This document shows, piece after piece, positions 1 through 64,000 of a stretch of DNA of 64,000 nt (positions within the stretch are counted from its first letter, which is position 1; every line of letters starts with the position of its first letter). Source of the stretch: Eledone cirrhosa. Lineage: Eukaryota. The position numbers were made by a program, and so were the translations under genes. The notes beneath the pieces are model-generated. The model was not told the origin of the DNA and did no database searches. It saw nothing but the letters and a program-made list of their open reading frames with translations. Location of the stretch: the NCBI GenBank assembly GCA_964016885.1, contig OZ024743.1, positions 101,804,001 to 101,868,000 of the forward strand. The letters run 5' to 3'.

Positions 1-269
1 AAACTGAGGTCAATGTTTACTCTATATCTTTGTCTCACTTTTGCTGTTTGTCTGTTTATCTCCATCTCAGGAAGACATCGACTATGTTCAGGTTTAAATA
101 CCCAAGACGGAGTAGAGTATTATGGCATCCCTACAAATTAACCAGGAGTTATAAAATCACGGTTCATAGCATATTATTGGTATATACCGATCAGAAATGG
201 ACTCACAGCGTCTTTATACATAAAATACCTTATGGTGCAATACATTTCTGTAACTGTATCTATCCATAT

Positions 270-1252
270 CTTATCTCTTTCTCTTAATTTCGAGTATATT
301 TTTTTGACCGGCCACCTTCCTGGTGGCAAGGTTGTAAAAGAAAAGAAATTGTCATCCCTTGAATCGCAAGAATGTTTTGCAAATTTTGAAGGTGCCAGCT
401 TTCGCAGACATTTGTAGACTATGAATTAGGGAGCTGCGCTCTTTGTCCGCAAATCCAAGTTCAGTCATACCTTGGTCCAAGCGGGTTGGTATATAACCCG
501 TAGCTCCAATAATGATGGGTATGAAGCTAAAGGTGTATCTTGGATACTGGATTTGTAAACTCCTCATCAATGGTCCGTAGATGTCCTCCTTCTCCTGTAT
601 TTTTCTGACAACGTTTACATCAAGTGGGCAGCTGATCTCCACAACAGAACACGTTTTCAATGTGTGGTCCCAAACAACAATATCAGGCCGGTTGTGCTTT
701 AATTTGGTGGCAGTTTTTATTTTCAGGTTCCACCAGTATTCCTTAGAGCCATCTGTCTCAATATATTTTTCCTCGTTTGTTGTTAATTTTGTTTTCCGAA
801 GTGCTTTCCAGATGCTTCTAGCTATTCCATTGTGTCTCATGGGGAGGTAGTAGCGAGATGACATTGTTTCGCAGCTGGCAACAATGTGGCTTACATCCTC
901 GATCTTTGTTTTACATAGCCTACATTTATTGTCAGCTGATGGCCTTCCCCCTTTTGTGCAGCAGATATTTAGTAGGGAGTTCTTGTTCCTGTATTACATA
1001 GAGATATCCCTCAAGGTATGATGTCATAAACTTGTCAGAACTCCATGCCAGGCTTTTTGAGTGGTTTATCCCCTCTATGGTCTGTTTTACGTCTCAAGTA
1101 TCCATCTACAACTTTTTCTGTAAATTGGTCGATTTTTTCATCTTGTTTGAACATTAAATAGGATCTTCCGATTTTTCTGGGTGAGAGATTTATATCAGGC
1201 TTTATTCCATATCTCTCCTCCAGATCAGTGGCTATTCTAATGATATATTTTT
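270..1252 (-). mobile_element. 5'-truncated R4/Dong-type non-LTR retrotransposon (family A), frameshifted 3' part
   Basis: ORF 352..864 has a restriction-like endonuclease motif (HNRPDIVVWD...VVEISCP...KEDIY) preceded by a CCHC knuckle. It is near-identical to the copy at 2250..3394, and its 5' end abuts (TATG)n. Confidence 0.85.
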
Positions 1253-1325
1253 GTATGTATGTATGTATGTATGTATGTATGTATGTATGTATGTATGTAT
1301 GTATGTATGTATGTATGTATGTATG

Positions 1326-2185
1326 TTCTTCTGGTTTTATAATTTCCCAAATTTTTGCCAATAGAGAGAGAGTCGGTTTCTAACATAGACACAATACTCT
1401 CATTGGAATTTACACATCAACTAGGTAGATATGTATGCATGCATGTGTAGATATGGATGTTATTGTATGTGTGGATGTGGATGTTTTTAGTTGTATGTGT
1501 GCATGTGTATACGCAGTTATTAGATGCAAAATGTTTGGAATGTTTTACATAGTTTTACTGTTCTATTAATGGATTGTACTTGTAAGTTCCTAACTAGTTG
1601 TGTTCTTTCTGTTCCTGTGAAGCCCAGCTTCTCAAGATATGTACTGAGGCAGTTACTAACATATCCCAGTGCCCCAATAATCACAGGCATAAATCTGAGG
1701 TATAATCAGGGTGGAGTATCTGCAGATTTCTCATCAGTACTGCATAAATATTCTCCTTTTCACTAATCTTTTATATTATATTGGCATCTGCTGGACAGCT
1801 AACTTCCACTACTCTGCATGCCTTCTTTTCCCTGTCCCATATCATAATATCTGGTTTGTTATGCCTGCATTTTATTGGGGTTTTTACTGGAACATTCTAC
1901 TAGTACTCTTTCATATTGTGTATATGTATGTCTTCCACATTGCTGTAGCTTTTAATGTGTTTATTATCGAGGCTATCTTTTCTAAGGATTGAATTGTACA
2001 GTGTTTTGGCCACTACATCATGCCTCATAGGTAATAGTATCGCGATGACATCTTTGGAAAGCTGCTTATGACATGGGTGACATCTTCGAAATTAATTCTG
2101 CAGAATCTGCACTTGTTATCACATCTAGGTGTTTTGCCTGCATCCCTATCTCTTTTGTGAATCAGGTTTTTCGTGTTGATTTCCT
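1326..2185 (-). mobile_element. 5'-truncated R4/Dong-type element, second diverged family (B)
   Basis: Minus-strand translation gives QEINTKNL...DNKCRFCRINFEDVTHVISS...MSSRYY and downstream FMPVIIGALGYV...VKLCKTFQTF, paralleling the family A C-terminus. It is flanked on both sides by (TATG)n. Confidence 0.8.
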
Positions 2186-2249
2186 GTATGTATGTATGTA
2201 TGTATGTATGTATGTATGTATGTATGTATGTATGTATGTATGTATGTAT

Positions 2250-3394
2250 GTTTTCTCTTTCTCTTAATTTCGAGTATATTTTTTTGACCGGCCACCTTCC
2301 TGGTGGCAAGGTTGTAAAAGAAAAGAAATTGTCATCCCTTGAATCGCAAGAATGTTTTGCAAATTTTGAAGGTGCCAGCTATCGCAGCCATTTGTAGACT
2401 ATGAATTAGGGAGCTGCGCTTTTTGTCAGCAAATCCAAGTTCAGTCATACTTTGGTCCAAGCGGGTTGGTATATAACCCGTAGCACCAATAATGATGGGT
2501 ATGAAGCTAAAGGTGTATCTTGGATACTGGATTTGTAAACTCCTCATCAATGGTCCGTAGATGTCCTCCTTCTCCTGTATTTTTCTGACAACGTTTACAT
2601 CAAGTGGGCAGCTGATCTCCACAACAGAACACGTTTTCAATGTATGGTCCCAAACTACAATATCAGGCCGGTTGTGCTTTAATTTGGTGGCAGTTTTTAT
2701 TTTCAGGTTCCACCAGTATTCCTTAGTGCCATCTGTCTCAATATATTCTTCCTCGTTTGTTGTTAATTTTGTTTTCCGAAGTGCTTTCCAGATGGTTCTA
2801 GCTATCCCATCGTGTCTCATGGGGAGGTAGTAGCGAGATGACATTCTTTCGCAGCTGGCAACAATGTGGCTTACATCCTCGATCTTTGTTTTACATAGCC
2901 TACATTTATTGTCAGCTGCTGGCCCTCCTCTTTTGTGCAGCAGATATTTGGTAGGGAGTTCTTGTTCCTGTATTGCATAGAGATATCCCTCAAGGTGTGA
3001 TGTCATAAACTTGTCTGAACTCCATGCCAGGCTTTTTGAGTGGTTTATCCCCTCTATGGTCTGTATTTTACGCCTCAAGTATCCATGCACAACTTTTTCT
3101 GTAAATTGGTCGATTTTTTTATCTTGTTTGAACATTGAATAGGATCTTCTGATTTCTCTGGGTGAGAGATTTATATCAGGCTTTATTCCATATCTCTCCT
3201 CCAGATCAGTCGCTATTCTAATGATATTTCTTTTTTCATGGTCATAAACCTGGGCAAGATGGTTGCCAACCTTTTTCCTCTGTTGAAGGTGTTGCTTCAG
3301 TGTTACTATCCGGGTCTCATATGTTGTTAATATTGATTTTAGACCCCGGCCACCTTCCTTGCGTGAGAAGTATAGCCTATCCACATCACCATTG
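2250..3394 (-). mobile_element. 5'-truncated R4/Dong-type non-LTR retrotransposon (family A) with open 350-aa C-terminal ORF (2332..3384)
   Basis: RLYFSRKEGGRGL post-RT motif, AIQEQ, CRLC...HIVASC zinc knuckle and PD..E.K restriction-like endonuclease. (TATG)n lies at both junctions. Confidence 0.9.
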
Positions 3395-3409
3395 ATGTAT
3401 GTATGTATG

Positions 3410-3443
<34 letters not shown>

Positions 3444-3516
3444 TGTATGTATGTATGTATGTATGTATGTATGTATGTATGTATGTATGTATGTATGTAT
3501 GTATGTATGTATGTAT

Positions 3517-4039
3517 GTGTCAGGTCGCTCTCGAGTGCTACTGGAAACATGTAACGCAGTACAATCTGTCTCATGGTCGGGTCGTCGGTGACTAAACCGG
3601 CAACCCTACCAAGCTACCTTGGCGAGGAGGGTGATATTTGGACACCCTCTGTGATGAAATACAAGACCCGGCAAAGGGCGGAGAAACTCATCAGAGTCAA
3701 CGGCATCCAAATAGTATTTTTTTTTACCTGGGAGTGAAAGGTTCCCAGTTGTTGTCACAACACCTTTCTAGGAGGGGGAATCCCTGAAAAAAAATACCTG
3801 TGGCTTCGGAGGCGACCGATGATGTTGACCAGTTCCCCTTTTTGGGTGGTGTTTTCGATGCTCACAGAATGGGATTGGTCGAGTGCAAGGCCTTTCCTCA
3901 CTTATAAAACCTTCAAAGCGCAGGCATTGCTTGTTTAGGATATGTTACAGGTTCGTGTGGCTGGCCGTAGCCTAAAATGGCACCAAACTCTATAATCTGA
4001 CAAGCGATTGCAATACTCTAAGCAGAGCTTTCAGCAATC
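3517..4039 (+). mobile_element. Non-autonomous RTE-derived element (5'UTR-like part plus short 3' tail)
   Basis: Colinear homology with 14517..14930. It ends in ...GCAATCAT(GTAT)n, like the RTE 3' end at about 5100 (GCAGCCATCAT(GTAT)n). No ORF. Confidence 0.55.
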
Positions 4040-4151
4040 ATGTATGTATGTATGTATGTATGTATGTATGTATGTATGTATGTATGTATGTATGTATTTA
4101 TGTATGTATGTATGTATGTATGTATGTATGTATGTATGTATGTATGTATGT

Positions 4152-4721
4152 AGAGTTGGTTAAAGGAAAACGACCGCCACATAAACCAAAAAAGAGGTAT
4201 AAGGATTCCTTGAAAGCCTCTCTGAAAGACGCTAACATCTCTGCTGATACATGGGAAAATATTGCTGCTGATCGTAATAAATGGAGAAAGACTCTATATG
4301 AGGGAAAAGTTGCCTTTGAGGCATCTCGAATCGCACACGAGAAAGTAAAGCGGGATGTGAGGAAGGGCATTGCTGTTGCACTTCCAGACGGCGAGGGTCC
4401 TCCTATGGTGCTGACATGCAGCGTCTGTGCGAGACTCTGCCTAAGCAAAGCTGGACTCGAAAGTCATCTTCGCAGTCATAAAGTAAGACCAGTGGTTGAC
4501 TACCAGGCTGCTGTTGGAGATGCTACTCATCATGCTTGCCAAACATGTGGTAGAGAATGTAAATCAGCAGTAGGGCTCAATCGACATGCAAAAGTACACG
4601 AACCCCAACCACAGCCGACTATTCCCAGTGAATGTTTTGGTTGCCGACTCTGTGCAAGACATTTTAGATCATTGGCTGGGCTAAAAAGCCACATTCGATC
4701 GCAGCATTGTTAGTTGCTATC

Positions 4722-4755
<34 letters not shown>

Positions 4756-4834
4756 GCTTATGTGCGTGCGTGTGTGTGTGTATATATATGAATATGTATA
4801 TTATTATTGTTGTTGTCGTTATTATTATTATTGC

Positions 4835-4880
<46 letters not shown>

Positions 4881-4991
4881 GTTATTAATGTATGTGTGTG
4901 TGTATATGTGTGTGTATGTGTATGTATGTGTGTATGTATATATGTATGTATGTATATATATATATATTTTTTTTTATTTATTTTATTCATT

Positions 4992-5024
<33 letters not shown>

Positions 5025-5108
5025 TTATTTTATTTTATTTTATTTATTTATTTGTTTTTTTTTTCTTCTCGTGCAATGGCCATACTCGATAACGAGGGGG
5101 CAGCCATC
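4152..5108 (+). mobile_element. RTE-clade LINE 3' fragment with three C2H2 zinc fingers and a microsatellite-expanded 3'UTR
   Basis: ELVKGKRPPHKPKKRYKDSLK...WENIAADRNKWR is the RTE C-terminus. It is followed by CxxC...HxxxH three times and a stop near 4713. Confidence 0.85.
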
Positions 5109-5429
5109 ATGTATGTATGTATGTATGTATGTATGTATGTATGTATGTATGTATGTATGTATGTATGTATGTATGTATGTATGTATTGACTCGTAGCTTC
5201 TGGTGGAATCGAAGGGGCGCTTCTGTAACATAGGGCGTATCTAAGACACTTTAAACTTGGTAGTGCTCATCCTCAGAGGAGAGAAATTGTGTGTGTGTGT
5301 ATGCGTGTGTGTGAGTGAGTGAGTGAGTGAGTGAGCGAATGAGCGAGTGATAGATAGAGAGAGAAAGAGAGAGAGTGATAGATAGAGAGAGAAAGAGAGA
5401 GCGAGAGAGAGAGATAGAGAGAGAAGATG

Positions 5430-5575
5430 AATCGGCCCCTTTAGTAGACTGGTAATTTTTTACCTACCTTGAAACGATGGAAGTTGACCTCGACGGGATT
5501 TGAATGCAGGGAGTCGACATGAATGTCGCAAACATTCTAGCCAGCGTTTAAACGACTCTAGCTATCCGCCACCTT
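5430..5575 (-). mobile_element. tRNA-derived SINE (abundant family), degraded
   Basis: The reverse complement has the head ...TTCAAATCCCGTCGAGGTCAACTT, shared with many copies in the window. Confidence 0.6.
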
Positions 5576-6109
5576 CATATTATCATAATAGCTTCAAAAA
5601 TCAATACTAAGAAATCTACTTTTGTATTATGTCACGTCGATTCTTAATATATGGCATATTTAAAATAAACCATTATTCACACTTTTGATTTTAGAACATT
5701 GGAATTCTCTGTTGGAAAAATAATAATTAGCTTATTGAAATTTCCATGTTAGGTAATTAGTATAATGGGATGTTTCGTGATTCCAATAAATAAGCCACAA
5801 CATGAAAAGTTTGAACAATATGATTTTAATCTTTAAGTTGTGTGCTCAATGTGATTTCACTGATAATAATTTAATAAAGTAATAAAAGTTATATCGAAAT
5901 CAATTGATATTTAACGTAGGAAAAAAGACATGTTGATTATTTTTAACGTTTGAGCAAAATAACGGATTTTGAAGGAAGATTTAGATTTTTTTAATTTAGT
6001 AATTTATTTTATGAACGTAATTTGTAAATAAGAGCCATTGATTACCGTGCTCTAGAGGGTTGCACAATTGATCACTGTGTTTCTATATGACGGTGAGAGC
6101 GTGAGATGG

Positions 6110-6740
<631 letters not shown>

Positions 6741-7129
6741 TATATCTAAGTTTGATTAAATGTATTGCATGAAAAGTACGTTGATATCTAAAGAAGGGCG
6801 TTAAATATTAAATTAAATCTTCCAGTGTAGACATAGAAAGCAATACCTTATTGATATATGAATCTTAATGTCATGATAGCGCTAAATATATTAAGATATA
6901 ACGAGTCACTATTAATTCCATAGCCACATGTATATCATGTTGTTTCCAGTATATTTGATATTTAACTCCATACAGAATTTAATTGGTTTTATATGAAAAT
7001 ATCAAGCATTATCTTGACAACGTTCAATAATATACAGCGATGTGTGTATTAGAGCATTAAATTAAAATTTGGCTCCATCTTAAAAATCTATATCATATAT
7101 GTATATAGAGCTGTTTAATTCTCTCTTTC

Positions 7130-7218
<89 letters not shown>

Positions 7219-7251
7219 CTTTCTCTCTATCCATGCACATACACAAGCACG

Positions 7252-7342
<91 letters not shown>

Positions 7343-7392
7343 CAAATAGATACAAACATATATATATATATATTGCTTAAATACATAAATGA

Positions 7393-7440
<48 letters not shown>

Positions 7441-7542
7441 AAAAGAGAGAGAAAGAGAGAAAGTAAAACGTAAACAGAAATGACACATCAAAAGACATTG
7501 AAGAAGTATATCAGTTTAACGCTTGAAATAAAAGGAAAGGAG

Positions 7543-7578
7543 TCTTAACGTTTCGGAAACAAATCCTTCATCAGAAGA
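7543..7578 (-). ncRNA. Minimal type-I hammerhead ribozyme (family A)
   Basis: Minus strand: TCTT CTGATGA A GGA-TTTGTT-TCC GAAA CG T T AAGA. Stem I TCTT/AAGA, palindromic ACGT stem III. Confidence 0.8.
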
Positions 7579-8010
7579 TAGTGCTAGAAATAAAGAATAA
7601 AATAGAAAGGTAAAGAAAGGAATGTATATATATATATATAAATATATACACTCCTTTTATTTCTCCTTCAATCTGGTCAAATCTAGCTGCGTATAGACTA
7701 AGGTCTGGTACAGGTTCCACCGCATGGTTGAAAGGATATCCTTTTAGTAATTTACGACCACAGTTCTGAGGTAGGTACATGAGACCGGATTCACTAACTG
7801 ACACATAGATGACACCTTGCTTCGCAAATTGTAAGCACAACGGCTGTGAAAGACCCTTTACGAACTTATATGTCAGCCGAGCACACGAGTAGGGCGTGGT
7901 TTTTGCCTGCGGCATATCACAAAGTCGGATTTCATCTGAAGATACCGTTCTCATAACAACAAATGCATAACTTACATTTGGGATTACATAAGAGAATATA
8001 TTATATATAT

Positions 8011-8382
<372 letters not shown>

Positions 8383-8511
8383 GTAATAATAATAAATTTG
8401 AAGACTAAAATCCAAAGAGAGCTCGATAAGGATAAATATATATCAAATATATAAGAACCGTAGACTTATATATATACATACATACATACACACTCACATA
8501 TATATATGCAT

Positions 8512-8621
<110 letters not shown>

Positions 8622-8656
8622 ATGCATATATATATATATGTGAGTGTGTATGTATG

Positions 8657-8700
<44 letters not shown>

Positions 8701-8779
8701 TATGTGTGTGTGTATATATACATACATTTTTATGTGTATATTTATATAAGTGTATATGTGTATATCAATATATGTGTAT

Positions 8780-9448
8780 CTATCTATCTAAGGCGGGTAA
8801 AATTCCCGAGATCCATGGACGAGTTCTCTCCAGCGGTCTCTGTCCCTCATTATCGCTGCCATGTCCTGCATCTCCAACAGACCAGTGTCTGTCCTTAGGG
8901 CATCAACATACGTTAACCTTGGTCTTCCTCTTCTAGTGTGTCCATGTAGGGGCTCCCAAAGGAGCACTGAGTGCAATGTCAACTCTGGATGTCGGTGAGC
9001 ATGTCCAGCCAACCTCAGTCTCCTCTGTGTCACTTTTGAGCTGACTTTTGGGATCCTCCCATACAGCTCTGAGTTTTTCATCCTCAGTGTATACTGATTA
9101 ATGTTCAGAGCCATCCTCAGCATTCTCATATATAACAAAATATCTGGTAGAGAATGTTGAGAAGCCAGAGGGGATCACTAATGTAGGCGGGAAGCCGCTG
9201 GATTTGGTTGAGGACTTCCTGTATTTGGGAGCAAGGATTGGGAATACGGAAGATGATGTGGTTGAGAGGAAGAGCAAGGCCTGGGCGGCGTGCCACAGCT
9301 TGAGATCGGTGTGGAAGTCGGACCTTCGTAGAGACCTGAAAATCCGCCTCTTCATTGCTGTAGTGGAGTCTGTGCTGCTGTATGGGTCTGAGACTTGGAC
9401 ACTGACCAAGAAACTCACTCAGATGGTGGATGGGTGCTACACGAGAAT
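8780..9448 (-). mobile_element. RTE/RTEX-like LINE 3' fragment with inverted 5' segment
   Basis: Plus-strand 9204..9445 gives EDFLYLG...LLYGSETWTLT...DGCYTR, which continues as minus-strand MLRMALNI...RRLRLAGH...RGRPRLTYVD (8788..9130). Confidence 0.85.
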
Positions 9449-9624
9449 ATGTGTATATGTGTTTGTATATGATATATATATATGTATATGTGTATATATC
9501 TGTGTGTATATGTATATATGTGTATATATATATGTATATATATAAGTATATATGTATATATATATATGCGTGTGCGTGTGTGCGCGTTTGTGTGCGTGCG
9601 CGCGTGTCTTTGTGTGAATGTAGC

Positions 9625-9888
9625 GAAGATATTACGTCAGAATGACGTTATGCAGACAGCCAGGCGTACAGACAGATATTATGAGAGCGCGACGGAGGTG
9701 GATAACCGGCGCCTAAAACCCCTTGAACTACAGAAAATTGAAAAAGAAAAAAGCGGCAGTTAATATCTTTAGACCGCAAGGAATGTATAAATGCAAGTTT
9801 GAAGTCAATCGGAGTAGAAATGTGGATTTGTATAGACTTTGCAAAGATGAGGACACACAGACAACATCAGTTTTATATATATATAGAT
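9625..9888 (+). mobile_element. Helitron/Helentron-like non-autonomous element 3' part (also 15800..16077)
   Basis: The two copies are homologous and end ...CAGTTTTATATAT(AGAT). This end and the CAGACAGATATT motif are shared with 52457..53048. Confidence 0.55.
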
Positions 9889-10494
9889 GCTGGGTTTGTC
9901 AACTCCTGATTATTATTATCTCCATACTAGCGGACTAATGAGAGTAAGTTAAACAGTTTTCCCCTTTTTTTATTGTTTTCTTTTGATATGTGTTCTAATT
10001 CCTGCTATTAATTTTATCTCTCACTCTTTTAAGTTGTGAAATAGACTGGTTTTACGCACGCGGCTGCCGCAATCCAGCTCGCTACTATATATCGCTCTAT
10101 AATAGATACTGGCATCTAATGTCCGTTAAAGGTTCTTGGCACTACCATTGTTACTATCGCTTTCCTCTAGCCATGGGACTTGGAGACATAAGCCGAATGC
10201 TACCATTCTATTATACATCGTTGTGGGGACTGCTATTTCTAATAACCATCTTTTCACTTCTTATTAATTTGTGTATGAGACACGTTGGCTGAGTGCTTTG
10301 ACGGCAACGAAAATATTTGTTTTCTATTCTCCCGACACCACGTAAAGTTTGTAAATCGGTGGCTGGTCGAGGGACGGAATTGTATCGGATTCCAGTTGCT
10401 AATCACTTTACTGTGTCGGCCGTCACAAACAGTCATAGGCGGCATGGGCTGGGGTTTGGATTCTGTCGATCGATTGGTTATTGATGAGGCGATA

Positions 10495-10601
10495 CCCGCT
10501 GATGAAGCTACATACGCCGATTATGCATTGTTGAATAATATATACAGAGGGTACAGTGCACCCTACCGGTGCATAAAGTGTGGCCGAAACTCGAGTCCGA
10601 G
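10495..10601 (+). ncRNA. Type-I hammerhead ribozyme with long stem II (family B)
   Basis: CCCG CTGATGA [AGCTACA...TTATGCATTG...CGGTGCATAA...TGTGGCC] GAAA CTCGAG T C CGAG. Palindromic ACTCGAGT stem III; one mismatch in stem I. Confidence 0.7.
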
Positions 10602-10751
10602 AACTATTATAGGCACCCGTTTTACGTGTGCTGTATTGAAGGGAATAACTATGTGTATACTCTGGGAATGTATCCTACATTGCCTATTGAGTACGCTGAG
10701 ATACAACCGGTCCTGGCATTGATAAATATGCTGGGTTCGTTAACTCCTGAT

Positions 10752-10784
<33 letters not shown>

Positions 10785-11157
10785 CTTCCCATATATATAT
10801 AATATATAATCTATTAAATAAAGGGTATAGCTAGAATTGAGACATATATTCTTTTTACGCTCGTTCCACCGGTGGCGGAGAACATCAATTGACAGCGATA
10901 TATAAATTTATTTCAAAACCTAAAGTAACCGTGAAAGTAATATATTCTAGCCAGAGGATAATCAGAAATAAAAAGGAAAATGTAAAAAGATCCACAAACA
11001 AGACGAAAGCGAAAGAATCGTCCATGGAGGAGACATTACAATATGACAGTTACATCTTCAAAACTACAGAGAAATGTAGATCAGAAAATCAATGTAACGT
11101 TACATTGATTTTCTGATAGTATGTACATCTCCTTTTCGTTACACACACACACACACA

Positions 11158-11243
<86 letters not shown>

Positions 11244-11245
<2 letters not shown>

Positions 11246-11655
11246 CGATTGTGTCAGAAAAGAAACAGCACTAGAATCGCAAAAGAAAAAAGCCTCCTCG
11301 AGTCTAAGAAACTTTCCCATCCTTCTCTCCCACGCCTCCATGCACTGCTGGAAGTATTATCCCGAGATTCTACGAAGCTCCATTGTCACGGATTTCTTGA
11401 TGGATTCCACGTCCGGAAAATGCGTCCCCTTGATGATCCTCTTGAGTTTGGGAAATGGAAAAAAGTCTACTACGGTTTCAAGACGACCGAGGATGTCCTG
11501 ACACAACTGCATACCCCACTCCTTGTCAACGTTCAGTATCTTCGGCACCATCTTGGGGCAGATCTTCCGCATGCAGTCATAATATTCCAAACGCTGTCGC
11601 GGTTCATGCCCAGCTCATTCTTCTTCTCATTAGTCTATTTTTCACTCCGACCCTA
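11244..11655 (-). mobile_element. Internally deleted mariner-type DNA transposon remnant
   Basis: RKICPKMVPKIL (WVPxxL-like) is fused to DFFPFPKLKRIIKGTHF...MEAWERRMGK (C-terminal block). The catalytic middle is missing. Confidence 0.75.
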
Positions 11656-11847
11656 GTACATAAATGAACCTGTTATTTTTATCTAAAAACAATTTATTCA
11701 ATTCCACCCCCGCCCGTTCCTTCAATTTATCTTATTTCTCATTCTTTCTTCTGAAACGTTAAGACCCTCTTTCTGCTATTTCAAGCGTTAACCTAATATA
11801 TTCCTTCCATATACTGTACCGTTGTTATTTCTGTATACATTTTACAT

Positions 11848-12480
<633 letters not shown>

Positions 12481-12803
12481 TTCAGTATTTACTTTTACTA
12501 TTTTAATAACCTCTGTCATTTTCTTTTTCAATTTTATTTACATCATTCTTAAACTCTGGGGCTGAAAATCCTTCGATTATTTTAAATAGAATATTAGTCT
12601 AACGCCTCCATTTATACCATAAACTTGGTCTTGTCTTTTCATGAAATTGCTCTTCTCAGTCCACATAACGAAATATTATCCTTGCTTTTTTTCCGTTCAT
12701 TGCCAGGGAACGTCTTCACGAACCAAAATATCGTCTTCCTGTTTTCCCTCGGCTGCAACGTTTCTCGAAATATTTACTTCTGCGTTCACAAATTAATTTT
12801 TTT

Positions 12804-12854
12804 AGTTTCAGAAGATCCCGTTAATGTTGAAAGCAGCGATTCTTTGCTTAAACT
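12804..12854 (+). ncRNA. Degenerate hammerhead (family C), stem II disrupted
   Basis: Homologue of 19733..19783 within a ~200-bp repeat (12680..12880 and 19605..19803). Confidence 0.5.
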
Positions 12855-12894
12855 TTAATCTTTTCTTTTAACAAATATATATATATATATATAT

Positions 12895-13029
<135 letters not shown>

Positions 13030-13294
13030 CTTTCTACGGCTTTTGGAGGAAGGAGTGACCAGCAGTACGCTGTTCGGTATTATTACGAAAAGGTGTAGCA
13101 GAGAATCCCGCGTGAACTAACAGCTCGGGAGGAAACTGCTTATCCCGAACATTCATTCGCGATTGTTCTTGTCAGCGCTCCGTTTTTTGGTATTTGTTGG
13201 TCTACAGTTAGATGAATGGCGCAGAAAGGGTTAATGTTTATTGGCAAGAAGATTTTTGAATAATAAAAGACGGGTTAAAGCAACCTACAATGTA

Positions 13295-13335
<41 letters not shown>

Positions 13336-13338
<3 letters not shown>

Positions 13339-14393
13339 AATAATGGAGCTGCGGCGTTGCAAATGGGATACATATGAAAAAGTGAGTCCTTCATCAGTGA
13401 CCCTCCAACCGTCCCAGGCATTTCATCGCTTTAAGGGCCATATACCTCAGGTTGGTGCGAACAACGGCTAAAAAAAGTCGTTGGGACACGTAAATAAAGA
13501 GAACGTTAGGGTGAACAAACAAAATGGTTTAAGCAACAGAAAGTGAGAAGAAAGAGACAAGTCCCAGATTTCTATGAATATAAACTCGATAAAATCGTGA
13601 ACTAGAGAATAAAGACCATCAAACCTGGTTGAAATGTGAGCAAGGAAGGAATTTCGCACAGGTCTAACGGGGGGAAGAAGAAGGGGTCTGGTCTGCGAAT
13701 TCGGTAAACATAAGTTCTGTGAAGACGCAGACGAGAGAGAGAGAGAAAAAAATTTCATACCGGCTTGGCCAAGAGTGCGCGAGAAAAGAAATCGGACAGG
13801 TCAAGCGGGAAGAAAGAGGAGAGGAGGAGAGGCAGTGACAGGGTATGAGTGAGTGAAGGTTGAGGAAGAGGCTAACAGAGAGAGAGACTGCTAGAAAGGG
13901 TAAAGATACAAGGAAAGAAACAGACGGGTGGCAGCAGAGGAAAAAATATATGTGTAAATATGATAATAATGGAGCTGCGGCGTTGCAAATGGGATACATA
14001 TGAAAAAGTGAGTCCTTCATCAGTGACCCTCCAACCGTCCCAGGCATTTCATCGCTTTAAGGGCCATATACCTCAGGTTGGTGCGAACAACGGCTAAAAA
14101 AAGTCGTTGGGACACGTAAATAAAGAGAACGTTAGGGTGAACAAACAAAATGGTTTAAGCAACAGAAAGTGAGAAGAAAGAGACAAGTCCCAGATTTCTA
14201 TGAATATAAACTCGATAAAATCGTGCTCACTTTCTGTTGCTTAAACCATTTTGTTTGTTCACCCTAACGTTCTCTTTATTTACGTGTCCCAACGACTTTT
14301 TTTAGCCGTTGTTCGCACCAACCTGAGGTATATGGCCCTTAAAGCGATGAAATGCCTGGGACGGTTGGAGGGTCACTGATGAAGGACTCACTT

Positions 14394-14400
<7 letters not shown>
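13336..14400. repeat. Tandem (627-bp period) plus fold-back non-coding element in (TA)n
   Basis: The start of the unit at 13336 is repeated directly at 13963..14225, then inverted at 14226..14400. Confidence 0.85.
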
Positions 14401-14432
<32 letters not shown>

Positions 14433-14516
14433 TACATATATATATATATATGTGTGTGTGTCTGTATGTATGCATATATATATGTGTGTATGTATGTATA
14501 TGTATATATGTATATG

Positions 14517-15070
14517 TCAGGTCACCAGTTGGTGCTACTGGTAACATGTATCCCAGTACAACCTGTCTCATGGTCGGGTCGTTGACGACTAAACTAGCAA
14601 CCCCACCAAGGTTTCTTGATGAGGAGGGTAACTTTGGACATCCTGCAGGACTAAAAACAAAACCTGTCAAAGGGCAAAGGAGCTCTTAAGAGTCAATGGC
14701 CATCCAAAATCACCGGGAGAGATGACCCCTTAGCTTTTGTCAAGGCAGAATTCTAGGAGAAGGAAAACTCTGATATAACACCTGCAACCCTGATGGTATC
14801 CAATGATGTTCACTTGTTATTCTTTTTGGTAAATATCATCTTGGTTAAGAGAGTGGGACTGGCTTTGTGCAGTGCCTTTGCTCACTATAAAAGCTTCGCG
14901 GCACAGGCATTGCTTTATATCTGGAGATCTCTCTGCACTTGTCGTCACATGGTGTCATGGGCCCAGCACTATGTGTCAATAATTTTCACAGGTGTAGTGT
15001 TTGTACCAGAGTTTTCAAGTCGCTGGCGGGACTAGTGGTCGTACTCGAAAACGAGTTGGCAGCCACCATA
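14517..15070 (+). mobile_element. Bipartite non-autonomous RTE derivative (5'UTR-like region fused to the RTE 3' end)
   Basis: The 5' part is homologous to 3517..3930. Bases 14940..15070 match the reverse complement of the RTE 3' end at 43290..43465. Confidence 0.7.
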
Positions 15071-15072
15071 TG

Positions 15073-15137
<65 letters not shown>

Positions 15138-15259
15138 CTGTGTGTGTATGTATATATATACATATATTTTTATGTGTATATCTATATATGTGTATATGTG
15201 TATATCTATATATGTGTATATGTTTGTATATGTTTGTATATATATATATATATATATGT

Positions 15260-15630
15260 ATTAGAAAGTGAGGTTTTCTTTCAAAATGAAAAATAACCGA
15301 AGTGTCCTACACGAGTGAAAGTATAAAGAAAAACAGATGAAATCGAAAATGCAACTGCAGTCTTACTTAAAAAAAAATATATATATTTATTAGGTTCCTT
15401 TACCGGTTTCGCTGTTCTTCTGCTTTTCAAAAGTAGAGTTGAGATGGAGGGTCTGTGGTTTTTCTCACATCTGTAAGAAAAACGACAGATGTGAGAAAAA
15501 CCGCAGGCCCTCCATCTCAACTCTACCTTTGAAAAGCAGAAGACCTGCTAAACCGGTAAAGGAACCTAATAAATGTATATATTTTAAAAAAAATAAGACT
15601 GCAGTGGCATTTTCGATATCATCTTTTATT

Positions 15631-15635
<5 letters not shown>
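15260..15635. mobile_element. Fold-back pair of pseudo-LTR ends of the PLE at 37381..41600, each with a degenerate family D hammerhead (15398..15433 minus; 15527..15562 plus)
   Basis: The arms are mutual reverse complements and match 37385..37600 and 41390..41600. Confidence 0.85.
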
Positions 15636-15728
<93 letters not shown>

Positions 15729-16114
15729 ATGTATATGTATATATGTGTATATATATATATGTATGTATAAGTATATATGTATATATGTGTGTATGTGAAT
15801 GTAGCGAAGATAATTCCTCTCCAATGACGTGTTAGTCAGAATATCGTTATGCATACAGCCAGACATACAGACAGATATTATAATGGCTCGACGACGATCG
15901 ATAACCGGCGCCTAAAACCCCTTTAACAACAGAAAAGTGAAAAACAAAAGCGGCAGTTAGTATCTTTAGACTGCCAGGAATATATAAATGCAAGTTTGGA
16001 GTAGAAATGTGGATTTGTCTAGACTTTGCAAAAATGAGGACACACACACACAAACAACATCAGTTTTATATATATACATATATACATATACACATACTCA
16101 TTTGCATATACGTG

Positions 16115-16158
<44 letters not shown>

Positions 16159-16367
16159 CATATATATACATATATACACACATATATATATATATATATA
16201 TATTTATACATATATATATACATATATATACATATATATGCATATATATATACATATAAACCAATCCTAATATATATATATGTAAAAGGTAAACAGAAAT
16301 AACAACACAATCGGTACAGTATATGCAATGATATATTATGTTAACGCATGATATAGCAGGAAGAGTG

Positions 16368-16403
16368 TCTTAACGTTTCGGACGCTGGTCCTTCGTCAGA
16401 AGA
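16368..16403 (-). ncRNA. Minimal type-I hammerhead ribozyme (family A), intact
   Basis: TCTT CTGACGA A GGAC-CAGC-GTCC GAAA CG T T AAGA, within a ~190-bp element at 16281..16466. Confidence 0.85.
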
Positions 16404-16535
16404 AAGAATGAGAAATAAGATATATTGAGGGGACGGGCGGGATGCAATTGGAAAAAAATGTCTCTCTATATATATATATATGTATATATGCATACATATA
16501 TATAATATTTATACATACATACACACAATATATAT

Positions 16536-16600
<65 letters not shown>

Positions 16601-18629
16601 CACACACACACATACATAATATATATTGGTCACCGCTGCTCGCTTGTCGCTATTTTTTACGCTCGTAAAAATACTCATTAAACTATAATTTCCTTGTTTA
16701 AAAACCATTTTCAAAGCATTGTAAAATAAAAGTATACACATATTAATGTTTATAAGGTCTGAATTTTGAAAGTATCGTCTGTATTCTTCCAAATTTTATT
16801 CATATTATGATACAATTCTGAAATATATTTTCCCACTTGGAAATTATTTTGAATCAACATCAAAGAAAGTAACATTTTCATAATCCACTCTAAGTTCGAT
16901 ACATCGTAGTGATTTTTCTGTACATAATGTATAAATAATATCTCTATTTTATTTCTTCTATCATTATTTATAGTAATGTTGGTGTCTGAAAAACATACAT
17001 CGTTAAATTTTACTGCTCGGCAGAATATATAACAGCCAGTTGTTTTTCATATATTTTGTATATTTATTTTATTCTCGAAATACGATATATTAAAAATATT
17101 GTCGACTGCTTTACTTATATTAATATATATTTTTTTTCTGATATCTTTCGCTAAAGAATTTTATTTTATTTTACATCATTTATTGAAATAGTTTAGTTAA
17201 GTAAGTATTTCGTTGTATTTATCTAATTAATAGGTTATTGAAATATTGTAATTGGTATTCTATTTCAATATTTAGTATTTATTTAATTATTGAAATATAT
17301 GAGGTAGGTATTTTTTATTTCATTTTAATTACTTCTTTAATTAGTTATCGACATATTAAGGTAGGATTAAGCATTTTGTTTACTTTACTAATGAGGAACA
17401 CTAAAAAATGTTTGTTTCTTCTGAAATCCCAGCACAGGAAGAACAATGTGATACTTCCATAATAAACTTTGTTGTGTTTTTGTGCCGGTGTAAAGAGACT
17501 AGATTGTTATCTCCCTAATGAAGGATGTTTTCCAGATCTCTGTCTGTGGAATCGGTCCAAATGAAACGGGAATTAAGTTACATGTAGGCTAGGGATACAC
17601 TGAAGATTAAACTTTCGAAGAGTGATACAATGTGCTTAAGAATTCAATTGTTTAGACGTATTAGACGGTAGGCTATTAATGTATGGAATACAGAATGTGG
17701 AAAACATTGTCGAAGCCTGCTGTGAACCAAAGTCGCAGTTCTGTCAATGGTCGCTGGGGTCTACAGATATGCGAAACATTTTCTTATCGAAAATATGGGA
17801 GATGGATGGCATCTATAAATGTGTAATTAAGCTGAGAAACTCTTTTGACTGATATAGTCGAAATCGTTGTCGTGACCAAGTGCAACAACATCAGCTCTTA
17901 AAACGTGTTATAGCTTAATTTGATTGATGTTTATTTTAGGTAAAATGGCTACGTATATGCTGCTTTACCTCATTTATATTAGGTGACCCAACTAAAAATG
18001 ATATACACTTACCACTCCCCAGATTGACTTATTATGGTGTACCCCGTCCACAAATTCGATTTTAAAATATCAGTCTTGTGGTGACAACATATGTTAACAA
18101 ATAAACACCGAAGCAGTTTTTCTTTTCTTAGTTTGAGAGATCTCATTTCATTTTGTTTGATCATTCTATCACTTAATAGAACAACCGTTAATTTCTTTGA
18201 AATCCAGATGAATTTACTATTAAAACATATGAAGTTTCTTAGAATCCGGCCACACAAAATCTTACAATAAATTCAGGTCAATATTAATTGGAAATAACAA
18301 AGTCAATAGATTCGCATCAGCATCTACCAATGTACTTTTTTTCTTTTGATCTAACTGCTATCCTAATTCTTTCTTTAAATTCCATTTAAAAATAAATATG
18401 TTTTCTTTCATCTTGTCTGTTTATAAATCGACGTGCTAGTATTGCTTCTAATCAAAATCAAATTATGTTTCCAATACAGTAAAGATGTCTGTTAATAAAT
18501 ATTTTGAACATTCAGTTCTAAATTAAGATATAGAATCTAGAACATTAATATAGTTGTACTGTAAAAACTATAATTGCAATTCGATTGCATACGCACACAC
18601 ATGCATGATTATACCTTCGCATACAGTTA

Positions 18630-19400
18630 TTAGGGTGGCGAATTGACAAAGGCTTTAGAACGTCGGATATGTTTTGCAGTATTTGTTTCACCTCTCTCCG
18701 CTCTCTGAGTTCAAATCACACTGAGGTTAATTTTTGAGTCTAGTAAAAATTTACTAGGCCAGTACTGGGGAAGAATCTCCCTTCCTCTATATTTCTTTCC
18801 TACTTCCTCTCTCTCACTAACCTTTCTTTGGAAGAAATTGGCTGGGGAGGGGATGGGTTTCGGCAGGTTTAAAGTGACAAAGACCGCGCCTCTACGACTC
18901 AGTCAGAGTTACTGGTCTATACATACATATTAGCATACCAAACAATATAGTTTACAGAATATTATTTGTATTTCCAATTACCTATTTCTAATACAGGCAC
19001 AGTCTCAGTACATTTGGAGGAACGGCAAATTTATTTAAATGAGAACCAGTATTGATCGGTACATTATTTCAGTGACTCTGGAAAGATGAAAGGCAAAGTT
19101 AAATTCAGAATGTAAATAGCCAGAAGAAATATGACTATAACAATCTACCCGACGCTCTACCAATTCTGTCAGTTCACCACTCTTGTTGATATTTAATTTA
19201 GGCACAAAGTTAGTAATTGTGGAGAAGGGAAATATCGATTAAATCGATTAAATTACTTTACAGGTACTTTATTTTATCGATGATAGAATTATGGAAGGCA
19301 AAATTTGCCTGGGTGGGACGTGAATTCAGAACGTTAAGAGCCGTAAGAAATATTGCGACACACTTGTCCGACGTATTAACGACTTTGCCAATCCTTCAGC
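18630..19400. mobile_element. Cluster of three degraded tRNA-derived SINE copies (about 18630..18770 plus; 19000..19190 minus; 19200..19400 minus)
   Basis: Shared motifs CTGAGTTCAAAT / GATGAAAGGCAAAGT / GGTACTTTATTTTATCGA. Confidence 0.65.
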
Positions 19401-19552
19401 CCATTTCATTTTCAAATATTACTAAGCTGACGATATGAACTACGAGAACAAAAAGTATATTTCAAGGGAAGATCCGTGTTAGTGGGACGGGATCTGTTCC
19501 AGATATCGGATGTTTCTTGTTTGAAGTAAGCCTTGTGATATATATATATATC

Positions 19553-19605
<53 letters not shown>

Positions 19606-19732
19606 AATTATTCGTTTTTTCCCTTTCTTTGCCAGCGAACGTTACCACGAACCAAAGTATCGTCTTCCTGTCTTCCTCCGGTTGCAACGTTTTTTGAAAT
19701 ATCCAGTTCTGCGTTTACAGATTGACTTTGTT

Positions 19733-19783
19733 AGTTTCAGAAGATCCCGTTAAGGGTGAAAGCAGCGATTCTTTGCTTAAACT
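19733..19783 (+). ncRNA. Type-I hammerhead-like motif (family C) with U4A core variant
   Basis: AGTTT CAGAAGA T CCC-GTTAA-GGG T GAAA GCAG-CGATTCT-TTGC T T AAACT. All three stems form. Confidence 0.65.
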
Positions 19784-19799
19784 TTAATCTGTTATTTTA

Positions 19800-19839
<40 letters not shown>

Positions 19840-19841
<2 letters not shown>

Positions 19842-21263
19842 TAGCAGCTGAGCCTGGTTGCACCCGGGGCCACTTTTTATTAAGTTAATAATTTGAAAAA
19901 TATTATTGAAAGTTTATTATAAAGAAGCAGTTTCAGGAAAAAAAATAGAAATATGCACTTGGGGCTGCACGGCGTACAATGAGAAGTGGAGCGACGTGAA
20001 AAGCGTTGTTTATTAACAGCGAAATAGCAATGTCGATGATATGCAAGTTTGAAAATGCAAATTATGAAGGTTTGTATGATAGTTTACACTTTGATTGCCT
20101 TGGTCTGGTCAGCAAGAGAGGCCTCTATATATTAGACGTTTATTAGAAGAGGGGGAAATAACTAACCCCAGTATTAGAACAGGGGGTTCGCAATGTAAGG
20201 GTTTTATTTCTTTTGTTAGAAAACAGTGACCCTTTTCGGTTTGGCATTTCATAAAATTCTACTGCAGAATCGATTTCATAAAACGGTACTGTATGATCGT
20301 TATAGAAGTATTTACATTTAATATAGAGCAACTGTAATTGAAAAATGAAAATGAAACGTACTGTAGAAGGCAACAGTTTATTAACAGCGAAACAACGTTG
20401 TCATTGATATGTTATTTTAAATAAGACAATGAATATTTAAAAAAAAAACTGAATTAATTAACTCAGCAACCAAAGGGCTTATAGATCCCATTCCTTAAGT
20501 TTACATGCATGTATTCTTTAAACTTTTCATTTGACTTTGAAAAATACTACTTACTGTTAGTGGTGGTTAACATGTATTAGAATTAAAATAAAAATGATAA
20601 TGCCAAACCGAAAAAGGTCACTGATTTCTAACAAAAGAAATAAAACCCTTAATTTGCGAACCCCCTGTTCTAATACTGGGGTTAGTTATTTCCCCTCTTC
20701 TAATAAACGTCTAATATATAGAGGCCCCTCTTGCTGACCAGGGCGATCAAAGTGTAAACTATCATACAAACCTTCATAATCTGCATTTTTAAACTTGCAT
20801 ATCATCGACATTGCTATTTCGCTGTTAATAAACAACGCTTTTCACGTCGCTCCACTTCTCATTGTACGCTGTCCAGCCCCAAATGCATATTTCTTTTTTT
20901 TTCCCTGAAACTGCTTCTTTATTATAAACTTTCAATAATATTTTTCAAAAACAGCAAAAGAACGTTGTGTTTGATATGTTATGAAAAAATTGATGAGTTT
21001 AAAAATGTGTATGAATAAATAAGACAATGAATATTGAAAGCGACTACGGAAAATAACTCATCCAAGTATTAGAACAGGAGGAAATAACTCACCCGAAGCG
21101 ATAGTAAATAGACCGTTTGGGGGCCCTAGGGACCACATTTTTCAAGTTAGAGATTTTTACATAGGTGTGTCAAATTTTCATGTCCGCCCGACCACATCTA
21201 CTACCATTTAACCGTGCACAACTGAATTTCAACCACCACCCATTTCACAAATATATATTAGAT
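19840..21263 (+). mobile_element. Helitron/Helentron-like element containing a ~350-bp internal inverted duplication
   Basis: Starts ACTAGCAG...CCTGGTTGCACCCGGG and ends ...ATATATATTAGAT. The arms at about 19895..20250 and 20598..20950 are reverse complements. Confidence 0.55.
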
Positions 21264-21419
21264 ACAGCGAGAGAGAGAGAGAGGGATGTAACATGCCAAC
21301 GGTGTCATACATACATATATCGACAGTCAATCGACTTTCGTCAAATCGGTCCGAGGAAACAATGTTTCCAATGGTCTTTCCAATTTAAAATACTATCTAT
21401 CGGTGGCAACTCCAGGGAG

Positions 21420-21540
21420 AAGGAGCAGCGTGAAATAAAGTGTCTTGCTCAAGGACATAACGTATCGGCTGGTCTAGGAATCGAGCTCATAACCTCACGA
21501 TTGCGAATCCAATTCTCTTACCACTCAGCCACGCGCCTTC
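21420..21540 (-). mobile_element. Second SINE family, tRNA-like head (other copies about 57060..57290, 58430..58580, 61380..61475)
   Basis: Shared motif GTGAAATAAAGTGTCTTGCTCAAGGAC...GAATCGAGCTCATAACC. Confidence 0.6.
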
Positions 21541-21914
21541 CCCCCACATATATACACATATGTATACACATATGTCTAGATATATATATATGGATTCGCA
21601 ATCGTGAGGTTGTGAGTTCGATTCCTAGCTGTTGATAGCGAATGGATGGCTGTCGTTTATTTATCTAATATTTCTTCGTAGGTGCCTTTTAATCTTATAG
21701 CCTGGTTTAATTGTTTTTTTTTGTGTGGTTGATTATGCTAATTGGGAGTTGAAATGGTGTATATATAATATCAAATGATTCTATGGACATACTTTATAGT
21801 ATATTGCTCTGATTATTATATTTATTAATTCATCATTGAGCCACATTGTGAATGGTTGCCAAAACATATATATCTATGATTTTGTCTACTTTGTGTATTG
21901 TCTAGTTTGTGCAC

Positions 21915-24730
21915 TGCCAGGCCAGGGATTTCTGGAAGATGTCCATAGGCCTCGGTCTGAAAGTTCTCTTGATGAGAGCGAACATCTGATCGTCTTCGAC
22001 GCCCAGGGTCTCCCGGAGAACGCCAAGCTCTTTCCCTCCACTAGCCCTCTATAGAACGCCGAGGTGGATGTTCCACCGATACCAGTGCCCAGCTGGTAGG
22101 GGTGGTGAGCGCTTGGAGATACTCCAGCTTCCAGGCGCTAACCCTCGGTCTTTTCCTGATCCAGGACTGCAGCTCAGTCAAGGAGACGAGCTGGGGAAAA
22201 GCGCGTCAGGCAAACGGCGACCACACCTGTTCACCGTCAAAGAAGCACCAGAGATGTCGCAGCCTCAGCGCATGTTTGCGCATCATCAGCCATGGCATGC
22301 CTAGTCATCCACGCAACGGGTGTTGACAGCAAATGGATCATCTGACCATGGGAGCACGTCCCTTCCACAAAAGGCGGAAGAGAAGGCGCTCCATTTGGTC
22401 AGAGTTGGGCGGCGACAAGGTACGAGGGTCAGGCGGTAGCAGATGATGGACGCTATGTACGCATTCTCCCCCTGCGTCCGACCTTTCAGAGACAGCCTCC
22501 TCTCGGCTCATTTCTGGGTGAGAGAGGCCAGCAGGCTCGTCACCTTGCTCCAGTTTTTCTCCATCTGGAGGTCCGAACCGAACCAGACCCCGAGCAATTT
22601 AACCGGTCCTTCCGTCCAGCTCCCGACGACGCTGTCGGACGGCATGGACTTGCCTCTCCAGGTGCCGAGTTGCAAGCCCACCGACTTTTCCTGGTTTATC
22701 TTTGCTCCTGTAACCTCTTCGTATTCCTTGAGTGCGGTGCCGAGCATCTGGACGTGTTTGGTGCTCAACACCACCACGGTGACGTCGTCGGCATAAGCTG
22801 ACACGGATCACCCGCATCCCAGTTCCCGTGGGACCGCCCTCATCGCCTCCAATTTGTACACTAACGGCTCGAGGGTCAGTACAAGAGAGACGAGAGGGGG
22901 CAACCCTGGCAGACCGAGCGCATGATACTGAAAGGCTGCGACAGGTGACCATTCACCATCACAATCGAGCAGATGTCCCTGTGCATCGCAGCGATCCAGC
23001 CCCTAAAAACGGGCCCGAAGCCGGCCGCCTCGAGGACCGCAGCCAGGTACCGATGCTCGACCGTATCAAATGCTTTAGATAGATCCAAGTTGATCAGGGT
23101 CCCACCCGTGCCAGGTTCCTTATCCAACCTCTCTATGATGTATTGCATTCGATGGAGGTTGTCGTGGATGGGTCTGTCCGGGATGGATGCGCCTATCCCA
23201 CCAGATCACCGACGACAAGCGCCAATCTCTTTGCTAACACCTTGGCCAAAATCTTAAACTCTACGTTTAGCAGAGTTATGGGCATGAAGATGTCTATAAC
23301 GTCCCCCTTGTTCGGGTCTTTTCTCAGTAGCGTCACCGCTCCCCGGCTCACAAAACTGGGAATGCTTCCGTTCTGCTGTCAGTTGCAGTAGACATCTGAC
23401 AAGAGGTCACTGAACAAGTCTGGCATATACGCATAAAGCTCGTAGGGCAGACCATCCAAACCTGGAGATTTACCCCTCGTGCAGTCAGACATCGCTTCCC
23501 GTATTTCACCTGCTGTTATCGGCTTTTCGCAGCACTGCGCTGATGTCGTCAAGAGCCGCGGCAGTCCGTCGAGGTATGCACCGAAGTCCATAGTCCGACC
23601 GGCCCGCCGCCGCTCCCGAACAATTGAGGAAAGTGCTGTTGAAAAGCCGCACACATCTGCTCGGTTTCGGGCAGCATGCGCCCGTTTTGATCGGGCAAAG
23701 ACCGACTTTTGGCCTTGTTGCCACGTCGCGCCTTCCCCACCCGGGCCCATTGAACGGCTTTCGTCCCCTCGTGTCTTAGAGCCCGCGCTCTAGCTCTCAC
23801 AACGCAGCCTTCATGCTTTGCGTTGAAGAATTGGTCGAGTGCCAATCTCGCGGCAAGCACGTCAGTTGCGATGCCTGTCCTAAACGCCTCTTCTAGCTTT
23901 CTAACTAACTCTTCCTCTACTCTATTTTCCTCTATCACTACTCCTTTGCTAAACCTTATTGATTCTACTCTAATAGCCCTTCTCAGGGTAAACCACTACC
24001 TGCTGTTGACGATCGCACCAGTCAACACACGCTTAACTAATTCGCTAATCCGGTCTCTTTAAGCTTTGCGCGCCTAGAACGACGTGTTCAGCTTCCAGTA
24101 GCCGGGCCCTTACATATGGAGTCTCAATGAGTCAACTTCACAGATCACAAATTTATGGTCCGTGTAGTCGACTACTTTAAATTGTGGACAACCTACACTT
24201 ATCTGTTTCCCTACAGAATACCCTATCTAAATACGATCTGGATGACTCGATGCGGTTTGCCCATGCCCACATTGGCACATTCGGATAATCCAGTCTATAC
24301 CTGTCAGACAGTTCAAAACGTATGTGCAGGTTGTTGAGGCTTTTACTCCCTCCTACTCTGTCTACTAGCCCCACATAATCCCAACGTGCATTTAGGATAC
24401 CGTTCCAGTCGCCCAGTAACACTAATAAACAGGACGTTCCAAGAAAGGTCTCTAGAAGTCTGAAGAAATCTGGCCGTCCTGCCCTTGTTGGGGCGTAGAC
24501 GGCTACTAGCCTGAAAGCATTGCCTTCGCTGCTGGTCACGTCCAGCACCACCGACTCTGGCTCCAGGAAGATGGCTCGTATGCCGAGATCCAAGCCTCTT
24601 CGAAAAAGCACTGCCACCCCTCCACCCGATCTTGGATGGCTGGGAGATAGGTATACATCGTAGCCGCCGAAGATAGGTGCGAAGGCTCGTGCTTCGGTGA
24701 TTCTGGTCCCGCTGATGACCACCACATCTA
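21915..24730 (-). mobile_element. Degraded Tx1/L1-type LINE ORF2 (APE endonuclease + RT)
   Basis: APE motifs (GGGVAVL, VAVYAP, LLGDWN, SYLDR) at 24177..24725. RT motifs KSPGLDGLP, NLDLSKAFD, QGCPLS and SAYADD lie in successive frameshifted ORFs. Confidence 0.9.
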
Positions 24731-25439
24731 TGCGAGTGCCTCGATGCGCTCCTGGTCAGTCTGTATTAGCATTTGCATGCCTATTCCTGACCAGTTCTCT
24801 CTTCCCAATCTCTGTATTTGCAATATGGTGGTCTTCTCCTCGATTCCTGCCGTCCAGACGCAGCCAGCCAAGGTATGGGCACGTCCGGTGCAATTTGTAT
24901 TGTTGCTGTTGGTGTTGTCGTTGTTTATTTCCTTGTTAGTGGTGTTAATATCATTGTTGAATTTGTTGTCATTTTTTTCTGTTGTCTGTATTTTGGTTGT
25001 CGCTGTTATTGTTGGTGTGGTAATATTTTCAAAATGAATGTCCTCTGTGTTGCCTTTGTTCACGTTGTTTGTGGTGGTGTCACACAACAGCGGACATATT
25101 ACTAGGGGGCGTGGCTCAGCCATGTTTCTTTTTTTTTCAAATAATTTTAAAAAGTAAAATGTTCAAATATTTGGGCCAAAAGGCCCAAATATTATACTTT
25201 CCCCTTCACAGGGCAAGGTCTAAGGGCTTATATCCCTTACACAATAAGAAATATTTAACAACAAATAATTTTAACAGGCAAATAAAGCGACTTACTGGGA
25301 GCGAACAAAAAGCGTCCGAACAGACCGGTAATATTAATAATAATAATAATAATAAAAATATATATATACACATACACACACACATATACATATCTACACA
25401 CACACACACACACACACGAACACACACACAATAACAATT

Positions 25440-25535
25440 AACGGTACTGCGATCGAATGTGGCTTTTTAGCCCAGCCAATAATCTAAAATGTCTTGCACA
25501 GAGTTGGCAAACAAAACATTCACTAGCAGTAGCCA
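25440..25535 (-). mobile_element. Short RTE 3' fragment (last zinc finger, family of 4152..5108)
   Basis: Reverse complement of 4628..4712. Confidence 0.75.
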
Positions 25536-25629
<94 letters not shown>

Positions 25630-25910
25630 GAAAAGTATTCCATAATATATAAGTGACTATAACGTTAAAATGGAAAAATAGTTAACGTAAGATGTGGGAA
25701 AATAATTCAAACTCAATTCAAAAAGAATCAGGATATAGATTCATCCACAGAATTTGGTGAAATCCAGGGAAAATCAATAGAGCCTTAACTCAGAATAAAA
25801 TAAAGTTTAAAATACTCATCCTTCAATTTGGAAAAACTACAATTCTCTGTATAGTCTTAAAGAGAATTTCACGAAACTTTCGGTGGGGATGGTCACGGTT
25901 GGAATCGATC

Positions 25911-26004
<94 letters not shown>

Positions 26005-26161
26005 AGGAAAAAGTTCAAGATCCCGACGGCAGAGCTCAAGCCGTTTCGACGGCTATTTCTGGAGGGTTCTTGAACTTTTTCCTGTTACCCAGTCTACTAC
26101 CCTAAGTATTGAGTACTCTGGTGCGTTATGGTCCATCTGGCTCCTTACCAGACTTCCTTCG

Positions 26162-26165
<4 letters not shown>
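26005..26165. mobile_element. Tiny fold-back remnant of the family E PLE pseudo-LTR (also 35930..36090 and 51366..51522)
   Basis: Shares CCGACGGCAGAGCTC... and CTACTACCCTAAGTATTGAGTACTCTGGTGCGTTATGGTCC with the ends of 26201..28523. Confidence 0.8.
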
Positions 26166-26200
<35 letters not shown>

Positions 26201-26202
<2 letters not shown>

Positions 26203-28518
26203 TAAAAGTATGACCCCGACGGCAGAGCTCAAGCCGTTTCGACGGCTATTTCTGGACTAAATTAGAATTTTAGCCTGGTGAATAAATAGCCGAATGTATC
26301 AAGGGGGTACTTCCTTATATGGGAAGATTGTAGTTGTCAAGAGGATTGGTTAACATTTGTTGTAAACACAAATAAGTCTATCATGGCATTTGGTGGGACG
26401 TAGGGGTGGCTGAACTTGCCTGTAGAACAATAGGGGAGTGAGTGGAGCGGTCAAGCGCTGAAAGTGATATGTATACATCAGAGTCTAAGGATAGTGTATG
26501 AAGTGGAGGAGGGAGGTTATAGAATAGGTAAATCGAATGAGAGTAGGAGACAATAAAAGATACTAGAAATAAAAAAAAATATATAAAATTAGATGATGAG
26601 AAATGAATAAAAAAAATTACAATGCTATCTTACAATTACAGGTTAATAAGTTGAGAATAGAAAAAACTTGTAGAAATTACAAAACTGATACAAAATTAAA
26701 GGGGTTAAACACATCTGCTATAAGTAGTTAGTAAAACGTATTCGGCCAATACTATCTTAAAATTACAGGGGTGGGGGAACTGATGCTACAAGGCCCGATG
26801 GGCTGCATCGGGATAGGCGAAAGGGGAAAAGCAGACGAGGAAGAAAATAGGAGGTGGAAGGAAGTGATAGGGTGAGACAGGGGAAGAAGAAGACAAAGAG
26901 GAAAAGAAAAGAGATACATGTACCTATGTAAGCTGGGGTTTCCACTAACTTATTCGGAAATTGGGGGGGGGGGGGTATCAGCCCTTGTCTACCCACCCGG
27001 GTCGTTATACGGTTTGAGGGCGAGGTAAGTCCTACGCAATCTGTGTTTGCATGCGATTACCAGTTCGCCTTTCTTGTTTACGAGTTGGTCCTTCGAAAAC
27101 AGCATTTGTAATGTTTCCTCCGAGCATAAGTTACACGGACAGCGTCCTCCCGTGTAAGAGCTACCTCTGGACAGTAAGCTCGAAGTGAGATTGTAGGTTA
27201 TATTATTATCTTGGAAGTCCCAGATGTGGCCCGAAAGTGTAGTGGCATGTCGCCGGACCGGGTTTCGGAAAGTATGTCGGTAGAACCGGGTCTTGAAGTC
27301 ACACGCGGTTAATCCTATATAAGCTTTGTTGGAGGTGTCCTTCCTCACGTTGCACTGCTAGATCACGTTACGTTCTCGGCATTTGTTGTTGAGGGGGAAC
27401 GTAGATCTATCAGGGCAGTTACACCTCCTAGTCGGCTCTCCACTGATGTGTAGGTTATTTCTTCCATAGGGGTTGAGTTTTTTGTTGTTTGAGGAGACGA
27501 TGTTTTGTCCGAAGTTAGGTGTGGTGCTGTAGGAGAGTTTCATGGTGTTTTTGTTGATTATGTTGTGGTAGCGGTGTTGTAGTGGGAAGTGTTTTTCGAG
27601 GAGTCTAAAGAAGATTTTCCTGGTAGGTGTTGCCACCTCGGCATTGTGGGGAGGATGGAACCACGTTACGCTGCGTGAGCGGCGGTGTCGCCTGCTGGTT
27701 CTGCTAAGGGAAGCTGGATAAAAGGATATTTCCTCCCGGAAGCCACTCCGCTTGAGGGCCTGATTGTAATGAGGCGCGTGTTCGTCGTATATCTGCTCAT
27801 TAGCGGACAAACGAGATATACGGAGCGAGATGTTTTTAACCAGGTTATTCGTGATATTTCTAGGATGGTTAGAGCGGCGGTCGATGTAGTGCAGGTTGTC
27901 GTTTGGTTTCCTGTATGGGTATTACAGATCATTTTCGAGGTTAAGGGAACGTCCAGGAAATTGACTCGGCTTAGGGACGTTTGTAGGGGGATTTTAAATC
28001 CCCATTAGAATTTAATTAGTTGTTTACGGACCCTACTGGGAATGCAGGAAACATTTCGGTGAGTTTAAATAGTAGGAATAATCCTATAAGATCTGTGACC
28101 TCGGCCGAATCCGTCGCGCCCATACTGACGTTGAAGGGGGAGTCGGAAGCTCTATTTATCCACTTGGAGTTGTTGAAAAGTAGGACTGTCTTCCTGGCGT
28201 GGAGAATGATATTTCTTTCCTATTTTGCTACAGAGTTGTTGTAGGAATCTGTTGTGTCTGGGTTTGAATTTAATGCTCTTGACCAGGTGGAAAAGTCTTT
28301 CTCGAAGGGTGAGAGCATAGGGTTCGGAGGGGGAGATTTATAGGTATTGAATCAGAATCTCTCCTTGGTGTCGAAGTCCTGATTGTCGCAGTATCTATCG
28401 TAGAAAAAAGTTCTCAACCCCGTCGGGGTCATTCTTTTATCTATTTCGCACTCTACTACCCTAAGTATTGAGTATTCTGGTGCGTTATGGTCCATCTGGT
28501 TCCTTACCACAATTCTTT

Positions 28519-28523
<5 letters not shown>
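26201..28523 (-). mobile_element. 5'-truncated Penelope-like element (Naiad-like), RT C-terminus + GIY-YIG, with inverted pseudo-LTR piece at 28420..28523
   Basis: FNVSMGATDSAEV, VNFLDV, SNHP, VTWFHPP, CNC..PL..C linker, AYIGLT..FKTRF and CNLCSEE. It is inserted in (TA)n. The clade label is recalled from motif similarity. Confidence 0.85.
26213..26308 (-). ncRNA. Hammerhead-like fold in PLE pseudo-LTR (family E), aberrant core
   Basis: CCCC TTGATAC..[CGGCTATTT...AAATAGCCG]TC GAAA CGGC-TTGAGCTCT-GCCG T C GGGG. The stems and GUC site are good, but the core deviates from consensus. Confidence 0.5.
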
Positions 28524-28582
<59 letters not shown>

Positions 28583-28589
<7 letters not shown>

Positions 28590-29031
28590 AGTAAGAAGAA
28601 ATATTAGACATAAATACATACCTATTTTTTCTTCAAATTCCCGACTGTACAATTTACAATGGCTACTATGCAAAAATCGTACATCATAGAGATGTAACAT
28701 TTTTGTGAGGTAGGCCGACTTTAAAAGGGAACACCTCAATATCCCCTCCGCCTTCTGAGATATTTTTCACTGCTACAAGAGATTTAATCCCACTTCTTGA
28801 CCACTGTATCACGTGATAGTGTTTCCCTCCGCCTTTTCAAGATTCTCTCGCGCGATGCACACCTGTTTGAAATGGTTCTTCCCCTGAGGTGTTCCCTTGA
28901 AAAGTCGGCCTACCTCACAAAAATTTTACATCTCTATGATGTACGATTTTTGCATAGTAGCCACGAAATTGTACAGTCGGGAATTTGAAGAAAAAATAGG
29001 TATTTATTTATGTCTAATATTTGTTCTTACT

Positions 29032-29040
<9 letters not shown>
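28583..29040. mobile_element. Non-coding fold-back element in (TA)n (arms about 28583..28740 and 28885..29040; extra partial arm 29135..29200)
   Basis: Reverse-complement arms that contain the family F hammerhead. Confidence 0.85.
28892..28983 (+). ncRNA. Type-I hammerhead (family F) with U3:A8 core and long stem II
   Basis: TTCCC TTGAAAA [GTCGGCCTAC...TACATC-TCTAT-GATGTA...GTAGCCAC] GAAA TTGTACAG T C GGGAA. Confidence 0.8.
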
Positions 29041-29124
<84 letters not shown>

Positions 29125-29339
29125 AAGGAAGCCACAGTCGGGTATTTGAAGAAAAAATAGGTATTTATTTATGTCTAATATTTCTTCTTACTTTATAATA
29201 TATTACATAGCTCTCATATCGAGTAAATTTAATTATTCCGATTATCTTGTCTCTCATTCCGATAGAGCAACACTGGTTAACGTTGACAACACACAATCTC
29301 ACATACTTGCGAAAAAAATATATGTGTATATATGCATGT

Positions 29340-29418
29340 ATATGCAGCCTTTCTCCATTTATTACGATCAGCACCTACATTTTCCCACGTATCAGCATGT
29401 ATTTGTGCACCTGTCATT

Positions 29419-29472
<54 letters not shown>

Positions 29473-29950
29473 TCAGATGTGTCTCAGACGAATCCATGGC
29501 GTTCAATAGAGTGACCACATCAGTGATGTCGAGATTTTGGAAAGCTCTCTGTGTGATAGTATAGAAGCTAAGCAAAGACTCCGATGGAGTGGTCACCTTG
29601 CCAGGATGGAGGATTCTAGAAAACCAAAACAACTCTTTTATGGAGAGTTAGTTAAATGAAAACGAACTCCACATAAGCCAAAAAAGAGGTATAAGGATTC
29701 GTTGAAAACCTTTTTGAAAGGCTAACATATCTGCTGATACGTGGGAAAGCCTTTTTGAAAGGCTAACATATCTGCTGATACGTGGGAAAATGTAGGTGCT
29801 GATCGTAATAAATGGAGAAAGGCTGCATATGAGAGGAAAGTTGCCTTTGAGGCATCTCTAAGACAGCGAAGGTCCTCCTATGGTGCTGACAGGCAGTGTC
29901 TGTGCGAGACTCTGCCTCAGCAAAGCTGGACTCGAAAGTCATAAAGCTGG
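29340..29950 (+). mobile_element. Rearranged RTE 3' fragment (family of 4152..5108)
   Basis: 29477..29940 matches the RTE C-terminus (LRWSGHLARMEDSRKPKQLFYGEL). It has a local duplication at about 29710..29790 and an inverted piece at 29340..29395. Confidence 0.8.
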
Positions 29951-30314
29951 ACTTGAAAATTATACAATGGAAAGAGGTAAGCACATACATACAAAAGTAC
30001 GCAATTTCTGTGGCTGATCGCTGTCGATTGCTTTGGTGAGATTATAATGACGCTTTATTATTAAATATCTGGTTTTAAAAAGTCGCAGGACGTTTGTAAA
30101 TCAGCATTTAATGTATTCATGTATTTGGTGACTATTTTAATGACTAATTTGCTTCTAATGTAATTATTATATTTAGTACAATAAGATTTTGTATACATGC
30201 CTTTTTGGAAAATTCTTTCAAATGGGTATGATACATAGGCTTTTGTATTGCTTATTATAATAAATTACTCTATTTTGAACTTCTTCTTGTAAAAAACGAT
30301 ATCCATTTCATATA

Positions 30315-30346
<32 letters not shown>

Positions 30347-31561
30347 AGACATCAAGTTCAACAGTTAATATTTATTTGATCTACACGTGTTTCATTCCCT
30401 TAGGATATTGCTCACAATACCATTATAAAGAGATCTTCAAGTTCAATTATAAATATAACTTATTAAAGAGTTTTTAATTACCAATCGATATATTCTATAG
30501 CGTAAATTGCAGAGAAAGTTTTTTTTTCTAATGTTATGGAAGACTAGATTTGTCAGAATTATCTAACGGTACTCTTTATAAAAGTTGTTCTACCTGGTAT
30601 TACCAGCAGTGCTATTCTGATGTTAATATAATCTTTATTAGTGCAACTATATTAGTATTTACTGGAGTTATAATCAAATTTAATCACGGTATATAATTTT
30701 TAAGCGTTAATACTATGGACTGTTCGGAAGCAAGTAATGACTAAAATATCTAGGGTTTATTTTAAAATATTGGAATTAATAAATGAATGAAAAATTTATA
30801 TTTTTAATCACAAAAAAAAAAAATTTTCCGGCTACTGTTTTTGTACCATGTGTGAACTGCTTAAAAGAAAATTCTGGGTAGTGGTCACATGACTGAATCC
30901 AGGTATTAAAAGCAGTAACAAAGAATCATTTGATGTGAATTTAGGGTCACCAAACCTTCCGTATATACTCTAAAGTATCGAATAATTGTATGGAATAAAC
31001 CAGAAACAACAATGAAACAAACTTACAAATTGACTAAATACCCATTTCTCGTCTAAATCTGTCAGAATATATAAATTTTTCATTTCAGCCACACGAGGCA
31101 ATGAAAACACCAACGCTTCGGCAGATATGCAAGCAAAGAATTCTGCTTCTCTTTGCATAAATCTCACCTACTCCCCACTCAATTGCTTTATATTTCTTGC
31201 CACCTGCTCAATAGGTAAAAAAAAAGAATATATTAAGGAATCTAACAGCATTGCATGTTTATGATAACTGGAAGGCAAGCAAAAAACAAAACAAAAAAAA
31301 TCTGCTTTTCTTAGTATAACTCTTTCTTAACTCCCAATCAATTGCTTTATATTTCTTGCCGCTGCTTAATAGAAAAACTCCAAATAAGAAACAAACAGCA
31401 TTGCTTTTTGTTATGATCACTGGAAGGCTTGCAAACAATTCTGCTTTTTTCTTACCTCCCTTATACAAAAGGAATAGAAAGGGAAAGGAATTAACTCACT
31501 GCAATTTTTCAATTTAAGTAAGTCAAACATGTTAAATTTGGTTTCATTTATTATAAATTCT

Positions 31562-31614
31562 CTGCTATATATATTTCAGTGACAGCTATTATTGGCTGTG
31601 ACCTCATCGGGCAG
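31562..31614 (-). ncRNA. Type-I hammerhead (family G); second copy 32437..32489 plus
   Basis: CTGC CCGATGA GGTCACAG-CCAATAATAG-CTGTCACT GAAA TATATA T A GCAG. The plus copy has canonical CTGATGA but an eroded stem I. Confidence 0.7.
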
Positions 31615-31625
31615 TACGAATTAAT

Positions 31626-31720
31626 TGTTTCTACTTTAGGAACAAGGCCTGCAATTACTCAGTGCGTTACTGGTACTTTATTTTATCAACCGAGTAAGGA
31701 TGAAAGGCAAAGTCAACCTC
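31626..31720 (-). mobile_element. 5'-truncated SINE with 16-bp target-site duplication
   Basis: GGCAGTACGAATTAAT at 31610..31625 and 31721..31736. Confidence 0.85.
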
Positions 31721-32782
31721 GGCAGTACGAATTAATGTAGAAAAAACAGGCAAACATGGTGTTGAAATGTGTTCCACTCATTTCAACATTGTTGTTGGAC
31801 TGTGTGGACATAAATAGGTGAATGCAGCCGAGCCTGTGTTTATACGTGTGCACGCGCAATGGTGTGCGTTGCGGATAATTACACGTATGTACTTTATGCT
31901 AAAATAAGAATTGTAATTCTTTACACTTCTGGATTCTGACACAGGTTTTTTATTTTATTTTATATTTTTTTTATTTTTTAAAGTTTTTATTTTTATTAGT
32001 TGTAACACACGCATTTTTTGTTTGGCATCCCAACCACGTGAAGATGTGGCATGAGAGATACCAGTCTACACACATAAATTCTTCCGATCATAGCAGCAGC
32101 CTACTAAGGTTGACCTGCTGGCTGTCCTCCTAACACCACTACCACTACTACCACGGTAAAGTTGGTAAGCTGGACTTAAACATTCTGATAAAAACAACTA
32201 TAACAGGCTTACCTGTAGCTGAAGAATTTCTATAGACTTTCGGCTGGGATGGTATGATAACTGACCAATGAGTTGGGAGCGTGCCCTCTGACGCTGAAAT
32301 TCGTTTGTTCTAGCACATATGATTCCAGTTCCTCGGAGGACTAACAACACATCCAGGAGCTGGACATATCGATGAATTGACAGAGTGGAATACATTTCAA
32401 CACCATGTTTATCTGTTTTTTCTACACTAATTCATAATGTCTGATGAGGTCGCAGTCAATAATAGCTGTAACTGAAATATATATAGTAAAGAATTATAAT
32501 AAACGAAGCCAACTTTAACATGTTTGACTTACGTATGTTACATTATTCCGGAGTAAACAAACCAATCTGCATACTTCGTCGAGTGCTCCAACCTGCATAA
32601 TGACGTGTTAGTAATTAACCAACACATACTAAGTATAAAATAAAAAAAAATATGTATATATATACACACACACAAACAAATATATATTAACTCACTCGAT
32701 ATGCAAATTAGGCTGCTCAGCCGTTAATATGCATAAGGAAAGCATATACTTTCAGCCGTTCAATCATCTGGCAGGAAGGTAT

Positions 32783-32825
32783 ACGATGCTGACGATAGCT
32801 AATAAGCTTGAAACTAGTACATCGT
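32783..32825 (+). ncRNA. Type-I hammerhead (family H)
   Basis: ACGATG CTGACGA T AGCT-AATA-AGCT T GAAA CTAG T A CATCGT, in a repeat 32688..33078 whose homologue lies inverted at 50525..51321. Confidence 0.8.
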
Positions 32826-33417
32826 TCCTTTGTCAGTGTTGAACAAAAGGGCAACGATGGTTGCTAAACACTGTACGGCTTAATTCGGGATGTTTGTTTA
32901 CAAACAAATCGATCATTATAATAAATGTTCGGTAAATCCATACGTACATATATATATATGTGTGCATGTATGTATATATATACATACTACTCTACGTCTG
33001 TATACATATATGTATGTACGTATACATACTTATATTTAAGTAACAGCCGTACTAAGAGTGAGAAATGAAATTTCGTTTTATTTTTTCCACACACACATAT
33101 ATATATATATACAGTTTATATATATATATATATGTATAAATATATATATACATATATATATAATATATATACACACATATAATATATAATATATATACAC
33201 ACATATATATATTTGTAATATATATATACATATATATATTGTATATATATGTATATATATGTATATATATATATGTATATATATATATGTATATATGTAT
33301 ATATATATGTATATATATATAAATATATATATATATGTATATATATATAAATATATATATAAATATATATATGTATATATATATATATACATATATATAT
33401 GTATATATATATATTTT

Positions 33418-33449
<32 letters not shown>

Positions 33450-33479
33450 AATATATATATATGTATATATATATATTTT

Positions 33480-33513
<34 letters not shown>

Positions 33514-33540
33514 AATATATATATATGTATATATATATAT

Positions 33541-34105
33541 TTATATGAAATATAAGAATCAAAGAACTGTTCAAAACATTATTGTGCTTACAGCTGTTTC
33601 CTCCAAACCGAGGTTTGGATTCTTCGGAGCAATTTATTAATGAATGGACAGTTATATGACCTCCTTTTCAGCCAAGAGACATACCGATACATATGCAAAT
33701 ATTGTGGGTCAACATTCATTACAGCATTTAGAGTGGCAGTACACACTTCGAGATTACATTCATAATAAAAGGTACAATCAAAAATCAAAAATACAGGTTA
33801 AAATGCAACATGAAGATAAGCGGTTATATAGTGCAAATGTTATATGTGTGGCAAGCACGTGCGTCTTGATTGTACCTTTTATTATGAATGTAATCTCGAA
33901 GTGTGTACTGCCACTCTAAATGATGTAATGAATGTTGACCCACAATATTTGCATATGTATCGGTATGTCTCTCGGCTGAAAAGGAGGTCATATAACTGTC
34001 CATTCATTAATAAATTGCTCCGAAGAATCCAAACCTCGGTTTGGAGGAAACAGCTGTAAGCACAATAATGTTTTGAACAGTTCTTTGATTCTTATATTTC
34101 ATATA
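33541..34105. mobile_element. Near-perfect non-coding fold-back element (~240-bp arms, ~85-bp spacer)
   Basis: 33541..33780 and 33866..34105 differ at only a few positions. Confidence 0.9.
34016..34062 (+). ncRNA. Type-I hammerhead (family I), U4C variant; mirror copy 33585..33631 minus
   Basis: TGCT CCGAAGA A TCCAAAC-CTCG-GTTTGGA G GAAA CAGCTG T A AGCA. Confidence 0.7.
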
Positions 34106-34506
34106 ACTGCTCTGTAAATCATCTGATGTTTTTACATTGAGCTACTTAACTTACTGGTAATAAGCTAGTAATACATTACTGCCTACCACTATTTAGGGTT
34201 TGTATAAAAAATACATATAACTGCTAAAGTCTTTTGTATTTTCATAACCATAAATAGTACAATTAATACTATATATTTATATATATATTTATATATATGT
34301 ATATATATAATTATATATATATGTATATATAAAAAATAAGAAGACATTATATGAAGGTTAAAGAACACTTGTGAATAGTGCAGTTTTAAATCAACATATC
34401 AACATATTTTATTTTATCTGATGAAAACACAAATCTTATTGCATGATGATATTTGTTTTTGAATGGCGCATAATAAAATACATGGAACTCTTTTAACCAT
34501 CTTTTG

Positions 34507-34571
<65 letters not shown>

Positions 34572-34591
34572 TAAATAGTATATATATATAC

Positions 34592-35862
34592 TATACTGTA
34601 TGCTTAATTAAAAGCATTTCGAAGACCTTACGCTATTGTTTGAGAGTAGTGCCAGTCTCACTTACTTTAAATTTTCAGCAAACAGGGGAGATAAAGCTGA
34701 CAGAACTCTGTTTCGTACTTTTTGGTACTTATCAAAGCGATGCACTCCACCTCTTTGCTGAAAATCATGAATTTTTGTTTCTTATAGAATTTTAGAAATA
34801 ATCAGGAACTGATTATACAGAGCGGTTGCCAGTCAAGCAGAAATTGAAAATTAGAATTGGTGCTCTGAAATAGCCATATATATATGAATGTATATATAGT
34901 TTATTTTGCAATACACTGTATGCTTAATTAAAAGCATTTCGAAGACCTTACACTATTGTTTTAGAGTAGTGACAGTCTCATTTACTTTAAATTTTCAGCA
35001 AACAGGGGAGCTAAAGCTGACAGAGCTCTGTTTCGTACTTTTTGGTACTTATCAAATCTAAGTACTCCACCTGTTTGCTGAAAATCATGAATTTTTGTTT
35101 CTTATAGAATTCTAGTAATAATCAGGAACTGATTATACAGAGCGGTTGCCAGTCAAGCAGAAATTGAAAATTAGAATTGGTGCTCTGAAATAGCGATATA
35201 TATATGAATGTATATATAGTGTATTTTGCAATACACTGTATGCTTAATTAAAAGCATTTCGAAGACCTTACGCTATTGTTTTAGAGTAGTTACAGTCTCA
35301 CTTACTTTAAATTTTCAGCAAACAGGGGAGATAAAGCTGACAGAGTTCTGTTTCGGACTTGTTGGTACTTATCAAAGCTAAGTATTCCACCTGTTTGCTG
35401 AAAATTTGCCAAAAAGTACGAAACAGTGCTCTGTCAGTTTTATCTCCCCTGTTTGCTGAAAATTTAAAGTAAGTGAGACTGTCACTACTCTAAAATAAGA
35501 GCGTAAGGTCTTCGAAATGCTTTTAATTAAGCATACAGTGTATTGAAAATTACTCTATATATATATTCATATATATATCGCTATTTCAGAGCACCAATTC
35601 TAATTTTCAATTTCTGCTTGACCGGCAATCGCTCTGTATAATCAGTTCCTGCTTATTACTAGAATTCTATAAGAAACAAAAATTCATGATTTTCAGCAAA
35701 AAGGTGGAGTACTTAGCTTTGATAAGCACCAAAAAGTACGAAACAGAGCTCTGCCAGCTTTATCTCCCCTGTTCGCCGAAAATTTAAACTAAGTGGGACT
35801 GTCGCTATTCTAAAACAATAGCGTAAGGTCTTCGAAATGCTTTTAATTAAGCATACAGTATA
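34592..35862. repeat. Tandem + inverted array of a 320-bp hammerhead-containing unit (retrozyme-like)
   Basis: About 2.5 units on minus then about 1.5 units on plus. Equivalent motifs lie at 34695, 35015 and 35335 (exact 320-bp period). Confidence 0.9.
34695..34739 (-). ncRNA. Type-I hammerhead (family J), U3:A8 core; further copies 35015..35059 minus, 35335..35379 minus, 35715..35759 plus, half copy about 35409..35439 plus
   Basis: Consensus AGCT TTGATAA GTAC-CAAAAA-GTAC GAAA CAGAGCTCTG T C AGCT. Confidence 0.85.
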
Positions 35863-36089
35863 GTACATATAGTATATATATATACTATATATATATATTA
35901 TATATATATATTATATATATATATATATACAACAAAGGAATTGTGGTAAGGAACCAAATGGACCATAACGCACCAGAGTACTCAATACTTAGGGTAGTAG
36001 AGTGAGAAATAGGAAAAAGTATGACTCCGACGGCAGAGCTCAAGCCGTCTCGACGGCTATTTCTGGGCGAGTCCAGAAATAGCAGCGTC

Positions 36090-36190
36090 GCGAGTACTGG
36101 GCAACCTCTCTAATGATTTTTGAGGCAAGCCAGCACACTCGCAGCGTTGCCCCGGGTGATGGCGAGGCTGATGCGCTGAAATATTGTTTT
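36090..36190 (-). mobile_element. CRE-type non-LTR element extreme C-terminal fragment
   Basis: FQRISLAITRGNAASVLACL resembles the conserved CRE/RLE terminus. Confidence 0.6.
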
Positions 36191-36611
36191 AAAAGACTTT
36201 TTAATGGAAATGAAGCAAAATGGAAGCTTAATGTTGAAACTTCGAACTCGTGAATTTTGCAGCTTAAAATGTTGCTGGCCCGAAAACTGTTCGCGTATTT
36301 TTGTACCTTTGCACGTTATTTTCGTAATGTAAATAGATAAACAAATGACGCCATAAAAGGGAAATAACTCGTCTCTCATCTCTATTTATACATTTGAACT
36401 GAAAAAATCAATACATTACAAATTGGATTGTTGCACTTGGCGTGGGTCGATTTGAAAATGTTTTAGACCGATGTCTCCGCCGGGCTTAGCAATTTCACCG
36501 AAATTTAAATGTACGGTTATGAGGAGATGTTCTGCCGACCGTTTTAGTAGACAGATAGACAACCTCAGTTTTATATATATAGAGATATATATTATATATA
36601 TATATAATATA

Positions 36612-36723
<112 letters not shown>

Positions 36724-36739
36724 TATATACAATATATTG

Positions 36740-36928
36740 ATTGTTTCCACTTTTGGCAGAAGGCCATCAAATTACCAGTACATTACTGGTACTTTATTTC
36801 ATCGACCACGTAAGGATGAAAAGCAAAGTTAACCTCGGCGGGATTTGAACTCAGACCGTAAAGGGACGTAACTATGCTGGAAAGCATGGCGTCCGACCAT
36901 CTACCGATATTGCCAATCCACCGCCCTA
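36740..36928 (-). mobile_element. tRNA-derived SINE (near full length)
   Basis: GGCGGTGGATTGGCAATATCGGTAG (A-box-like) ... GAGTTCAAATCCC (B-box-like) on the minus strand. Homologous to 54060..54250 and 57570..57762. Confidence 0.75.
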
Positions 36929-37184
36929 TGGAAACTATATTTATAAAACCATAATTATTTTATCTAAATATAAATATAGTTTCCATTTATTAATATATTG
37001 AATATTTACTCCACACAATCAGCTGAGTGCTTTATATCAGTTATAAAAATGTTTAAGGTTGTTGAATCCCAACAAATTAAATATAACCTCTGCATATATA
37101 TATACTATATATATATATTATACATATATATATATACTATATATATATTATATATATGCGTTATATATATATATATATAATATA

Positions 37185-37282
<98 letters not shown>

Positions 37283-37291
37283 TATATATAA

Positions 37292-37362
<71 letters not shown>

Positions 37363-37380
37363 TCACTTTCTAATATATAT

Positions 37381-40300
37381 ATATTAGAAAGTGAGGTTAA
37401 TTTACAAAATGAAAAATAACCGAGCTATCCTACACGAGTGAAATTATAAAGAAAAAAAGATAAAATCGAAAATGCAACTGGAGTCTTATTTAAAAAAAAT
37501 ATATATATATTTATTTGGTTCCTTTACCGGTTTCACAGTTCTTCTGCTTTTCAAAAGTAGAGTTGAGATGGAGGGTCTGTGGTTTTTCTCTCATCTGGTT
37601 GGTCTTTGAATGTTACTTGTTTTATATGGAAAAATGTGGCTTGAAACGCTAGGTTTTTAGAGAAGTAATTTGATTGGTTGGTCAATAAGTATAATAAATT
37701 TCGCGCCAGTTCGCGTTACAAAGTTCTTCAAACAAGAGGAGGTTGTTTTTTCATATATGAGTGAAGTTTGGTTGGTTGATGTAGTCACGTGAATAAGCAC
37801 GTCAGCTTTCGCGCCAGTTTGTTTGAATTTCTTTTTACTTAAAAAAAGGGGCTCACGAAGGCTTTTTTTTTATAAATGTAATTTGATTGGTCATAAATGA
37901 AATTATGGCTGTCATGTGAACAAGTTCATTAAATTTCAAATACAAACCTCTCAGCCCAACAAGTTAAAATTCTCTCCAAAGGACTGAAATTCACACCAAC
38001 ACCACAATACTCTAATCTCAATGAGGTAAATGACGATATCTCACACTTCTGTAGAAAATTACGTCTCACAGAGGCATTCTTTGACAAGGAGAATAACGAC
38101 CAATCAATTGTACGGAATAAAAGCAGCTAAAACCCAACATAAGGTAGAAACAGAGTTCTGAACAAATTTTGTGACCACATAGCTACTTTCCCATACCATG
38201 AACTACCGCAACCTAAACCCAAACCCAACACGAGTCGGAGGGAATGGGAGATTATCCATGAACTAAAAAACAATACGGACATTATAATTAAGGAAGCGGA
38301 CAAGGGAAGTACTGTTGTCATTACGGATGCTGAAAAATATAAACATTCTATGTTCTCTCTCTTACAAAATATTAATTACTATGAACGAGTAAAAAACTAC
38401 CAGCAATAAAAAAACAATGACCAGATTAAACACACTGACTTGTCGATACCAGGAAGACTTAACTAAAAAGGAACGCGATTATTCAACACATTTTGAATAC
38501 AAAACCAGCAACCTTTATAGACTTCCGAAAACCCACAAGTGTAAAATAATTGTAAACAATCCACCTCAGCCTGTGTGAACACACAATACCCCACATACCT
38601 TAAATTAAGACCAATTGTAGCGGGCCCACAATGTGAAACACACAGACTGAGCAATTTTATAGACATACTGCTAAAACCAATTCTCAAACACATACCAAGT
38701 CTTGTAAGAGACGATTTGGACCTCTTAAACCACCTCCCCAAACATGTCAACAACGACACTATTATTGTGTCTTTCGATGTAGTGAATCTCTACACAACGA
38801 TCCCACACCAATACGGACCAGAAGCAATAGGATTCTGGCTAGAGAAATATCCCAATGAGATGCCTGGCAGAATAGAAAAAAAGCTTCATCACCGAGGGTT
38901 TAAAATTTATCTTACAGAACAACTTTTTTTTATTTCGATGGCAGTACTTACAAGCAAATATCGGGGACTGCGATGGGTACAAAAGCTGCTCCAACTTATG
39001 CCAACTTAGTCATGGCATACTTAGAAGTCCAGATATATGAACAGTCCAAATCAAAATACGGATTGAACTTCCCCAAATATTTATCAGAGAATTGGAAACG
39101 TTACTTGGATGATTGTCTCATTCTTTGGTCCCACACACTCGACCAACTGAAGGATTTCAACAATTTAATTAACGGCATCAATAACCACATCCAATTCACA
39201 ATGGAATACAGCCAAGATCAACTTCCATTTCTGGACATCTTAATCTTAAAAAAAGACACAAATATTGAAACTGACATACGCTACAAACCAAACAACAATA
39301 CCTGCTATTCACCTCTAACCATCCAAAGCACACGAAGGCGAACATTCCTTTTAACCCAGCAAGAAGAATTTGCACAATTGTCTCCAGTTATGAAACGCGA
39401 AATAAAAGACTTCAAGAATTAAAGGAAATTCTACTCGAAAGACAGTACCCACCATTACTAATAAATAATGGAATGGAAAGGGCTAAAGCAATAGACATTG
39501 ATGAATTACGAAAACAGAAACAAATTCAAGGTATGTCCAATATTCTATAATATATCTCAACACACAACCCAAGAAATGCGGAAGCTTACAACACTATTCA
39601 CAAGAACATCCCACTATTGAAACAAGACCCAAGAATGAAAAAAAAACCTTGAAACACACAAAATAATCAAAAGCAAAAGACAAACGAAATCACTGAAAAC
39701 ATTACTCACCAATGCCAAATTACCTATCACAAACCCACAACCAATTGCCAAAAAATGTGGTCGCTCTAATTGTGGAACCTGCACTCATCTCATTGAAGGC
39801 AACACGTATACATTTCGACCAGGAGAACATTTTGCTGTAAAAAATCACTTCACTTGCTCATCAAAAAATCTAGTTTATGCCATTAAATGTAAAGGATGCA
39901 ATGAAGATTATATAGGACAAACTAAACTGACACTCAGAAACAGAATGATAGTTCATCGCCAACAATTACGAGATCCAACCACGAGACAGATACCACTAAG
40001 CGCACATCTAGACATATTCGCAAGTAATAAGACACCCAAATTCCAAGTCTTCCCATTTTACCTTTGCGCTGACAATACAACAGAACAAATACGAATAAAT
40101 AAGGAATATGTTTATTCAAAATTATAGACCAGCATTAAATATGGTTTAATATACATTATGTCAACACAATAACATGCTAACCATCCAAACAGACACATAC
40201 ACACACACATAACGCCTTCTACTTTAGAAAATAAAAACCCGAACTAAATAAACCTTAACGTTTGCGCTGACAATACAACAGAACAAATACGAATAAATAA

Positions 40301-41600
40301 GAAAAATATATTCATTCAAAAATATTTCTACTAACGGAATAATTTTCCTACACACACACACACAAAATATATATATTATCTCCATCTTCACATGCTAACC
40401 TTACTCCCACACACACATAACACCCATACACACACACATACCACCCCCCACACACATATACCCCCCCCCCCCAGACACAACCCCCTCCCCCATTTCTACT
40501 AATAGAATCACGTTCCTACACACTATAAATATATAACACACACAAAATATATAACACACACAAAATATATAATTTCTCTCCATCTTAACATACTCCCCCA
40601 CACACATAACACCAATACATACACACACACACAACTCCCACCCCCATTTCTACTAATAGAATAATCTTCCTACACAGACACACACACACAAGCACACAAA
40701 TAAAAATACATATCTCTACTTTATTTATTTCAATAGAAAGCCTCAATTCTGACACCCCAGCCTACCAGCCATATTCACTGAACCAGAACAATTCTCCCCA
40801 TCCCATTTTTCTTGACCATTATCTTTTGTTTGGCACAACATTCTCTAAAAGGCTACAAAATAAATTCCCAAATCTGGGCGCGTAATCTTATGTACTTGTT
40901 CACGTCATAATTTCATTTATAACCCATCAAATTACATTTCAGCACATCAATCATATTCAGAACAACTCTCTCCATCCCTTTTTCTTGACCATTATCTGTT
41001 GTTTGGCACAATATTCTCTAAATGGCTATAAACAAATTCCAAAAACGGGTGCGAAATTTAATGTACTTGTTCACGTGACAGCCATAATTTCATTTATAAC
41101 CAATCAAATTACATTTATAAAAAAAAGCCTCACGTAAGCCACTTTTTTTTAAAGTAAAAAGAAATTCAGACACAAACTGGCGCGAAAGCTGCATCAATCA
41201 ACCAAACTCCACTCATATATGAAAAAAAAAACAACCTGAGCCCCCCCCTTCTTTGTTTGAAAAACATTGTAGCACGAACTGGCGCGAAATTTATTATACT
41301 TATTCACCAACCAACCAAATTACTTCTCTAAAAACCTGGCACTTTGAGCCACTTTTTTCCATATAAAACAAGTAACATTCAAAGACTAACCAGATGAGAG
41401 AAAAACCACAGACCCTCCATCTCAACTCTACTTTTGAAAAGCAGAAGAACTGCGAAACCGGTAAAGGAACCAAACAAATATATATTTAAAAAAAAAAAGA
41501 CTCCATATGCATTTTCGATTTTATCTTTTTTCCTTATACTTTCACTCGTGTAGGACAGACCAGTTATTTTTCATTTTGTAAAAGAAATGTCACTTTCTAA
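37381..41600 (+). mobile_element. Penelope-like element (Neptune-like), degraded RT + GIY-YIG ORF (~37940..40150), bracketed by ~550-bp inverted pseudo-LTRs
   Basis: LSKGLKFTP, LRPIVAG, SFDVVNLYTTIP, MGTKAAPTYANL, RYLDD, LPFLD, CGRSNCGTC linker and VYAIKCKGCNEDYIGQT. Bases 37381..37935 are the reverse complement of about 41053..41600. Confidence 0.92.
41431..41466 (+). ncRNA. Minimal type-I hammerhead (family D), U3:A8 core; mirror copy 37522..37557 minus
   Basis: CTT TTGAAAA GCAG-AAGAA-CTGC GAAA CCGG T A AAG, in the PLE pseudo-LTR on the sense strand. Confidence 0.75.
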
Positions 41601-41834
41601 TATATATATATAAATATGAATTGGCGAGAATCGCATTTCGGCTATTGGAAATTAGCGAAAAACAACTTCCGAGATGTGTGGCAAGCGCTCCATAGAAACG
41701 AGTGTACTAGAGCAAAAACACACGTTAAAAGGCCAAACACACTGAGATGATGGTTAAACCATTAACCGCAAAGCCATATAAGCGAACAAGCTATTCGGGT
41801 CAAACAAATAATAAAATATGATTGAAAATTATAT

Positions 41835-43289
<1,455 letters not shown>

Positions 43290-43292
<3 letters not shown>

Positions 43293-45112
43293 TGGCTGCC
43301 AACTGGTTTTTGAGTACTTTATATCCATGTAGGAGAACCCCTACCGAAGCGCTGAACGAGTGTGGCTTTTTAGTCCGGCCAGCAACTTGAAAACTCTGGT
43401 ACAAACACGACACTTGTGACAATTATTGACACCTAGTGCTGGGCCCATGGTAGCATGTGACCCAAGGTGTCGTGTGAGATCACTACTCGACCTGCATACC
43501 CTTCCACAAACATTACATGTCGTCGTCTGATGAACACTTATAGCTACACAGGTGCCTGTGTCCCTGTTCTTGTGCACTCTCAGGTGACACTTTAGACCTG
43601 CCATGCTCAGACAAACCCTATTACATGTCAGGTCAGACCGTCTGTCAGTGCCTTCGTGAAGGCCAACATGGATTCCTTTCCGGACATCTCTTTTTAGTGT
43701 CGCCTGCCTTCTTGTTTCCTCAGATATACTCTTGCCACTAGCCACTGCTTTCCTCCAATGCGATCTGTCGCTAGCACATGCTTCCCAGTGCTCACAAGGG
43801 ATGTTACTTTTCTTGAGCGCCCCATTGATGCAGCCCTTAAAACGCATCTTGGGTTTGCTCGCGTTCCTTTTTCCCATTTGGAGCTCGCCATAAAGCAGCT
43901 GCTTCGGCATTCGCTTGTCATTCATCCTTACAAGATGGCCTGTCCAGCGAAGCTGATGTTTCAAAATCAAGGACTCGACACTATCACAGCCATTTCTGTC
44001 CAGGAACTCGACTTCACTGACAAACATTTGCCAAGTTATGCCGAGGATTCGACGTACTGCTGGAACCTCTCAAGTCACTTCATCTGTCTACGGTAGACCA
44101 CCCACGTCTCACAAGCATAAAGAAGTGCCGCGAGCACACACGCATGATACACTTTGAGCTTTGTCGTACCGCAATTCCGTGTTGAAACCAGAATCGCTTG
44201 TTCAGTTTTCCAAAAGCATCACTGGCTTTCTGTATCCTGTTTGATATTTCCCCATCAAGATCGCAGGAATACTCTGAGTGGTTCCAAGATATACAAAACT
44301 GCCAATGACCCTTAGCCTTTCACCATAAACCAAAATGTTGGGCTCACAACATGGCTTCGCAGGGGCTGGTTGGTACATGGCCACTGTCTTTTTCAGGCTT
44401 ATGGTAAGTCCCAATGCAGTACACGCATTAGAAAATGCATCCATGAGATGCTGCATATCAATCACCGTGTGCGCTACCAGGTCACAGTCATCTGCATAAA
44501 GCAAATCTCTGATTAGTGAAAGCGAACCTTTGACATAGCATTGGACCTCCTGAGATTAAACAGCTTTCCAGTTGATCGATAGCGAACATATAAACCATGA
44601 TTGCAGTTCCCGAAGGCCTGTTCAAAGACAATGGAGAAGTACAAAGCAAAGAGCGTTGGAGCTGGGATGTGACCCTGTTTGACTCCATTCTCGACCGTCA
44701 CCGGCTCAGAGAGCTTTCCCCCAACATTTACCCATGCCATTTATCATGTCATCATGAAACAAACGCAAAACGGAAACAAACATCTCAGAGCACCCCAGCT
44801 TCCTCTTGATATCCCATAAAGCCTTTGTCAGATCAACAAACACCTGGTAGAGATCAACGCACTTTTCCCGCAGTTGTCTGGCTGTAAAGATCATGTCCAC
44901 AGTCCACGCCCAGCCGGAAATCCCGATTGCGACTCTGGTAAGTTTCATCAGCAATATGGAGCAATAAACGGTCCAACAGAATTCTACAGAGAAATTTGCC
45001 GACAACAGACAGCAGTGATATCTCACGATAGTTTCCGCAGTTATCCCTGTCTCCCTTTCCCTTGTACAAAACAACCATCACAGCATCCTTCCAGTCATCG
45101 GGAACATGATTG
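43290..45112 (-). mobile_element. 5'-truncated degraded RTE-clade LINE (RT + C-terminal C2H2 fingers)
   Basis: LYKGKGD..CGNYREISLLS, DMIFTARQL, FVDLTKA, GVKQG, LYADD, QLRWTGHL, followed by three C2H2-like motifs. Confidence 0.9.
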
Positions 45113-45464
45113 AATATATATACATATACATATACATATACATATATATATATATACTGTATATATATACATATTTATATATAAGTGCGCTATATATAAA
45201 TAAATATATATATATACATTGAGCCACATCGTGAATGGTTGCCAAAACACATATATATCTGTGACTTTGTTTAATTGGTGTATGTGTAAATATATATATA
45301 TATATATATTTATATATAAGTGTTAGAGAAAGATATATCTTATAGATACAGTGTAAGCGGGACTGTTCCAATTTGTATTTGCATATAAACACATTTAATA
45401 TATAAATACTTATGTATATATATATATATATATATATATACATTCTAACTGTTGTGTAACCATT

Positions 45465-45534
<70 letters not shown>

Positions 45535-45730
45535 TATATATATATATATATATAGAAATTGTTACACAACAGTTAGTTCACCATACCGAGAACAATTGTT
45601 TCACCTTAGCGGATCCTCAGCTCGTATGTGTATATATATATATGTAAAAGGTAAACACAAATAACAACACAATCGGTATAGTATATGGAAGGAATATATT
45701 AGGTTAACGCTTGAAATAGCAGGAAGAGGG

Positions 45731-45766
45731 TCTTAACGTTTCGGACGCTAGGCCTCCATCAGAAGA
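45731..45766 (-). ncRNA. Degenerate hammerhead (family A)
   Basis: TCTT CTGATGG A GGCC-TAGC-GTCC GAAA CG T T AAGA, with A9G and a stem II mismatch, in element 45643..45862. Confidence 0.6.
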
Positions 45767-45858
45767 AAGAAAGAGAAATAAGATAGATTGAAGGGTCGAG
45801 CGGGGTGGTATAAAAAAATTAACTTTAGATAAAAATAACAGGTCCATTCATGTTGACA

Positions 45859-45896
<38 letters not shown>

Positions 45897-46200
45897 TTCA
45901 TTTTGTTCTGAATCTGAAGCACTCCTTTCATTTATCTACAGTCTCTACATACATTAAAAAAATTAAGGAAAAAATCTCCATTTATCGAAATATAACATGG
46001 TGGTTCTGTGAGTGCTTTTATTAGAAAAACCATTAAGAAATTGTTTTCATAAATTTAATATCCAGTAATTATTTGTTGTTTTAGCATTAATTCTTGTTTC
46101 ATTAGGTTTCCTACATCGCCATTAACTTAATGAACCATACAGACAGATAATAACTACACCTCCAATATTTTACTGTCTCATGGCAAACAATTTATATATA

Positions 46201-46590
46201 CGAGTGTAGGCTGAAAAGTTCAGAGGCTGACTAGGAAGGATTGATGCTAGAGCTGTGAAATCTTGCATGTATTAATTTCAACTCTTCTTATTAATAATTA
46301 CATTGTTTCTTTCTAGGGACGATGTTAAAAAATAAACCTCACTTGCAGTGCCGGATTTACCATTGTGCTTAAGTGCAGGGTCCCGTTGACCGGGGGTGGA
46401 TGTGGGGCTGAGGGTTGGGGAGCATCTGCCTGCCAAAATACTTTTGACCTCCTTCAGGGCCTAAGAATGGGACTTCATAACTTAACTAGCACAGGGTCTT
46501 ATTTGTCCTAAATCCCAAATCCAGTACTGCTCATTTGGTCATTCCATGAAGGTATATTGATCAGCCTATGAACTTTTCAGCCATCCCTCG
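46201..46590. mobile_element. Mariner-type MITE
   Basis: TA-flanked imperfect TIRs CGAG..AGGCTGAAAAGTTCA.AGGCTGA / TCAGCCTATGAACTTTTCAGCC..CTCG. Confidence 0.8.
46346..46529. mobile_element. hAT-type MITE nested in the mariner MITE
   Basis: TIR CAGTGCCGGATTT / AAATCCAGTACTG and 8-bp TSD CTCACTTG / CTCATTTG. Confidence 0.75.
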
Positions 46591-47894
46591 TATTTGACTG
46601 AATGTGCTGCTAATCTATAAACTCCTTATCTGAATCTCATTAAAATAGACATGGTGTTAGTATTTGTATTTTCTTACTGTTTTCTGTCCCTGGATTACGA
46701 CCGTGATATCTATCCATCTTCAATAGTCTTAGACGAACCTGTACCTATTTGAAATTTGTATTTATTTGATCGATTTGTATTTATTAAATCACTAGAGTAC
46801 GGTTCATAAAAGGATACAAAATCATTAACAACGAACACAGTTTTTAAAAAGGCTTAAACATAAACGTACACTCACACATACGTACAGAGAGAGAAAGATA
46901 GAATAAGAGAGAAACCGAGAGAGGGGGAGGGGGGAGACAGGCAGAAAGAGAGAGGGAGAGAGAGAGAGAGAGAAACACAGAAAGAGAGGGAGAGAAAGAC
47001 AGCAAGAGAGAGAGAGAAATACAGAAAGAGAGAGAGAAAGACAGAAAGAGAGATAGATAGATAGATAGATAGATAGAGATAGAGAGATAGAGACATACAT
47101 ACATATGCACCTACATGTATATATGTAGTGGCTGCTGGTCACATATTTTCTGTCAATAAATATATTTTACCCAATTTTCTAACGCTATTATCAGTGTAGC
47201 GAATTTGTGGGTGAATTCCAACATTTCAAATCCTCAAAACGTCTCGATATCATTCTCAGCATCCCGTCTGAGGAAGGAGCCACGCGAGGTTTAGTGGCTG
47301 TCCGCGGAAATGCTCTTGTGGTCTTGTCCGCGAAGCGGAGCCCCAACACCGCCTTGCCCTAGGCCTAAAGCCTATAATTCTCCCTTCTCCTCCCCTTTCT
47401 TCTGTGATACTAGAGCCGCCACCCTTCCCTTCATTTTCCGTTTTTAAATATCTGTAGTGTTGTTGCGCGCGCGAGCACGCATATATTTTTTCAATGGCGT
47501 ACTAAAAAGCGAACTGGACCAGCGATGACCAAACCTATTAGTCTCTGCTAGGTCGACAATTTATCGAACAAGCTAATTTCGACCAATTATTTTTATCATG
47601 TGTTTAAATTCGTAAATATTTGATATTAATTGGTAAATATATGTGAGGTTGTATATATATGATATCTACGTCGATATTGTAATATATGTAAGTATATGTG
47701 TATGTATATGACAATGATAACTACTCCCCAGTTACGAATACACTCATATATAGGCACATATGCATATACATAATTCAGTCAAGAAAAACTATATAAAATG
47801 TTATGTCGTTGTCCTTTTACTCAAGGTTAACCTTTGTCGGCAGATCTATGATGAAATACATACTAAACATTACTATACTGTATTATTCTAAATA

Positions 47895-48298
47895 ATGGTG
47901 GTGCTGGGGATTCGCAGTATCGGTAGAGCGTCAGACACCATGCTTTGCAGCATATATTTACGACCCTTTATGATCTGAGTTCAAATCCCGCCGAGGTTAA
48001 CTTTGCCTTTCATCCTTACGGGTTCGAAAAACTAAAATACCAGTAATGCACTGGTGAAATATCTGGCCTTGTGTCAAAAGTAGAAACAATTATTCTACAT
48101 AAGGCAGAATCGGTAGAGTGTCGGACAACATGCCTAGTGGCATAGAATTATGGCCATTTACATTCTGAGTCCAAATCCCATCGAGTTTAGCTTTGTCTAT
48201 CCTCCTTACTGGGTCGATAAAATATAGTATCAGACATGCACTGAGGTCGATTTAATCGTTGGCCTTCTGCCTAAATCAGAAACCATTATTCTAAATAT
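47895..48298 (+). mobile_element. Two head-to-tail tRNA-derived SINE copies
   Basis: The motif GCAG.ATCGGTAGAG.GTC.GAC...CTGAGT.CAAATCCC...AGAAAC.ATTATT occurs twice. Confidence 0.75.
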
Positions 48299-48889
48299 CA
48301 ATATTTATTAAAATAATTAATATTGTTTATTAATTACAGAAACCGCAGTTAGGGGGACGATACGAGAGAAACTTACTAATACTAGTTTGCTTAGCTTATA
48401 TTCCCCCACTGGATGTTTTAGCATTAGATAGAATATGTTCAAGTGCTTTTCTGATTGGATGCTTATCTTTTTATTGAGGTGTCCAAGTATATTATTTACA
48501 AATAACTTTCTGTTTGATATTTGCTTCTCCTTAAGTGTTGAGTTGATATACGGGTATAATGGGCGCTATTTCTAGCGTCACTACGAAATCATCATATTGT
48601 TCTGATATGCACATATCTATTTAGTAGTCGAACTACGTACGTGGTATCGAACGCATTATGCTGTTTTGAGAAGGACAAGGTCTGTATACTATATATTGAA
48701 TATCTTTCTACTTCCAAGGATCCTTCTGACGAAGAAATTTCTTCCAATATTGGTTGTCTTAACTTATTAGGATAATTAATATAGTTTATTAATTACAGAA
48801 ACTACAGTTAGAGAGATGATACGAGTGTAACTTTCTAATATTAGTTTATCTAGCTTGCATTCCCCCAATGGATGTTTTGGCATTAGTTA

Positions 48890-49785
<896 letters not shown>

Positions 49786-50272
49786 TGTGTTACTGATATT
49801 TGGGAAAGATCAGACAACAAACGGGTGCATAACTATAACTAATAACATTACAACAAGGATGTATAGAATTTCAAACTGTAACGTTATCTATGTGATATCA
49901 AACGAGCAACTGATCGCTCAACCTTGAACTGCATTCATGTTAAACGCACTGAAAATCAGCGATTGAACATCAGTTCAAATCAACTCTATAATACTATATG
50001 AAATGAGTCGTGACGTAACGGTCAATAGTTCGTCTAAATATGTTATGATTCACTGTAACCAAATTTACCCCAGCAAACATGGACGCAGGCATGCTGTGTG
50101 GTTAATATGCTTGCTTCGCAATCGCATGTCTTTCAGTTTGATTCCTATGCCTGTTTTCTAATATAGCTTCGGATTGATCCGTATGTAGTTGACGGCCGAG
50201 AGAAAAAAAAGTACTGTACTGAATACTGAAGTAGAGTTTAAATATTAATTTTATAAGACTAAATAGTGAGTG

Positions 50273-50318
50273 TTGTTACTCTAGAGTTTCACCTGCTTCT
50301 CACAGCGCCATCAGACAA
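50273..50318 (-). ncRNA. Type-I hammerhead (family K), degenerate; mirror copy 50331..50376 plus, within fold-back 50249..50401
   Basis: TTGT CTGATGG CGCTG-TGAGAAG-CAG GT GAAA CTCTAGAG T A ACAA. The consensus of the two arms restores CTGATGA. Confidence 0.65.
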
Positions 50319-50403
50319 GTACCCATGTTCTTGCCTCATGACACTGTGAGAAGCAGGCAAAACTCTAGAGTAACAAGACCCACTATTTAGCATTATAAAA
50401 TGA

Positions 50404-50452
<49 letters not shown>

Positions 50453-50459
50453 AATACAT

Positions 50460-50517
<58 letters not shown>

Positions 50518-50882
50518 GGAAAAAATGAAACGAAATTTCATTTCTCACTCTTAGTACGGCTGTTACTTAAATATAAGTATGTATACGTACATACATATAT
50601 GTATACAGACGTACAGTAGTATATATATATGTTTTTTCTCTCTCTATCTATCTCTCTCTGTTTTTTCTTTACATGAATTTCTTCTCTCTATCTATCTCTC
50701 TATATCTATCTCTCTCTGTTTTTCGTTGCATGCATTTCTTCTTTTTCTTCGCTTTCTTTCTTTCTTTCTTTTTTTCTCTATAACTGTCCCTAACATTTTT
50801 CACTACCAAATCAACTTTTTAAATGGAAGTTGAAGTGTAAGGTATGTCAAATCTATCTATTTATAAGACTGTTTATATTGTA

Positions 50883-50944
50883 TTTTGTCTGATGAAGGCA
50901 TACCATATTTTTAATATGATATCCCTGAAATATATATAACGAAA
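50883..50944 (+). ncRNA. Type-I hammerhead (family L)
   Basis: TTTTGT CTGATGA AGGCATACCATATT-TTT-AATATGATATCCCT GAAA TATATA T A ACGAAA. Confidence 0.8.
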
Positions 50945-50986
50945 TAAATATGGTTTTATAAATATAGTTTCCATTTATTTAATATC

Positions 50987-51041
<55 letters not shown>

Positions 51042-51182
51042 CATGCACACACATGTATATGTACGTATGGATTCACCAAACATTTATTATAATGCTCGGT
51101 GTGTTTGTAAACAAACATCCCGAATTAAGCCGTACAGTGTATAGCAATCATTGTTGCTCATTTGTTCAACACTGACAAAGGA

Positions 51183-51225
51183 ACGCTGTACTAGTTTCAA
51201 GCTTATTAGTTATCGTCAGCAACGT
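51183..51225 (-). ncRNA. Type-I hammerhead (family H), second copy
   Basis: ACGTTG CTGACGA T AACT-AATA-AGCT T GAAA CTAG T A CAGCGT. Confidence 0.7.
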
Positions 51226-51551
51226 ATACCTTCCTGCCAGATGGTTGAACGTCTGAAAGTATATATTTTCCTTATGCATATTAACGGCAGAGCAGCCTAA
51301 TTTGCATATCGAGTGAGTTAATCGGCCGGGGTTATATACGCATGCACACACATATATAGGTATATAAGAAAAGAGTCAGGACCCCGACGGCTGAGCCCCA
51401 GCAGATTCGACAGCTAGATCCGAACGGGGTCCTGACGCTTTTCCTATTACCCACCCTACTACCCTAAGTATCGAGTACTCTGGTGCGTTATGGTCCACCT
51501 GATATCTTACCACACCTTCTTTTTATATATATATATGTATATATATATGTG

Positions 51552-51583
<32 letters not shown>

Positions 51584-51596
51584 ATATATATATATA

Positions 51597-51671
<75 letters not shown>

Positions 51672-52456
51672 ATATATAGTATATATCTTTATATATATAT
51701 ATATATATATAAAAATTCTTTTTTTTATACATGTGTTGTTGAAGACATGACTGTTTACCAGTTTTGGTTGCATTTTGCTATATACCTATAATAAAAGACA
51801 AAAATAAACCAACACCAATTCTAAAGAGGTGATTGCGATTGTCTGAAAACGTCAAAATTATGAAAGAAGGAACTTTATAGTTCTAGACTATAGATATTTT
51901 ATTAGAAAATATGGGAATCTAATAAAGAAATTGAAACTAGAATGTACTTGTGTCTCCGACAACAACACACGCATACACACACACGTACTCACACACAACA
52001 CAAATATATATATATATATATGATTACATTTTTAAACAATGTATATAGGCGAATGATCTAAACATCCACACCTCTCTCCCGGAAACCCGTTGCTTTTCAA
52101 TCGAAGTCTCTTGTGATATTTGTTCTCAATCAAGTTAAACATTATATCCGTCATTCTAATAATTCCCTGACTAGAGATATAACATTGTGTTCTATGTCAT
52201 ATATTGTGTTGAACGCGGGATTTGAACTCAGAGAGCGAAGAGAGTCGGAACGAATTCGCCGCATCATACACCATAAGGTATGCTATTTAACCATTAAACC
52301 TCATTGTATAGTGAAATGTAATAATATCTAATATTCTGAGTTTAGAGTTAAACCTCCTGAATTTTGAACATATTTTATCATTCACGCGTTTAATCTTTGA
52401 CTCTAACACTCACCACATCTTCCTCTAGCGAGTCTGTAATTTTCTTTATATAATAA

Positions 52457-53048
52457 CTAGCAGTGGTACCCGGCGTTTCACGGGATAAGGTATTGTGAAA
52501 TATATAACCGCCTTAGCTAAGCTTAGTATTGCCACAAACACGGCTGGCAAAGAAATAAAGGTTTGGTGGTACGTAAGTAGCAACACTGTGGCTTAAAACG
52601 TTAGGAAGAAGTTGTGTGCACTTACCAACTGTTTGGGGAATAAGTGTGAGATTTGTCTTGAGCAAGGGTGGCAGAATAACCGGAGGCAGCAGACCGCCAG
52701 ACATACAGACATATATTATAAGGGCGCGTTCTGGACGCAGAGCGAATTGTAGGAAGTGACGTAATGCAGACAGCCAGACATACAGACAGATATTATAAGG
52801 GCGCGACGTTATATGTATGTATCTATCTAAAAAGAGAAAGACTAAGAATTATAGAGAGAGATCGCTAAATCGTCTAATGCGGTCCCTAGGACATTGAAAA
52901 TTTGAAATTGTCTTTTGCTCAGAACACTCCCTGAAACATAAGTATTATATGTGTAAAGTTTGAAAACAGTCGGTTAGGTGGTTCTCTAGTTTTAGGGATT
53001 CAAACTCACACACACACAGACAGACATCCTCAGTTTTATATATATAGA
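52457..53048 (+). mobile_element. Helitron/Helentron-like non-autonomous element
   Basis: Starts ACTAGCAGTGGTACCCGGCGTTTCACGGG and ends CAGACAGACATCCTCAGTTTTATATATATAGA. Confidence 0.65.
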
Positions 53049-53320
53049 CTAGCAGAAAACCACCCGTTGGGCGGTTTTCTGCTAGCAAATCTAGTGTATA
53101 TACTGATACTGTTGAGATTTGGATGAGAAATGTTTTCGGCACCACATGTTCACCCTCTCTCGGTGTGTCTTTTATGCATGTATAAATATATATGTTATCT
53201 ATACGGTGAAATCTTTGAAATAAATATATGTTAAAACGAAAAAGGAAAAAAAGAGATTAGTGACGGAACTATAAACGTTATGATACATAAACGTTATGAT
53301 ATAACGATGGAAATATATCT
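53048..53320 (+). mobile_element. Helitron-like element start with terminal hairpin (homologue 60024..60315)
   Basis: CTAGCAGAAAACC...GGTTTTCTGCTAG hairpin and a shared downstream block AAAACGAAAAAGG...ACGGAA.TATAAAC.TTATG. Confidence 0.5.
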
Positions 53321-53553
53321 TCAAATGGTCCTTGGCATGGTGTCAAGTCAGAACCGCCTCGAACTGGTTACTTCTGGCTTGTGCAAGGTGTCTCTATAGC
53401 AACCAGCGATTCCCTCGGCCTCAGTGACCAAAGTCAGTGGAGACGGGAAGGTAATGTTTCTATAGCGACAGTGTTTCTCTTGGTAGTACCAAAGTGGAGA
53501 AAGGAAGGGGAAGGTAATATTTCTGTAGCACCTACATTTGAGTTTTAGGGAAG

Positions 53554-53587
<34 letters not shown>

Positions 53588-53596
53588 GAAATGCCC

Positions 53597-53605
53597 ATAT
53601 ATTTC

Positions 53606-53674
<69 letters not shown>

Positions 53675-53696
53675 CACACACAGAAATGTATATATA

Positions 53697-53745
<49 letters not shown>

Positions 53746-53937
53746 CACACAGAAATGTATATATATTTCTGTGTGTATATATATACATTTCTGTGTGTGT
53801 ATATATATATTACACACACAGAAATGTATATATATTTCTGTGTGTATATATATATATTACACACACAGAAATGTATATATATTTCTGTGTGTGTATATAT
53901 ATATATATTACACACACAGAAATGTATATATATTTCT
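53597..53937. repeat. Minisatellite of self-complementary units (TTTCTGTGTG..(TA)n..CACACAGAAA)
   Basis: About 6 variable units, read directly. Confidence 0.85.
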
Positions 53938-54059
53938 TAGAACAAAATTATTATTAATGTTTTGCTGTTCATAACAATTGGAATTGAAAAATTACTTTTG
54001 AAATTATTAGTTATTTTACTAATGCTTAGATATGTAAAAATGAAGCAATGTTTCTAATA

Positions 54060-54250
54060 ATTGTTTCTACTTTTGGCACAAGGCCAGCAATTACACAGTA
54101 CATTACTGGTACTTTATTTTATCGACCCCGTGAGGATGAAAGGCAAAGTTAACCTCGGCAGTATTTGAACTCAGACCGCAAAGGGACGTAACTCCATGCT
54201 ATGAAGCATGGTGTCCGACTCTCTACAGATTCTGCCAATCCACCGCCCCA
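54060..54250 (-). mobile_element. tRNA-derived SINE
   Basis: Homologous to 36740..36928. Confidence 0.75.
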
Positions 54251-54834
54251 ATGTCTGTACGTAATGAGGGAGTGAGAGGGGAGAGAAAGAAATGCAGAGG
54301 TGAAGTGACGAAGTGACTCTCTCCTCCTTCTCCTCCTCCATCTCCCCATTCGTCACAGCGATAGAGGGCAGGAATGTTAGTGTGTTACAAAGAGAAAGAG
54401 TGAGAGTGAGAGAAACAGACAGACTAAAAGAGAGAGATAGCTGGAGAGAGAGAGAGATAGCAACCACGCGCGCACGTGTTTCCACTGTCGGACAGACAGA
54501 CAGAGAAATTGCTGGTTATATATTATAAGGAGATAATACATCTTAATGTAACTCAAAAAGTCTTCGACGTATCAATTACTAGTTTTCACGTTCACTGTAG
54601 TATGAGTTATATTTTATTATGAACGAGATAGAGTCGATTGTATAGAAGTAAGATTGAAATTGCTGACGAAAGAATAGAAAAGTTCTGGACGAAGAAGAAA
54701 TAAAAACATCTTAACGGAAATTGTCATTTCACATGTAAGGCAGAGAAGTGAAAGATTTCCAAATACCAGGAATTGAACGGTAACTTCTCCTGCCGGTTGC
54801 CATCAGCATCTCAGGTATTCTCGACCTCTGAACT

Positions 54835-54935
54835 TCCACAGAGGAGCAGAAGTTAACCAAATACTGGGAGTTGTCCAACCACTTCCATTTCATGCCGGTC
54901 ACCGTCGAGACGTCTGGTATCCACGGTCTCTGAAC
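54835..54935 (+). mobile_element. CRE-type non-LTR RLE-domain fragment
   Basis: EEQKLTKYWELSNHFHFMPVTVETSGIHG resembles the K..KY...F.P..VET.G motif. Confidence 0.6.
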
Positions 54936-55171
54936 TGCCGCCAAATTGGGAGAGGTACACCCCAGCTTTCGCCACCTTGTCCTCTGGGTGAAGCTGAGAT
55001 ATACCCCGCCTAAACTAGGATGTAGAGACGGCTGATCTCTCCCACGGCTTCTCAATTTCATTATTTATTGATTTTCCTTGGTTTTTATTATAAATATTAT
55101 ATAATTTAATTTGTTGAATAGAATATAACTGAAACTTAATCTTATTCACACACACAAATACACAGACACAG

Positions 55172-55206
<35 letters not shown>

Positions 55207-56404
55207 CACACACATAGACACACACACAGACACACACTCACATACACATACACACACGTGTACACACCCCCACACAGACAATGACCGAACGAGTGGTCTC
55301 GACATGGCTATTTTCTCTGCGAAACATGGTAGCCAAAGCTACTTCGAATTCAAGCTAACTGTCTTACAAAAAAGACTCAGTTTGTAATGTAGATTTAGAT
55401 GTACCATGATTGAATTATATTAAAATATAGTGAATCCAAGCTAAATTATTCCACGACAAAATATGTACACCAGAAAGCAATATTTGTTGAACGAACGAGG
55501 GGAGATACTGGCTAATTGTATTCCCTAAACAATCACAAAAGTATATATTCCAGTAAATAGAACACACATTCCCCCAAAATTGAAACTACTTACAACAATC
55601 TATCAGAGTCAGCCAATTAGAATACCAGCACTTAGTAAAGCTGTAAGGCCATATTTAGATCCAAGGGATTATAGTAAGAGCTAGGATAATACGAGTATCA
55701 TGAAAGCAAGCCAAGCGAATAGTATAAAGAATTTATATTCATATTCATACACACACATACATATACGCACGTACGTACGAACATACATACATACGTATAT
55801 GCGTACATGCATACATGCATACACACATACATACGTACATGCATACATGCATACATACATACGTACATGCATACATGCATACATACACACATACATACGT
55901 ACATTCATACATGCATACATGCATGCATACATACATACATACATACATACAGGCGCGGGAATGGTTGTGTGTTTAAGGAGTTCACTTCGCAGCAATGTGA
56001 TTTTGGGTTCGGTCTCCTTGTGTGATACCAGGGGCACCCGTCCATCCAACCGACCAATTAACCGAGAAACCCTTCAATCAATCAACCAAACAATCAGCCA
56101 ACCAAATAATCAACTAACCAAGTAATCAATGAAACCGCCAAAGAAACAAACAGAAATGATTCTAAAAGTCAACTGGAACTTGTAACACAAATATTTTGCA
56201 ATTATTTGATCTCCAAACAATATAGTATTTTTAGTTGAAATATCGACTTATCTTTGGTATAGTGTTTACAAAATAGAAAAAAAAATATCAGGATGTTGCC
56301 ATCGATAAGAAATGTCAAGTTAAATCCACAACGGATGCTTTTGTAATGTAATGTTATTTGAGTACACAAGGAGCGATCAAAACAGAAACCTCAGCCAGTG
56401 GTGG

Positions 56405-56665
56405 GGATGATGATGATGATGATTATGATGACGATGACAACGTTGTCGGTGATGATGATGACGATGATGATAATTACAACAATGATACCGATGATGATGA
56501 TGATGAAGAAGAGGAGAATGAAGTAAAAAAATGATAATAATGATCATGATGACAACGAGGATAATAATGATGATAATGACGGTGATGGTGATGATGATGA
56601 CGATACTGATGATGATAATAATAATGACGATGATGATATTGTTGATTATAAGGACGATGATGATG
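56405..56665. repeat. Degenerate (GAT)n/(AAT)n trinucleotide repeat
   Basis: Direct reading. Confidence 0.9.
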
Positions 56666-57059
56666 ACTTCTGAGTTACTAATTTCCGTAACTAGTCAATC
56701 ACATCGTAGATACTTGCTACTATTGGATTTTTTTCTCGTCTTCCATTGTTAAATTTTTATTCTCGACAATGAAATTATTCTGTTGTTTGCTTTTGCTTTG
56801 GATTTTTATATATTTTGTATCAAGATATCTATTTTATTTTAGACAGACAGGTCTCATTCGATTAATGAACTTATTTCAGCAATATTTAACATCCTCCCTA
56901 ACTTACCCTTCTCTAATTTCACTGGTTTCTCATAACAAGACACACATGTCCAGCGGAGAAATATAACGCTGTGATGTTAATGTCGTAATGAAAGGTACAA
57001 GGCTAGCTGTTTGATGGGAAGGGTCTAAAGTGTGTCTCGAAATCGGAGGCTCATCAAGC

Positions 57060-58224
57060 CGATGCTTATACCGGTTTCCGTGGCATGAAGCGACTGAGTG
57101 GAAAATACTCACCCACCATGGATAGGACACCAGTCCATCTCAGGGTTAAACTGCCAGCTATTGCTGGTACAATTTCAGCTGAGTATATTGGAGCAACGTG
57201 AAATGATGTGTTTTGCTCACGAACACAATACACAACCCAGTCGAGGAATCTTAAGTCCAACACACCACTAGGTCATGCGCCTCTACTGGTGGGAAAGGCA
57301 AAGTCGATCAAATCGACCTAGTTATTATGTTTTATTGACCTCGGAATAATGAAAGACAAAGCTGACCTCGGCCAGTCCACCACGCTTAATGATTTGTAAT
57401 TTAGCCACAGGGCTAATCATTTCTGTGTAGGGGAAGTTGATTAAATCTACTCCAGTACCTGAACGATATTTTATTTTATCGGCTTCAGAAGGATGAAATG
57501 TAAAGGTCCATTTCTAAATGCTGCAAAGCTCTAATGATTATGCCAGTTCACTGCGCTGAAATGAATTAATAATTGTTTCTACTTTTGGCACAAGGCCAGC
57601 AATTACCCCAGTGTATTACTGGTGCTTTATTTTATCGACCCCGTAAGATTAAAAGACAAAGCTAACTTCGCCAGGCTATGAATGCAAATCGTAAAGGTCC
57701 ATAACTCTATGCTGCAAGGCATGGTGCCTGACGCTCTACCGATACTGCCAATCCATCGTCCTATGACTTAATAATGTACGCGAAGTGAAGTTATTGCAAC
57801 CAGGCGTCAAAATCATGTTATGGACACGGTTTGCCGGGGACTAGTCTTCGTTCTTCACCGATATATTCCTCGATATTATTCAATGATTTCATCTCAACTG
57901 ATTCTTATCAAATTATTGGTATGTTCAGTTTCTTTAGCATCTTTTGTACCTTTGACCTGGGAAAACCTGGCTGAGCAGACACATGAAAGCTATCCCAGCA
58001 ATGACGATCCTATCTTTTTTAGAGATATCTACGGTTGTTTTGTCGAAAGGACATTGAGGAGAAATTTCTAGGAGATCCAGCAGTAACCACATTGATGTTC
58101 TCTCCTAACAAACCAGCTCTAATAGAGCAATACTATGATCAAAGGCTTTCCAGCCGTCAGCATCGCATCGTTTTCCTCTAATCATATGTGCAAAGAGAAC
58201 CACATACAAAGTGTGTGTGTTCGC

Positions 58225-58255
<31 letters not shown>

Positions 58256-61200
58256 TGTGTGTTGGACCTTTGTCGGTTTCGAAGAGGAGTTTTCCAGTTG
58301 TTCAAACAACGGAACAACTTAATCGCGAAATTATCATTTATGTGGTTGAGCGTTTCACAGACACATGTATGTTTAACGTGGTTTTCTGGGAGATGCAGTG
58401 TTCCACAGTGAATGACAAAACTGGCCCTTTCCATTACAGGTACTCATTTTTGCTAGGTGCGTGAAATGAAGCAACGTGAAATAAGGTATCTTTTAAAAGA
58501 ACACACGCACCGTCGAGAATAGAACTCATGACCTTACGATCGCGGGCCAGCAGCACAACCACTAAGCTACGTATCTTCACAATAAACTAAGTAAAACTAA
58601 ACTGGCCTACAAGCAAGCATTCTATATAATTTTGTAGTTTACTAACAACATTTTTATTTCAAGCGAATTTTTAATATAATTTACTACTCGAAAGATTTTG
58701 TTCTATATTTTTATGAAATTGATCTAGCAACTCAAGTTCCGACGATAAAACGGTTACAAAAGAGAACTGAAACCGTTATATTAATCGAAACCAGATCACG
58801 ATTTTAATTTATCCTAAGCTCAATAATGACTCTATGGCTTTCACTTACGAAATTCTCAGTAAATTATTGAAGCTAGATAAAACTCTAGTCATTCATTATA
58901 CATACTTGAATGTTATTAAATTTGATTTAAGCCTCCCATTAGGCACCGACAGCCTAATTGATAGTGAAAGTGTTAATTCCAAATCTATTTTCATTGCACA
59001 CGTGTTTGGTGACATCGATTTGTTACAAGTCCTAATCCATATTAATATTTGATAGCTAAATACATAATGAAACCGCAATGAACACAGTAGGGTAGGTATT
59101 AAGCTTTTGGCAACAATGGCCGCGAGTTACTTTTGTTTCTCGGCTTGAAGCTAAGTTCACTTCACTTTTCCCATTAATGCCAAATCCCATTTACTATTTA
59201 TCCTCTAATAACATCTGGGTTTCTTGCTCCGAGCTTGAAGTCAATACTAAACCGAATATTTTATTCATCTGCTAAAACGAAGTGTCTTTTAAGGTTGTTT
59301 AAAAAAGTCCTTCGCATTCTTGGCAGACATTTCAAAGTTGTAAAATATTTTTCACTGTTAGTTTATTTTTTCTTGCCAGAAAGAATTATTCTTTCTTTAT
59401 AAAAGAAAACAGGATATTGTAAATTTGTTGTTTCTACAAATACATTAGCAGAATACAAGTGAATTAGATTTAAATAAAAATCGAAACTTCATCACAGTCT
59501 ACGAAACTAATGCTGTTTCACATAAGCTTAATCCCATACATTTTGTCATCGAATTCCGTATTGTATGGAATCAAGAAATACATATATAGCTATCTCTCGA
59601 GAGGAAAAGTCGAGCTCACGACGGCTGAATTTGTACATAGAATGTATATGTAAGAAACGTAGGCGACGAATTGGCAGGTCCGATAGAATGATCTGCGTTC
59701 TGAATTCCAAACTCACCGAGGTGAATTTTGCATTTCATCCTTTCAAGGTCGATAAAAAGTACCAGTCCAGTACAGGAGTCGATTATTCTTCAGTCTCTCT
59801 CTCCCACCCCACCTCTCTCTTGAATAACTCGGTTGTCTTCAGACCTGGAGATGAGATGGGCTCTATCAGGTTTTAAAATATGTTACGACGGCACCTCTAC
59901 GACTCCATGAGGTGTTACACGTTGATACATACAAGTAAGAAACTAAACTATATTATGTATGTTTATATAGCGTTTCTGACAGTTCAGCGCACATAATTCT
60001 TAAAATAATAATTCATTACTTTAACTAGCAGAAAAACCACTCTTTGGGTGGTTTACTGCTAGCATGTGTAGTGTGCATATTTATATTATATGCAAATATA
60101 TATGTATGTAGATATGATGCGTCAAATAAAATTGTAATTGACAATATACACAGAAATTGAAGAGAGGCTGTGTTACACTGTCTTCTGTAATCAGTAAAGT
60201 AATCCATGACACATTTGAAAAAGACAATATTATATATAAACTCTATTGCAGCAAAATTTTATGAAAACGAAAAAGGAGAAAATTAGTTACGGAAATATAA
60301 ACCTTATGTAACGATGCAATACCGGAAGTATTGATATTTGAAAATTTTAAAAGATGTGAATCTTGAAATAAGCAATAAAATTATTTATTTTTAATCAAAA
60401 GTTACGAAATTTAGTACATAAATTATGTAATATTCATTCATTATTTATTCAAAGTAATCCAACTTATTTTACTAACAGGATAACAAAATATATTCAGGAC
60501 GCAGTCCCGCACTCCTCCCTTTATTATATTATGGTACGAAGTTACATATGAAGTATGGACGAGGGCGGAATTGTTAGAACGGTAGTCAGGAGGCTTGCTT
60601 CACAGTAACATCTTCTTTACTTTGCGTTCTCAGTTGGTCTGCTTCAATGCTAAACTGTATTGATCCTTTGCTTTACATTGGACAACATTGATGACATGTA
60701 GAGCAGGAAATGTTATGCATGGATGATGGGATGTGAACTCGGAAAGTAAAAAGCCAGAAAAAATACCAAAATTGTATTTTATTCAACACTCAACCAGTTC
60801 TAATAAACCTCAACTCTAAAGACAAGTAATAATTAATTTAAAGCTTTTTCAATAACAAAGATAAACAAACAAAATAAAACAAATAAATATTGGCCAGGTC
60901 TACACTTTAGGCATGAGATTTCCAGGTGGAAGTTTGTGATGAGATATACGGTGGTATAGTTGAGCGAGTCACCAACAAGAAAACATTAATGGAATATATT
61001 CTATCGAAAGACAGTTAACACTAGTGTGATAGGAATATTGAAATTAAAGAGTTTAACGTAGTTAAATTAACTACCATCCATGCTACTATTTCACCCTAAA
61101 TTTCACCCTTAAAAATATGATAGGGATTGGAATGAATCTCCGTCGGTTTCGTCGATGAATGTATAATGGTTCCGATTAACAGGACAGTCTGCTTGTGAAA

Positions 61201-63215
61201 TTAAAGTATAAGTGACTGAGCATTTCACAGACCTGTGCACCCTTAATATAATTCGCAATGAGATTTCGTGTGAAAAGTCTGACCATTTGAATTATAAGTA
61301 CAGTTATCGGAGGGTCCGCCAATCAGTTCCCGTCAAATGAATTCCACTCACAAAGCATGTGACGACATGAAGCTATAATAAATGACACTTGCTCAATATT
61401 CCACACAAGAATATCGAACCCGGGATCTAATGATTGTGAAGCGAATTCATTAATCATTTGGCCATTTTGCGTCCACAATAACTAATTGTGTATTGAAGAT
61501 GTATGTTTAATAATAGTAGATCTTCAAGAAGGTGGTGGGTTGGCAAAATTGATAGAATGTTGGATAAAATGACAGTACGGTGTTTGTGTAAACTCTTTAT
61601 ATTCTGAGTTCAAATACCACCGAGGTTCACTTTGCCTTTCATCCTTCCAGGGTCGGTAAAATAAGCAACAGTCAAGTACTAATATTGGTTTAATTAATTT
61701 TGCCATTCTCTCAAATTTGCTGGCTTTGTGCCTAAATTAGAACTTTGGAGAAGATAATGATATGCAGAATTGAGCTACACTAAACTAAAGAAATGCTATG
61801 AGTAAAGGTCGGTTAAATTGTGTATATTCCTCTCCTACAAATATTTATTCTAGTGTTATTGTTAGTATATCACTATACCAGACATTGGTTTGATTTGATT
61901 TATAGTGAACTATCAGACGTAATTCATTGAGATTTGTTATTTGCGGGGTTGGGGAGGATATCAAGTAAATAGTTCATCTATGTTAGTAAAAGGATGGTTG
62001 ATTAACAAAATCGATGGAGCGATATTTCTTCCAGCACTTTAGGTTCTGAGTTCAAATCCCGCAGAGGTTAACTTTACCTTCCATCCTCCAGGACTCGATA
62101 AAATAAAGTACTAATCAAGTACTGCTGACAATGTAATCAACTTCACCGCTCCGCTAACTTTAAAATTGTTGGCCTTGTTCCTAAATTAGAATCTATTTAT
62201 ACAGTAGGTCAAACCAAACAATAACTTCATTACCTTCAACCAGATGTCCCTGGACGTCAATATAGTAGACTTCCACTGATAGGAGATTTTTATCTCTATT
62301 TACCTAACAAATGACAATACACTTTGCAACACGGTGCTACTTTTTATCTCACACTAATATGATTTACTATTTAATCATTACTTACAGAGTCAGAAAGCAA
62401 ATTTCAGTGAAGAGAAAGGTTATAGTTGATGGCATCATTTGTACTTCTCTTATAAACACGGGGAAATGAGAAACAAAGTTGTTCGTAGCACGATTTGAAT
62501 AAATAATTCAGTAGGGTGTATTTATATACTGCAATGTAATGTATCAATTCCTGCGTTTTACTACATCATACGTCTCGATATCTCTTCGATTTTCTATCCA
62601 ATATTATTTGTTGGAACCACTGAGATTTAGTGTTATTTACTTGAGTGACTGCCATTTACACACATGGAACATCCCCACAATGATGTGATTACCTATGTCT
62701 ATATCAACAATGTGACGCCTTCTTTTCTTTATCGAATTTGTTAATCAATCAAAACAAATGTGAACATTGCTTTTCATCCTTTTTTGGTCAATAAAATAAA
62801 ATATCAATCCAGTCCTGGTATCGATATAACCAACCACCTCCCGATTTCCATCCTTGTGCTTATGTTAGAAATCATTTTATAGTGTGGAGTCTATCACACT
62901 TGAAGTTACACCAGTTGTAAGACTTGAAATTGAGGCCACAAAGAAAGAAAACCTTTTTTTGAAGGCGTGTATGATCTGTTCGTAACACGTAATGTTGATT
63001 TCTAATATAAGTACAAGCTCAACATATTTTGGGGAAGGACAAAGTTATTTAAGTTAACCATAGTACTTGACTGCTATTTTGTTTAATCGACTCCGGAAAT
63101 ATGAGGGTCAAGGTTGTCCTCGGTGGGATGTGAACTCAGAAAGTAACGAACCAGAACAAATACCACAACTGTATATTATTCGACACTCTACCAGTTTTGC
63201 TAAACCACTACTCTA
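57060..63215. mobile_element. Region of scattered old SINE copies (e.g. 57570..57762 minus, 59660..59785 plus, 61530..61742 plus, 61990..62195 plus, 63000..63215 minus)
   Basis: Recurrent SINE core CTGAGTTCAAAT...GAGGT.AACTTTGCCTTTCATCC in either orientation. Confidence 0.7.
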
Positions 63216-64000
63216 GTGACATATTTAATTCAAAGGTTTTACTATAACGAACCCCCCCCCCAAAAAAAAAAAAAACATACAAAGACAAAAAGTAAATACA
63301 AACAACAACAAATAAATGAAATAATGAAATAAATCACATAAACACAGAAAAAATAATAAAACTCATTTAACTCCAGTTTATAGTTTGCTGAATAAAAGTC
63401 TATTTTTATACCAAATTATATTAAAACATCAAATTGAATTGATGTTCCAGACGTTTGATCCGAAGTGAACACCCACTTTATAAATTGTTGAATAAACGTC
63501 ATAATTTTATTGATCTTAAGTAAAATGATGCAACGTCTATACTATTATAAACTTCTTCTTATACCGACTTATTATACTTCAGCCACAAATATCGCCTAGC
63601 AATGAAAATAATTTCCTAATAAACAGCATTAAAAAATAGTTAATGAAACGTAAATGACTTTTGCTAACCTGTACATGAAATAAATATGCACAGAAAATTC
63701 TAGACAGGAACACATTGGAATTGACTTTCTTGCCGTCTTCTTCCGGTTGGAATTTAATGCAAGCAAGCAACTGAAATACGAGTTAACTACACATCAATGT
63801 CACTAATTAGAGCGATAATTATTACAAACTTACGATATCAGTCAGTCTCTAAATGGTTCTTAGACTGGATAGAAATAGTAGTTAAATATACTTCGTCACT
63901 AATCTTACGTCAGTAAAAAGAAAAACGCGCATTAAATATAGTTGTAAATATAACGATAAGACAGGATGTTTACGGCTTGAATGCTTTTGATAATAGTTAT

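Follow-up and report, generated by a model that had tools for sequence, protein, structure and literature searches.

A dispersed 320-nt hammerhead repeat with Penelope-type insertion ends in Eledone cirrhosa: a probable retrozyme copied in trans

The window, that is the whole stretch of 64,000 nucleotides of Eledone cirrhosa DNA that was analysed, contains a tandem repeat at 34554-35405 with a period of 320, 2.7 copies and 93% matches, and an inverted continuation starts at 35409, in agreement with the initial annotation, which had described a 320-bp periodicity on the minus strand and then a flip to plus. The left arm (34595..35405) comprises approximately 2.5 units of the 320-nt repeat with the RNA sense on the minus strand, and the inverted right arm (35409..35859, plus strand) approximately 1.4 units. 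Unit phases were numbered from window position 35231 (phase 1) counting down, with the predicted cut between phases 213 and 214. On this scale the 5' end of the left arm lies at phase 147 and that of the right arm at phase 187, and both arms have their 3' end at phase 317. The arms meet head-to-head at a 3-nt spacer (35406..35408), and the inverted segments 34556-35045 and 35409-35898 are 91% complementary (range given, 91-93%). (TA)n target tracts flank the array on the left (34507..34574) and on the right (35889..35929), and no stop-to-stop frame of at least 120 aa overlaps positions 34592-35862, so the ORF-less, (TA)n-embedded setting described earlier holds.

Each unit carries one U3:A8 type I hammerhead, encoded on the minus strand in the left arm and on the plus strand in the right arm. 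The earlier proposal of one such motif per 320-bp unit was borne out by the period and by the motif positions, and exact 28-mers of the family were found far above controls. All three stems of the motif are 4 bp long: stem I is followed by the core UUGAUAA, stem II (loop of 6 nt) by GAAA, and stem III, whose loop is palindromic, by GUC. Stem I folds as had been claimed, extending via an internal loop into a long outer helix that includes the distal GGAG/CUCC pairs. The core U3 is located at 34735, 35055 and 35375 (minus) and at 35719 (plus), and cleavage is predicted after C17 at 34699, 35019 and 35339 (minus) and at 35755 (plus).

All four full-length motifs at the locus carry lesions. The core is intact at 34671..34764 (minus; extended stem I; predicted cut between 34699 and 34698), where the first stem I pair and the internal loop are mutated, at 34991..35084 (minus; cut between 35019 and 35018), with one stem I mismatch, and at 35311..35404 (minus; cut between 35339 and 35338), with one stem II mismatch. 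Li et al. define an array as "active" by at least two consecutive complete hammerheads; here three consecutive motifs have an intact core, each with a stem mismatch. The full motif annotated at 35715 is indeed present (35691..35784, plus), but it carries a change of U16.1 to C at 35754 together with a stem II mismatch and is predicted to be inactive. The half motif noted near 35409 was located at 35409..35465 (plus), at the start of the 5'-truncated arm; only the 3' half is there, and without the 5' core strand it cannot fold alone. A single unit folds with a z value of -4.3. Rfam gave no match in the window at the gathering score; below it, weak HH9 matches (E 0.096-1.3) and hairpin-driven microRNA matches appeared.

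Several other repeats lie in the window. At 33541-34270, a two-armed fold-back of another family sits in (TA)n, with arms 99% complementary and two different 3' ends. This family is young (2582 candidates, top copies 97-100%), and on C12 its copies in tandem are spaced by about 4.15 kb and lie near an RT-like frame; Pfam returned no match for the RT-like fragment, and the repeat is probably the end of an autonomous Penelope-like element (PLE) of another clade. The segment 34335-34506 is the 3' end of a further repeat family, in whose TA tail the array sits. Within it, a hammerhead-like CUGAUGA motif with a long stem II (34416-34470) is mutated here and looks intact in L098, L105 and L106; a similar motif at 50889 (plus) was also found in L101. 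On the other side of the array, 35930-36160 is an antisense fragment of a frequent TA-associated family with 44 relatives among the fetched stretches, one copy of which (L006) has a minimal hammerhead. The segments 352-3519, 3976-4713, 23379-24765 and 42122-42505 presumably resemble RTs or endonucleases of other retrotransposons and a Tc1-like transposase.

The genome (3.0 Gb) was searched for further copies, and the 320-nt unit was found at 1784 candidate places, the top 40 of which were scored and are 96-100% identical. Exact 28-mers from the core and from the 3' side matched 407 and 2015 times, respectively, with 0 control matches. A single-locus duplication is thereby contradicted: the family is dispersed, with varied multimer lengths and copies that span single arms of 65 nt up to multi-lap arms. 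Mean divergence from the commonest letter was 3.5% over 231 segments. Tandem units of 304-322 nt, with 242-305 letters in common with the window unit, could be cut from 13 of 19 candidate loci. The window array is one old, decayed insertion of this family, and there is no sign of a host function for the locus.

For a sister family, whose core is the canonical CUGAUGA, 2720 candidates were counted. The related ORF-less subfamilies, split by core, stem II and stem III letters, number at least five; all have unit-length tandems, and the stem I internal loop and a 5-6-nt loop II are kept in every one of them. In an alignment of 22 hand-picked motifs, 11 of the 32 hammerhead pairs change on both sides, reflecting a few subfamily events rather than 22 independent ones; these include the core pair 3:8 (U:A in 14 rows, C:G in 7), three stem II pairs, one stem III pair and five outer-helix pairs. 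In the same motifs 92.8% of the cells were paired, compared with 38-51% in slid controls. The covariation of pair 3:8 and of all stems argues that catalysis has been kept, as far as aligned sequences can tell. U3-A8 is a known core covariant of Schistosoma PLE hammerheads (PMC4209133). The variant is common in the present genome, where at least two autonomous PLE families (L061-L088 and L075-L104) likewise have minimal U3:A8 hammerheads whose stem III is palindromic.

Local satellites have also grown from the repeat, at L091 (C1:268923244-268931168), L284, L313 and L176. They include arrays of at least eight units and a 165-bp deletion-derivative array without ribozyme. L091 is an 8-kb higher-order array with a recurring deletion, and later higher-order duplication at the DNA level was seen in some arrays (L091, L318). 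A 3.1-kb motif spacing at C1:268.92 Mb, considered as a possible ORF-bearing partner, proved to be the higher-order array, with no ORF.

In order to characterize the insertion ends, 131 loci were sampled along the genome, in order of position, with two patterns located 3' of the cut site, which leaves the 5' extent unselected, and their arms were mapped against 14 natural units. Duplicates and five array or complex loci (L171, L176, L200, L284 and L313) were omitted from this survey. Of the 239 arms, site a (phases 30-37) accounts for the ends of 102 and site b (phases 60-72, about 26-29 nt away from a) for those of 93; the other 44 end elsewhere, many of them being short rearranged pieces. 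Among the 195 canonical ends, 156 run straight into (TA)n. There were 88 head-to-head pairs, of which 55 had both ends canonical, and 52 of these 55 combined one a with one b (p 1.5e-12). The same combination was found in the sister family (10/11), in a best-hit set (12/15) and in a core-pattern set (6/6), sets that partly overlap. At the 88 head-to-head junctions an overlap of at least 2 nt was seen in 42 cases, a blunt joint in 21 and an insert in 25. The permuted start points predicted earlier were therefore found for the 5' ends, which are scattered, but not for the 3' priming ends, which are fixed at two sites. That one of each is used suggests that the two DNA ends are primed in a coupled and asymmetric way.

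The window copy itself departs from the rule. In its own unit, site a (phase 36) corresponds to 35196 and site b (phases 62-65) to 35170-35167, and the "tail" between these two usual 3' ends is present only internally, at 35167..35196 (minus), with further copies at 34847-34876 (minus) and 35578-35607 (plus). Instead, the unit breaks off after phase 317 in either arm. A third common start site at this position was looked for in 22 rows (20 loci) read of 135 pattern matches, and nothing similar was found. The copy also exceeds most others in length (the median arms of the family are 251 and 301 nt). A 20-bp palindrome at its left end (34575..34594), with a second copy at 35869-35888 behind a 9-nt partial copy, is atypical for the family and is possibly a target-site duplication or a rearranged shared terminus. 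The odd ends could reflect a target-site duplication, or one end may have been copied onto the other.

This end structure was compared with that of autonomous elements. The genome contains 10597 GIY-YIG-related candidates, and one family (L092/L093) combines an RT and GIY-YIG ORF with a minimal U3:A8 hammerhead and 11532 exact 28-mer matches. It appears to be of the Neptune type, judging from the CX2-5CxxC linker before GIY-YIG in its window copy, a linker given for the Neptune and Nematis clades (PMC8557442). The window holds a broken near-full element of this kind with RT and GIY-YIG fragments (37378-41617) and a short two-armed copy (15255-15637). The Neptune-type element has two 3' ends, 63 nt apart, and 15 of 15 head-to-head loci, counted by hand, combined one of each. 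At site b, this element and the 320-nt repeat have the same seven letters directly before (AT)n. Its 5' ends were better defined: 20 of 40 arms, equal to 20 of the 30 that reach that far, stop at -202 to -218 (also counted by hand). In the copies inspected (L321-L350; L093:2547-3245 reverse) this stop, where half of the arms end, lies about 216 nt upstream of site b and 70 nt before the ribozyme cut, and is likely a transcription start in the pLTR. A few arms stop at or near the cut (-143, -145, -152), and the ORF starts about 25 nt after site b.

Comparable ends have been described for PLEs elsewhere. Craig et al. report an inverted 5'-truncated copy, a tail of 30-40 bp that is often confined to one end and, for Naiads, (TA)n targets (PMC8557442), and the rotifer elements of Arkhipova et al. 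are alike, with an inverted truncated copy and a tail (PMC3846280). Frangieh et al. place the tail between two adjacent internal RT start sites, with both strands cut and extended at AT-rich targets (PMC11167929). Because the autonomous Neptune-type element makes the same fold-backs, mostly with one defined 5' end, the fold-back is the ordinary mark of Penelope integration. The initial annotation had taken the fold-back and the non-integer number of units as a sign of rolling-circle copying, and this argument has to be given up. Its proposal of mobilisation by a PLE enzyme fared better and is the most likely one, given the Penelope-type ends in (TA)n; we are highly confident that the repeat is a retrozyme-type non-autonomous element moved by a Penelope-like enzyme. 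That this particular Neptune-type family is the helper is plausible, although we would put the chance somewhat below even.

Chimeric loci were considered as proof of the helper. In L200, a 14.4-lap arm is joined to an inverted Neptune-type arm in what resembles a joint insertion, and in L006, L111, L176 and L188 a repeat arm abuts other PLE-like arms head-to-head. The five partners come from as many families, and the nearest relatives of the partner in L111 are 99.3-99.5% identical whereas those of the repeat arm reach 97%. The loci were not accepted as proof on these grounds; later insertion with target deletion is as likely an explanation.

Taken together, the array is an old insertion of an ORF-less repeat, likely a retrozyme that was copied in trans by a Neptune-type Penelope-like RT/GIY-YIG enzyme, probably from circular RNA. 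In such a cycle, transcripts of tandem copies would be cleaved at one hammerhead after another and the resulting monomers ligated to circles; monomer circles have been demonstrated for coral, mussel and axolotl retrozymes (PMC7229834). The enzyme would cut both strands of a (TA)n tract, and from each DNA end reverse transcription would be primed at an internal start site, which is a for one end and b for its partner. Both cDNAs would run through the ribozyme, often beyond one lap, and stop at scattered points. Finally, the two cDNA ends would be joined head-to-head, mostly at short overlaps, to give the fold-back.

The nature of the template was addressed through the 5' ends of the arms. In the 131-locus survey, 166 arms approach the cut site to 20 nt or less, and 148 of these continue past it; 83 of the 195 canonical arms exceed one unit and 27 pass a second cut site. 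With a monomer cleaved at both of its ribozymes, arms could not grow beyond 143 or 169 nt, and the hammerhead-cut linear monomer was rejected as template, with only 6 of 195 5' ends at phases 210-218. No dominant 5' stop was detected, the highest first-lap stop rate being 0.085 per 16 nt up to phase-equivalent +190, and there was a modest excess of 5' ends at phases 222-230 (21/195, scan p 0.0008), which could reflect stalling in the long helix or the point where transcription begins. Read-through, arms of more than one unit and the missing dominant stop support a circle, and a long uncut transcript of a young array would fit them too. In L200, the 14.4 laps of one arm are each about 6% diverged, with few shared changes in a mostly star-like pattern, so that their sequences look as if all laps had arisen in a single event. 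For arms and laps of the same locus the differences amount to 8-9% of the subfamily sites, compared with 40% between loci. A same-molecule test by locus-private variants was uninformative, since only 0-4% of them are common to arms or laps, and the copying of one RNA by both ends is not supported by it.

Between the two templates that remain, a circular RNA is somewhat favoured, and an uncleaved linear multimer, transcribed from a long source array and integrated in the same Penelope-type manner, is less likely. In the latter case the hammerhead would be a protein-binding fold or a late cutter. This would agree with the predicted folding: of 127 near-intact copies, 106 have a lowest-energy fold in which the strand of the catalytic core is paired with stem III, and adopting the active fold would cost a median of 4.3 kcal/mol more, in energies that leave out tertiary contacts. 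According to these models cleavage may be slow or absent, and the competing fold could either protect a circle or mean little cutting. Li et al. found that only one of nine tested retrozyme dimers cleaved (10.64898/2026.07.22.740005), and for the Anolis Poseidon element the template used in vitro was predominantly uncleaved RNA, and mutation of the ribozyme did not abolish insertion (PMC11167929). Long genomic arrays (L091, L200, L284 and L313) could supply linear multimers, and the 5'-end excess at phases 222-230 could be their start site. However, a defined start leaves a strong stop in the Neptune-type element, where 20 of 30 at-risk arms end within 17 nt, and the repeat shows at most 0.085 per 16 nt. 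Moreover, no common upstream flank, such as a source locus would donate, was present among 96 arms with non-repeat 5' flanks. The covariation of pair 3:8 and of all stems, together with the circles known for other animal retrozymes (PMC7229834), also stands against a linear template. Circular folds of six natural units gave z values of -4.6 to -7.6 (30 shuffles each).

Two further explanations dispense with an independent retrozyme. The unit might be the pseudo-LTR of an autonomous Penelope-like element, the arrays being its truncated partial tandems. The end architecture is identical, 24 of 57 Xenopus retrozyme families are homologous to known TEs, 21 of 22 of which are PLEs (Li et al., 10.64898/2026.07.22.740005), and only 50 of the 10597 GIY-YIG-related candidates were inspected. 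Nevertheless, this origin is very unlikely for the present copies: arms longer than 320 nt always enter another unit, and all of the subfamilies have unit-length tandems. No autonomous element with a homologous pLTR was found among the 50 GIY-YIG-related stretches, and no ORF-bearing flank in common was detected; 96 arms share no sense-strand flank upstream, and 72 non-canonical ends share no continuation at matching phase downstream. The two unit matches near GIY-YIG ORFs (L062 and L092) are separate insertions in TA tracts. The earlier assumption that the repeat is not attached to a PLE ORF as an ordinary pseudo-LTR was thus upheld over this sample; in line with the published model, the unit may have originated from a pLTR that is now extinct. 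Amplification without RNA, as a MITE-like or satellite repeat whose inverted ends are terminal repeats, could account for the inverted repeats formed by the outer ends and for the later higher-order duplication in L091 and L318. It is largely refuted by the a and b asymmetry, the ends being usually unlike and the centre a variable truncation junction. The range from single 65-nt arms to multi-lap ones and the RNA-structure covariation also oppose it, and it is regarded as extremely improbable.

Within the preferred reading, a retrozyme copied in trans by a Penelope-like enzyme, a more specific arrangement is proposed only tentatively. An asymmetric dimer of a Penelope-like RT-endonuclease would act at a double-strand cut in (TA)n, one subunit starting at a and the other at b of a single circular ribozyme RNA, and both would roll for up to 14 laps before head-to-head fusion of the cDNAs. 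If this were true, the insertions would prove, at the level of the genome, that an animal circRNA undergoes rolling-circle target-primed reverse transcription, and the conserved inactive fold would shield the circle from re-cleavage.

The mode by which animal retrozymes move is still a proposal, and in the 320-nt family the mark of Penelope integration is seen in individual copies, which makes the genomic evidence for mobilisation by a Penelope-type enzyme unusually clear. Autonomous elements that bear this mark are co-resident, and exact RT start sites can be named for the family. The one-of-each use of start sites (52/55 in the repeat and 15/15 in the Neptune-type element) quantifies a feature so far called "often" or "optional". 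Two open questions become directly testable, namely whether a PLE enzyme copies the circle and why the tail is found at one end of inverted insertions. The 320-nt repeat is likely a parasite of Penelope-like elements.

Among known systems, EN+ PLEs of the Neptune/Nematis type resemble the family in their two adjacent 3' ends delimiting the tail, an inverted 5'-truncated second copy and a tail at one end (PMC8557442; PMC11167929). AT-rich or (TA)n targets, a type I hammerhead and the U3-A8 core variant, as in the Cercyon PLEs of Schistosoma, are also shared (PMC4209133). In contrast to these elements, the repeat lacks an RT or GIY-YIG ORF and a defined 5' end, has a full-size rather than a minimal hammerhead, and is not homologous in sequence to the pLTRs of those PLE families that were inspected in this genome. 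Chlamys/MRC1 of Chlamydomonas are likewise non-autonomous PLE parasites with head-to-tail multicopy insertions, but they have 3' sequence in common with their autonomous partner and belong to a clade without canonical hammerheads (PMC8557442).

The closest likeness is to the animal non-LTR retrozymes, a class reviewed in PMC6155905. Like these, the family has an ORF-less tandem unit within 150-450 bp and one type I hammerhead per unit (PMC7229834; 10.64898/2026.07.22.740005). Its ends, fixed at the 3' side and variable at the 5' side, are likewise not those of an LTR structure. Low GC, thousands of dispersed copies and co-resident PLEs are shared with the retrozymes of axolotl (newt satellite 2 type), mussel and coral, and a sister subfamily has a U-U mismatch at the base of stem II, as in axolotl HHR_Amex2 (PMC7229834). 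It differs from the described members in the U3:A8 core of the main subfamily, the 4-bp stem III with a palindromic loop and the outer helix of about 19 bp, and in its insertions, which are mostly of 0.3-2.5 units and often two-armed instead of long arrays. Circular RNA, putative in the present family, has been shown for those retrozymes (PMC7229834). In the portions of the literature consulted, the link between retrozymes and PLEs was drawn from the shared ribozyme, co-occurrence and pLTR phylogeny, not from insertion ends (PMC7229834; 10.64898/2026.07.22.740005), and a partial search found no paper on the 320-nt family or on insertion-end analysis of retrozymes. The motif has three stems and the core of a type I hammerhead, defined as CUGANGA/GAAA/UH or its U3-A8 covariant. 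The 320-nt family fits the class in every feature tested and, judged by these features, is a new member of the animal non-LTR retrozymes.
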